Both the position numbers and the translations under genes were made by a program. 64,000 bases of DNA from contig JABVCE010000003.1 of assembly GCA_014905635.1 (NCBI GenBank), positions 558,001 through 622,000 on the forward strand, written 5' to 3'. The notes under the pieces are model-generated. The model had not been told where the DNA came from. It searched no databases and worked only from the letters and a program-made list of their open reading frames with translations. This DNA comes from Scenedesmus sp. PABB004 (Eukaryota). Positions 1 through 64,000 of this stretch are shown here, piece by piece (position 1 is the first letter of the stretch; each line of letters opens with the position of its first letter).

Positions 1-57
1 CTGCGCGCGCCCCGGCTGCTCACCGCCCCGCCTGTGCGCGCGGCCCACCGCGCGCAG

Positions 58-3000
58 CACGCGCGAGAAGCTCATGGAGCGGCGCAACCGGCTGATCGAG
101 GACATCCTGAAGCACGACCCCACCTACCACCCGCCCTCGGACTACAAGCCGCGCAAGCTCGTCAACAAGGCGCGTGCCCGCGGCACGCGCGCCGCCGCGC
201 CGCGCCTTGCCACGCACGCTCTGATGTGCCTTGCCTGATCTCCATCCCATCTGATCTAGCCTCATCTCATCTGATCTAGCCTCATCTAATCTCTCTGTCT
301 GTCACCGCCGGGCGCAGGTGTACATCCCGCTAAACGAGTACCCGGGCTACAACTTCATCGGCCTCATCATCGGCCCTCGCGGCAACACGCAGAAGCGCAT
401 GCAGCGCGAGACCAACTGCAAGATCGCGATCCGCGGCAAGGGCAGCGTCAAGGAGGGCGCGGGGCGCGACATGAAGTACGACTACGGCGAGGACGACGAG
501 CTGCACGTGCTCATCACCGCAGAGTGCCAGGAGGACGTGAGCGCGCCGCGCGCGGGCGGGAAGGGGCGGGGGCGGGCCGGGGCGGCTGCAGGCGGGCAGG
601 GCGCAGCTGCTGGCAGCGCGCGCCGCCGCGCGGGGGCCCGCCGCCGCGCCCCGCATCACCCGCCCCCGCCCTGCGTCGTCTCACCCGCGCCCGCGCGCCC
701 CCGCGCCCCCGCCCGCGCGCCGCGCCGGCGCAGCTGGACCGCGCGACGGCGATGATTGAGAAGCTCTGCACGCCCGAGGACGACGAGCACAACATGCACA
801 AGCAGCTGCAGCTCCGCGAGCTCGCCGCGCTCAACGGCACGCTCAAGGACATCTCCGCCTGCTACATCTGCGGCGAGCCCGGCCACGAGGCGGAGCACTG
901 CCCCAAGAAGGCGCGCGCCCGCGCCCGCCGCCGCCGCCGCGCCGCCGCGCCGCGCGCGCGCCCGCCACCTTGCGCCCGCGCCCGCCACCTCGCGCCCGCG
1001 CCACCTCGCGCCCGCGCCGCCGCGCCCGCGCCGCCGCGCCCACCACCTCGCACCCACCCCGTGTCGCACCGACCGCGCGTCGCGCCCGCTGCCGCTGCGT
1101 CGCGTCGCGCGCAGGCGGCGGACGTGTACAAGCTCCCCGAGCAGATGCTGACCAAGGTTCAGGAGCAGTACGAGCGCGACGTCGCGCGCGTGCACGGCGG
1201 CCCCGTCGTGAGCATGGACGCCGAGTACAAGTCCTTCCTCGCGGAGCTCGGCGGCGGCCCGCCCCCGGAGCTCATGGGCCTCGACCCGCTCACCGGTGCG
1301 CGCGCGTGTGGGGTGGGGGCGTGGGTGGGGGGTATGGGTGAGGAGGGCCAGGGCTTGGGCGCGGCGCTTGGGCCGACGCGGCCGCGTGCGCGGCGCGCCG
1401 CCGGCCCCGCCGCCGACCCCGCTGCCGCGCGCCCCGCCGCCGCGCGCCCCGCCGCCGCCGCAGGGCTGCCGCCCAAGACGGCGGGCGACCTGCCGGACGA
1501 GTGCAAGCTCTTTGTGAGCAACCTGCCGCCCGCGTACAACAGCGACATGCTGCGCCAGCTCTTTGAGCCCCACGCGCCCGTCGTGCACGCCGCGGTCATC
1601 ACCGAGCCCGGCAGCGGCGTGAGCCGGGGCTACGGCTTCATCCACATACCAGACGCGACCACGGTGCGGGCCCGCGCGCACGCGCAGGGCCCTGGCCGCC
1701 CCGCGCCGCGCGCCGCGCCGCGCCGCGCCGCGCCGCCCGCCGCGCCGCGCGCCGCGCCGCCCTCCGCGCGCCGCGCGGCCCGGCCTCGCCCGTGCGCCCG
1801 CCGACCCGCGCGCCGACCCGCCGACCCGCCCGCCCGCCCGCCTGCCCGGCTGCCGCCCCCGCGCTGCAGGCGCGCGCGACGCGGCAGCTGATGGACGGCA
1901 AGCTCATCGACGGCCGGCCGCTGGTGGTGCGGCTCAAGACCGAGCGCGGCATGCCCGGCGGCGGCGGCGGCCCGGGGCTCGGCCTCGGCCCGCCCGGCTT
2001 TGGCCTCGGCGGCCCGCCCGGCCCGCGGCCCGGGGAGATTGACGAGTGCAAGGTCTACGTCGCGGGCGTCAACTCGCAGGAGCAGGAGCCGGCGCTGCGC
2101 GAGCTCTTTGGCCGGTGCGGGCGCCGGCGGCCGGCGCGGCCCGCGCGCCTGCGCGCGCGCTGGCGGCCCGGGCCGGGCGCCGCCGCCGCGCCCGCGCCCG
2201 CACTTGCGCACCCACACGCCGACACACACGCACACCCAACACCCACACGCCCACGCGCCGCACACCCACACGCCGACACGCCCACACGCCCGCGCGCGCG
2301 CAGGTACGGCACGGTGACCGAGGTGCGCATCATCACCGACCGCGACACGGGGCTGTGCCGCGGCTTTGCGTTTGTGCACTACTCGGACAAGGCCGGCGCG
2401 CTCGCGGGCATCGCGGGCATGGACAACTACTGGCTCGACGGCAAGACCCTCGTCGTGCGCATCGCGGGTGCGCGCGCCGGCGGCGCGCGCCGCCGCGCCG
2501 GGCGGGGCGGGGAGGGGGGGGCGAGGGAGGGCACGGCCGCCGGGGGCGGCGCGCGGGAGGCGCGCGGCGGCGGCGGAGGTGCAGCCGCCCGACGCCCGCC
2601 CGCCCGCGCGTCGCCGCGCGTCGCCCGCGTGCCGCAGGCATGAAGGACCGGCCGCCCGGGCTGCCCTCCGTGGCGCCGCCGCCGCCGCAGCCGGGCGCGC
2701 CGCCGCCGGGCGCGCCGCCGTACGGCGCGCCGCCGCCGTACGGCGGCGGCTACGGCCCGCCGCCGGGGCTCTACGGCCCGCCGCCGCAGTACGGTGCGCC
2801 GCCGCGCGCCGCGCCGCGCCGCGCCAGCCGCCGCGCGGCACGGGCTGCACGGGCTGACGCGCGCCCGCGCTGCCGCCGCGGCCGCGCAGGCCGCCCGCCG
2901 CCGCCGTGGGGCGCGTACCCGCCGCCGATGCAGTACGGCGCGCCGCCGCCGTGGGGCGCGCCGCCGCCGTACGGCGCCCCGCAGCAGTACGGTGAGCGCG

Positions 3001-3456
3001 CGCCCGCCACGCCGCCGCCGCCGCCATGCTGCCCCCGCGCCGCTGACGCCCCGCCCGCCCCGCTGCGCCGCGGTGCCGCGCTGCGCAGGCGCGCCGCCAC
3101 CGTGGGGCGCGCCCCGGCCGCCGTGGGAGCAGGCGGGCGGCTACCCGCCGCAGCAGCCGGGCGGCTACCCGCCGCAGCAGCCCTGGGAGCAGGCGGGGCA
3201 CTACGCGCCGCCGGGGATGCCGCCGGTGCCGACCGGGCCGCCGCCGCTGCCGACCGCGCCGCCGCCGCTCCCAGGTGCGCGCGCCGCGCGCCGCGTGCTG
3301 CCTGCCCCGCCGTGCGGGCCGTGCTGCTGCCCGCCTCGGCGCCCCCTGCCGCGCGCCCCGCCCACGCCGCCCGCCCGCACGCGCGCCGCCGCCGCCGCAG
3401 CCGGGCCGCCGCCGCTGCCGCCGGGCGCGCCGCCGCCGCTGCCGGACGAGGCGCCC

Positions 3457-3496
<40 letters not shown>

Positions 3497-3609
3497 AGCA
3501 GCCGGGCGGCTATTCGGCGCCCGCGCCGCCGCCGCCCGCGCCGCCGGCGGGTGGGGGGCAGAGCGACTACGATCGCTTCATGGCCGACCTGCAGCGCATG
3601 AACCGCTAG
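58..3609 (+). CDS. SF1: Splicing factor 1 / branchpoint-binding protein (KH-QUA2, Zn knuckle, 2 RRMs, Pro-rich tail); 5'-partial, 11 exons in window
   Basis: Exons 58-169, 318-536, 734-910, 1115-1295, 1464-1663, 1870-2114, 2304-2467, 2638-2793, 2890-2991, 3089-3274, 3401-3609 join in frame. Motifs [25 protein letters not shown] (KH), [16 protein letters not shown] (QUA2), [41 protein letters not shown]-terminal DYDRFMADL. Confidence 0.95.
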
Positions 3610-3699
3610 GCCCCGCGCGGCCCAGGGCTCGACGGCGGGCGCGTGCGCGGGAGCTGCCTGCAACCGGTTGGGCCCAGCCCCCAGTCCCGTCCCCGCACA

Positions 3700-3700
<1 letters not shown>

Positions 3701-3748
<48 letters not shown>
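3701..3748. repeat. (GCAC)12 microsatellite
   Basis: Perfect tetranucleotide run downstream of the SF1 stop. Confidence 0.95.
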
Positions 3749-3750
<2 letters not shown>

Positions 3751-3964
3751 GCGCGCGTGCGCGAGAGCAGCAGCAGCGGCCAGCGCCGTGCGAGGGTGCC
3801 CGCCGCCGCCGCCGCCGCTACAGCGCAGACCGCGAGCTCGCACAGTCCGCTTCCCGACCGCTCGTGGCGCGCGTGGGCATCGCGCTGCGGCGCTCGCGCG
3901 GCTCGCTCCAGCAGGTTCATCTGCATCTTCGGCCGCCCTCGCTGTGGGATCGCAGCGCGGCGCC

Positions 3965-5454
3965 ATGGCGGCCCTCGCATGCATGCACCGGCGCGCGGCG
4001 CTGCCGTCGTCGTCGGCGGCGCGGCCAGGTGGGGGCGGCGGCGCAGCGGGCGGCGCAGCAGCGGCGGCGGCGGCGGCCGATGCAGCAGCGCCGCTCGCCC
4101 ACGCGCCGCCCGCCCGCCGCGCCCGGGCCTCGCAGCGGCTCCCCGCCCGACCCTGGCGGCCGCGGCAGCGGCGCCGAGGCGGCCCGCCCGCCGCGGCGCG
4201 CTGGCGGTGCGGGCGGTGTTCAGCGCGACGACGACCAACCCAGCGTTTCGTTTTGGCGCCGTGGACGACGCGCTCACGCAGAGCCGGCGCGGCGGCGGCG
4301 TGCCCATGAGCGTCGACGGCACCATCAACAAGGCCGGCCTGCTGCTCGTGCTCTCCGCGGCCTCCGCCGCGGCGACGTGGATGCAGGCGCGCGACGCCGG
4401 CGCAGGGGCGGCGCGGGGCGCAGCGCGCCTCGCCGCGCGCGGCGCCCACGCACGCGCGCGCGCACACGTGCGGGGGGCGTGCACGCGCCGCAGATCTTCT
4501 CGGGCAACTCCGCGGCCATCGTCGGCGCGCTCTCGGCCGCCAAGGTCAGCGGCATGGTCGGCCTCGCCGCCGCGGTGTGCTCCATGTTCAAGCCGCAGTG
4601 GAGCGACAAGACGGCGCCCATCTACGCCCTGGCCAAGGGCGTCGCGCTCGCGGGCATGTCTGCCGTGCTGGAGCTCCAGTACCCGGGCATCGCCATCAAC
4701 GCCGTGCTGCTGACCTTCTCCACGGCGGCGAGCCTCTTCGTCGCCGTGCGCGCGCGCCTCATCGCCGTCACCGACCGCTTCGCCGACACGGTGCGGCGCG
4801 CCGCGCGCTGGAGAGGGGCGGGGCCGCTGCGCCCCGGCCCGCCGCCGCCCCGTGCCGCCGCCGGCCCGCCGCCCCGCGCCGCCGCCCGCGTCACGCGCCG
4901 CCGCCCGGCTCCTGGCAGGTGCGCGCGGTGACTGGCGGCTACCTGGTGGCGATCATGCTGACCTTTGCCGCCTCGCTCGTGGGCCTGCGCCTGCCCGGCC
5001 TCTTCAGCGGCGGGCCCCTGTCCATGGTCGTGCACCTCGTCGCCGCGGGGCTGGCGGCCGCCAACCTGCTGGTGCGCGGCGCGCCGGCGCCGGCGCGCGC
5101 GCGGGCGCCGGCGCTGACGCGCGCGCGCGCGCGTTGGCACGACGCGTCCGGCCGCCCGCCGCCGCCGCCCGCAGCTCGACTTTGACTGGATCCAGCGCGC
5201 CAGCAGCCAGCGCCTGCCCAAGTGGATGGAGTGGTGCGGCGCCCGCGGGAGGCGCCCGCGGGGCGGCGCCTGCCGTGCCGCGCGAGGCCGTGCCCGCCCC
5301 TCTGCGCGCCTGCCTGCCTCACCGCGCCGCCGCGCGCCGCCGCCGTTGCTGCCGCAGGTATGGTGCGCAAAGCCTGATGCTCACGTTGGTCTGGATGTAC
5401 ACGGAGGTGCTGCAGCTGCTCTGGATGTTTGCGGGCGGCCGGCGCGACGACTGA
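3965..5454 (+). CDS. Bacterial-type Bax inhibitor-1/YccA family membrane protein with probable plastid transit peptide; 6 exons
   Basis: Exons 3965-4028, 4136-4386, 4494-4790, 4919-5071, 5175-5233, 5359-5454. Motifs MSVDGTINKA, APIYALAKG, YPGIAINAVLLT, LLLDFDWI, PKWMEWYGAQSLMLTLVWMYTEVLQLL. Ala/Arg-rich N-terminus ending LAVRA. Confidence 0.85.
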
Positions 5455-5469
5455 GCTGAGCGCGCGCAC

Positions 5470-5495
5470 GGGGGGGGGGGGGGGGGGGGGGGGGG
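5470..5495 (+). repeat. G26 homopolymer
   Basis: Run of G just after the BI-1-like stop codon; true length uncertain. Confidence 0.85.
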
Positions 5496-6077
5496 CTGCA
5501 GCTCGCACTTGCGGAGGGAGGCGGCGTCTCTCGGCGCGCCCAATTTGGCGCCGGGGCGCGAGGGAGCGAGGGAGCGAGGGAGGGCGCGCTGGCTGACGGC
5601 GTGATCGAGAGGACGCCGGAGCGGGCGCGTGGAGCGTGGAGCGCGGGGAGACGAGCGTGGCGTGCCGACGAGGCAGCGCCGGCGGGCGGCGGCGAGGTGC
5701 TGGGTCTGCAGCAGGCTCGGGGCTCGAGGCTGGCCACGCAGCTGCCGTCTTGGGGCGGAGCGCGCGACGGGCCGCCGCCGGTCGCAGAGCGCGCCGCGCG
5801 CCGGGCGCCGGTGCCCGGGCGGCGGTGCCGGGCGGCGGCGGGCGGCAGCCCTGGTGCGCGGGCGGCGAGTCTTGGCGTGCAGTGTGAAGGGCAAGCTGAC
5901 CGGTTTTGAGGCAGGCGAGGGAAAAAAACGTTATTTCCGGCGCGCCCCAGATGCACGCGCCACGACCAGTTCCGCCGGTGCGGCTGCCTCAGAGTGTTCC
6001 TCTCAACTGAAGCGCAGGCCCCGTTGCGTTGCTCGCAAAGATCTAGGCCCCCGCACCCCGCCCAGCCCCCCGGCGCG

Positions 6078-7569
6078 ATGCAGCTGCTGCGCCAGACGCA
6101 GACGCCCGCGGGCGTGCGCCCATTGGCGCAGGCGCCCCGCCCAGCACGGTACGGCGCTGCATCTTGCAATTGACGCCCCGATCGGGCGCGCCATGCGGCG
6201 CTCACGCGCGCCCACGCCGCCGATTGCTGCCGCAGCGCGATCCGCCTCGTCGTGCGCGCTGAGGAGGGCGCGGCGGCCACAAAGGTGCGGGAGCGGCGCG
6301 ACCGTGCGAGCGCGCCCCATGCGGCTCCGCGAGGCGGCCGGCGGCGCAGCGGTGCGGCCGCCGCCGCCCTCGCGCAAGTATCCCGGCGCGCCGGCGGCGC
6401 CCACCGCCCGCCGCCGCCCGCCGCCCGCCGTGCAGGAGCGCAAGCCCAGCCCCCTGGAGCGCGGCGGCACCCTGAGCGGCTCCGCGGCGGCCGGCAAGGT
6501 GCGGCGGGGCGCGCGCCAAAAGCAGCGGCGGCGCCGCGCGCCGCCAGCGGCGCGCCGGCGGCGGCGCACTGGCGGCGCGCCGGCGGCTGTGCACGCGCCA
6601 CCTGCGCTGGCGCGGCCTTGGAGCTCGCGCCCAGCGCGGCGCGGCGGCCCCGCGCGTGCGCGCGCGCTCGCTCACGCGTGCCGCGCCCTCGCGCGCGCCC
6701 GCGCAGGACGCGAGCTCCAAGGCCGCGGCCATGGCGGCGGGCACCACGGTCGGCGGGACCTTCCTGCAGCTCAAGGACGGCCGCTTCGTGGACGAGCGCT
6801 GGGTGGGCGGCCGCTGGAACCTCGCCAAGTTCGCCAAGGCCGACGGCGAGACCGACTGGGACGCGGTGCGCGGCCGGCGCGGGGCGCGGGGCGCGGGCGC
6901 GGCGGGCGCGACCGCCGCCTGCACACGCGCGCGCCCGCCGCCTGCGCCCGCGCGCGCCGCGCGCCCGGCCCACGCCGCGCCCGCGCGCCCGGCCCACGCC
7001 GCCGCGCCACGCTGCGCGCCGGGTCAGGTGATTGACGCCGAGATGGCGCGCCGCAAGCTGCTGGAGGAGAGCCCCATCCCCTCCACCAACGAGGAGCCCG
7101 TGCTCTTTGACACCAGCGAGATCCCCTGGTGGGCGTGGGTGCGCCGCTTCCACCTGCCCGAGGTGAGGCCGCACCCGCGCGCGGCGCGCGGGGCGCGGGC
7201 GCGGGCCGCGCGCGTCCGTGTGCGCCGCCGCCGCCGCCGCTGCCGCCGACGCTGCCGCCGCCGCCGCCGCCCGCGCGCCCGCACGCGCGCGCGCGCGCGC
7301 AGGCGGAGAAGCTCAACGGCCGCGCCGCGATGGTCGGCTACTTCATGGCGCTCGTGGTGGACCAGCTCACCGGCTACGGCCTGCTGGACCAGCAGAACAG
7401 CTTCCTCGGCAAGCTGCTGCTGCACGTGACCGTGTTTGGCGTGCTGCTCGTGCGCAGCACCGCCGACCTCGACAAGTACAAGACCCTGCTCGACGAGGCC
7501 ACCTTCTACGACCGGCAGTGGCAGGCGACCTGGGAGGGCGTGCCGCGCCCGAGCGAAACCGAGAACTGA
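6078..7569 (+). CDS. LIL3: Light-harvesting-like protein 3 (LIL3), plastid; 6 exons
   Basis: Start [16 protein letters not shown] (transit peptide). Motifs [65 protein letters not shown] (LHC motif), [12 protein letters not shown]. Confidence 0.93.
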
Positions 7570-7972
7570 GGCGCGCGCGGCGGCGGCGCGGCACGCGCGC
7601 GCGCGGCGCGCCGACGCAGGATGCACTGGCGCGGGCGTGCATGCGGGCGCGGGCGCGGGCGCGGGTGGGGCGCAGCGGACGAGGGGGCGCGTGCGAGCGT
7701 GGGACCGACCGGGTGCTCTGACCTCGGGCTAGGCAGGGGCTGGCGGCGGCGGTGCAGGGCGGGCATCCGCCCCCGCGCACCCCCCGCGCGATGCCGCGCG
7801 GGCGCGCGGCCGCAGGCGCGCGGCGCGCCCGGCTCGGTAACGCGGGACTGCTTCCGCACCGCTGTTGCAACGGAGCAGCAGCGCCGCCGCCCGCCCTGCG
7901 TGCGCGCGCGTCTCTCAGCGCGCCGCGGCTGCTGCTGTTGGTACACGCGCGTCGACGGTGGCCGCGCCGGGC

Positions 7973-9087
7973 TCAGCCGCGCAGCATCGCCAGCCGCGCC
8001 GCGAGGTCGCCGAGCTCGGCGTCGTCCGGCGCCGCTGCCGCCGCCGCGGGCTGCCGGGCCGCGACGCGCCGCTGCGGCGCCGACCCGAGCGAGGCCGACA
8101 CGTCCACGCCGATCTCGTCCAGCACCTGCGGCAGCCGCCGGCGGGGGCGCGCGTGGGCGGCGCGAGTGGGCGGCGCGAGTGGGCGGCGCGAGTGGGCGGC
8201 CCGCCGGCGGCGAGCGGGCGGGCACGGGCGCGTCGCGCGCGCCTGGCTGACGAGCTCGCCCGTCTCCTCGTCCACGCCCTCGCCGTCGAGCGCGTCGTCG
8301 AGCGTGTCGCCCACCATCTCCTGCAAGCGCGGGGCGCAGGGCGCGCTCGGCGCGCCGTCCGCAGGCACGCGCGCGGCGCGCCCCGCCGCCCGCCCCGCCG
8401 CGCCGGCGCCGCGCGCGCCGCGCCTGCGTCATGTCCATGCGCGCGGTCTCGCGGGCAAACTGCTTCACCGTCGCCGCGACCTTGGCGGGGTCGAGCTGGA
8501 TGGCGCCCATCGCCTTGGTCGCGGTCGCCACGCTCGCGCTGACCGTCGTCGCCGCCGCCGCGGTCTGCGCGCGCGGGGCGCCGGCGCGGGTTTCAGGCGC
8601 CGCGCGGCGGCGGCGGCGCGCGCGGCGGAGGCGCCGCGCGCGCACCGTGATGTTGGTCGAGACGCCGCGCAGGTTGGCGCTGGAGCCCTGCAGCTTGGCG
8701 ATCTGCGCGCGCAGCCGCACGAGCGACTTTGCGAGCACGCGCGTCGCCGGCGAGTTTGGATTCGACTTCGCGGCAGCCTTGATCTCCCGGACGAGCTTCT
8801 CCTCCTCCCGCCGCAGCGCCAGCACCTCCTTGTCCAGGTCTGCGGCGCGGCGGCGCGCTGAGGACGCTGCTCTCGCTGCGCACGCGCAGCCAGCGCCGCA
8901 GCGGCCCGCTACAGCGGCCCGCCGCAGCGGCTCACCCCGAACTCCCCGCTTGATCTGCTGCTGGCTCGACTTGACCACCTCTGCGGCCCGGCGCGCGGGC
9001 GCGGCGCGTGGGCGCCGCGCCGCAAGCGGCGGCGGCGCGCAGCGGCGCCGCCCTGCCTTTCACGTCGGGCTTCTTGAACAGCTTCAT
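7973..9087 (-). CDS. VPS2: ESCRT-III subunit VPS2/CHMP2 (Snf7 family); 6 exons
   Basis: MKLFKKPDVKE..., LRREEEKLVREIKAAAK, VLAKSLVRLRAQ, QFARETARMDMTQEMVGDTLDDAL, QVLDEIGVD, C-terminal MIM-like DLAARLAMLR. Confidence 0.92.
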
Positions 9088-9457
9088 CTCCGCGCGACCT
9101 CGCGCGCTGCCGGGCGCGGCGCGCAGGGAGGAGCTGCTGTTTCGCGCAGAGCTGCGCCGCCGCCGCCGCCACGGACGCGCCCAAGCGGCGTGCCGGCGCC
9201 TGCGTCGGGCGGTGGGCGCGGTGTGGGTCCGGAGCGGCGCGCCGGGCCGCGGCAGCAGCGGGCGGCGCGGCGCCGGCGCCGGCGGTGCAGTGTTCAGCCC
9301 TGCGCGTCGCATGGTCGGAGGTGCTGCAACGCCCTGCCACGGTGCCCGAGACCGTCCCCCGCTTCCCCCCCAGCACTGGCCGTGCCCGCCGTAGCAGCAG
9401 CGGGAGCGGCGGCAGCAGCGCCGCGGACCACGCGCGCCGGTCGCTCGCGGAGCCGCC

Positions 9458-10684
9458 ATGCCGCAGCGCCGCTGGGCCGGGCTGGCGGCACAGCTGGCGG
9501 GGCGTAGCGTGGAGGGCGCCCTGTGGCCGGCACAGCTGCTGCGGTGCGCGTGGCGCCGCGCGCCGCAGAGACGTGCGGCAGCGACGCGCGGCGCCCACAC
9601 ACCCGCGGCTCTCGCCGCGCCCCGCCGCCGCCGCAGGCCGCTGGGGGGCGGGCAGTGCGGCTGTCTCAGCAGCAGCAGCAGCAGCAGCAGCAGCGGCGGC
9701 GCCGGCCCAGGCGCCGGCCCCGGCACGCCGCCGGCGCCGCCGGCGCCCGAGGCGCAGAGCCTGGACCGGCGCGAGGCGTCCAAGTTTGCGGCGCTCGCGG
9801 ACAGCTGGTGGGACGCCGCGGGCGGGCCGTTCGCGCCGCTGCACGCGCTCAACGCGGCACGCTGCGCGTTCCTGCGCCGCGGCGTGTGCGCGCTGCGCGG
9901 CCTGCGCCGCGACGGCGCGGAGCCGTTTGCGGGGCTGCGCGTGCTCGACGTCGGCTGCGGCGGCGGGCTGCTGAGCGAGCCGGTCGCGCGGCTGGGCGGC
10001 GAGGTGACCGGCATCGACGTCTCCGACGAGGGCGTCGCCGCCGCCGCCGCGCACGCCGCCGGCGACCCGCTGCTCGCGCGCCGCATCAGGTGCGCCGCGG
10101 GGCGCCGCCGGCCGCGGCCCGCGGCTCGTGGCCCGCGCCGCGCCGCGCGCCGCGCGCCGCCGCCGCGCACGCGCCCGCCCGCGCGCCCGCGCGCCCGCCC
10201 GCCCACCGGCGCCCGCGCGCGCCGCCGCAGCTACCGGCGGGCCACGCTCGAGGCGCTGGTCGCCGAGGGCGCGTCGTTCGACGTGGTCATGGCGAGTGAG
10301 GTCATCGAGCACGTGCGCCGCCCCGCGGGCTTCCTCGCGTCCCTGGCCGCCGCGGCGGCGCCGGGCGGGCAGGTGCTCGTGACGACGCTGAACCGCACGC
10401 CCGCGAGCTACGCGCTCGCGATCGTGGGCGCCGAGTACGTCGCGCGCGTCGTGCCGGCGGGCACGCACAGCTGGTCGCGCTTCATCACGCCGCAGGAGCT
10501 CGGCATGATGGCCGCCGACGCGGGGCTGCGCCTCGAGCTGCTCGCCGGCATGGCCATGCGGCCGGGCGGGCGCTTCGCGCTCACCGACGACGTCGGCGTC
10601 AACTACGCCGCGCTCTTCAGCAAGCCTGCGGCGGCGGCGGCGGCGCACGCGGCGGGCGGCGCGGGCGGCGCAGCGGGCGCGTGA
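9458..10684 (+). CDS. COQ3: Ubiquinone biosynthesis O-methyltransferase (Coq3/UbiG), mitochondrial; 3 exons
   Basis: EASKFAALADSWWD..GPFAPLHALN, VLDVGCGGGLLSE, FDVVMASEVIEHV, TTLNRT, AEYV..VPAGTHSW..FITP, VNY. Introns 9544-9636 and about 10090-10230. Confidence 0.93.
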   Translation: MPQRRWAGLAAQLAGRSVEGALWPAQLLRCAWRRAPQRRAAATRGAHTPAALAAPRRRRRPLGGGQCGCLSSSSSSSSSGGAGPGAGPGTPPAPPAPEAQSLDRREASKFAALADSWWDAAGGPFAPLHALNAARCAFLRRGVCALRGLRRDGAEPFAGLRVLDVGCGGGLLSEPVARLGGEVTGIDVSDEGVAAAAAHAAGDPLLARRIRCAAGRRRPRPAARGPRRAARRAPPPRTRPPARPRARPPTGARARRRSYRRATLEALVAEGASFDVVMASEVIEHVRRPAGFLASLAAAAAPGGQVLVTTLNRTPASYALAIVGAEYVARVVPAGTHSWSRFITPQELGMMAADAGLRLELLAGMAMRPGGRFALTDDVGVNYAALFSKPAAAAAAHAAGGAGGAAGA

Positions 10685-11017
10685 GCGGCGCGGCGGGCGC
10701 GCGAGCGGACGAACGGACACCGGCGCAGTAACCGCGCGGCGCGCGCCCACCACTGCCGCCACGCGAACCCCGGGCTGGCCCCAGTAGGCTGCGCAGCGGA
10801 CCGCCGCAGTCTGTCATCCGGCGAGGCGACGGGCGACAGCGCCGCCGCGACGCCGCGCGCCGCGCCGCTGCTCGCAGCCCAAGGGCCCGCGCGTGGCCCG
10901 GCGCCTGTGACGGAGGCGTGTGTCGTGCCGCGCCCTCGACGCGCCCAGGAGGCCCCCCTGCGCCTGCGGCGCGCGGCGTGCACGCGGCAGCGCTGCTGCT
11001 GCTCGTGCGCGCCCGCC

Positions 11018-12976
11018 ATGGCCAGCAGGGGCCGCCAGCGCGGCGGCGGCGCGCCTCCTCCGCCGGTGACGGCCGCCAGCCTGCTGCAGGGTGCGCCGAA
11101 GCCACAGGGGCGCAGCCGCCACCGCTGCCACGGCGGCAGCAGCCCACGCCCGCGCCGCCGCTCTGGGCGCGCCGCAGAGGCCGAGACGCTGCAGCAGCGC
11201 GCGGAGCGCAAGTCTGGCGCCGACGGCCTGATGGCGTTTGAAGCTGCTGCGACCAAGTTCCGAGCGGCGCTCGACGCGGGGCTGGACGCCACGAGCCGGC
11301 CCGACGCGGCGTTTGGACTGGTGGGTGGGCGATTGGCCCCTCCCTTGCCGCCACGCGCGCAGCGCGCCGCGCCCCCGCGCCGCGCCCCGCCACGCCGCCG
11401 CCGCTGCCGGCGCGGCGCCGCAGGGCGAGTGCCTGCAGCTCTGGGCCGACCTGCTGCTGCAGCTGACGCACCAGGCGCCGGACGCGGAGCTGACGGCCGA
11501 GCGCGCGGCCGCCGCGCAGGCGCGCGCGGTCGCGCTGTACGCCGACAGCGTCAGAGCGTACGAGCAGGTGTGGGCGGCGCGGCTGGGCGGCGCTCCCGGG
11601 GCCTGCCACAGAGAGGGGCGTGGGGTGAGGCCGCTCGTCGCTCTCTCTCTCTCTCTGCTGCCGCAGGTGCCCGCGCCCGGCGGGCCGGAGGGCGCGCTAC
11701 GGCCGGACGCCGCCGTGAATTGCGCAAACGCGCTCACGTCGTGGGCGGAGCTGGCGGCGGGCGCGGAGCAGCGCGCGCTGCTGCAGCAGGCGGTCGGGCT
11801 GTACCGGGCGGCGCTGCAGCAGGAGGAGGACGCGCTGGTGCGCGGCGGCGGCGGCGCCCGCGGCGGCAGCGGCGGCGGCGGGCGCGGCCGCGGCGACCGC
11901 GCAGCCCGCCGCGCCCGCCGCAGACCCTGAGCAACCTCGGCGACGCGCTCGTGGCGGCCGGGGAGGCGGCGCTTGCCGCGGGCGATGGCGCTGCGGGGCA
12001 GGCGGCCTTCCAAGCGGCGCTGGGGTCGTACGAGGCCTCCTGCTCGCTCACCGACTCGTCCGCCGGCGACGACCTGCCCGGCCTGCTCCACAACTGGGGC
12101 GTCGGCCTGCACACCATCGCCAAGCAGGCGCAGGCGTGCGAGCTGAGGCACTCGCTGCTGGAGCAGGCGGCGGCCAAGCTGCGCAGCAGCGCCGAGTTCA
12201 GCCGCGCCGACCCCGCGCCGCACAACGCGCTCGGCGACGTGCTCATGGACGCTGCGGAGCTCAGCCTCGCGCTCGCCGGCGCCGGCGGCTTTGGCGGGGC
12301 AGCGCCGCTTGGCAGCGAAGCAGCGGAGCGGGCGGCGGCGCTCGTCCAGCAGGCCGTGGACGGCGGCTACGCGGCAGCGCTGACCATCTGCCGCACGAAC
12401 GCCGACGCGCTGGTGCGGCGCGGCGGGCGGCGCCGCGCGGGCGGGCCGCCGGCCAGCAGCGGGGGCCAGCCCGCGCGCGCGCAGCTGCCGCGCTCGCGCA
12501 CCCCCTCGCGCCGCGCCCGGCCGCCGCAGGTCGGCCTGGCCGAGGCGGGCGTGGCCATGGCCAAGCTCGCGCGGCGCCGGGGCGACGAGGCCGCGGCGGC
12601 GCGCCACGCCGCGGCGGCGGCTGCTCACTACGGTGCGCACGCGCTCGCCGCGCGCCGCGCGCCGCGCGCCGCGGCGCGACGCGGGCGCCCGGCGAGCGCC
12701 GCCGCCCGCCCGGCCGCAGGCTCCGCGCTGCAGCGGCCGCACCTGCTGGGCGCCGCGGGCGAGCGCGTCGACGTGCGGTACAACGCGGCCTGCGCGGCGG
12801 CGCTCGCGGGGCGGCCCGACCTCGCGCAGCCGCTGCTGGCGGGCCTCGCCGCCGCGGGCGCGCTCGTGGCGTGCGAGGCGGCGGGCGACGAGGACCTCGC
12901 GGCGCTGCGCGGCGAGGCCTGGTTCGGCGCGCTGCTCCAGCAGCAGCAGCATGGACAGGAGCAGCCGGCGGGCTGA
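11018..12976 (+). CDS. TPR-like helical-repeat protein of unknown function; 6 exons
   Basis: Canonical GT-AG introns join a helical protein with TPR-like segments (AAVNCANALTSW, TLSNLGDAL, LLHNWGVGL, HNALGDVL, VRYNAACAAAL). Confidence 0.75.
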   Translation: MASRGRQRGGGAPPPPVTAASLLQGAPKPQGRSRHRCHGGSSPRPRRRSGRAAEAETLQQRAERKSGADGLMAFEAAATKFRAALDAGLDATSRPDAAFGLVGGRLAPPLPPRAQRAAPPRRAPPRRRRCRRGAAGRVPAALGRPAAAADAPGAGRGADGRARGRRAGARGRAVRRQRQSVRAGVGGAAGRRSRGLPQRGAWGEAARRSLSLSAAAGARARRAGGRATAGRRRELRKRAHVVGGAGGGRGAARAAAAGGRAVPGGAAAGGGRAGARRRRRPRRQRRRRARPRRPRSPPRPPQTLSNLGDALVAAGEAALAAGDGAAGQAAFQAALGSYEASCSLTDSSAGDDLPGLLHNWGVGLHTIAKQAQACELRHSLLEQAAAKLRSSAEFSRADPAPHNALGDVLMDAAELSLALAGAGGFGGAAPLGSEAAERAAALVQQAVDGGYAAALTICRTNADALVRRGGRRRAGGPPASSGGQPARAQLPRSRTPSRRARPPQVGLAEAGVAMAKLARRRGDEAAAARHAAAAAAHYGAHALAARRAPRAAARRGRPASAAARPAAGSALQRPHLLGAAGERVDVRYNAACAAALAGRPDLAQPLLAGLAAAGALVACEAAGDEDLAALRGEAWFGALLQQQQHGQEQPAG

Positions 12977-13603
12977 CGGCGGCGCGGGGCGGCGCGGGGC
13001 GGCGCGCCTCCAGGGCACGGCGCGCGCGGGCGGCACAGCGCGCGCCGCTGCGGCGCGGGGCCGGCCGGCGTCGTGCAACGGCACCAAGGACTTGGTCGGC
13101 CGCCGCCGATTGCGCCGGGCGTTCTGGAGGCGCCCGCGGCGCGCTGCGGCGCCGCCGCTCGCCGCCGTGCTAGCTCCGCCCTGGCCGTCGGCGCAGCACG
13201 CTTCTGGTGCCCCGTGGCGGTCGCAGCGCGCACGGACGCCCGGCCAGCGCTGGGGCCGCTGGGGCCGCCCGCCGCGGCCCGCCGGCCAGGCGCGCCGCTC
13301 CGGGGCCGCGCCGCCAGGCGAGGCCAGCGAGGCCAGCGCGCCAAGGGCAGCGGGCGCACCTCGAGAGCACGCAGCGGCGGACCGGCGCGGTTCTCCGCGG
13401 GGCGCCGCGGGGCGCCGCGCTGCCCCGCGCGCCGCCCCGGCGCGTCCGCGTGTTCCCGACTGACCCTGGCTCTGGCTTGATTGACTGAGTGGCAGCCCCT
13501 GACTCGCTAAGCGCGCAGACTCTCCCCCGCGCTAGTGGTGCTCCCCTCGGCCGGCATTTGCTTAGCTCTTCCTGGTTCTCCTTTCTTGACCGCCTCAAGC
13601 ACC

Positions 13604-14439
13604 ATGGTGGCGACGCAGGTGCGCCGCGGACGCGCGCCGCGGGCCGGGCGGGGGCGGGGATGCCGGGGGCGGAGGTCGGGCGGCCCCCCGGCGCGGCGCG
13701 GCCCCCGCCCACCCCGCGCGCGCCCGCCCTGCAGAGCTCTCCCGTTGGTAAGTTCCGTGGCGACGCGGAGGGCATGGTCGACGCGCTCATCGCGGCCTGC
13801 GAGCGCAGGCCCGTCGCGGCGAGCGCCAGCCCCGAGCTGTTTGGCCGCGAGCTGGTGCCCTGGACCGACGACGACGCGCCCTTTGCCGCCCTGGAGGCGC
13901 CCCTGGAGGGGTGAGCGCCCGCGGCCCGCCCCGGAGCGCCGCGCGCCGCGGGGCGAGGACCGGGGAAGGGGCATGCCGCCCGGGGGCGTCCCCCGCTCCG
14001 CGCGGCCGTCCGCGCGCCCCGGGCGCCGGCCAGGCGCCCGCCCACCCCGCCCGCCGCGCGTCGCCGCCCGCGCAGGCGCGGCTCGCACAAGTTCCCCTCC
14101 GGCTCGCACAAGCACGCGCGCCCGGCCGGTGGCCGCGCGCCCGAGAGCCCCGAGCACAAGCGCGCGGCGCCGGCCGGCGGCAAGCGCAGCAAGGCCAACA
14201 CGCCCCCGCGGCGCTCGGCCGAGGTCCCGCGCGGCGCGCGCCTGAGCAGCGGCGGCAGCGGCTTCGCCTGCCCCGCGCTCGCGGCGTCGCCCAAGCCCGA
14301 GAACCTGCCGATGCCCACAACCGGGCTGCTCAGCAGGGCCACGCTGCGCGGGCGCTCGCCCTCGCCCGCCAAGGACGGCGGCCTGGCCCGCTTCTTCGCG
14401 CCCGCCGCGCACACGCTCGTGCGCCCCGTGGCGGCGTGA
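13604..14439 (+). CDS. Small (~184 aa) disordered protein with ataxin-2/Pbp1-like and PNRC/Edc1-like short motifs; 3 exons
   Basis: Exons 13604-13618, 13735-13910, 14076-14439 join in frame via GT-AG introns to give MVATQSSPVGKFRGDAEG..GRELVPWTDDD..FACPALAASPKPENLPMP..RPVAA*. The last exon is missing from the ORF track. Confidence 0.75.
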
Positions 14440-17400
14440 GCGGCCGCCCAGGCGGCGGCGCGCGCGGGCGCGCTGTGCCCGCGCGCGGCCGCGCGCCGCG
14501 CCGCCCGCCCGCCGCGCGGCCGGCCCACCCAACACGCAGCGCGCGGCCGTCTGGCCGCGCGCGGGCCGGGCGCGCGCGCGGGGCGACCGGGCGGCGCCGC
14601 GCCGGCGGCGGCGGGCCGCGCGCGACGGCGACGGCGACGACAGGCTGATCTGATGGGGGGGGGGGGCGGCAGGGCGGGGGAAAGGCGTCGGCCGGCCGGC
14701 CGACTGTGGCGCGTAGCGGGGGACTTCATGCCTTCGCCCTGAATGCTGTGCACTTGCGCGTGCGGGGCCCTCTCGCGCCCGCCGCGCGGCGGCGGCTCCC
14801 AGCCGCTGCGGTGTGTCTGCACTCACGTCACTGAACCAGCCGCGCGACGGCGCGCACAATCAAAAAACACACCGGCTGCCCCGCGCGTCGTGCGCGGGGC
14901 AGGCCGCGTGCGAGGTGTGTACAGGCGGCCGGGCCCGGGGGTTGGGCGTGTGCGTCTCTGTGCTGCTGCCCGGGGTGCGCTTCTCCTTCTCCTCTCCTCT
15001 TGGCGGGCGGCTGTACGATGGTCGGCGGGCGGGCGGGGTGGTGGCGCAAGCAAGCGCCGGCACTGCTCATCGGTCTGACGCGTGGGCGGGGCGGGTGTTT
15101 TTGTCCGCGTGGGGCGGCACTTGTGCGATCCACGTTTATGGATCCCAAGCTTTGGCGTTGGTGGTCGTCGTCTCTTTCTGACTGACTCGCTCCCACGCGT
15201 TTTGGCGTCGTCTCTCTCCCTTGGCGCACACACACACGCACGGCAGCGCACGCGACGCGCGCGCGGCGCGGCGCCGCGCGCCGGCCCACAGCCCCACACG
15301 GCGGCCCAGGCCGGCGCCGGCGCCCGCCGCCGCCGCCGCCGCGACGACGATGGCGGAGCGGGGCAGCAGGCGCCTGCAGCGCGCGCGCCGGCTGGGCGCC
15401 GCGCTGCCGACGGCAGGCGGTAGGCAGCAGGAAGGAGGCATCATCCCCTGGCGGCGCGCTGGCTGGCGGCGCTGCACAGCGCCGCAGCAGCAGCGACGGC
15501 CCGAGCCGCGAGTCGAGCGTGTGCAGGCATCCTCACGAGCGAGGCCACCGATTTGGGGCGCGCGCGCCGCCGCGCCGTCGCGCAGCGCCCCGCCCCGCCC
15601 GCCCTCGCGGCGGCGGGCGGGCGCCGGCGGGCGGGCGGCGGTGGCGGCGCCCCGTGGCCATGACCCAACTCCCTACGACGACGACGGCACCGAGCACAGC
15701 GGGCGAGCACGGGAGCGCGACTCTCCTTGCAGTGCACGCGCGCCCCCTTCATCCGGGGGCGCGCTGCATCTTGCGTGCGCGCGGGCCGCCCGGCGAGCGA
15801 GCGACGGCGCCCTCACGTCTCCCTCTCTCTCCCCCTTGCGCGTGTGCGGACAGCCACGCGCCGTGTGTTGGAGGGCGCGCGCGCGCGCGGCGGCGCGTGG
15901 CCGCGCGCGCGCCGGCGTCTGCCGGCGCCGCGTGCGGCGGCGCCCGCCCCGCCGCGCCCGCGTCCCTCTCTCCCTAGGCAGGCATGCCCCCTTCCCTTTT
16001 GACGGCGCGCGCCACCTCTGGCCGCGTTTGAGCGCTCTGGGGGCTGCGGACGGGCGGGCGGCAGGCGGGGGCGCGCGCGGCGGCGCCAGCGAACCGGCGG
16101 CCCGCCGCCGCGCAGGGACAGGGGCGGGCGGGCGGGCGAGGCGTGGCCTCCTTCCTCCTCTGACGGCGGCGGCCTGCCTGCGCGGCCGCCGCGCGCCCGG
16201 CTGCCCCAGCAGCCGGCGCCGGCGGCCCGCGGCGCGGCCGGCCGGCCACGTGTGCACGACACGACGACGGCTAGCGTCTAGCGGCTGGGCTGCGAGAGCC
16301 TAGGGGCTAGAGGCTGGCTTGGGCTTGGGCAGGCTGGGCGGGGCGGGCGGGCTGGCTGGCCGGGGCGGGCGGGGGGCCCGCGAACCCAAAGCACCTCCTC
16401 CTCCACCACTCCACCATTCCCTGTGTGTTTTGGTTGGTGCACGTGACGTGCGCTGGGCCCGACTGGGCTCGCGCGAGCGCGTCGGCCGCTTGGACTCTCG
16501 CTCGAGTGCTCTGGCCGTGGCATGTCGCCCGCGCGCGCGCCCGCGCGGCGGCGCGGCGCTGCGCGGCGGCGCGGCGCGGCGTCCCGCCTCCTGGGGCGCC
16601 CGCGCCGCCGCCGCGCCGCCGCGCCGCTGCGCGGGCGCGCGCGCGGCGCGGCATCCCATCCGTTGCTCCGACTTGACTGAATTTTCGCAGCAGCCGATGG
16701 CGGCGGCCGCCCCCGCCGCGCGCCCGCCCTCACGGGCGGGCCGCCGGGGCGCGCGCATTCATTGCTCTACGCATGCAGGCAGGTTGCACATAATCCGGCT
16801 CCCGCATCCCCATCGCCAGCTCTTTGGCCACGCACTGCTGGGGGCGACCGCGCGGGGGCGGTCGGGCGCGCAGGCTGCGCGCGCGGCCCCCCTGCGCCCA
16901 ACCGGGGGCACTCTTCTCCGCCGGGGTAGGCAGGCGACGACGGCGGCGGCGGCGCGCGCGACACGGCGCGGCGCCGCCGGCGGCGGCGCTTGAGCGATAA
17001 GGCCGCCCGCGGCGGGCGGCGGGCTTCTCCTCCTCTTGGCCGAAGATGAACGGACGGCGACTCTCACGGGTGGGCGGCGCAAGCAGAGACGGCCCTGTAG
17101 CGGTACCTGCTATGTGCGGCGCGCGGCGCGCTCGCGTGCGTTGTGCGCGGGGTTGTGCGCGCGCGGCCAGACCGCCGCGCGCGCGCGGCCCGCGTGCCGC
17201 CGCGGCGCGCGCGCGGACGGACGGCCGGCGGCGGCAACGGGGGATGCGCTTTGTCTCCCAAACACCAGCACCGCGTTTGTGTGTGGTCTTTGCGGCGGCG
17301 CAGAACCACCACGCGCGCGCCTGCGTGTGCGTGGGACGCGTGCTGACGACGGGGGCGGGTGGCCCTGCGGGGCCGCCCGCCGCCCATGGTTGGCTGAAGC

Positions 17401-18112
17401 CGGCGATTGAATCGAGCGCGCCGCGGGCAGCCTGCGCAAGCCCGCGGCGGTGGCAGCGGTCGCGGCCGTGCCGCGCGCTCACGCGCGCGGCGGCGCCGCG
17501 CCCGGCTGTGTGAGGCCTGCGCCAGCCCGCGCCCGCGGCAGGGACGCCCCTGCTCGCCGCGCGGCGGCGACTGTATAATGTTCCAGACGAGGCGGAGACG
17601 AGATGAGGACGGACGAGTACGCGCTTGATTCGTTGATCGCAGGCGTACGCCAAGGGGCCCCCCGAAGCGGCTGCGGGGCCAGCACTGCTTGACCAGTAAC
17701 CAAAAGGCTCGAAGCCACGCCCGCGCGGCCGCGCCCCCAAGACCGCCGCCGAGCGTCCGTCAGACGGGCAGCGGCGGGCGGGCGGCGGTTTCGCCCAGAC
17801 CCCAACCGCCGCTGCCGCGGAACGCCGGCGGATCTGCCCGCGCCCTGGCCCGCCCGCGCAGTCGCGCCCCCCCCCCAGCTCCACCCGCGCCGCCCGGCGG
17901 GCCACCCAAGCAGGCCAGCGCCCAGGCGTCGGCAGCAGCAGGCGCGGCGCGGCGGCGAGGTGCGAGTGTGAACGCTGCAGCGGCCCCGCCCGGCGTCGCG
18001 CGCGCGGCGACCGCGCCCTGTAGACGCGACACGCAGCGTATCACGCGCGCTCGTCGCTCGGGCCGCCGCCACGCGCCGCCGCCGCCGCTGCTTCCGCCCG
18101 CAGCGCGGGATC

Positions 18113-19880
18113 ATGGCGAGCCGGCGTGGCGCGGTGGTGGGGCAGGCGCTGGCAGCAGGTGTGGTGGCGAGGGGCGCCCCGCCGCAGCGCGCGCGCGAGG
18201 CGCGCCGCGCGGCCCAACCGCCACGACGCGATCCCCGCGCGCAGGCCGCCGCGGCGGTCGCTGCTGGAGCGGCGGCGTGGGCGGCGCCGCCGCGTGGGCG
18301 CGCTGCCTCAGCAGCAGCAGCAGCAGCAGCGCTGCAGGCGGCAGCGGGGGCGGCCACGGCGGCGAGGGCGGCAGCGGCCGCGGGCCGTCGGCGCTGTGGG
18401 GCGCGCTGGGCGTCGCCGCCGCGACGGGCGCGGCCGTCCTCACGTCGAGCGCCGCCGCCGACGCGCGGCGGGGCGCGCCCGCGGCCAAGGCGGCGCCGCC
18501 GGCGGCGCCGGCGGCGCAGCCGGACGGCGGCGGCGCCGCGGCGGCGCCGCCGGCGGCGACGGGCCCGGACGGCCTGCCCGTTTACACCGCGGCGCAGGTC
18601 GCGGCGCACCGCACGCCCGCGGAGCGCGTGTGGGTGACGTACAAGGACGGCGTGTTTGATATCACTGACTTCATCGCCCAGGTGCGGCGCGCAGCGCACA
18701 CAGCGCACACAGCGCGCAGCGCATACACAGCGCGCAGCGCACACACAGCGCGCAGCGCGCAGCGCCGCCGCCGCGCAGCGCCGCGGTCCAGCGCCGCGCC
18801 CTGAGCGCAGGCGCCGCGCGCGCGCGCCCGCCCGCCCCGCCCGCCCGCCCGCGGCCGCAGCACCCCGGCGGCGCTGCCAAGATCATGCTCGCGGGTGCGC
18901 GGCGCCGGGCGCGGGCGTGGGCAGGCGCCGCCGCCTGCGCGCCGCGCCCGCGCGGCGCCGCCCACGCGCCGCCCCACGCAAGCCGCCGCCGCGCGCGCGC
19001 CGCAGCCGGCGGGTCGGTGGAGCCGTTCTGGGGGCTGTACCAGCAGCACCAGAAGCCAGAGATCCGGGGCATCCTGGAGAAGTACCGCGTCGGCTGGCTC
19101 GAGGGCGGCGCCGCGGCGGCGGCGCCGCTTGCCGACCCGTACGAGCGCGAGCCGGCGCGCCACCCGGCGCTGCTCGTGCGCAGCGCCAAGCCGTTCAACG
19201 CCGAGCCGCCCGCGGAGCTGCTCACCGCGAGCGGCGTGACGCCGGCCGACATGTTCTTCGTCCGCCACCACCTCCCCGTGCCGGACATCGAGCCGGGCAG
19301 CCACACGCTCACGGCGCGCGGCCGCGGCGCGCGCCGCGGCGGCGGCGGCGAACGCCGCGGCGGCGGCGGCGGCGGCGTGGCGACGCGCCGAGGCGCGCCC
19401 CTGCCGCCGCGCCGCCGCGCCCGCGCAGGTCGGGGGCGCGGGGCTGCGCAGCCTGCGGCTGTCGCTGGAGGAGCTGCAGACGCGGTTCAAAAAGGTGGAG
19501 CTCGCCGCCACGGTGCAGTGCACGGGCAACAGGTGCGGCCGGGTGGCAGCCGCTCGCACGTGGCGCGCGTGCCCAGGCCCGAGGCTCCGCTGCGCCGCGC
19601 CGCGCTGCGCCGCGCCGCCACCCCGCGCTGCGCCGCGCCGCCACCCCGCGCCGCTGCCGCCGCGGCCAGGCGCGCCGAGATGAAGGTGTTGCCCGCGCCG
19701 GGCGGCAGCGGGCACGAGGTGCAGGGCCTCGACTGGGGCGTCGGCGCCATCAGCACGGCCGTGTGGGGCGGCGTGCTGCTGCGCGACGTGCTGCTCGCCG
19801 CGGGTGCGCGCCCGCGCGCGCGCGCAAACGCACGCGCCCGCGCGGCTGCGCAGCGGCGCCGCCGCGCGCCATTACATGAC

Positions 19881-19926
<46 letters not shown>

Positions 19927-20578
19927 GCGCGGGGGGGCAGGCCTGTCGCCGAGCGACCCCGACGTCGACCACATCCACTTTGTGGGCCTCGACACCGACA
20001 TGAGCGGCACGCCCTACGCCGCGTCCATCCCGCTCAGCAAGGCCATGGCAGAGGTCAGCCCGCGCCGCGCCGCGCGCGCGCGGGGCCGGCGGCGCGGCGG
20101 CGGCGGCGCGCCCCCGGCGACAGCCTCTGTCAAACGCTGCGCGCGACGGTTGCTGCGCGCGGCGTGCGTGTGCGTGCGCGCGCAGGGCGGCGACGTGCTG
20201 CTCGCGTGGGAGATGAACGGGCAGCCGCTGCCGCGCGACCACGGCGGCCCGCTGCGCGCGATCGTGCCGGGCACCACCGGCGCGCGCAGCGTCAAGTGGC
20301 TGGGTGCGCGCGGCGCGCCGCGCGGCGCCCGCGCGCGCCGGCACGCGCCCCGCCTGCGCCCGCGCCCGCGCCGGCACGCGCCCACGTGCGCCGCCGCCGC
20401 CGCCGCCGCGGCCTGCCCGCCCGCCCGCCGGCCCGCCGCGCAGGCCGCATCGAGGCGAGCGCGGACGAGTGCCAGGGCCACTGGCAGCAGCGCGACTACA
20501 AGGTCTTCTCACCCGGCACCGACTGGTGGGTGTGTGGGGGTGTGTTTCTGTGTGGGGGAGGGGGGTGTGCGTGCGCGC

Positions 20579-20619
<41 letters not shown>

Positions 20620-21153
20620 CCCGCGCGACTGCTCGCCCGCCCGCCCCGACGCACCCCCCCCCCCCACACACACAGACGCACACGCACACGCACACGCACA
20701 CACACACGCACACGCGCGCGCCGCAGGGACAACATCGACTGGTCGTCCGCGCCGGCCATCCAGGAGATGCCCGTCACGAGCGCGATCACCGAGCCCGCCC
20801 CCGGCGCGGCGCTGAGCACGTACGACGGCGAGGTGGCGGTCAAGGGCTACGCGTGGAGCGGCGGCGGGCGGGAGATCATCCGCGTCGACGTCTCCGCCGA
20901 CGGCGGCAAGACCTGGGCGCCCGCGGCGCTGTCGCCGCTGCCGCACACCAAGCCCGGGCGCGCGTGGGCGTGGACGCTGTGGGAGGCGGTGCTGCCGCTG
21001 CCCGACGGCTACGTCGGCCCGGTCACGCTCGTGGCCAAGGCGACCGACGCGGCGTACAACGTGCAGCCCGAGGACCCCGCGGGCATCTGGAACGTGCGGG
21101 GGCTCAACATGAACGCGTGGCACCGCGTCACGGTCGACGTGGCCAAGGACTGA
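18113..21153 (+). CDS. SUOX: Sulfite oxidase, animal-type with cytochrome b5 domain, probably mitochondrial; 10 exons
   Basis: b5 domain ([22 protein letters not shown]), Moco domain ([43 protein letters not shown]), dimerisation domain ([22 protein letters not shown]). Confidence 0.95.
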
Positions 21154-21287
21154 GCCGCCGCCCGCGGCCGTGGCGCATCGCGCGGGGGGCGCGGGGAGGG
21201 GGGGGGCATGGGCTTCCCGGGCCCGTGCAGCCCGGCCCTGGGCCGGGCGCTCGCCCGCCCGCCTGCTTGTGGGGTGTTGTTTGTGTG

Positions 21288-21349
21288 GGTTGCACGGCGG
21301 GGCCCGGTACGCTCCGGGCGGGTGAGCGTCCCACACCGGAACGCCTGGC
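21288..21349 (-). repeat. 62-bp repeat, copy 1 (58/62 identical to 21696-21757); probable retroelement 3' end
   Basis: Direct comparison of the two copies. Contains the hairpin GCCCGG-N6-CCGGGC; on the minus strand it is followed by a CA-rich tail. Confidence 0.8.
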
Positions 21350-21471
21350 CGCGGCGGGGGGCGTGGGCGCGGCTCGGGCGTGCGCGGGGTTGCACTGCGA
21401 GGTGGCGGCGGGGACAAAAAAAAGACAAAGATAGTTACACCACAGGCGGGGGCTGTGTAGGCCTCAGTTTA

Positions 21472-21476
21472 TGTAA
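21472..21476 (+). promoter_or_regulatory. TGTAA polyadenylation signal, probably of the sulfite oxidase gene
   Basis: Canonical chlorophyte poly(A) signal about 320 nt after the stop codon. Confidence 0.6.
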
Positions 21477-21677
21477 CCAGCGCGCGATCAGCGCCCGCCC
21501 GCGCGGCCTGCAAGCGGGATCGCATGCAGGCGAGCTGGCGCAAGCGAGCACGGCGCGGCCCAGGCGCGCGCAGCCCAGCAGCAGCAAACCCACCCGCACG
21601 CCGGCCACTGGTCAGCGCACCGGGGCGCGGCCAATGCAGGAACCCACGGGTGATTTAGACTGCGGCGTATTATTGTG

Positions 21678-21845
21678 GCAACTGCTGTTGTTGTTGGTTA
21701 CACGGCGGGGCCCGGTACACTCCGGGCGGTTGAGCGTCCCACATCGGAACGCCTGGCGGGCCTGACCAACTCCCTCCCCGCCACCGCACGTGTCTGTGTC
21801 CTCCAAGTGCGACCAACCGAGCAACTGCTGTTGTTGTTGGTTACA
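21678..21845 (-). mobile_element. Short insertion (118 bp) between 25-bp perfect direct repeats; putative 5'-truncated non-LTR retroelement or SINE
   Basis: GCAACTGCTGTTGTTGTTGGTTACA at 21678-21702 and 21821-21845. The minus strand ends TGTAA-C(CAA)3. Contains copy 2 of the 62-bp repeat. Confidence 0.55.
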
Positions 21846-21993
21846 ACTGCAAGGCGTTGTTTGGGGAGTTTTCGGGAGTTTTCGGGATTTTTGGGAATTT
21901 GTTTGCATTATTTCGACCTTAAATAATGGAAGACATAAACTACGTTTGACATTGCGTGGTTATATTTGTTTGCTGTCAACTGTTTGCATCGTC

Positions 21994-22066
21994 GGGGACG
22001 TAGCTCAATTGGTAGAGCGCTCGCTTCGCATGCGAGAGGTCCGGGGTTCGATTCCCTGCGTCTCCA
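21994..22066 (+). tRNA. tRNA-Ala(CGC), intronless
   Basis: Acceptor GGGGACG/CGTCTCC with G3:U70, D arm TAGCTCAATTGGTAGAGC, anticodon arm CTCGC-TT-CGC-AT-GCGAG, T loop GTTCGATTC. AT-rich upstream region with TATA-like box at about 21961. Confidence 0.97.
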
Positions 22067-22073
22067 GGCGCCC

Positions 22074-22078
22074 TTTTT
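22074..22078 (+). terminator. Pol III oligo-T terminator
   Basis: TTTTT 8 nt after the tRNA 3' end. Confidence 0.8.
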
Positions 22079-22098
22079 CGCGCCATTCTAGCCGCGCT

Positions 22099-22186
22099 AA
22101 AACGCCCTCACTGCCGCCCGCCTCACAATGTCTCGAGCCGCGCGTGGCTCGAGACATAGTGAGGCGGGCGGCAGTGAGTGCGTTTT
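22099..22186. repeat. 88-bp near-perfect palindrome (foldback)
   Basis: AAAACGCcCTCACTGCCGCCCGCCTCACaATGTCTCGAGCC..GGCTCGAGACATaGTGAGGCGGGCGGCAGTGAGtGCGTTTT; about 3 mismatches. Confidence 0.93.
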
Positions 22187-22323
22187 GGGAGGCGCTGGCC
22201 GACTTTGCGGCGACCGCTTACGTGCCCCGCGCTGCCCGTACGCCCCACCTGACGGGCCAGCCCTGTCTGGCTTGGTGCACTCCCCGCGTCGCGGGGAGTG
22301 GCTTGGTTGTTATTCGGCGATGA
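22140..22323 (+). mobile_element. Possible C-terminal fragment of an L1/Tx1-type LINE ORF2
   Basis: Peptide RRAAVSAFWEALADFAATA..GQPCLAW..GLVVIRR* resembles, from recall, the C-termini of green-algal L1-like ORF2 proteins. No RT domain is visible. Confidence 0.4.
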
Positions 22324-23690
22324 GGATGGTGGCATTCTCCCAGCACTCCCGCGCGCGCGGGTTGCGCGCTCGCGGGCACGCGCGACCCGCGGTCACCGGC
22401 TGCCGCCGACACTGAAATACTGCTACTGCCCAGCAGCGAGCGATCGGTCAAGGTGTGTGCGCGGAGACAGCACTGAGTGTGTGCAGGCGACGCTTTTGGG
22501 CGTGAGCGTGGCCACGGGCGGCAGCTGCGCGTGAGTGACTGACTATACCAAAGTGATGGGGTCCGTGTTTGCGCCGTAGGCGCTTGTTCACCCCTGGTAA
22601 CGCCCTTCTTCTTCGCCGCGCTTAACGCCTCCTCGCACCAACCCCGACCTCCCCTGGGGCCGGCGGGCACGCGCGCACGCGCGGGGCGGCCGCCGGCGCC
22701 CCCGCTCGCGCCGCCGCCGCTGCGCGCGCCCCGCGCCCGCCGCGCTCGCGCCAGCAGCTCCCTCCGGTGCGCGTGTGGTGCTGCTGGAGACGCGCCCACA
22801 CCGCTCCGCGCTGCGCCGCTCTGCGCCGGCGGGCCGGCGGGCGGGGGAGGGCCGAGCAGCGCCCGCGCTGCCGGCGGCGGCGGCCCGCCGAGCCGGCGCC
22901 CCGGACGCGTCGTCGCTTCCTCCCTCAGGCCGCACGGTGACCGTGGCCGTGCCATACACGTCGCGCTGGCCCGCAGCGGCGCTCGGGCCACCAAAAGATG
23001 GCAGGAAAACGTGCGGCGCCCGTGCGCCGCCCGGCCGGCCCATCGCCGAGGCGCGGTGAGGCTGCGAGCGGCCGCAAACGGACGTCCCGTGCGCCTTGGA
23101 GCCCGCGCCAGACACGGATCGCCCACACCGCCCGCGCGCGACACGGCGGGTCAGCGCGCGCGGCCGGCGCCACCGCGCCCTGCTGCCGCGCCGCAGGCGC
23201 GGGCGCCCGGCGCTGGCGTGCTTGCGCACGCGGCACGGGCGGGGCTGGCGGCGAGTCAGGCCAGGGCTGGCGCAGGCCGCGGCGCGTTCTGTAACGTTTT
23301 ACCAGCAGTCACCAGCAGTCCGCAGCAGCCGCTGCACGCCCAGCACATGTGCACGCACTCCAACATGTGCACGCACTCTAGACCGACCGACCCCGACCAC
23401 CACCACCGCATGGCCGCTCGCTCGCGCGAGCCTGTGTTGTCAAAATTGAGCTCACTGGCAGCTGGCCAGCCTGCGTTGAGGGCACGCCGTTGGGGGCGGC
23501 GCGCAGCGCCGTGCCGCGCCGTCAACGCTCGCCAAAACTCCCGCGGCGGCACGTACAGAGAGCTGCCTAGAGAGACAGTGCGCTCGCCGGGGCCTGTGCA
23601 GCCATCGTTGCAATTGATTCACGTGCCCCGAGTGTGTCTGCGTTCCTGGCATCCGCCGGGCTGCTCCCCACCCTCCCTCGCTGTCCCTGC

Positions 23691-26069
23691 TCAGTGCTGC
23701 TGCTTCTGCTGCTGCCTGTGCTGCTGCGGCTGCTGCTTGCCGCCCCCCAGCTTGGCCTTTTCGGCGCGCGCCGCCGCGGCGGCGGCCTCGAGGCGGTCCA
23801 GGTCGGCCCACATCGCGACGGCGTCAAAGCCCTCCCACGCCTTGTGCGCCTCGCGCACGGGTCGGTTGGCTCGCAGCACGCACGAGTTGAACTTGAAGCC
23901 TGCCGCGGCGGCGGCGGCACAGCGCGGCGGCGGCGGCACAGCGCGGCGGCGGCGGCGGCGGGGGCGGGGGCGTCGGACGCGAGCCGGCGCGGTCAGACGG
24001 GCGCGCGCGCGCGCCGGCTCAGCGCGGCGGCGCGCGCACCCGAGCCGAACGCCAGCTGCCAGACGCGCTGCCCGCGCGCCACGCCGTCCTGGCTGCTCTC
24101 GATGTAGGCCAGCTCGTACCACACGCTGCGGCGCCGGCGGCGGCGCCGGCGGCGGCGGTTGTCCGTCAACTGGTGCGGCTGCCAGGTGACGCCGCAGACC
24201 CTTACCCCCCTTGTGCCAGCAGCCCGAGCGCGGGCCCCGCCTGGCGCCGCCGGGGCCGCGCCGCCGCCGCTGCGCGCTGCGGCGGCGCGCGCGGCGGCGC
24301 GCACCTGGTGGAGCTGGTGTTGCCGAAGCGGTAGAGGCTCGCGCGGCTCGGCTCGACCTGGGGGCGCGAGAGGCCCATCTCCTTCTCCAGGCCGTCGATG
24401 ATGCCGCGGCCGCCGGTGTGGATGGCGTAGTGGTCAAACGCGCGCTTGAAGTCGGGCGTGTACGGCGCCAGCCACGCGCGCGGCAGCGCGGCGCGCAGCG
24501 CCGGCGCCGACCGCGCGGCGGCGCGCAGCGCGGCGCTGCCGGCGTACGCGGCGAGCTCGCTCCAGGGCAGCACGCGCGGGCCGAGCGCGGTCATGTTGGC
24601 GCGCAGCGCGCGCGCGCCCACGGCGACGAGGTCCTTGTTGAGCCGCACGCCGACCTTGCGCTCCGCGTCCTCCGTCTGCACCACGCAGTTGTACGCCACG
24701 TCGTCGGCCGCCAGGTTGGTGCGCACGACCGCGGCGATGCTGTACTTGGCCCGCACCGCGTCGCGCGGCCGGTTGCTCAGCAGCACGGCGGAGCCGTTGG
24801 AGCGGAAGAGGCACTGCGCACCGCGCGCGCGGCGGCCGGCGGGCGGCAGTCCCCTCTCAGCTGAGCCGGCGGCGCGGCGCGCGCATGCCGGCGGCGCCCG
24901 CGGCTGTCGCCGTCCCCGCTGGCTGTCTGGTCTCACGTTGCAGATGAGCATGCTCTTGTCCTTGCCGCCATAGTAGTTGTTGGTGATGTTTTCGTGGCTC
25001 ACCACGAGCGCGTAGGAGTTGGGGTGCAGCTCGAGCATCTCCTTGGCCAGGTCGAGCGCGATCACGCCTGGCGGCGCGCGCGGGCGGGCGGCGGGGAGCG
25101 GTTTGGCGTGCGCGTGGTGTGCCGCCGCCGCGGCCGCCGGCCCGCGCCGCGGCTGCTGCGCGCCGGCTGAGCGCGCGGCGCACCCGCGCTGCAGCCCATG
25201 CCGCCGAGGGAGAAGTTCTTGGTGCTGGAGGGCATCTTGAAGTGGTTCATGATCGCCGCGCTCAGGCTGGGCGTGGGGTTGAACAGGCTGCTGTTGGTCA
25301 CCACAAAGCCGATCTCCCGCGCCTCCACGCCCGCCTTGGCCAGCAGGTCGGCGATGGCGGTGAAGCAGGTCGTCCCAAACTCAAAGCTGCGGCGCGCGGC
25401 GGGCGGCGGGCGGCGTGCGGGGCGCGGCGGCGGGGCGGTCAGGGGCAGGCAATTGACGCCGCGCCACGCCGCGCGGCAGCGCCGTGGGCCCGGCACGCGC
25501 GGCGCGCGCCCCACCGCGCGGGCTCGATGCCGAGCGCGTCGTCGTGGGCCGCCTGGATGGCGGGGCAGACGGCGGTGTCGTCGCCAAGGCCGGTGCGGAA
25601 GACGATCTTCTCCTGGAACTCAATGTCCTCCTCACTGAACTTGCCCGTCGCCCGGCACAGGTCGCGCAGCGCCGAGCGCGGGAAGCGCCAGCTGTGGTTT
25701 TGAGGGGCACGTGAGCGTGAGGCGCGCGCACGTGCAGGGGAGTGCCCGTCGCGGGCCGTCAGGCCAGGCTGCGCAGCGCGCGCGCCGCGCGTGGCTGCCG
25801 CCGGCGTGCGCGCACCTCGCGTGGGGGCGGTGGACCTCGAAGTCGACCACGTACACGGTGGGCTTGCGCGGCAGCACCGCGCCCAGCAGCGCGAGCCCCG
25901 CCGCGAGCGCGAGCACGACGAGCGCGGCGACCGGGGCGTGTGGCGCCGCCCACGCCGGCAGGGCAGCGCCCAGCGGCACCTCGCAGCGTGCTGCGCCCAG
26001 CGCGACGGCTGCCAGGACCACCGCCGGCGCCAGGCGGGTGGCCTGCGCGAGCATGGCGAGCGCGTCCAT
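23691..26069 (-). CDS. KCS: 3-ketoacyl-CoA synthase (FAE1/KCS very-long-chain fatty acid elongase); start may lie up to ~26300
   Basis: VYVVDF, FQEKIVFRTGLGDDT, NSSLFNPTPSLSA, NFSLGGMGCSAG (catalytic Cys), VVSHENIT, CLFRSNG, IHTGGRGIID, RFGNTSS, VWQLAFGSGFKFNS. Confidence 0.93.
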
Positions 26070-26618
26070 GCTGCAGAGCTGGCCGCGCAGATGGCGCGTG
26101 TCGAGCCTCCGCAGCGCGCGGCGAGCCGCGTGAAGCACGAGGTCGCAACGACGCTCCGAATGCGGCTGCAGGCTCGTCACGCGCGTCGAGCTGGCGCGCG
26201 GCCGAGACCGGCTGGCGGGAGCAGCCTCAGCGCGCGCGCTCGCGGCGCGGCGGGGTCACGGGCGGGTCTTGATGGGCTCTTCGTCGCACCAGCGACGCAT
26301 GGAGCGCTGCGCAGCCCGTAACGCTCTCTGTGCAGGCCGCGGCGGCAGCGGCGGCACCTGCAACTGCTGGCCGTCATGTGCCAGCCCTGGCTGCTCGCTC
26401 ACCAAGCCAGTCGCGCACGGGCGGATGCGGCGCGCACGTTGCCCCTACGCCACACACGACCGCCCGTGCTGCTCCGCCGCGGCGCGGCCGCACGCGCCTG
26501 TCGGCAGCGGCGCAGACTGAAATCGCCGCAGCGCAGCACGCAGCCGCAGCCCTCCTGCGCGTGGCCGACCGCCCTAGGTGCCTGAAACAATCCCGCGCCA
26601 CCCCAGCTCATGTCATGC

Positions 26619-29617
<2,999 letters not shown>

Positions 29618-29737
29618 TGCGTGGTGTGGTGGCTGGGCTGGCGCGCCTGCAGCTGCTGCTGCTGCTGCTGCTGCCAAAGGCGGGGGGCCACGTCGCGGCC
29701 TTCGGACTGGTACGGCGGACGAAGGCGACCGCGCTCA

Positions 29738-30004
29738 TGCCGGCCGGCGCCCCAAGCGCGCCGTCAGGGCCGCGCGTGGGTGAGACTGTGTCACACGCTG
29801 CTGGGCGCGACCGGCGGGGTGCCCGCGCGCGCGAGCCAGGCTCCCGGCGCCGCGCGGCCCGCCACTCGCTCACGACACGCGCCAACACGCCGCCACGCAC
29901 GCCACGAGCCCAGCCCGCACGCCGCGCACGCCCGAGCTGTCGGCGACAGCTCCCGCCCGCGAGCGGCAACCGCGCCGCGTCCAGCCCCGGCGCCCAGAGC
30001 GCCA
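29738..30004 (+). repeat. ~260-bp direct repeat, copy A
   Basis: Near-identical to 32141-32398, with only small indels or substitutions near the ends. Confidence 0.92.
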
Positions 30005-30441
30005 CTCGCCAATAGCACACGCCGCTCGCAGGTGCGCGCCCCGGGAGTGCGCCAGCGCGCAGGCCGGGACCCAAAAGGGCGCGCCCTCTCCCAGCAGCGC
30101 AGCGCGCGCCGCAGCCACGGGACGGCGGGCAGCGGGGCCATGGTGGCGATCTGGGCGATCGCCCCCGCGGGGCAGCGGGGCTGCGCGGGCAGGCATTTGA
30201 TGCGTGGGCGCCCGGCGCCGTCGAGCTCCTGGCACGGCCGCTCCGCAGCGTGCCGGGCCGCGCCGGCCCGCCGACGGGGTGTCCGACACCGAGGGGCAGC
30301 TCTTGGCCAGGCCGCCGGGCGCGTCCGCTGCCCGCCGGCTGTTCTCGCGGCTTGCGCATGCGCCCGCTGACCGGCACCGCCTCGCCGCGCGCCCGCAGAC
30401 GCATCTCCATACTGTCGTGAGACCCGCCCCGCCACCGCATA

Positions 30442-31386
30442 ATGGCCCTGTCCCTGGCCTCCTCCGCTGCCGTGGCCGCGGCGCTCGCGGCGCCTGGCGG
30501 CGGCCTGCTCGCGGCGGCGCTTCCGGCCGCGCTCCACGCGCGCGCCGCGCTCGTCGCCGTCCGCGGCGCCAGCTACACCGCCGCCGCGTCGGCGCCGCCG
30601 GCCTGCCCCGCGGCCAAGGCGGAGGACGACGACGGCGCCAGCAAGCCCGCGCTCCGCGGCGGCTGCGGCCTCTCGCACGGCTGGGCGGTCTCGCCCGCGC
30701 TGCGCGAGCTCAGCCGCACCGCGGGCGGCTTCGAGGGCGAGCGGCGCTGGCCGCTCGGCGGCCCCGGGGCCGGGGCCAGCCTGTTTGAGGCGGCGTTTGG
30801 CCGCGTCGAGCCGGGCCCCGCGGCGCTGCTGCACCGCCAGTACAGCGTGCTCGCCAAGCTCGGGCCGGACCCGGAGCACCGCGGCGAGCCGGCGCCCGCC
30901 GCGGCGCCCGCGCCCGCGCTCGGCGCCGTCGCGGCCTGGGTCGCGCGGGCCCAGCCGCGCGCCAAGGGCTTCAGCCGGAAGCTCGCGCTGCGGCAGCTCA
31001 ACCGCCGCGTCGTGGCGCGCGTGGCGCGGCGGTTCACCATCGGCATCCCCGTGCTGGGCGCGTTCTTTGTGGCGCGGCTCATCGCCAAGGACGCGGCGCG
31101 CGTGCGCGCGGAGCTCGCGGCCCGGGGCGACTGGCTCGTCGCTGGGCTCTTTGGCGCCGCGCTCGCGGCCGACGTGCTCGACCTCGCGGCGCAGGCCACC
31201 GTCGTGGCGGGCCTCGGCCACGCCAACCTGGGGGTGGGGCTCGCGGGGGCCGCGGCGATGCTGATCGCCGCCGACAAGGCCTCGCTCGCGACCGCCGCGC
31301 TCTCGTTCTCGTGCGGCCTCGGCGGCGAGCTGCTCGCGCTGCGGCGCGACGCCGCGCCCGAGGCCGCCGGCGCCAAGGCCGAGTGA
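30442..31386 (+). CDS. Apparently intronless hypothetical membrane protein (314 aa)
   Basis: Single ATG-TGA ORF with coding-like codon use and hydrophobic C-terminal segments (FTIGIPVLGAFFVARLI, LVAGLFGAALAADVLDLAAQATVV). No family recognised. Confidence 0.7.
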   Translation: MALSLASSAAVAAALAAPGGGLLAAALPAALHARAALVAVRGASYTAAASAPPACPAAKAEDDDGASKPALRGGCGLSHGWAVSPALRELSRTAGGFEGERRWPLGGPGAGASLFEAAFGRVEPGPAALLHRQYSVLAKLGPDPEHRGEPAPAAAPAPALGAVAAWVARAQPRAKGFSRKLALRQLNRRVVARVARRFTIGIPVLGAFFVARLIAKDAARVRAELAARGDWLVAGLFGAALAADVLDLAAQATVVAGLGHANLGVGLAGAAAMLIAADKASLATAALSFSCGLGGELLALRRDAAPEAAGAKAE

Positions 31387-32140
31387 GCGCCCGCGCGCGG
31401 GGGGCGGCCGCTCGGCGCGGCTGCACCGCACGGGCGCGCGCGCGTACGCCGCGCGCACGCCGGGGGCGCCGACCGGACCCGCAGTTGTTGCTTGGGCGCG
31501 CGCACGGTCGTGCGCCGCAGCCCCGGACTTCCCTCCTCTCTCTGCGCGCACTGCGATGCTCACGCGCGCGCGACGGCCTGTTTTGATGCGTGCGGATGAT
31601 GATGCGTGCGTCGGCGGCAGCGTTCTTCTTTGTCGTGTCGGGGCGGGGAGCCCCACCCAACGCGCGGCTCGGCGCCCGCGGCGCCACGCGCCCGCGCGGG
31701 CGGTCAACCCTCGTTGCCGCTCCGTGCATGCGCGCGCGCGCCGCGATGCAGCGCATTGCTGCGGGTCACAGCACTGCGCTCGGAACTCACAACCCCCTCT
31801 CTATCGCAGCCGCACATCAAGTTCTCGGCACTGCCTCCGCTTTTGTCTCTGAACCCTCCTCGCACCAACTGCCACGGCAGCAGCGCCGCCCCCAGGCCAC
31901 TGGCATTCCAGCCGGCCGGGGCGGCGCGGGCGCGGGCTGCTGAGATGCAGCCCGCGTCCCCTCTCATTTGCCACACCGCGTCACGGCGCGCGGTGCAGCG
32001 ACCACGGGTCGCACGGCACGCAGAAGCATCACCGGGTGAAGGCTGGAGACCGTTTGATCCTGGCTCCGCAGGTTTTCTTCTCTTGTGCTGCGCGACGGCG
32101 TCTTGACCGGCCGGCTGCAGGTTCTTTTTTGAGTCGAGTT

Positions 32141-32398
32141 TGCCGGCGCCCCAGCGCGCCGTCGGGCCGCGCGTGGGTGAGACTGTGTCACACGCTGCTG
32201 GGCCGCGACCGGCGGGGTGCCCGCGCGCGCGAGCCAGGCTCCCGGCGCCGCGCGGCCCGCCACTCGCTCACGACACGCGCCAACACGCCGCCACGCACGC
32301 CACGAGCCCAGCCCGCACGCCGCGCACGCCCGAGCTGTCGGCGACAGCTCCCGCCCGCGAGCGGCAACCGCGCCGCGCCCAGCCCCGGCAGAGCGCCA
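32141..32398 (+). repeat. ~260-bp direct repeat, copy B
   Basis: Near-identical to 29738-30004. Confidence 0.92.
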
Positions 32399-32671
32399 TG
32401 CTCCGCGCGGCGCCAGTGCGCCCTCAACCCTGGCCGGCCTCGCGGGTGGCCGGGCTGGGGCCGAGCGGCGGCGGCACTCTCACACCGAGCCTTGCGCGAG
32501 TGCCACCCCACACACTCGACCTCCGCCGCCGCCGCAGCGGGGAGCAGGAGCAGCAGCAGCAGCCGGAGCCGGCGCCGCCGCCGCCGCCGCCGCGCGCTCG
32601 CCCGCCGGCGCTGCCCCGGGCGCCCGGCTCCGCGGCGTGCGCGAGGCCGGCCGGCCCGGGGCGGCCCCGCC

Positions 32672-35600
32672 ATGGACGTCGCGGCCGTGGTGGCGCGCTT
32701 CCACCGCATCCTGCTGTCGTGGGACTACTTTGAGCTCTGCGACCGCGCGGAGCAGGGCAAGGGCGTCTACGACACGCTGCGCCGCGTGCCCAACACCTTC
32801 AGCAGCATCCAGGTGCAGGGCACGCGCACGCGCGGGCGCCGCCGCCGCTGCCGGCGCTTTGCGACCGCTGCCGCGGCGGCCGGCGCTCACCCCCGCGGCC
32901 GCCGGGCGGCGCAGGAGTACAAGGAGGTCTTTGAGCCGCTGCTGCTGGAGGAGGCGGGCGCGCAGGTGCTGCGGGGCATCGAGGAGGGCGTGGTGCTCGA
33001 GCCGCACGAGAGCGTCGTCGCGGCGTGCACCCAGGTCGGCGCGCAGCGGCGCGCGCGCAATCCGCACGCGAGCGCCTGCAGCGCGGGCGCGCCGCGCGCG
33101 CGGGGGTGGGGGGTGCTCAGGCCCAGCAGGCGCGCTGGCCGGCCGGTGCCGACCGCGCCCGACCGCCGCCGCGACACGCCGCGCCCCGCGCCCGCGCGCG
33201 CGCAGGCCTCCGACTTTCACGTCGCGCGCATCAGCGTCGCGCCCGAGGTCGCGCGGTCGCTCGTGGACAACGACCTGCTGCTGCTCTCCAAGGACCACCC
33301 GAGCGCGCCCGACTGCCGCCCCGCGCTCGCGGCCCTGGGGTTCATGGAGGGCCACGAGGGCGCGCAGAGCCTGCGCGTCAAGTTCTACCTCACGGATGAC
33401 AGCCAGGCGGGGCGGCGCGACCAGCTCGCGCGGTGCGCGCGCGGCGGGGCAGCGCCGCGGCGGCGGCGCGCGGCAGCGCACGCGGCGCGGCGGCGGCGCG
33501 CGGGGCAGGCGGCGCGCGCGGCGGCGCTGACGCGCGGGGCGCCCGCCGCGCCGGGTTGCCGCAGCGTCAAGGCGATGCGCGCGGGCATCGAGTCGCGCGA
33601 CAGCTGCTGGTGGCTGCTGCGCCTGTTCAACATGGCGACCATCACGCGCGAGTGGGTCGCGCTGCAGCACGCGCACCTCATGCCCTTCCGGGACACACTG
33701 CTGCACGGCCAGCCGATGCGGCGGCCGAGCATCAAGGCCATGGACATACCGCCCGGCATGCGCGAGGTGGTGGAGCAGGAGTGCAACGCCTCGCAGGCGC
33801 GCGCGCGGGAGCGCGCGCGGCCGCCGCCGCGCGCAGCGCACAGCGCACCGCACGCGCTCCGCGGCGCGCACGCCCGCCGCCAACGCTCGCGCCGCGCGCC
33901 GCGCGCCGCAGATGGCGGCGCTGCGCTCGGGGCTGGACGGCACGCCGCTCGTGCTGATCCAGGGCCCCCGGGCACCGGCAAGACGCGCACGATCCTCAAC
34001 CTGCTGTCCGTGGTCATGCACAGCGCGGCCAAGGGCAGCCTGGAGCTGGTGCCGCGCGCCGCGCCGGCGCGCGGCGCGGCAGCGGCGGCCGCGCCGTCCG
34101 CGGGGTCGTCGCCCGCGGCGGCCGCCGCGGCGGAGCGGCAGCGCGTGTGGCGGCTGCAGAGCCCCTGGATGTTTGGCGACGCCACGCCGCGCGAGCTGGT
34201 CGGGCCGACGAGCGAGACGGGTGCGCCAGCGCGCACGCGCGCGGCCGCCCCGCCCCGCCCGCCCGGCAGCGCGGCCAGTCGCCGCCGCGCCCGGGGCGCG
34301 CGGGCCTGCGTGCCTGCCGACTCGACCGGCCGCCCGGCCGCGCACACAGGCATGCCCACGCCGTCGGCCGACTGCTTCGGCCTGCTCGCCCGCGCCGCGC
34401 CCGTGGGCGTGGGCAAGGCGTCGGGCGCGCGCGCGCGCGTGCTCGTGTGCGCGCCGAGCAACGCCGCGCTGGACGAGGTGGTGCTGCGCATCCTGCAGCA
34501 CGGCCTGCTCGACGGCCGGGGGGAGCGGTACGAGCCCCGCCTGGTGCGCATCGGCGTCAACGTGCACCACAGCGTGCGCCACGTCAGCCTGGAGGCCCAG
34601 GTCGACGCGCGGCTCGGGCTGCCGCCCGGCGAGCGGGTGCGGCGGCGGCCCGCGGCGGGGCGCGCCGGCGGCAGCGGCGCGGGGCGCCTCACGCGCCGCT
34701 CCACCGCAGGGCGGGTCGGGGCTGCAGCGCGAGCGCGCCAAGGTGGCCATCCTGCAGGAGGCGGTCATCGTGGCCAGCACGCTCTCCTTTGCGGGTGCGG
34801 CGCGGCGGCCGGCCGCCGGCCCAGCGCGGCTGTGCTCGCCTGCGCGCCCACGCCCTTCGCCCTCCCCCTCGCGCGCGCACCCTCCCTCCCCCGCCGCGCC
34901 GCCGCCGCCGGCGGGTGGCGCGGCCAGGCTCTGCGCTGTTCCACCGCCTGTCGGTGCCGTTTGACGTCGTCATCGTCGACGAGGCGGCGCAGGCGGTCGA
35001 GCCGAGCGTCATGGTCCCGCTCGTCATGGGCTGCAAGCAGGCGCGGCGCGGCGCGGCGCCGGGCCAGGAGGCCCGCGGCGGCGCCCGCGCCCGCGGTGTG
35101 GCCGTCGCACCGGCGCGCTCCCCCTGTCCGCCCCGCCCTTGACGGGATCACCACCTCCACCCCCCCCCCCCCCCCCCCCCACACACACGCACCAGGTGTA
35201 CCTCGTCGGCGACCCGGTGCAGCTCCCCGCGACCGTGATCAGCGCGACCGCGCTGGAGCAGGGCTACGACGTCTCCCTCTTCAAGCGCCTCCAGGCGCGC
35301 CGCCACCCGCCCGCCCGCCACCCGCCCGCGCGCACGCCGCCCACGCCCGCGCGCGCGCGCCCCCGTGCGCTCTGCCCGCCCCACCACGCACGCCGGCGGC
35401 CGCACCCGCGCCCACACGCTCACGCCCGCCCGCCGCCCCACGCACGCACCCGCGCGCCGCGTCCGCGCCCGGCAGGCGGGCGGCTACCCGGTCAACGTGC
35501 TGGACACGCAGTACCGCATGCACCCCGCCATCAGCGCCTTCCCCAGCGCAGAGTTCTACGGCGGCCGCCTCACCGACGGCGAGGTGAGCGCGGCGGCGCG

Positions 35601-37365
35601 GCGCGCGGCGCGCGGGGGCGGGCGTGGGAGGGGGGGCGTGCGGGCGGGAGGGGGCGAGGCGCTGCGGGGCGCCACGGCCGCGCCCCGCTGCTGGCCGTGC
35701 CACCCTCGTCGCTCGCTTGCGCGTCGCCCGCGCCGTCCGCCAGGGCGTGCTGGCGCAGACGTCGCGGCCGTGGCACAGCCTGCGCTGCTTCGGGCCGTTT
35801 GCGCTGTACGACCTGCACGGCAAGGAGGACGTGCCCGAGGGCAGCGCGAGCATGCTCAACCGGTGCGGCCGCGCGGGGCTGGGCGGGGCTCGGCGGGGTG
35901 CGCGGGCCCGGCCGCCGCCGCCGCCGCCGCGCGCGCGCCCCATGCGGCCCGCCGCCGCCGCCGCGCGCGCGCCCCATGCGGCCCGCCGCCGCCGCCGCGC
36001 AGGCTTGAGGCGCAGTTTGTGGTGCTGCTGTACCGGGCCATGGCCGCACACGTGGAGGAGGTGCGGGACGGACGCACGAGCGTGGCGGTCATCTCACCCT
36101 ACAAGGCCCAGGCGCGGCGCGGGGCGGCGCAGTCAGCTGCGCGGCGCAGTCTGCTGCGCGTAGCTGCAGCGCGGCCCGCCCGCTCCGCGCAGCTGCAGCG
36201 CGGGCGGCCCGCCGGCGCCGCCGGCGCGCGCGTTGGCTGAGTCGCGCCGACGCGCCGCGCGCCGCGTGCCGCACGGGGCCGCGCCGCCGCAGGTGGCGCT
36301 GCTGCGCGACCTGTTTGAGTCGGCGCTGGGCGCCGAGGGCGCGCAGCGCGTTGACATAAACACCATCGACGGCTTCCAGGCGCGCCCCGGCGCCCCGCGC
36401 GCGGCGGCCCGCATGCCGGCAGGGGTGGCAGGGGCGCCACGCAGGCGGCCCTCCCCCGTCCGCTCACCCGCGAGCTCTGACGCGCCGCGCGCGCCGCCGC
36501 CGCCCGCCGGCCCGCGCTGCCCGCGCGCCCTGAACCCTGCCAGGGGCGGGAGAAGGACGTGGTGATCTTCAGCTGCGTGCGCACCGCGGGCGTGCGGGCG
36601 CGGTCGATCGGGTTTGTCGCCGACGAGCGGCGCATCAACGTCGGCATCACGCGCGCGCGCTGCGCCCTGCTCATCATCGGTGCGCGCGCCGCGCGGCGGC
36701 GGCGGCGCCGCGCTGCCCCCGGCGGCGGCGGCGTGCGAGAGCGCGCCCGAGGGCGCGGTGCCCGCGCCCGCAGGCCACGCCGCGAGCCTCGCCGTCGACG
36801 AGCGCTGGAAGAGCCTCGTGCGCTCCGCGGTGGAGCGGGACTGCGTGTACCAGCCGACCAAGCCCTATGCAGCCTACCTGGACCAGGTGCGCGCGCCTGC
36901 GGGCCGCAGCAGGCGCGCGGGGCGCGGCCGCCCGCCTCGCGCCGGCCGGCCACGCGCGCGCGCGGCGCCGCCCGGTCGGGCCCACCGCCCGCCGCCCTGC
37001 GCCGCGCGCAGCTCGCGTCGGGCGGCGCCGGCGCCGCCGCGGTGGGCGCCAAGCTGCGGTCCAAGCTCGGCATGCCGCGCCTGCCCACCGCCGACGGCGG
37101 CGGCGCGGACGAGTGGGTCGCGGCCGGCGCGGGCGCGCGCGCCGACCTGGGCGCCGAGCTCTACGACGTCGAGGCCGCGGCCGCTGAGGACGCGGCCGAC
37201 GCCGCCGCGGCGGCGGCGGCCGCGGCGGCGGCGGTGGCGTCCGAGGGCGGCGCCCGCGGCGGGCGGGGCGGCAAGGCCAAGGCGGAGCGGGGCGGCGCGG
37301 GCGCGGGCGGCGCGGCGGCCGCGCCCGCGCCGGCGCCGGCGAGCAAGCGGACCCGCAAGAAGTGA
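32672..37365 (+). CDS. SF1B Upf1-like RNA/DNA helicase, SEN1/MAGATAMA3-like; ~15 exons, one apparent 1-nt frameshift
   Basis: ILLSWDY, YKEVFEPLLLEE, LIQGP(P)GTGKT, VLVCAPSNAALDE, FDVVIVDEAAQAVE, LVGDPVQLPATV, SLFKRLQ, LDTQYRMHP, ISPYKAQV, INTIDGFQGREKD, RRINVGITRAR. Confidence 0.9.
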
Positions 37366-38157
37366 TGGGCGGGCGGTGTTCGTCGCGGATCGAGGGAAAC
37401 ACGCGCTGGCCTTGTTTTGGCTGGCGTCACCACCGCGCGGTGGCGGCGCCCGCGCCGCCGCTGCCGTCCTGCGCGCGCGCCAGCCCGCCAGCGGCGCCCG
37501 GGCGTCGTACGAGGCTGCTGGCAGCTCCCGGTGCAGGCCGCGCGGCAGGAAAGACCGTCGATTCCAGAGCCCAGTGCTGGAATTCTGCGCTCTGCGGATC
37601 CAGCTGTGCCGCCGCCGGCCCACGAGACCGTGCAATCCCAGAGTCGACCAAACGCGCCCACGGCCGCAGCCGGCAGCGCGCGAGCTGGCTGCTTAGCCAA
37701 GCGCGCGGCCAATACAGGCGCCGGGCGACGCGCGCCCGCACGTCCGTCGCTCCTGCAAGCGTGGATCGCGACCCGAGGCGCAGCGCGCCCTCGGCGCGGC
37801 CAGCGCGCGAGCTCGCTGCCACCTTCGTCATCAGCCTCCTGTCGCCGCGCACGGTGCGCCCGTGGGGCGTCTGCCTGCGCTGTGGGCGCGGCGCTTTGCG
37901 TGCCTGCGGTCGCGCTGTCCGGCGCGCCCGCGCGGGGCTCGACGGCGCGGCGCGGAGGGCGTGCGGATGCGCGGCCGCGAGGCGCCGTGGCCCCGCCGGC
38001 CGCGCGATGGCGCGCCGGCCGCCCCGGCCCGGGCGTGAGGCCGTGACGCGCGCCTGCGGCGCCGCACGCTCGGCGTGCAGTCTCACTTTACAGAAGCAGC
38101 AGCGAGGATCCCCTCCCACAGGCCCCACGCCCCCGCCCGCCCACGCAGGCAGGCGTT

Positions 38158-38805
38158 ATGGCGAGCTGCTGCACCAGCGCCAGCGGTGACGCCTGCTCCA
38201 GCGCGCCTGGTCCGGCGCGGCGCGGCACCGCGGCTGCCGCGCGGCGCTGGGCGCCGTACGCGGCGGCCGGCAAGCACGCGCCCCCGCGGCGCGGCGCGGC
38301 GGAGAGCGACAGCGCGGAGACGGCCGTGGCCGCCGACGCGCCCTTCCCTGCGGTCATCGCGACGCGCCTGAGGGACCAGGCGCCGGTGAGGGCCGCGCTG
38401 GCGCGCCCGCGCCGCCGCCGGCATGGCGCGTGCGCCGCGCGCGCGTGCGCCGCGCGCACGCGCCCGCTGCCCACGCCCCCGCGTCCCCCCGTGCGCGCCG
38501 CGCAGGCCGAGCTCACGGGCATCGCCATCCAGCTCTGCGAGGCGGCGCTGGCCAAGACGCAGGCGGCGCTCGTCTCGGCCCTCGCGTGCTGCGCGGAGAG
38601 CGGGGACCCCGCAGCGCAAGAGGCCGCGCTGCAGCGCGCGGAGGCGGCGATGGCCTGCACCACGCGCCGGCTGCTGCTGGCGCGCAAGCTGGCCGCGGCG
38701 ACGCTGGCGCACGCGGCGCAGCAGGAGGGCGGGGACGACGGCGGCGACGACAGCGCGGAGGGCGCCGGCGAGGTGAGCAGCACCCTCCGCGCGTGCGCGG
38801 CGTGA
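38158..38805 (+). CDS. Small hypothetical protein; 2 exons (intron 38386-38505)
   Basis: ATG, GTGAG..GCAG in-frame intron, helical Ala/Leu-rich second exon, acidic end. No family recognised. Confidence 0.55.
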   Translation: MASCCTSASGDACSSAPGPARRGTAAAARRWAPYAAAGKHAPPRRGAAESDSAETAVAADAPFPAVIATRLRDQAPVRAALARPRRRRHGACAARACAARTRPLPTPPRPPVRAAQAELTGIAIQLCEAALAKTQAALVSALACCAESGDPAAQEAALQRAEAAMACTTRRLLLARKLAAATLAHAAQQEGGDDGGDDSAEGAGEVSSTLRACAA

Positions 38806-40134
38806 CCGAGCAGGGAGTGTGCGCGGCGGCACCCGATCTGTGCATCCCAGCAGCATGTGCGCGGACGGAAGGGCTGCTGAGCGTGTGCCCAGCTCCCGTG
38901 CATTGATCCGTGGTCGGCAGCAACAACAAACAGCAAACCATTGGTGTGGTTGGCCTGTCGTTGGCGATGTTGCTCAAGCACCCCGCGCGCGCCGCCGCCC
39001 GCGCTCTGCAACGGCGGCGGCGCGCCGGGGGGCGGTGGACGCGGCTTTGATTGCGCCGCCGCGCGGCCCAAGTGGCAGCACTGGCTCGTGCGTGCTTTGC
39101 TCGCACACGTGCTGTGAGCCGGGGGGGGTTTCTGCCGTGGAGCCGCCGCTTTGGTCTGTGTGTGTGTGTGAGCCGCTGCGGCTCTGCTCGCCGTGCGCCA
39201 GCGGCACACACAATGCATGGCTCAATGATGTGCGACGCTTGCTTAAGCAGCACTGCTTACAGAGTTCAGGGGCGTGAGGGAGGGGGCGGGGGCGCGGCTG
39301 CCAGTCACCTGCCAGCTGCCTTGTTTCATGCTCCACTCTCATTCCTTGTGTGTGTGTGTATATACATCACTGCAGCACACGCGTGCTCACGGAGAGGCCC
39401 TCGCGGGGCCAGCGTGGTGTGCATCGATTTCTGCCCCGCGGCCTTTGCTTTGCTGCTCCGCTTGGCGTGCACCAGATTCTGCCACCCCAACCCAACAGAC
39501 CAACAGGCACTGGCCCGTGTGCCGAGTTGGCCAGGCCAGGGGAGAGAGCTTGCCGCGGCATGACTGCCGCGCCCTGATTGTCTTGATGGTCTCGCGCGCG
39601 CGGGCATCCATTGCGTTGGCTCCGGTCGCTGCCTGTGTGGCTTTGGTTCCGGTGTCTGGGCGATTGCTCGATTGATCGCCATCGACCGTGCGTGCCAGCA
39701 CGGCGCCGGCGCCGGGAGGGGCGCAGCACCCCTGCTTGACGGCTTGATGGCTTGCAGCAGCGCGGGCAAGGCACTGCTGTCCCTCTGAGCAAGCAAAGCG
39801 CTCGTAGGACTGGACTCGCCCGCGCGCGCACGGCGGACGGTGGCACGCACCACCCCCACCCGCTGCTGCGGCCGCGGCTCGGCTCCCTGCACTCGCCAAT
39901 CGCGCCGGTCTTTGCCGGCGCTGCATCCCTTGATCTGGCCGATCAAGGCCGCCGGCGGCACGCACCCACGTTGGCCATCGCGTTCGGGCCTCGGCTTGAG
40001 CGATTCCTGGGCCTTTGCTGAGAGGGGGGCTGCCTGCAAAGTAGTGGCGTGACATGTACGATATCGGTTTGATGCGGTGTGTGACATGCACGGGTGTTAC
40101 TGCGTGGGGGTCAGGTGAGGTAAAGGTGTGCGTT

Positions 40135-40197
40135 GCGTTGGGTTCAGCGTTGGGTTCAGCGCCCCCTGGTCAGCGTTGGGTTCAGCGCCCCCCGGTC
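40135..40197. repeat. Short tandem repeats (GCGTTGGGTTCA x3 within a ~25-nt period)
   Basis: Read directly; lies in the 3' region of the SBP56-like gene. Confidence 0.75.
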
Positions 40198-40295
40198 GCC
40201 GCCGCGTCGGCCGCGGGCCAGCCCTGGCTGCAGCGCCGCCCGCCCGCCGCCCGCCGCCCCCGTGCGCCCGCCGCGGCCGCGCCGCGCGCATGCGC

Positions 40296-42863
40296 TCAGG
40301 CCGCCGGGACGGGCACCGCCTTGAAGGCCATGCCGTGCGGCCGCGCGGGGCCCTTGTGGGGAAAGAGGGACTTGAAGTCGATCACGGGGCCGGGCGTAAA
40401 CCCGGCCGGCGTGACGCCAAACAGGCGCACGGCGCGCTCATTGACGTTGGTGAAGGGCGCGCCCACGCCGAGGCCGCCGCCGTGCTGGACGTAGTAGGTC
40501 GACACGGCGGCGAGCTTCTCGCCCGGCGCGAGCACCGTCGCGTGCGGGCCGGCGCCGCGTGGCAGCGACGCGCTCTGCAGCACGCGCACGGCGGCGAGGT
40601 CGGAGATGTCCAGCAGCTGAACCTGCGCGGCGAAGCAAAAGGGGGCGGCGGCGGGCGGCCCGCGGGGTCGGGGGCGGCAGGCCGGGCGCGGGCGCGCGCG
40701 CCGCGCGCGCGCCGCGCGCGTGCGGGCCTCGCGCCGCGAGCGCGCCGCGCGCTGGGTGATCCGCGAGCGAGCGCGCGCGCGCGCCGCCGCGCCTCGTCGG
40801 TGTTGTAGAGCGACACCAGCACGCGCGTGTTGTTGGCAAACGGCGCAGAAAGCACGCAGTGGCCGTCGCCAACCTTGAAGTCGTAGATCTGGCGGGCCGC
40901 CCCGGCGCGCGGCGGCGCGGCGTCGAAACACGCGCGGCGCCGGGGCGGCGCGCGGCGCGCGGCCGTGCCGGCGGCCCCGGCGCAGCGCGCGGCTGGCCCG
41001 GCGCGCGCGCGGCCGCGGCGTCGGCGCACCGGCGTGGCGGTGCCTGCGAGGGCGTCGAGGCGGTAGAGCACGCCGTGGCCGGCGGTGATGAGGAACTGGG
41101 CGCCGTTGTCCTTGCCGGCGAGGTAGCGCGCGGTCATCAGGCCCTGCGGTCCAGCGCGGGGCGCGGCAGGGGGGCGCGGCGCTGTCAGCGGCGTCCAGCC
41201 CGACCATGCGCCCGGGCCGGCGCAGGCCAGCCTAGGGTGGCGCGCGCGCGGGCCCGCCCCACCTTGGCGACCGGGCCGATGTCGATGACCTTGACGATCT
41301 CACGCGTCTTGGTGTCCCAGATGCGCGCAGTCGTGCGGTAGCTGCGCGGCGGCGACGCGGCGGCGCGGGGGCGGTGAGACGCGAGCGCCCGACGCGCCCG
41401 ACGCGCCCGACGCGCCGCGCGCGTGGCTCACTTGATTTTGGTTGAGGGCTTGAAGGTGGTGTTGTACTCCACATAATCGAGCGTCACAAAGCGGCCGACG
41501 GTCGGGGCCTGCGGGCGGCGCGCGGCGCCGGCGCGCGTTGATGGTGCTGTGCAACCAACACGCGCAGCCGGCCGGCAGGCGGCGGCGCGCGGCGCGGCGG
41601 CGCGGCGGCGCGCGTGCGGCGCGGCCCCGCGTGCGCGCCGTGAGCGCGAGGCCGTGGGGGTTGAAGCCGTCAGTGTTGGCCCCCGAGCGCGGGTGCTCGG
41701 CGACGAGGTTCAGCCCGGCGTCGACCTCCGCCACGCGGCCCGACCCGCCGCCTGCGGGGCGGTCGGCGCGGTCGCCGGCGCGGCCGGCGGCGGCCGGCGC
41801 GCCGCGCCCTCGCCGCCCCCCGCGCCGCCGCCGCCCTCACCCCCGTGCGCGCCCCCGCCCGCGCACGGCGCCCGCGCGTGGTGCTGAAGCGCACCGTCGG
41901 CGGAGCCCATGAGCGAGACCAGGAAGCCGCCGGTGGGCAGGCGGATGAGGTCGTCGGCGACCGCGTGGCTGGGGGCGAGCGACTTGATGAACTTGGGCGC
42001 CGCTGGGTTGGTGGCGACGTCGAAGAAGTACAGCGACGGCTGCCCGTAGCGCCAGGAGTTGAAGCCGCCCACGCCGAGCACCTGGCGCGCGACACGGCGC
42101 GGTGAGTGGCGGCAGGGCGCCGGCGGCCCGCGCGGGCTGGCGCGAGCCCAGGCGCCGCACCGTCCCGTTGATGTTGAGGCCGACGTGGTGCGGCTCGTTG
42201 CCCGACGTCGGCGCGTCGGCCTCGGCGATGACCTGGCCGTAGCAGGGGCTGCCGGCGGTCACATCAATGACCGCCACAAAGTCATTCGCCACCGTGGCGG
42301 CGGCCCAGCCGGCCGCGCGCACGCGCGCCAGGCCCGACGCGCCCACCCCGTTCTCCACGCCCGCCCAGACGTACAGGTAGAGCCGCGTCGCGTTGGCGCC
42401 GGTCGGCTTCCAGCCGCCGACGTCGCAGCGCGCGGGTGGCGCCGCGGCGGGCTTGGCGGCCGCCGCGGCCGGCCCGGCGGTGGCCGCGGCGGGCTTGGGG
42501 GCAGCCGCGGCCGGCCCGGCGGTGGCCGCGGCGGGCTTGGCAGCCGCCGCTGCGGGCTTGGCGGCCGCCGCGGCGCCCACCGCGGCGGGCTTGGCGGCCG
42601 CTGCGGGCTTGCTGGCGGGTGCGGTGGTGGTAGCGACGGCCTTCCTGAGCTCGCTGAGCGGGCGGGGCAGGGCCAGCGCCGGCGTCACCGCGCCTGCGCA
42701 GCGCGGCGGCACGGCGGCGAGCGTGGGATGAGCGCGCGGGGCAGTGCGCAGGCGCGATGGACGAGACGGCCTCTCAATTGCCCTCACCGCAGGCGATCAG
42801 GAGCAACAGGCCAGCGCGCGCGCTGGCGCGCGGCCTGGCGCACGACGCGCGGGAGGCCTGCAT
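40296..42863 (-). CDS. Secreted selenium-binding protein (SBP56)/methanethiol-oxidase-like beta-propeller; ~9 exons
   Basis: Signal-peptide-like MQASR..GLLLLIACGAVTPALA, Ala/Lys/Pro repeat linker, YLYVWAG, DFVAVID..SPCYGQVI, GNEPHH, FLVSLMG..GRVAEVD, FNPHG, GAGPH, ARPHGMAFK. Confidence 0.8.
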
Positions 42864-43398
42864 GGCGAATTGAGCAACGTACGCAGCCTTTGTCCACCCG
42901 CAGAATTACAACGGGCTTGCAATTGTGTTGTGAGAGCGGCGGGAGCGTCGCGCGCGGCGGGAGCGCGGAGTATCGACCTCGCGACCGTTCCCGCAGGACT
43001 CCGTTCCCGCCCCTACTACGGACGAGGCCGCGCCCGTCGCGCTTCGCGTCTCACGAGAGCGCTCGAGATGGCTGCCGGCCCCGCGGTGAGCTCGCTGGCG
43101 GCGAGAGCTGGCCGCGGCGGCGCGCTGGGCGTCGCGTGGTTGACGCGGCCCGTCCGATCCCCAGCGTTCGCCCTCCCAACGCAGACGGCTGCTTGTGCAG
43201 CAGCAGCAGCAAAAGCAGCGCATTCAAGAGCCGCTGGCCGCGGCGGCTCGCACACGCATGAGGAGCCGCCGGACCGCGCAGCAGCAGGCGAAGCCTCTGC
43301 CATGGCAGAGGCACTGGCCAGTGCAGTCCTGCCAGCGCGGCGCGCCGCGCCGCCGTGGTGCAGAGCCCGCGCGCCGCACACTCGGGGGAGATCGCTGG

Positions 43399-46300
43399 TC
43401 ACTGCGCCTTGGCGGCGCGGCCGTCGCCGCCGGCGGCGGCCTGCGGCGCGGCCTTGTCGCGCTTGGTCGGCAGCGGGACGATGTCGTTCGCGGGCGGCGG
43501 CTCCGCCCGGGCGGGCGCGCTCCGCCACGACGACGGCACGCCCGCGCCGCTGCCTTGGGGGGGCGCCGGTGCCGCCGCCGCCGCCGCCGCCGCCACGGCG
43601 GCCTCGTGCGCGTCGTGTGCGTCGTCGACCTCCTCGTCCATGCTGAGGCTGAAGGTCGCCAGGCTCGCGGCGGGACTGCCGGCGCCGCCTCCGGCGCCAG
43701 CGCCGCCGCCCGGCGCCGCGGCCGGCGGCGGCGCCGCTGTGGCCATGAGCAGCGAGCGCGGGCTGTCGCTGCTCGCCGCGGCGCTGCTCTCGACGACCGC
43801 GGCCATCGGCGAGCTGCCCCGCATGCTCATCCCGGTCACGGTGCTGTCCCTGTGTGACCGGCGGGGCGGGGCGGAGCCGCGGCTCGGCGCAGCCCTGCCC
43901 GCGTGGCGCGGCGGCGGCGGCGCAGCGAGCTCAGCGCACGCCGCACCTGCTCTGCAGCGGCCCGCCCTCGCCGTAGTCCCAGTCGCGGCTGCTGAGCATG
44001 GGCGGGTCGCGCTCGCGCGGCGAGAGGTCGCGGTCAGAGGGGCCGAGGCCCTTCTGCTGCCGCCGCACGAGGCCCCAGTAAATGCCCTGCGCTGCCAGCA
44101 GCTCCGCGTGGCTGCCCTGCTCGGCGACCTGGCGGCGCCGCGCCGCGGCAGCGGGGGTCGGCGGGCGCGGGTGTCGGCGCGCGCGGCAGGCGGCGCCCTC
44201 GACGGGCGCACGACGGCAGCGGGGAACGGGCCGCGCCCACGCTCGTCCCGGCGCACCTTGCCCTTGTCGAGCACCACGATGGTGTGCGCGTTGCGCACCG
44301 TGCTGAGGCGGTGAGCGATGACCAGGACCGTGCGCGCGCCCACGCCGCCCGCCTCGCTCGGCTGCATCGCCCGGTCCAGCGCCTGCGGTCGCACGTGGCG
44401 CGGCCGTCGGGCGCGCGAGCCGCGCCCGAGCCCCCCGGCGCCGCGCCCGAGCCCCGCGGCGCCGCGCGCGCCGCGCGCGCCGCCGCCGCGGGCGCGCCTG
44501 CTGCACCAGCGCCTCGCTCTCCGCGTCGAGCGCCGACGTGGCCTCGTCGAGGATGAGCAGCCCGGGGCGGCGCACGAGCGCGCGCGCGAGCGCGATGCGC
44601 TGGCGCTGCCCACCCGAGAGCAGCTTGTCGGTGACGAGCGTGTCGTAGCCCTGGGGCAGCGACGCGATGAACTCGTGCGCGTTGGCCGCGCGCGCCGCGT
44701 CCTCGACCTCCGCCTGGCTCGGGGCGAAGGGGCAGCCGTACGTGATGTTGTCGCGCACGCTCAGCCCAAAGAGCCGCGGCTCCTGGCTGACCACACCGAG
44801 GCGGCTGCGGTACCACGCCGCGTCGAGGTGGGTGAGGTCGGTGCCGTCGACCAGCACCTGGCCCTCTGCGCACGCGGCGGCGCCGGGCGCACGCGGCGGC
44901 GCCGGGCGGGCGCGGCGGCCGGGCACGGCGTGACGCGCGCGGCGAAGGCGCAGGCGGCGCCAGCCGGGGGCGGCGTGACGCGCGCGGCGAAGGCGCAGGC
45001 GGCGCCAGCCGGGCGGGCTGGCGCCGCGTCGTGCGGCGGCGAGCGCGCCGCCCGGGCGCCCGCCGTGGCGGCGCACCCGTGGGGTCGTAGAGGCGCTGCA
45101 GGAGCGCGACGAGCGTGCTCTTGCCGCTCCCGCTCAGCCCGACCAGCGCGACGAGCTTGCCGGGCTGGAGCCACAGGTCCACGCTCGCCAGCGCGGGCGT
45201 GTCGGGCCTGCGCGCGCGCGGGGCGAGGCGCGCCGGGGCGGGCGCTCGGGCGGCGGGCGCCGCCGCCGCTGCTTCTGCTGCGTCCGCTGCTGCTGCTGGC
45301 GCCGCCGGCTCACCGCGTGGGGTAGGTGTACGACACGCCGCGCAGCTCCAGCTCGCCCCGGAACACGCCGCCCGGCGGGACGATGCCGGGCGCGATCTGG
45401 GGCGCGGGCGGGTCGTTGAGGTGCTGCAGCACGCGCTCGCTCGCGCCGATGGCCTGCCGCGGCGGCGGGCGCGGGCGCCGGGTCAGCGGGCGTCAGCGGC
45501 CGCCGCCGCGCCTTGCGCCGCCGCCGCGCCGCGCCGCCGGCCCGCGCCGGCTGCACGCTGGGCTCACTTCCATCACCGCGCCGTACTGGTCGCACACGGC
45601 GAGGCTGGACGCGGTGACGAGCTGGACGTAGAACATGAAGCTGGTCAGCTGCTCCGCGCTGATGGCGCCCGCGTACACCATCCCGCCGCCGAGGAGCAGC
45701 GAGAGCGCGAGCGTCGCGTGGTGCGCGGTCGTGCCAGCGACGAGGTAGAGACCCCACGCCGCCGACTGGCGCATGCCCACCGAGTACAGCTTGCTGCGCG
45801 CGGCGCGGGCGCGGCGCGGCGCGCGCGGCGTGCGGGCGGGTGTGGGCGATGGCGGCGCTCACAGCGCCGCGGCGGCGACCGGTCGCCGGCCGCCGGCGCA
45901 GCACCCGTGCGCGGCCGGCCCCGTGCGCCGCAGCGTGTGCGTCGGCGCGCTGCTCACTCGAGCCAGCCCTTGTATCGGTCCTGCTCCTTCTGCTCGGTGC
46001 CAAACGTGCGCACGACGCGCAGCGCGCCGAGCGCCTCCTCCGCGCACGCGGTGCTGTTGGCGAGCACGTCCTGCACCACGCGCTGGCTGTGCCGGCTGTA
46101 GCTGCCGTAGAGCACGGTGAAGCCCCAGAGCACGCTGAAGATGGCCAGGCACAGCCCCGACAGCCGCGGCGACAGGCTGACCAGGATCGCGCCGCCGCCT
46201 GGGCGCACCGGGCGCGGTCGGCGCGGCGGTGAGGGCCGGCGGCGAGGGCCGGCGGCGAGGGCTGGCGGGCGCGGCGCGTGGCGCGGTGCGTGGCTGGGCC

Positions 46301-47290
46301 GGGCGTGAGCGCCTGCGAGGCGGCAGCGGCGGCAGCGGCGCGCACCGATGACCTGGACGAGGTTGCGCAGCGCGACGTTGACGTTGGTCGCGATGCAGCG
46401 CGTGATGGCGTAGCAGTCGCTCGTCAGCCGGCTCGTGAGCTGCCCCGGCTCCTGCAGGTCGTGGAACGACGCCGGCTCGCGCAGCAGCACGCCAAAGAGC
46501 CGGTACCTGCGGCGCGCCCGCGTCAGCCGCCTGTCGGTCAGCTTGCCGGCCGCCGGCGCGCGCCCCCGAGCACTCGCGCGCGGCCCCGTGCCGCGCCGCG
46601 CCTGAGCTGGCGGGAGAGCTTGTTGTTGATCACGCTGAACAGCGCGCCGCGGCCGGCCGCGAACGCGGCAAACCCGAGCGCGCAGGCGGCGTAGGCGGAC
46701 AGGTAGGAGTGGAAGAGGTCCTGCGGCACGGCCTTGGTCACGGCAAAGATGATCTTGCTGGTGTAGTAGGGGATCATGAGCTCACACAGCGACGCCGCGA
46801 TCTGGCGGCGCGCGGCGCGGCGGCGGCGGCGGCGGCGGCGGCGGGGCCGGCGCTCGGGGCGCGCGGCGCGCGAGCGCGTGTCGTGCGCGCCGCGGCCGGC
46901 GCGGGGTGCCGCAGCGCGCGCTGCGCTGCGGCCCGCGGGCTCGCGCACCATGAGCACCGCGGCCGCGGCGATGAGGCCGCGCTCGTGCGCGATGAGGCTC
47001 GCCGCCATCGCGACCGTGTCGGACAGCTTGCCCGTGTTTTTTTCGTTCTCCGCCGTCCCCACGTCCCACCACTCCGCCGCGCGCCGCCACCAGGGCCGCC
47101 GGGGCGCCGCCCCCGCGCCAGGCGCGGCGGCGGCGGCGGCCGCGGACGCGCGCGGCGCGAGCCAGGCCCGCCCCGGGCGCGGCGGCGGCGGCGCTGCCCG
47201 CGCGCCGAGCGGGCGCGGCGTCGCGCCCCGCCGCCGGGCGGCCGCCAGCGCCTGGCACCCTCCTCGCTGGGGGCACAGGGCAGCCGCCAT
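43399..47290 (-). CDS. ABC transporter B family half-transporter (TAP1/ABCB26-like) with probable plastid transit peptide
   Basis: TMD ([28 protein letters not shown]) and NBD ([53 protein letters not shown]). Confidence 0.92.
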
Positions 47291-47733
47291 GGCGCGCCGG
47301 TGGCCGGGGCTGGAGCTACTGCTGCGCCATCTCTCAGAGCGGCAGCCTGCTGCTGCGCCCGCCAATCACGACGCCCGCGCTGCCCGCGGGCGTCACGAGA
47401 TGTGCAGGCACGTGCCGTGCCTGGACGCGGGCGGGGCCACGATGCTGCGCAGCAAAGAAAAGGCGTGAGCGCGTGCCGCGGCGAGCGATGGGCGCGGGCC
47501 GGCTGTCCCGATGCGGAGGCGGCCGTGGTAGCGACACGTGCTGCGCGCGGCGCCGATTGCGGCGGCGGCGTCGCTGGCGGCTAAAATCGCCGCGGCGCAG
47601 CGCGCAGCGGTGCGCGGCAGTGACCAGCCCGTGGGGCGCGACGGCAGCTACCCCGCCATCACAGGAGCTCGCACGAGCGTGCGGCGCGCAACGACGCGGC
47701 GCGGTCGAGCGAGCACGGGGGGCTGGTCGCGTG

Positions 47734-47984
47734 TCAGGCCTGGTCACCGGGGCCCCGCCGCCGCATGACTGCCACGATCGAGTTGACCTCGCTGTCGGTG
47801 TCGCAGCCGCAGTCCTCGCTGCTGGTCTGGTGCCCCGAGCAGGTCGGCCCTGGGCTGCCGACAGGGGGCGGCACAGCCGCGGCGGCGCAGGCCGACGCCG
47901 CGCAGGCAGCCTCGAGGAGGAGCTCCTCCTCCTGCTGCCGCCGCTCCTGCTGGCCCCGCTGCTGCTGGCCCCGCTGCTGCTGGC

Positions 47985-48023
<39 letters not shown>

Positions 48024-49412
48024 GCTGCCGCCGGGGGGTCAGGCCAGCCGGCGGCGGCGGCGGCGGCGGCGACGACGCCAGCACCGCCGCCCCCGCGGCA
48101 CTGCGCCGCAGCGGTCCGCCGCGCACTGCCGGCGGCGCGCCGGGCTGCTCGCACGGGCTGCCGACGGCGCCGCGCCGCGGCGAGCCGCCGGGCCGCGGCG
48201 AGCCGCCGGGCCGTGGCGAGCTGCAGCCCGGGCCGCCGGCGGCGTGCGGCCGCGTCGCGTGGGGCTGCGCGCGCTGCGCCGGCGGCGCGCCCCGCTCTGG
48301 CTGCCGCCCTGCTGCGGCGGCCTTGAACAGCTCCTGCAGGCCCGCGGCCGCGGCTGCGTGCTCGTCGATCAGCGCGGCGACGCGGGGCCAGGGGCGCGTG
48401 GCCGTGCTGAGCGTGGTGTACCGCCAGCACACGGGCCCCGAGTACGCGGGATCGTGCTCGACCGGCAGCCCCAGGCGCACCTTGAGCAGCGCGTGGCCCC
48501 AGCCCCTGTGGCGCGGCCGCGCGGCGGGTGGTGGTGGGCGCTCGGCGCCGCGCGCGCCGCGTTGCCGCCGGAGCCGCGCGGCGTGCAGCCGCGCAAGGCG
48601 CGCCGGGGGCCGCTCGCCGGTATGCGTCGCGGTAGCTCTCTACCAGGCTCGACAGGCTGCCGTGCTGCAGCGGCAGCCTGTCCATGAGGTCGGGCCGCCG
48701 GCTGAGGCCGAGCGCGCCCCAGCGGCCGTCCGCCGCGTCCGACAGCGCGAGCACGATGTGCCGGTGCACCTGGCGGCACAGGCCCCCGACCGGGACAGCG
48801 CGGCGGGCGCGTCGGCGGGCGCGTGCGAGCTGCCGGCGCCGGCGACGAGCGCCCGCCCGGCACGCCCGCCGCGCCTGGCCGTCGGCACCGCGCGTCTTGA
48901 AGCTGACGGGCAGCCGCGCCAGCCCCGCCGCGCCCTGCGTGAGCAGCAGCGCCATGAAGGCCGCTTCGACGCATTTGATAGGCAGCGGCTCCCGCAGCAC
49001 GGCCGCTGCCGTGGCCAAGATTGCGGGCAGCGGGCGGGCGCCCTTGACGACGTCAAAGTTGTAGCCCGGGCTGTGGTTGTACGCGAGCGAAGTGATCACG
49101 CGCTGCGCCGCCTCCAGGCGCTCCGGCAGCGGCAGTGCGGCCAGCGCGGCCAGCTCGTCAGGCGAACAAGGCGGCCGCGGCGGCGGCGCAAGCCCCAGCG
49201 CCGTGAGCTCGGCGTCGGAGCAGGCCTTGATGAGGGTGAGCTGCGCGCGTGCGCGTGGGCGGGTGTGGGCCCGCGCGCAGGCTGCTGCGGCCAGCGCAGT
49301 GCACGCGCGGCGCGCGCACCGCGTCACCGCGCCGGGCGTCCGGGAGCGGCAGCGACTGCTGCAGCAGGCGCTCCAGCCGCCGAGCAGCGGGGCTGAGCGG
49401 CGGCGACGCCAT
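47734..49412 (-). CDS. VASH: Vasohibin-family tubulin carboxypeptidase (transglutaminase-like) with poly-Q tail; 4 exons
   Basis: LAYNHS, EPLPIKCVEA (catalytic Cys), LPVSFKT, HRHIVL (catalytic His), WGALGLSRRPDLM, YRDAYRGWGHALLKVRLG. Confidence 0.88.
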
Positions 49413-49752
49413 GCCGGCGCGCGGCGCGCAGCGCGCGCGTACTGCTGCGGCGGCGGCGGCGGCGGAGGTGGCGGCGGCGGCGCGACAGGCCGTGCCAGCT
49501 CGCAGGACGTGGTTCGGGAGCCTGCCCGATCGCTGTGCTCGCCCGACCGGGCGCCGCTGTTCTGCCGCCGCGCCCGTCGTGACGCCGCCCCCGCCGCCGC
49601 CGCGCCTCCTTCTCCACGGCCCGGCGTGCGCGCCGCTTCCAGCCGGCCTCGCCGCGCGGCAGCCAGGAGGACCCTGCGGCGCCGCGCTGCGTTGTTCGAA
49701 GCAAGCAGCGCTCGCTGCTCGCCCCCCGCGCTGCCATGGGCTGACGGGGGCC

Positions 49753-52700
49753 ATGGAGGGGGAGGAGGACGACTACATCGCCTCCCTGGACTGGTGCGGC
49801 GCCGCGGCGAGCGCGGCGCGGCGCGCGGCGGCGCCCGCCGTTCACGCGGCGCGCCGCCCGCTGCCCGCGGCGTCGCAGGGAGGCGGTGGAGGCGCGCCTG
49901 CTGGCGCGGCGGGGTGCTCTTGCCTCCGAGCAGCCCGCGCCGCCGGCGCCGGCGCTGGCGGCGTTTGCGTTCGCGCCGGCCGGGGGGCAGCACACGCAGC
50001 AGCAGCGGCACCACGCAGGCGGCACCGCGCCGTGCGGCGGGCTCGGCGCGGTGTCGGCGGCAGACCTGCTGCGCGCGGCGCCGTCCGACGGCCGCGCGGT
50101 GGCCGGCGCAGCGGCGCCGGCGTGGCCAGCCGGGCCGTGCGGCCCGCAGCAGCGGCAGCAGCTCGGGCCGCTGCCGCCGTGGCAGCAGCAGCAGCAGCCA
50201 GCACAGGAGCCCTGGCCGCCGCCGCCGCCGCCGCCGTGGCAGCAGCAGCAGCAGCAGCAGCAGCATCAGCAGCAAATCCAGCAGCCTCTGCAGCCGCCGT
50301 GGCAGCAGCAGCGGCAGCAGCAGCAGGCACCGGCGTCAGTGCCGGCGCCGCCCCAGCAGCCGGCGCTGCAGGGCCCCCAGCTGGCGCAGCCGCCGCCGGC
50401 GGCGCCGCCGCCCGCGCAGCAGGCGCCGCCGGCCAAGCAGCCGGGGGCGGGCGCAGCCACGCTGCCGCGCTGCCCGTACAAGGCCTGCCCCGGCGTGTTT
50501 TCGGCCTGCGGCGCGGCGCTGCGCTGGCGGCAGCGCGGCGCCTCCGGCTACTACATCTGCGGCCAGGCGCCCAAGTGCGACTACAGGTGCGCGGCGGCGG
50601 CGGGCAGGCGGGCAGGAGGCGGCGTCGCGGGGCTCAGGGGCGCACCGCCCCTGCCGGACCGCTGCGCCCGGTCGCAGATACTTTCCGGTGCAGCAGATCA
50701 GCCGCCCCGAGCTGGGGTGCGAGGTGGTGGACGATGCGACGTTCCGGCTCGTGCCGCAAGCAGGTGCGCCGGCCGGGGGCGGCAGGCGGGGGCGGCAGGC
50801 CGGCCGCGCGCCGCGCGACCTGGTGCACGCCTGGCCGCGACGCGCCGCCCGCGGCCTGCCGCGCCGCGCGCAGCGTCCGAGGTGGCAGTGGTGCGTGCGG
50901 GTGGCATCCGCGCAGTGCTGGCGGCCGCGCGCATCTCGCTGGCGCACCTGGAGCTGCCCGAGCCAGGCGGCGACGGCGGCGGCGGCGGCGGCAACGGCGG
51001 CGCCGGCGAGGTGGCGGGCGGCAGCCAGGGAGGCGACGGCGACGCGGCGGCCGCCGCGGCCGCACCGCCTGCGCGCGCCGTCACCTCGGCCGCGGAGGAG
51101 CCGGCGCTGGCCGCCGCGCCCGACTGGTCGTGGCCGGCCGATCTGTGCATGCTGCTGCGGCTCTCAGACTATGAGCTGGTCGTGCAGCAGCTGCTGAGCG
51201 CCAAGCCCCACCCGCTGCTCGGCCGCGGCGGCGGCGTCTCGCAGGGCACGCTCGCGGCGTTTAGGTGGGCTGCCGCCCCGCGCTAGCGCGCGCCGCCGCC
51301 ACCGGCCGCGCGGCGCGCAGCGCGCAGCGCGCAGCGCGCGCCTCGCGGCGGGCGCGGCCCAGCCCGGCCGCCCCTCGCCGCCGCCGCCGCCGCCGCCGCG
51401 GCAGGGACCCGTGCCTGGGCCTCGCGCCGGAGGAGGAGGTGGAGCGGCGCTACGGCGCGATGCCCGCGTCGCTGCGGTCCGCGCTGATGCCGTTCCAGGC
51501 GGCGGGCGTGCGCTACGGGCTCGCGCGGCGGGGCCGCGTGCTGATCGCGGACGAGATGGGCGTGGGCAAGACGGTGCAGGCGCTCGCGCTGGCGGCGTGC
51601 TACCAGGTGCGCGGCCTGGCGCCCCGCCGGGGGCGCGCGCGCGGGCGCGCGGCCGCCGGCCGACGCGGCGCGCGCCGCGGCCGACGCCGCCGCGCGCGCC
51701 GCAGGACGAGTGGCCGCTGCTCGTGGTCGTGCCGGCGAGCCTGCGGCTGGTGTGGGCGGAGGAGGTGGAGCGCTGGCTGCCGCACGTGCGCCCGGGGGAC
51801 GTGACCGTGATTGAGGGCAAGGACGACCGCCTGTGCGACCTGCCCGACGTCGGCCGCCGCGCGACGCTGCCCGCCATCACGATCACCAGCTACGAGATGC
51901 TGAAGCGCCTCACCTGCACCTTCTGCCAGCGCCTGCCCGGCACGGGGCCGGGGACGGGGCCCGCGGCGGCGGCGGGCGCGGCGGCGGGCGCGGGCGGGGC
52001 GGCGGGCGCGGCGGCGGGCGCGGCGCGCCGGGCGGCGACGCGACCGGCGCCGCCGGCGAGCCGGGCGGCAGCATCGGCAGCGGCGGCGGCGCGCCGGCCA
52101 TCCCGCTCGCCAAGCGCGCGACCTGCTGCACCGGGCCGGGTGCGCGGCGCCCGGCGCTGCTCGCCCGGCCGGGCTCGCGCGGCACCGCCGCCGCCTTGCT
52201 CAGCCGCCGCACCACCGCGCCGCGTGGCTCGCAGACCACTGCATGGCGGCGCTGCCGTGGGGCGTGGTGGTGGTGGACGAGTCGCACAACCTGCGCACCA
52301 CCAACTCGCGCAGCGCCGACTCGCCGCACACCGAGGCGGCCATCGCCGCGGGCCGCGCCGCGCGGCGCCTCGTCCTGCTCACCGGCACGCCGAGCCTGTC
52401 GCGGCCGTATGACCTCTTTCGGCAGGTGCGCGGGCGCGCCGGGGGCTCCGCAAGGGCCGCGCGGCGCGGCGGTGGCGGGCCTGCGAAACCCGCCTCCCCG
52501 CGCCGCCAGGTGGACGTGCTGGCGCCGGGGCTGCTCGGCCGCAGCAAGGAGGAGTTTGCGCACAGGTACTGCGACCGGCGGCTGGTGCCGATGGTGACGT
52601 CGCGCGGCGGCGCGGAGGGCCGCATGCGCTGGGACAACGCGGGCGGCTGCCGCCTGGTGGAGCTGCACGGCCTGCTTGTGCGGCGCGTCATGATCCGGCG

Positions 52701-55700
52701 CCTCAAGCGTGACGTCATGGCCCAGCTGCCGCCCAAGCGCCGCCAGGTGCGCGGCGCGCGGGGCGAGGCCGTGCCCGCCCCCGCCCTGCTGCCGCCGCTG
52801 CCGACGCCGCCCCCGCCGCCGCCGCCGCCGCCGCCTGCCAGGTCGTGCGGCTGCCGTACCCGCCGGCGCACCGCTGGCCCAAGGAGCAGGATCCCGGCAG
52901 CCAGCAGGAGCAGGCGGGCGGGCCCGCCGGCGCCGCCGCGGCCAGCGCCGGCGCGGGCGGCGGCGGCGCGCCCGCCGCGCCCGGCGCCCCGCCCGGCCCG
53001 GCCGCGGGCGCCGGCCCTGGCGCGCCGGCGGCGGGGCGCTTCGACCCGGACGAGTTCCAGGCGGGCGTCATGTCGGCGGCGCACCGCACCGCGCTCGCCA
53101 AGCTCCCCGACGCGATCGACTGGCTCATGGCGGCCCTGGGGGCAGGCAGCGGCGGCGGCGGCGGGGGCGACGAGCACGCGCCCGCCGTGCAGGGCTGGGG
53201 CGGCGGCGGCGCCAGCGCCAGCGCGCGCGCGCCGCCGGGCCCGCTGCGCCCCGCGTGGCTGTCGTCCCGCGGCGCCGACACCGGCGGCAGCGGCGGCACC
53301 GGCGACGGCGACGGCGCGGGCGACGGCGCCGGCGACAGCTGCTCGGACGCCTGCGGCGCGGCCGAGGAGGAGGACGGCGCAGAGGCGCAGAGCGGCGGCG
53401 GCGGCGCTGGGGCCCCAAGTTTCTGGTCTTCGCCCACCACAGGTCCGCGGCAGTGGGGGGAGGGGAGGGGAGCGATGCGCCTGCGCGGCAGGCTCGCTCA
53501 CCGCGCCCGCGCCTGCCGCCGCCGCCGCGGCCGCCGCGGCCTGCCGCCCCGCGCAGGGACGTGATGGACAAGCTGGCCGCCGCGCTGTCCGGCTTCGGCA
53601 GCGCTGTGCCCGCCGCAGCGGCGGCGGGGGCCGACGCCGACGCGCCGGCCGAGCCCGGCGGCGGCGGCTCGGCGCGGCGCGCGGGCTGGCGCGGCGTGGG
53701 CTACGTGCGCGTGGACGGCAGCCACGACAGCCAGGAGCGCCTCGCCGCGGTGCGGCGCTTCAAGTCGGACCCGGGCGTGCGCGTGGCGCTGCTCTCCATC
53801 ACCGCCGCGGCCGTGGGTGCGTGGCCCCGGCGGCCGCGCGCGCCGCCGCGCGCCCTGTCGCGCCTCGCGCCCCCTCACGCGCGCCGCCCGCGCCCCCCGC
53901 CCCTGGGCCCCCGTCTCCGCGCAGGCCTCGACTTTTCGTCGGCGTCGATGGTCGTGTTTGTGGAGCTGCCGCTGGAGGTGTCGCTCGTGCGGCAGGCCGA
54001 GGACCGCGCGCACCGCAAGGGCCAGGCCGCCAAGGCGGTCAATGTCTACTTCCTCTGCGCCCAGGGCACGGTGGACGACAAGCGCTGGGCCGCGCTCAAC
54101 ACCAGCCTCGCGCACATCAGCCAGGTGCACGACGGCGCGGCGGAGACGCTGCCGCAGCCGCTCGCGCTCGCCGAGGCGGCGCTGGCGGGAGCGGAGGCGG
54201 CGCTGGCTGAGGCGGGCGACGACGAGGAGCAGCAGGCGCAGCAGGCAGAGCAGACAGAGCAGGCAGATCAGACAGGGCAGACAGAGCAGGCAGAGCAGGG
54301 AGAGCAGGCAGAGCAGCAGACAGAGCAGCAGGCAGAGCAGCAGGCGGAGCAGGGAGAGCAGACAGAGGATGCAGAGCAGCAAGTCCTGCCGCAGCCGGCC
54401 ACCGCGGCGTCGCCCGTTGCTGGCGCGTCAGGCCAGGGGCAGCAGGCCGCTGCCCTGCCGGCGGTGCCCGGCCCGGGCAGCAGCGCGGCGGCCAGCGCGC
54501 CAGACGTGCAGCAGCAGCAGCAGCAGCAGCAGCCGCAGCAGCAGCAGCTGCAAGGCGATGAGCTTCTCATCGACCTGACCGCTGAGTCGCCGCCACGGCC
54601 GCCCAGCGCCAAGCGCCCCCGCAGCGGCAGGGGCCCCGGCAGCCCGGCGAGCCCCCCAGCGCGGCAGCCGGCGCTGTCGACACCAGGCAGCAGGGTGGCG
54701 GCGGCCGGCGAGGGGCCCTCCGCTGGCAGCGGCAGCGCCCTGGCGCCCGCGTCCAACGCCGAGCCGGCCGCACCCGGTGCGCCGGCGCTGCCCGAGGTCT
54801 GGTTTGAGGTCAGCGGGCACACCGGCCGCCTCCACTTCCACCTCGCGCCCGACGGCTCGGCGCCGCTGGGCCTCAACCTGCCGCTCGACTGGTTCACGCT
54901 GCCCGAGGAGGGTACGCTGCTCGCGCTGGCGGCGGCATGGGAGCAGGCGTGGGCGGCGGCGGAGCGCGCGGAGGCGCAGGCTGCGCAGGCGCAGGCGGCG
55001 CAGGCTGCTGGCAAGGTCGCAGCTGCAGCGCCGTGCCAGCCGCAGCTGGCAGCCCTGCCGGCGCCAGAGCAGGACGCTCAGCAGGAAGCGGTCAATGAGC
55101 AGGCAGCTGGGGCCATGCCTGGTGCTGAGCAGCAGCGGCAGACGCCTGCGGAGCAGCAGCAGCCGCCCTTCATGCTCATCCAGCCGGCGCTGCTCTCGCC
55201 GGCGGCGCAGCCCACACCAGGCAGCGGGCCGCCCGCGCTGTCGCAGCCGGGGCAGGCGCCGGGCGCGCCCGGGACGGGCCCGCAGCGCAGCGCGGCGCGC
55301 GGGGGCAGCGCGGCGCGCGGCGAGGCCAAGTCGGTGCTCGACAGCCTCATGCTGCTGCCCTTTGCTGAGGGCGGCGGCACGCCGCCGGCGGAGGCCGAAG
55401 CAGCGGCGCCCGCGGAGCGTGGCGTCACCGCTGGCGGCGGGCCGTGCGGGAGCGCCGGTGGCAGCGGCGGCGACGCACGCCAGCAGGAGCAGGGGCAGCC
55501 GTCGCAGTACGGCGATGAGCCCGCCGGCAGCCCAGCCGCCGCTGGCGCGCCTGGCTCGGCGCCCGCGCTCGTCACCCACCTGCGGCGCCTGCTGCGACAG
55601 CACAGGGCGCCTGCCTCGCCGCCGTCGGCCGAGCAGGCGGCAGCGGAACAGCCACAGGGCTCGCCGCTGCCGCAGCTGCTGGGCGGCGCGCCCGAGCCGG

Positions 55701-58493
55701 CGCACGTGGGCGCCGACGCCGCAGACGTGCTGGTGATCGCGGCCACGCAGGACGCGGAGCAGCCGCATGCGGAGCTGCAGGCGGTGTCGCCGCCGCCGCC
55801 GTCGGGGCGCGCGCTGCCCGACTGCCGCGCGGCGCCGGGCTTCCTCGGCCCCACCGGCCTCGCCTGCCTCACGCTCGCGCTGCGGGGCCCGCAGCTGCTG
55901 GAGCTGCTGCGCATGGGCGCGGCGTTCGCCTCGGACTGGGGCGAGCTGCGCAGCGTCACGCGCAACCGGCTCGCGGGGCGCGTCGTGCCGCCCGACCTCG
56001 CCTCCGCGGTTGAGAGCGTGACGGCCGCGGCCGCGGGCGCGGGCGCGTTTGGCGTCGGCGTGACGCGATACCTGCGCGACGTGCAGGAGGGCGACGCCTG
56101 CCTGCCGCCGGGCGCGCGCCTCGTGCAGGCGCGACGGGGCCGTTGCGGGGGCGCGCCGCGCCGCGCGCCGCGCCGGCGCGGGGGCGAGGGCCCCTGCGCC
56201 GGCGCGCGCGACCCGCCGTGCCGGGCAGCCGCCGCCGGCGCGCAGCTGGCACCGGCCGCCGCCGCGCCTGAGCCCCGCGCCCGCCCCTCCCTCCCCGCCG
56301 CCTGCCCAGGTGTCGGTGCACTACCCCCAGGGGCGGGCCCAGGTGGCGACCTACCGTCAGGCCTTCACCGGCGCGCACACACGGCACTGCATCAACTGCT
56401 TCAAGCCGGTGGACGGCTGCAGCCTGCCCCCGGTGCGTGCGCGCTCGCAGGCAGGCAGGGGCGCGCCTGCGAGGCGGCCGCGGCCGGCGCGGCAGCGGCG
56501 GCGCCGGCGCGCGGCCGACCGCGTGCGCGCCGCGGGCCCCGCAGGACGCGGTGCTGCAGGGCGGGCTGGACCTGTTCTGCAGCCTTGACTGTGAGCGGCT
56601 GTACTACATGAAGAACAGCAGCAGTGAGCGGCAGCGGCGCACGCCGGCGCACGCCCCGCAGCGCGGCGCCGCGCCCCCCCCCCCCCCCCGGCGGCGGGGG
56701 CTGCGGCGCTCACCCCGCCCCGCCGCGCCGCGCCGCGGCGCCAGGCGGCATCCGGCGCGCGCTGTTCAAGCTGGAGCGCGGCGTGTGCCAGGCGTGCGGC
56801 CTCGACGCGCACCGGCTCGTGCGCGAGCTGCAGCAGGTCGCCAAGGACGGCCCGGGCTGGCTGCCGCACCGCCGCGCGGTCGTGGCCGCGCTCGCGCCGC
56901 GCTTCCTGCAGCGCGGCTGCGCGACGCTGCTGGACCGCCTGCTGGACCAGGTGGGCGGCCGGGGGCACGCGGGCGCGCGCCGTCGGGGGAGGCCGCCGGG
57001 GCGCGCAGCTCGTCTCGGCGCCCGCCGCCCGGGCGCTTGACCGCGTGTGGCCGCGCGGCGTGGCGCCGCGGCCAGGCGACCGAGGGCAACGCGTGGCACG
57101 CGGACCACATCCTCGCCGTGTACGAGGGCGGCGGCGGCTGCGACCTCGACAACCTGCGCACGCTGTGCACGCCGTGCCACGCCGAGGTGACCAAGCGCCA
57201 GGCCGCCGCGCGCGCCGCCGAGCGCGCGCGGCGCAAGCTCAACACGCACGACATCCGGCAGTGGTTTGGCGGCCTGCCCGGCGCGGCGGCGGCGCCGGCG
57301 CGGCCGGCGGCCCAGATGAAGCGCCGGCGCCGCGGCCAGGTGGAGGGCGGCGTGTGGATCGACGACCGGCTCACGCCCACGCCGGGCGCCAAGCAGCCGC
57401 TCAAGCGCACCGCCCCGCCCGCAGGCGGGGCCGGCGGCGGCAGCCAGGGCAGGGCGGGCCGGGGCATGGCCAAGCGCGGCGCCGCGGACGGCGGCGGCGG
57501 CGGCGGCAGCAAGCGGCCGCTGGAGGAGGCGTGGGCGGCCGCCGCCAGCAAGGCAGCCGCGGAGGCCGAGGCCGCGCCGGTCGGCGCCGGCGCGGCACCC
57601 GCCACGCCCAGCAAGCGCCAGCGCCGGCAGGCGGCGGGCGGCGGCGCTGCGACGCCGCCTGGCAGCCCCGACGCCGAGGTGGTCAGCCTCAGCCTCACGA
57701 CCAGCCCCTCCCAGGGCGGAGGCGACGCGGCGAGCCGGCCCGGCAGCCAGGGCCCGCCGCTGCTGCGACCGGCGTCGGCCGCCGCGCGGGCCGCCGGCGC
57801 GGCCGCGGCCGTGGCGGGGGCGGGCCGGCCGGCCGGGCGCCGCCGCAGGCCTGCGTAGCGTGCTGGCGCAGTTCAGCTTCGGCAGCCAGGGCAGCGAGCC
57901 CGCGCCGGCGCTGCAGCAGGCGCGGGCGCCGGCGCGGCAGGCGGCGCAGGGCACGCGCCCGCGCCAGGCGGGCGGGCGGCCGCGGCCGCAGGCGGCGCGC
58001 AAGCGGCGGCGCGCGCGCCGACGCCACGCTCAGCAGCAGCGACGACGAGGGGCCTGGCGGCGGCGCTGGCGACCTCGGCCGAGCCGCCGCGGGGCGCGCG
58101 GCTGCGGGGGCAACGCAGCCGGCTGCTGAGAGCGCAGCCGGCGCTGGCGGTGGCGCCGGGGCGCGGGGCGAGGGTGAGGGTGAGGCGGCCCTCCCCGACC
58201 TCAGCACCACCACCAGCAGCGGCGCCGCCGCGACCGGCGGCGGCGCCGACAGCGACGGCGGCTCGTGGCGCCGCGGCGCCGCGCCACGCCCGCGCAGCGC
58301 TCGGCGGGCGGTGGCGGCGGCGGAGCCCAAGGTGCTGCAGGAGCAGCCGGGCAACGCCGCCGGCGCGCGGGGGAGCGGCCGCGCCGCCGCCCCCAAGCCA
58401 CGAGGCGGCTGGGGCAGGGCCGACCGCGGCGGCGCGGCGGCGGCGCCGAAGGGCGGCGGGCGGGGCGCGCGCGGGAGCGCGGCGCAGGGTTGA
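49753..58493 (+). CDS. ZRANB3: ZRANB3/SMARCAL1-like SNF2 annealing helicase with C-terminal HNH endonuclease; several apparent frameshifts; strict stop at 57858, tail probably to 58493
   Basis: LMPFQ, LIADEMGVGKT, PASLR..W, VVVDESH, LLTGTP, MIRRLK..QLPPKRRQ, KFLVFAHH, YVRVDG, GLDFS, QAEDRAHRKGQ, ERGVCQAC, WHADHILAVYEGGG..NLRTLCTPCH. N-terminal Cys-rich finger. Confidence 0.9.
54226..54381 (+). repeat. Coding 9/12-nt tandem repeat (EQA/EQT/EQG/EQQ units) in the ZRANB3-like linker
   Basis: Repeated GAGCAG(G/A)CA units read directly. Confidence 0.8.
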
Positions 58494-59052
58494 GCGGCGG
58501 GCGTCAGGGTTGTCACAGTCGGCGGCGTTCCCAGGCGTGCGTGCGCGTGGAGCGTGCCACACCGTGGTGACCACTCGATTGGGCGCCGCCGCCCCGCGCG
58601 CCGCCAGTCCGGCGCACGCGCCGCCGCCGCTGCCGCTGCTCCGCGGCCGCACAGGAGCAGAGTACAGCGCGCTCGCGCGGCAGCGCCGTCAGCGTCAACG
58701 TTCGAGTCACCCGAGCAGCGCGGGGAACCCCACAGCGCGCCTCGCTGCTGAAGGCCGGACGTGGCCAAGCCCTTCCGCTCGCGGGTGCGCCTGCAGCGCG
58801 CGTTCAAGGCGGCCGGGCTCGCCAACGGCGCCCCCAGCTCCCCGCAGCGCGCGGGGCGAAGCTGAGACAGCGTGCCGCGGCCCCGCGCCGGCGCGGCGCC
58901 GCGCCGCGCCCAGGCCGCTGCTGCTGCTCCCGCCGCTCCCGTTGCCGCTGCCGCCGCCGCCGCCGCAGGCCCCGGCCGTCCCCTGCCCTCCCGGCCACGA
59001 CGCCCAGCGGCCGCCGCCCCGTCGCCCCTGACCGCGCCGACGGGCAGCCGCG

Positions 59053-60090
59053 ATGCAGGGCGCGTCGCTGCCGGGCGGGGGGCCGTTTGGTCGCCTCTGG
59101 GGCGCGTATGAGCGGCAGCTCGAGAAGCACCCCATCCTCACGCAGGCCAGCACCTCCGCGGTGCTCTGGGGCGCGGGCGACCTCATCGCGCAGCGCCTGG
59201 AGCACATCGAGGCGCGCGGCGCGGCGCAAAAGGCGCGCGCCGCCGCGGCCGCGCCCGCCAGGGGCCGCGGCCGCGGCAAGGCCGCGCCGCCGCCTGACGC
59301 GGGCGAGCTCGAGCTGCCGTACGACTGGCGGCGCGCGGTGCTGACGGGCGGCTTCGGCGCCTCGTTCGTGGGCCCGCTCGGGCACTTCTGGTGCGAGGCG
59401 GCCGGGCCGCCCGCGCCGCGCGCGCACCGCCGCCGCGCCGCCCGGGCGCCGCTGCCCGCGCCGCCCTGAGACCCCCTGCTGCCCCCCTCCCCCCTCCTCT
59501 CCCACCCCGGCGCCGTGGCAGGTACATCGCGCTGGACGGCTGGGCGCGGCGCGTGCTGCCCGGCGGCGGCGCGGCGTTCATCGCGGCAAAGGTGCGCGCA
59601 CACAGCCAGGCGACGCTGCGCCTGCGGCACGCGCGCCCGCCCGCGCGTACGCCAGCGCCGAGCGCGTGCCGCCGCCCCCGCCGCCGCCCGCCGCCGCCGC
59701 CGCCGCGCGCAGGTGCTGCTCGACACCGCGGCGATGGGCCCGTTCTACGTCGCCGCGTTCTTCGCGTGGGGCTGCGCGCTCATCGACCGCAGCGGGTTTG
59801 CCGAGTTCAAGCGCAAGATGCGCTGCGACTTTGTGTCCACGCTCGCGGCCGAGGTGACGCTCTGGCCGTGCGTGCAGGCGGTCAACTTTTGCTGCGTGCC
59901 GCTGAAGCACCAGCTGCTCGTGGTCAACTCGATGACCATCCTCGACGCGATCTTCATGAGCTGGGCGCGCAACCAGTCTGACTGGCTCGGCAAGGCCCGC
60001 GTGTGGGCGGGGCTCGCGCCGCCGCCGCCGGCGCCGTCGGCGGCGCAGGGCAAGAAGGGCAAGCGCGGCGGCGGCGCCGCCGCGGCGTGA
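59053..60090 (+). CDS. Mpv17/PMP22 family membrane protein; 3 exons
   Basis: YERQLEKHPILTQ, GDLIAQ, YDWRR, GPLGHFWY, AKVLLD, WPCVQAVNFCCVPLKHQLLVVN. Confidence 0.92.
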
Positions 60091-60505
60091 GCGCGCGCAG
60101 GGCGCGGGGCGCGGGGCGCGCTGTGGCCCGTGCGTGTGGGGCGAGTGGAGGGGGTGGGGTCAGCGCCTGCTGGCTGGACTTGATCCATCGGACGATGGTG
60201 CAGTGACGGCGGCGGCAACCGCCCGAACCCGTGTGCCCGCGCGCGTCGCGCGTCGCCGCCCCGATCTGCTGCTCAGCTCAGTTGCCCGGGCAGAAGGGAC
60301 AGGGCGCTCAAGGGTTGCGTGGGCGGGGTTCCGCCGCCGGCGGCGGTGCCGCCCTCGCCGCCACCCGCCGCCGCTGCCGCTGCCGCCGCCATTCTCTGCG
60401 TCAGTGCACTCCGTCGCGTTGTTCCGGGCGGCTGGCGTGGCCCGAGCGCTGGGATGCAGCGCATGTGACCGCCCAGGCCAGCCCGTGGTGTCCACGTGCA
60501 AGGCC

Positions 60506-62100
60506 ATGGAGGCCGCAACGCACGCCAACAGCAAACACAAGGTCAAGGTCATCAGCAAGATCGGGCAGGGCGCCTTCGGCACCGTCTATCGCGGTGAGCT
60601 GCGGGGAAGGCCGGCTGCAGCGCCGCGCCGCGGCCTCGTGGCGCCTCGCCGGGGCGCGCCGGCCGGCCACGGTGTGCGCTGATGGCTCAGTCGCGCCCTG
60701 GTGCGCGCCGCAGCCACCTATGACGGCGCTGTGGTCGCCGTGAAGACGACGAGCGGGGAGGAGAGCGAGGACGCGCTCCGCGCGTTCTCGCGCGAGGCTC
60801 AGATCCTTCAGACGTGCCAGCACAGGTGGGCGTCGGCGGCGGTAGGGGGCCGACCGCCCCCGCAGCCGCCAAGGCAGCGGCGGAGCAGCGGCGTCGCGGG
60901 TGACGATCGCCGCCGGCCGCCCCCTGCGCCGGCGCGCGCCCGTTCCGGCGCCGTGCGGCTTCAGGGTGGCGTCACGCGGGGCGCGCGGCCGCCCGCGGCC
61001 GCCCAAGAAGCTGGTGGGGAGCCGCGCCGCGCGTTGGGTCACCTGCCGGCCACCCCCCGCCGCCATCCCGCTGCACAGGAACATCATCGGCTTCCGCGCG
61101 CTCTGCCGCTTCAACCCCCACAAGAACGGCGACCATGACGGCCGCGTGCCCGGCGGGAAGTGGGCGCTCGTGCTCGAGTTCGCCAAGGTGTGCGGCGGTC
61201 GCCGGCGGCGCGCGCGGCCGCGCCGCCTCCGCGCGCCCCGGCGTCGCCCAGCGCCGCCGCGGCGGCCCGCCGCCGCCGCGCAGGGCGGCACGCTGAGCGA
61301 CAAGATCTCGTCCCAGATGTGCTCGCCGGGCAGCCGCGTGTACAGCCGCGCGCAGGCGCTCTCGTGGGCGCTCGACGTCGCGAGCGGGCTGGAGTACCTG
61401 CACAGCCGCTGCCCCGCGATCCTGCACCGCGACATCAAGCTCTCAAACGTCTGCCTCGCCGCCGAGGAGGGCCAGCTCGTCGCCAAGCTGTCCGACTTTG
61501 GCCTCCACGTGGTGCGGCGCGCGCGCGCGCGGGGAGGGGCGCGGCGCGCGGCGCGCGGGGAGGAGATGCGCGCGGGCGGGAGAGAGCGTGGCGCGCACGC
61601 GCAGCGCCGCCGACGCGCGCCGCGCCGCGGCGGGCCGCAGGTCGCGGACGACACGCACGACGCGATGCTGCGCGTGAGCGTGGCCCAGGCCGGCGGCGCG
61701 GTGCGGCAGACCTTCCTGCACCCCTGCCCCCCGGGCGGCGGCGGCGGCGGCGTGAGCGAGAGCGCCAACGCGCTGCGCGCTCAGCTGGCGCAGCAGATGC
61801 GCGCGGCGGCGCCGGGCGAGGGCGAGGAGGACCACCACTACAGTGAGGTCCATGACTCGCGCGGCAGCAAGTCGTTCGTCGGCCGCGGCGGCGGCGGCGG
61901 CGGCGCATGGCCGCCGCGCGGGCCGTCGGCCGACCCCGGCAGCGCGGCGGCGAGCGACGACGGCGACGCGGCGAGCGTCGCGGCGACCGAGTGCACCTGG
62001 ATCACGACCGGCACGGCCGGCGTCAGGGGCGGCAGCAGCGTGTGCTCCACCGACGACGACGACAGCACCGCGACCGAGACGGTCTTTGCCATGACGGGTG

Positions 62101-62139
<39 letters not shown>

Positions 62140-62990
62140 CGCGCGCGCGTGCGCTCGGGGCCGCGCCGCGCCGCGCCGCGCCGCGCGGCCACGGCAGCCG
62201 CCTGAGTGCGGGCGCGCGCGTGCGCGCGGCGCAGGCCGCACGGGCAGCAGCCTCTACATGGCGCCCGAGGTCTTCCAGGGCCAGCCGTACAACGAGAAGG
62301 CCGACGTGTTCAGCTTTGGCGTGCTGCTCTACGAGCTGCTGGCCAAGACCATGGTGCGCGCGCCACCACCGCCGCGCGCCCCGCCGCCGCGCCCCCCGCG
62401 CGTCCGCCGCGCCGCGCCCGCCACGACAGCCGCGCGCCCGCCGCCGCGCCCGCCGCGCCGCCGCCCACGCCGCGCCACCGCTGCCTGCCGTGCGCCAGGT
62501 GCTGTTCACGGAGCTGCCGACCTACTCGACCGACCCCGTCGTGCTGGAGGACTATGCGGAGAAGGTGTCCAAGGGCTACCGCCCCGCGCGGCCCAAGAGC
62601 TTCAGCGACGCGGCGTGGGAGCTCGTCAGCGCGTGCTGGGCGCAGGAGCCCACGCAGCGGCCGAACATGAGCAAGGCGCGCGCGCCGCACGCAGCGCCGC
62701 GTCCGGCGGCGCGGCCGCCGGGCCCCGCCGCGCGCGCCGCCGCCGCGCAGCCGCTGCCGCGACCGCCGCCGCGGCCGCCGCCGGCGCAGGTGGTCAACAT
62801 GCTGCGCAACCTGCTGCAGTCAGAGCTGGCGAGCAGCAAGGACAGCGGCAGCCGGCGCATCTCGCTGCAGCAGAGCAGCGGCGGCGCGGCCGCGCCGGGC
62901 GCCGCCAACGGCGCCGGCAGCGGCGTCAAGGGCGCGCAGCCGCCCGCCGCGGCTGAGCCGGCCGCGGGCTGCAGCTGCGTCATTTCGTGA
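60506..62990 (+). CDS. TKL-group Ser/Thr protein kinase with C-terminal CaaX; 8 exons
   Basis: [63 protein letters not shown]; ends CSCVIS*. Confidence 0.93.
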
Positions 62991-63713
62991 GCCGAGGCCG
63001 CCGGGAGTGGGGGGGAAGTGTGCGTGGTTGGGGGGAGGGGGGGGGGCTTTCTCGACTGCGGCCAAAACCTGCATGGTGATGACAACTTGACGCCGTTCAC
63101 CGATGGCAGCAGCGGCGCTGCGCTGATCACGGCCCTGGAGCTGCGCTCAGGGCCCGTGGCATGTGCACGCGCCGGGGCTGCGCGCGGCGCCTGCACGCGC
63201 AGGTGCGGCTGGGGCGCCTGCACGATACCTTTGTTGTACTGCTCTTGCAGCTGCACGCACGCAAGTGCACAGCGCGCCAGCGCAGCCGAGTGCACGGGCC
63301 TCGCGGCCGCAGCACGCCTCGGCAGCCTGCCTGAAAATGCCAAAGACGGCTGTTGACGGGCGGCGGTGGCCGCGATCAGCGGCGCGCATGTGGTGAGGCT
63401 GCCGCTTGCACAGCCTAGGCGACACGTACTCGGTTCTGCGTCCTCATTGAACACTGCGGCTCCAAAGCCCCTCTGCATTTGACTCTTTGACTCGTGGGTC
63501 GCGGGTGCACCCAGGCAGACCCACCGCGCAACACGCACGCGGCCTGCTGCATCCTGGTGACGACGCGCAATGTGGGCACGCAGTGCTGGACGCACTCTGC
63601 TAAGAGCATGCAGCACGCTCCACGCAGCACCGGAACGCGTAGCACACTCACAGGAACGTGCGCCTCAGGGGTGGCCATTCACAACGCGCTTGCTTGCTGC
63701 TTGCTGCTTTGCC

Positions 63714-63714
<1 letters not shown>

Positions 63715-63750
<36 letters not shown>
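63715..63750. repeat. (CTG)12 microsatellite
   Basis: Perfect trinucleotide run. Confidence 0.95.
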
Positions 63751-64000
63751 AGGCGGTTGCACGCTCCACGATGGTGTTTGACGACACGAGCGCCGCAGAC
63801 GTCTGCGGGCGAGCGAGGGGACTCTTGACGCGGACTGGTGCCGCCGTGACCTGGCCAGAATCGGGTCGCCGCGGGGCACACTGCGTATTTGCTGGCGGCG
63901 GCGCGCGTGTGCACGCGCACACAGTGCGACGGTGTTACACGCCAGCTACGCGCCCCCCGGGCCGCCCCACGCCCGCACCGACACGTAGCGCCCGCCGCTG

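Follow-up and report, generated by a model that had tools for sequence, protein, structure and literature searches.

Layout of the SF1/BBP locus

The first factor to contact the branch site is SF1/BBP, whose gene lies on the forward strand at the beginning of the window, i.e., the whole 64-kb stretch of Scenedesmus sp. PABB004 DNA analyzed here. The gene is identified by an SF1 helix-hairpin domain (Pfam PF16275, E 3.9e-07) followed by an intact BBP-type KH domain (PF22675, E 3.3e-19), whose exon has SF1 itself as its best match among solved structures (1k1g_A, E 1.1e-20) and also matches BBP (4wal_A). The predicted protein additionally carries a zf-CCHC zinc knuckle after QUA2 (E 0.0006; 20.2 bits, slightly below the curated cut-off of 20.8) and a plant-type C-terminal RRM (two RRM_1 matches in Pfam, E 3.1e-11 and 2.1e-10), as expected of an SF1/BBP gene. 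The relevant features are the following:

58..169, + strand: SF1 exon with the end of the helix-hairpin domain (PF16275), ending ...RKLVNK; tblastn matches of the transcript-derived homologues P0004 and P0005 stop at 169
170..317, + strand: GC-AG intron, phase 0, donor AAG/GCGCGT, acceptor CGCAG/G; consecutive residues of P0004/P0005 lie at 169 and 318, and the ad hoc HMM agrees
216..305, + strand: AT-richer, pyrimidine-rich block (GC 0.49; C+T 0.70) containing all eight motifs, by composition
221..255, + strand: the upstream motifs 221, 235 and 251, all CTGAT; by motif/AG geometry, an internal TAG offers them the first AG that is usable downstream
236..238, + strand: TGA, the first in-frame stop upon retention, read from the sequence
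243..292, + strand: tandem repeat, 20-nt unit x 2.5, exact copies 248-267/268-287 (TRF: period 20, 93% matches)
257..259, + strand: internal TAG; computed as acceptor, +58 nt and a stop after 4 codons
261..270, + strand: two CTCAT motifs (261, 266) that fit yUnAy, not CURAY; by motif/AG geometry, the first downstream AG is 278-279
271..290, + strand: distal motifs CTGAT 271, CTCAT 281 and CTAAT 286, by motif/AG geometry
277..279, + strand: internal TAG; computed as acceptor, +38 nt, a shifted frame and a stop in exon 2
290..303, + strand: pyrimidine tract right after the last branch-site motif, read from the sequence
318..536, + strand: KH-domain exon of SF1/BBP (PF22675; 1k1g_A)

The first-pass annotation had described a 148-nt intron directly before the KH exon, with GC at its 5' end and AG at its 3' end, and these boundaries hold: they are set by the transcript-derived homologues, which join K169 to V318 with zero gap, and the same intron is predicted by an ad hoc gene-model HMM. 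Excision of 170-317 restores the conserved protein, whereas reading through it meets four in-frame stops, the first being the TGA that had been proposed as the outcome of retention. The sole AGs inside the intron are those of the two TAGs, and the expectation that their use as acceptors would end in a stop or a frameshift is borne out by computation, both products being prematurely terminated.

The HMM also supplied the introns used for comparison. It was trained on SF1 itself and on CAG acceptors and was applied in its version with a minimum intron length at iteration 0, iterations 1 and 2 having over-called introns in the proline-rich tail; removal of the 15 introns with a flanking exon shorter than 45 nt from 109 internal predictions left 94. 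GC donors are present in 24 of these 94 predicted introns (three were checked at the protein level), and because they are so common, the earlier suggestion that a weak GC donor makes the SF1 intron tunable fails. TAG acceptors, as counted with this CAG-trained model, are found in 0/94. A predicted hairpin spanning the 5' splice site (166-209) was dropped as a special feature, as 32/94 predicted donors fold more strongly locally, and the predicted fold of the whole intron is likewise unexceptional (z -1.92; 6/200 shuffles equally good).

The branch-site motif array and its geometry

The 3' half of the intron is occupied by the block 216-305 (49% GC, 70% pyrimidine), in which CT[GCA]AT occurs at 221, 235, 251, 261, 266, 271, 281 and 286 (CTGAT four times, CTCAT three times, CTAAT once), a density of 8 motifs per 70 nt. 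Five of them fit CURAY (221, 235, 251, 271, 286), the other three being CTCAT, and every motif except that at 235 lies on a 5-nt grid. The repeat within the block has a unit of 45% GC and is underlain by a decayed period-5 ATCTC pattern (238-293); the 20-nt duplication on top of it is young, because its two copies are exact, and the 20-mer has no second locus in the 64-kb window and no exact match in viral contigs. The flanks outside the duplication (219-247, 288-305) are likewise AT-richer and motif-bearing. Thus, the eight motifs, their grid and the perfect duplication all stand as first annotated.

The same annotation had called the block unlike any other intron read in the window, which is confirmed against the ad hoc predicted introns. 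CT[ACG]AT is found 8 times in the SF1 intron and in none of the 93 others, while CURAY occurs 5 times here against a maximum of 2 elsewhere, with 82/93 other predicted introns lacking it altogether. These 93 introns have a median GC of 0.89; the SF1 intron has the lowest 40-nt GC among the 94 (0.425; runner-up 0.55) and the maximal T content in its last 60 nt (0.28). Across both strands of the 64-kb window CT[GCA]AT totals 93, and no other 70-nt stretch holds at least 4. When the block is shuffled with its dinucleotides preserved, 2.5 motifs are obtained on average against the 8 observed (0/2000 reach 8), and with one 20-nt copy removed, 1.65 are expected and 5 observed (8/2000 shuffles). The array is not due to chance.

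CCGAC-type motifs, too, are more frequent in the introns of this gene (6/7 other SF1 introns versus 32/86 introns elsewhere), at a density equalled by one other gene. Microsatellites containing AT occur in other introns as well, namely (GT)19 at 20581-20619 and (TG)11 at 27414-27435.

The position of the motifs relative to the AGs divides the array. At the distal motifs 271, 281 and 286 the branch A would lie 43, 33 and 28 nt before the acceptor, respectively, with no usable AG between, the AG at 278-279 being merely 5 nt from the branch A of the 271 motif. Downstream of CTCAT 281 and CTAAT 286 (the sole CTAAT in the window) no AG precedes 316, and these two are the motifs that have the placement of a functional branch site, i.e., yUnAy or CURAY at an AG-free distance of 18-40 nt from the acceptor. 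Under a first-AG rule, the productive acceptor is reached from the last two or three motifs alone. In this respect the intron resembles others with several candidate branch sites before one acceptor, in which the intervening AGs set the outcome; it differs from them in its density and in its contrast with a genome whose introns mostly have none.

A candidate self-regulatory element and its alternatives

The block is best explained as the part of a genuine GC-AG intron that supplies its branch site and pyrimidine tract, and in which slippage multiplied the motif that SF1 recognizes. With roughly 89% GC in the other introns and canonical branch sites missing from most of them, SF1 and U2AF should find by far their best binding substrate in the SF1 intron. 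In plants, the tracts to which SF1 crosslinks are U-rich and have CURAY at a distance of 10-25 nt (PMC12746065). We tentatively propose an SF1-responsive self-regulation through the array, a candidate and not a demonstrated switch. The array most likely couples the level of SF1 to the fate of its own pre-mRNA, with a confidence that falls just short of even. Specifically, the tract 290-303 and the distal motifs at 271, 281 and 286 (two or all three of them) would direct productive splicing to 317, whereas SF1 bound to the five upstream copies would shift branch choice to the internal TAGs or stall the intron. Either event would give stop-containing or nuclear-retained RNA, and thereby negative feedback; the scheme presumes that SF1 binds, that the outcome follows its dose, that the feedback is negative and that the unproductive forms decay.

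In favor of this proposal, the array is singular, stays enriched with one repeat copy removed, sits in the SF1 gene and allows access to 317 from its distal end alone, the remaining SF1 introns are comparatively rich in CCGAC-type motifs, and arrays occur in SF1 loci of other lineages (see below). Several points weigh against it: the element is not conserved, slippage is ordinary in this genome, 3/8 motifs are CUCAU, TAG acceptors number 0/94, the duplication is young, the intron set derives from an SF1-trained model, one other gene matches SF1 in CCGAC density, and the arrays of other lineages are CTAAC-type and located elsewhere in the transcript.

A neutral origin has to be considered seriously, and we hold it to be a real possibility, if somewhat less than evenly probable. 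Here the array would be the by-product of a decayed CATCT-type pentanucleotide microsatellite, which yields CTNAT motifs through its sequence alone, and of a recent 20-nt slippage event, the distal copy and the tract would form a constitutive branch region, and the extra copies would be idle, leaving the level of SF1 unsensed. Indeed, tandem repeats make up at least 20% of the sequence in 83/94 predicted introns (median 59%), TRF reports 808 rows in the window, the (GT)19 and (TG)11 tracts show that AT-containing microsatellites arise in other introns, and the exactness of the duplication marks it as recent. The SF1 repeat thus shares the slippage process of the ordinary intronic repeats, but nearly all of these have GC-rich units (18/808 rows have a unit of at most 60% GC), and it is the sole ATCTC type. 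CATCT-type satellites in unrelated introns, which would have spoken against the first-pass proposal if common, are found in 0/93 within the window.

The lack of conservation also favors a neutral origin. The intron site is read straight through, without an intron, in 78/80 related loci, and P0002, the nearest genomic relative, has none there either. L001 and six database ORFs do have an intron at this position; that of L001, the one orthologous intron found among the loci, has no array and holds 2 motifs against 1.1 expected, and no internal repeat shows in P0027, in which a further orthologous intron is read through in translation. The enrichment in orthologous introns that the first-pass annotation had looked to is therefore absent from the sole intron in which it could be sought, most relatives being intronless, and this counts against the proposal as far as these loci reach.

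On the other hand, neutrality needs a coincidence, because the sole motif-bearing intron of 94 sits in the gene whose product binds the motif. Additionally, the non-duplicated flanks share the composition and the motifs of the repeat, and the enrichment persists once the duplication is collapsed. Moreover, SF1/BBP loci from other lineages carry same-motif arrays far more often than shuffles would give. At least 5 CURAY per 100 nt are found on the sense strand, within intronic or UTR segments of the SF1 transcript, in 7/80 loci, whereas the antisense strand gives 1 and the shuffle expectation is 0.25, and CURAY is joint top among 120 permuted patterns; each locus comprised only SF1 plus about 2 kb per side. 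Two further clusters were rejected as arrays, one of 4 motifs in L005 that is partly exonic and one in L008 that lies within coding sequence. The arrays that qualified are CTAAC-type and occupy other parts of the transcript than the algal array.

It is improbable that the block serves another function, be it as a landing site for some other pyrimidine-binding protein, as an intronic enhancer compensating the GC donor or as an intron-encoded small RNA, for example of the box C/D snoRNA type. AT-richer islands within GC-rich introns are frequent marks of embedded functional RNAs, the block has a UGAUGU and several CUGA, and its CU-rich runs resemble PTB-type sites. However, a search of Rfam to E 10 returns within the block only a 19-nt match to archaeal sR42 (E 4.3) and nothing at gathering score, and over the whole 64-kb window a tRNA only. 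A terminal stem around the C/D-like boxes was not seen on reading, their spacing is too short, and the fold of the intron, as noted, is unexceptional. The block is also unneeded as compensation for the GC donor, because 23 other GC-donor introns lack one. Finally, that 170-317 is no intron at all (but an assembly error, for instance, or coding sequence in alternative use) is extremely improbable in view of its four in-frame stops, the gapless K169-V318 junction in transcript-derived homologues and the same-site introns of L001 and six database ORFs.

Own-motif arrays and the proposed control of SF1 level

If the array does act as a self-regulatory element, it would join a known class. SR proteins, PTB and hnRNPs are subject to autoregulatory unproductive splicing via clusters of their own motifs.

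Another example is the RNA-binding protein AtGRP8, for which autoregulatory unproductive splicing is described (PMC2602770). As in these systems, a cluster of the protein's own motif lies in its own pre-mRNA, and retention or the use of alternative sites leads to premature stops. Unlike them, SF1 belongs to the core branch-site factors and is no classical regulator, branch sites instead of silencers or enhancers would serve as the decoys, and the algal element, whose unproductive isoforms and dose response are predicted ones, is not conserved.

The lncRNA Gomafu/MIAT offers a different parallel, as it carries tandem UACUAAC repeats that associate with SF1 (PMC3116199). Both RNAs bear tandem branch-site motifs proposed to hold SF1, but those of Gomafu are exact UACUAAC and exonic, in a noncoding RNA of mammals, whereas here CUGAU, CUCAU and CUAAU lie in an intron of SF1's own gene. 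Correspondingly, CTAAC is absent from both strands of the window.

A broader generalization is possible, though somewhat less than evenly probable: genes for branch-site-binding proteins in distant eukaryotes (fungi, lineages known from metagenome contigs and this extreme-GC alga) may have independently gained arrays of their own motif in transcript introns and UTRs, which would gauge free recognition capacity. In the alga, where canonical branch sites would have vanished from almost every other intron, the sole canonical cluster would then act as a decoy-branch-point switch through which excess SF1 yields stop-containing or retained RNA. The literature searched, by exact phrase and more broadly, holds nothing direct on how cells set the level of SF1/BBP, on autoregulation of SF1/BBP/Msl5 or on decoy branch sites; one candidate source (10.1101/464404) has SF1 in its reference list only.

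If true, the self-regulation proposed here would extend the own-motif feedback design to a core factor of spliceosome assembly, and its mechanism would be branch-point competition, unlike the usual binding of silencers or enhancers. Because its introns are about 89% GC and largely without canonical branch sites, this genome is a natural test of what SF1 still recognizes, and the SF1 intron can serve directly as the positive control when binding is assayed or lariats are mapped. Even if the array is neutral, the locus documents introns of an extreme kind, about a quarter of them GC-AG, with degenerate branch sites and, in most of them, abundant repeats.

The SF1/BBP gene and its GC donors

The gene inside which the window begins lies on the plus strand and encodes SF1/BBP, the branch-site binding protein. 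Searches against Pfam, exon by exon, place its domains as follows:

59-169 (+), end part of the SF1 helix-hairpin domain
318-536 (+), BBP-type KH domain
734-910 (+), CCHC knuckle
1466-1663 and 2305-2466 (+), two RRMs, after the zinc knuckle

Among solved structures, the KH exon matches human SF1 best (1k1g_A, E 1.1e-20), with yeast BBP next. The nearest database proteins are chlorophyte SF1s (up to 86% identity for those encoded on contigs, 84% in Monoraphidium, 81% in Chlorella), and none on record is identical to the SF1 of the window. Two transcript-derived homologues (P0004 and P0005), which include the first of the two RRMs, have residues that run consecutively over 169/318 and over 910/1115 when aligned to the window; thus, introns occupy 170-317 and 911-1114, each starting with GC.

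To place these introns among others in the window, where GC content is ~79% throughout, a gene finder was written whose first training set comprised the SF1 exons and six SF1 introns, the array intron being left out. It called 17 genes, and Pfam recognises 35 of the 99 predicted non-SF1 exons, often with profile coordinates contiguous over predicted junctions. The sample consists of the 94 of 109 internal predicted introns whose flanking exons are both at least 45 nt (the array intron and 93 others), and every count over it rests on our own model predictions. GC donors open 24 of the 94 (consensus GCGCG[CG]), a figure from our own model in DNA of 80% GC, where false GC donors are easily called. 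Three were checked at the protein level, namely 170-317 and 911-1114 (+, SF1) and 26769-26895 (-), the last of which has no GT within reach. The first-pass annotation regarded the donor of intron 170-317 as weak and hence tunable; this argument fails, because GC donors are common and AAG/GCGCGT retains G at +5 and T at +6. None of the other 23 predicted GC donors reads GCGCGT. At 174-175, 4 nt past the GC donor, there is a GT (GTGCCC, near the common GTGCGC), and joining it to 317 would shift the frame. A hairpin predicted over the donor is ordinary too, since 32 of the 94 predicted donors fold more strongly.

Elsewhere in the window are a helicase of the UPF1/SEN1 kind (AAA_11/AAA_12; 32672-37362, +), SNF2-domain exons with an HNH-domain exon after them (51149-57855, +) and a tRNA gene (21994-22066, +; Rfam, 70.4 bits) within the lowest-GC stretch (21783-22037, down to 28% GC). 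Other neighbours encode Bax-inhibitor-like, Snf7, methyltransferase, molybdopterin oxidoreductase, FAE1-type condensing enzyme, pyridine-nucleotide disulphide oxidoreductase, ABC transporter, Mpv17/PMP22 and protein kinase products.

A motif array in intron 170-317

Intron 170-317 contains eight CT[GCA]AT motifs (221, 235, 251, 261, 266, 271, 281 and 286), five of them CURAY, the canonical branch-site motif, and three CTCAT, within a block (216-305) that is 49% GC and 70% pyrimidine. The block includes an exact 20-nt duplication (248-267 = 268-287), and TRF reports a 20-nt unit repeated 2.5 times at 243-292 (93% matches) above a decayed 5-nt ATCTC periodicity. All coordinates previously assigned to features of this intron agreed with the sequence on re-reading, as did the expected consequences of misprocessing: retention runs into a TGA at 236-238, whereas by computation an acceptor at 259 would add 58 nt and meet a stop four codons on, and one at 279 would add 38 nt and meet a stop in exon 2. 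The intron holds three AGs, two in TAGs of the repeat unit and one at the acceptor (316-317); under a first-AG rule, 317 is reached only from the motifs at 271, 281 and 286, the five upstream motifs meeting a TAG earlier. At 283-303, a putative branch site of the UCUAAU type is directly followed by a CU-rich tract, with the branch A 28 nt from the acceptor, the sole textbook 3' region in the intron sample. Because there is no better candidate between 290 and 317, the block very probably supplies at least the branch site and pyrimidine tract of this intron.

This clustering exceeds chance. The window holds 93 CT[GCA]AT motifs on both strands, with at least four in 70 nt nowhere outside the array; CTAAT occurs once (286) and CTAAC not at all. 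Dinucleotide shuffles of the block yield a mean of 2.5 motifs against the 8 observed, a number reached in 0 of 2000, and with one repeat copy removed 1.65 are expected against 5 observed (reached in 8 of 2000). The claim that the intron is unlike any other holds within the window, across the 94 predicted introns: it has the lowest overall GC (0.65; median 0.89) and the lowest 40-nt minimum (0.425; next 0.55), its last 60 nt are the richest in T (0.28), and it carries 8 CT[GCA]AT, where the 93 others have 0 each, and 5 CURAY, where the others have no more than 2 (none in 82 of 93).

The branch sites of the other introns look highly degenerate: their branch zone (last 60 nt) contains CURAY in 7 of 93 and CYRAY in 28, and the words enriched there are CCGAC, CTGAC and CTCAC. 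CCGAC-type motifs occur in six of the seven other SF1 introns vs 32 of 86 introns elsewhere (8.2 vs 3.5 per kb), a density equalled by the ABC-transporter gene (43934-47008). In SF1 introns such as 1664-1869 and 2115-2303 they are often multiplied by repeats, e.g., three CCGAC at -69, -57 and -49. Tandem repeats (period at least 4) make up at least 20% of the sequence in 83 of the 94 introns of the sample, with a median coverage of 59%; for the whole window, which has 808 TRF rows, coverage is 26%. Slippage is thus usual among introns here, and (GT)n or (TG)n runs occur in two other introns.

The intron site and SF1/BBP loci of other lineages

The sample of relatives consists of the 80 top-ranking metagenome loci that encode the KH exon, and 78 of them read straight through the K/V junction in frame, with the conserved basic residues abutting. 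One (L001) has an intron at exactly the same site, 285 nt long with a GT donor and without an array (2 motifs vs 1.1 expected), so the enrichment in orthologous introns that the first-pass annotation proposed to look for did not emerge there; in another (L035), an intron four codons downstream has no motifs of the array type. Of 31 proteins taken from the database, 21 continue across the junction without a break, including P0002 (from a 212-kb contig), whose translation clearly enters flanking introns, and six begin inside an intron at the same site. Read-through in most relatives together with same-site introns in a few points to an intron position that is old but often lost. One of these six, the P0027 ORF from another alga, reads the whole orthologous intron in frame, with no internal repeat and with Ala as first codon, i.e., a GC start, a hint of a possibly old GC donor here. 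Nothing among the relatives compared suggests that green algae conserve an array; the relatives are all distant (at most 86% identity in a very conserved exon) and therefore provide no test of a lineage-specific element.

Beyond the orthologous site, at least five CURAY within 100 nt occur on the sense strand in 7 of the 80 loci; the antisense strand gives 1, and local shuffles predict 0.25. These counts come from SF1/BBP loci alone. Permuting the five positions of the pattern gives 120 patterns with a mean of 1.14 loci; 2 of the 120 reach 7, and CURAY, with 7 loci, shares the top rank. As read from the sequence, the SF1 transcript carries these arrays outside its coding parts:

L020, 56-150, 5' UTR intron just ahead of the ATG
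L026, 1700-1770, immediately past the stop codon
L048, 1039-1120, immediately past the stop codon
L055, 1855-2105, farther downstream
L071, farther downstream
L077, 828-918, and L078, 752-800, one array common to both, N-terminal intron

Dense CTAAC/CTGAC makes up the arrays of L020, L026, L048, L055, L077 and L078. Additionally, at least two motifs, ahead of the KH exon and in matching positions, are shared by eight fungal-like loci, and the chlorophyte-like loci L001-L010 have no array outside coding sequence.

A candidate SF1-responsive element

Yeast BBP has a role in the nuclear retention of unspliced RNA. Plant SF1 crosslinks at U-rich tracts that have CURAY at a distance of 10-25 nt, a pattern that the layout of the block fits (PMC12746065). 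SF1 and QKI compete for ACUAA branch sites, which shows that regulation can act through branch-site occupancy (PMC11483029). The array is similar in design to the UACUAAC repeats of Gomafu, which associate with SF1 (PMC3116199), and the scheme proposed for it resembles AtGRP8, which exerts feedback through its own motif by unproductive splicing (PMC2602770). Exact-phrase and broader literature searches, supplements aside, returned no paper on self-regulation of SF1.

The array was originally proposed to be a decoy for autoregulation by SF1. That it is an SF1-responsive element is a reading to which we give close to, if below, an even chance. Dense canonical sites would make intron 170-317 a preferred SF1 target; SF1 on the upstream copies would divert or stall branch selection, and the intron would then be retained, with a stop at 236, or spliced to the acceptors at 259 or 279, with premature stops. 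Such negative feedback and a positive variant, in which the intron would enjoy privileged splicing when SF1 is scarce, look alike from sequence alone. A neutral microsatellite with a duplication, working merely as a constitutive branch region, is the main rival, which we rate only a little lower: the duplication is young, repeats are ubiquitous in the window's introns and the array is not conserved, but this origin needs a coincidence of motif and gene. A different pyrimidine-binding protein or an embedded small RNA is improbable, and for the latter Rfam finds nothing in the block.

Set against the class of autoregulatory unproductive-splicing elements, the array shows a cluster of the protein's own motif and lacks conservation; it is a candidate member. 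The array is a real sequence feature, singular within the window and in a meaningful place, whose origin by slippage is ordinary; it is a candidate, not yet to be called a switch, and the pattern across lineages increases the prior probability of a tendency of SF1 genes to hold many copies of their own motif.
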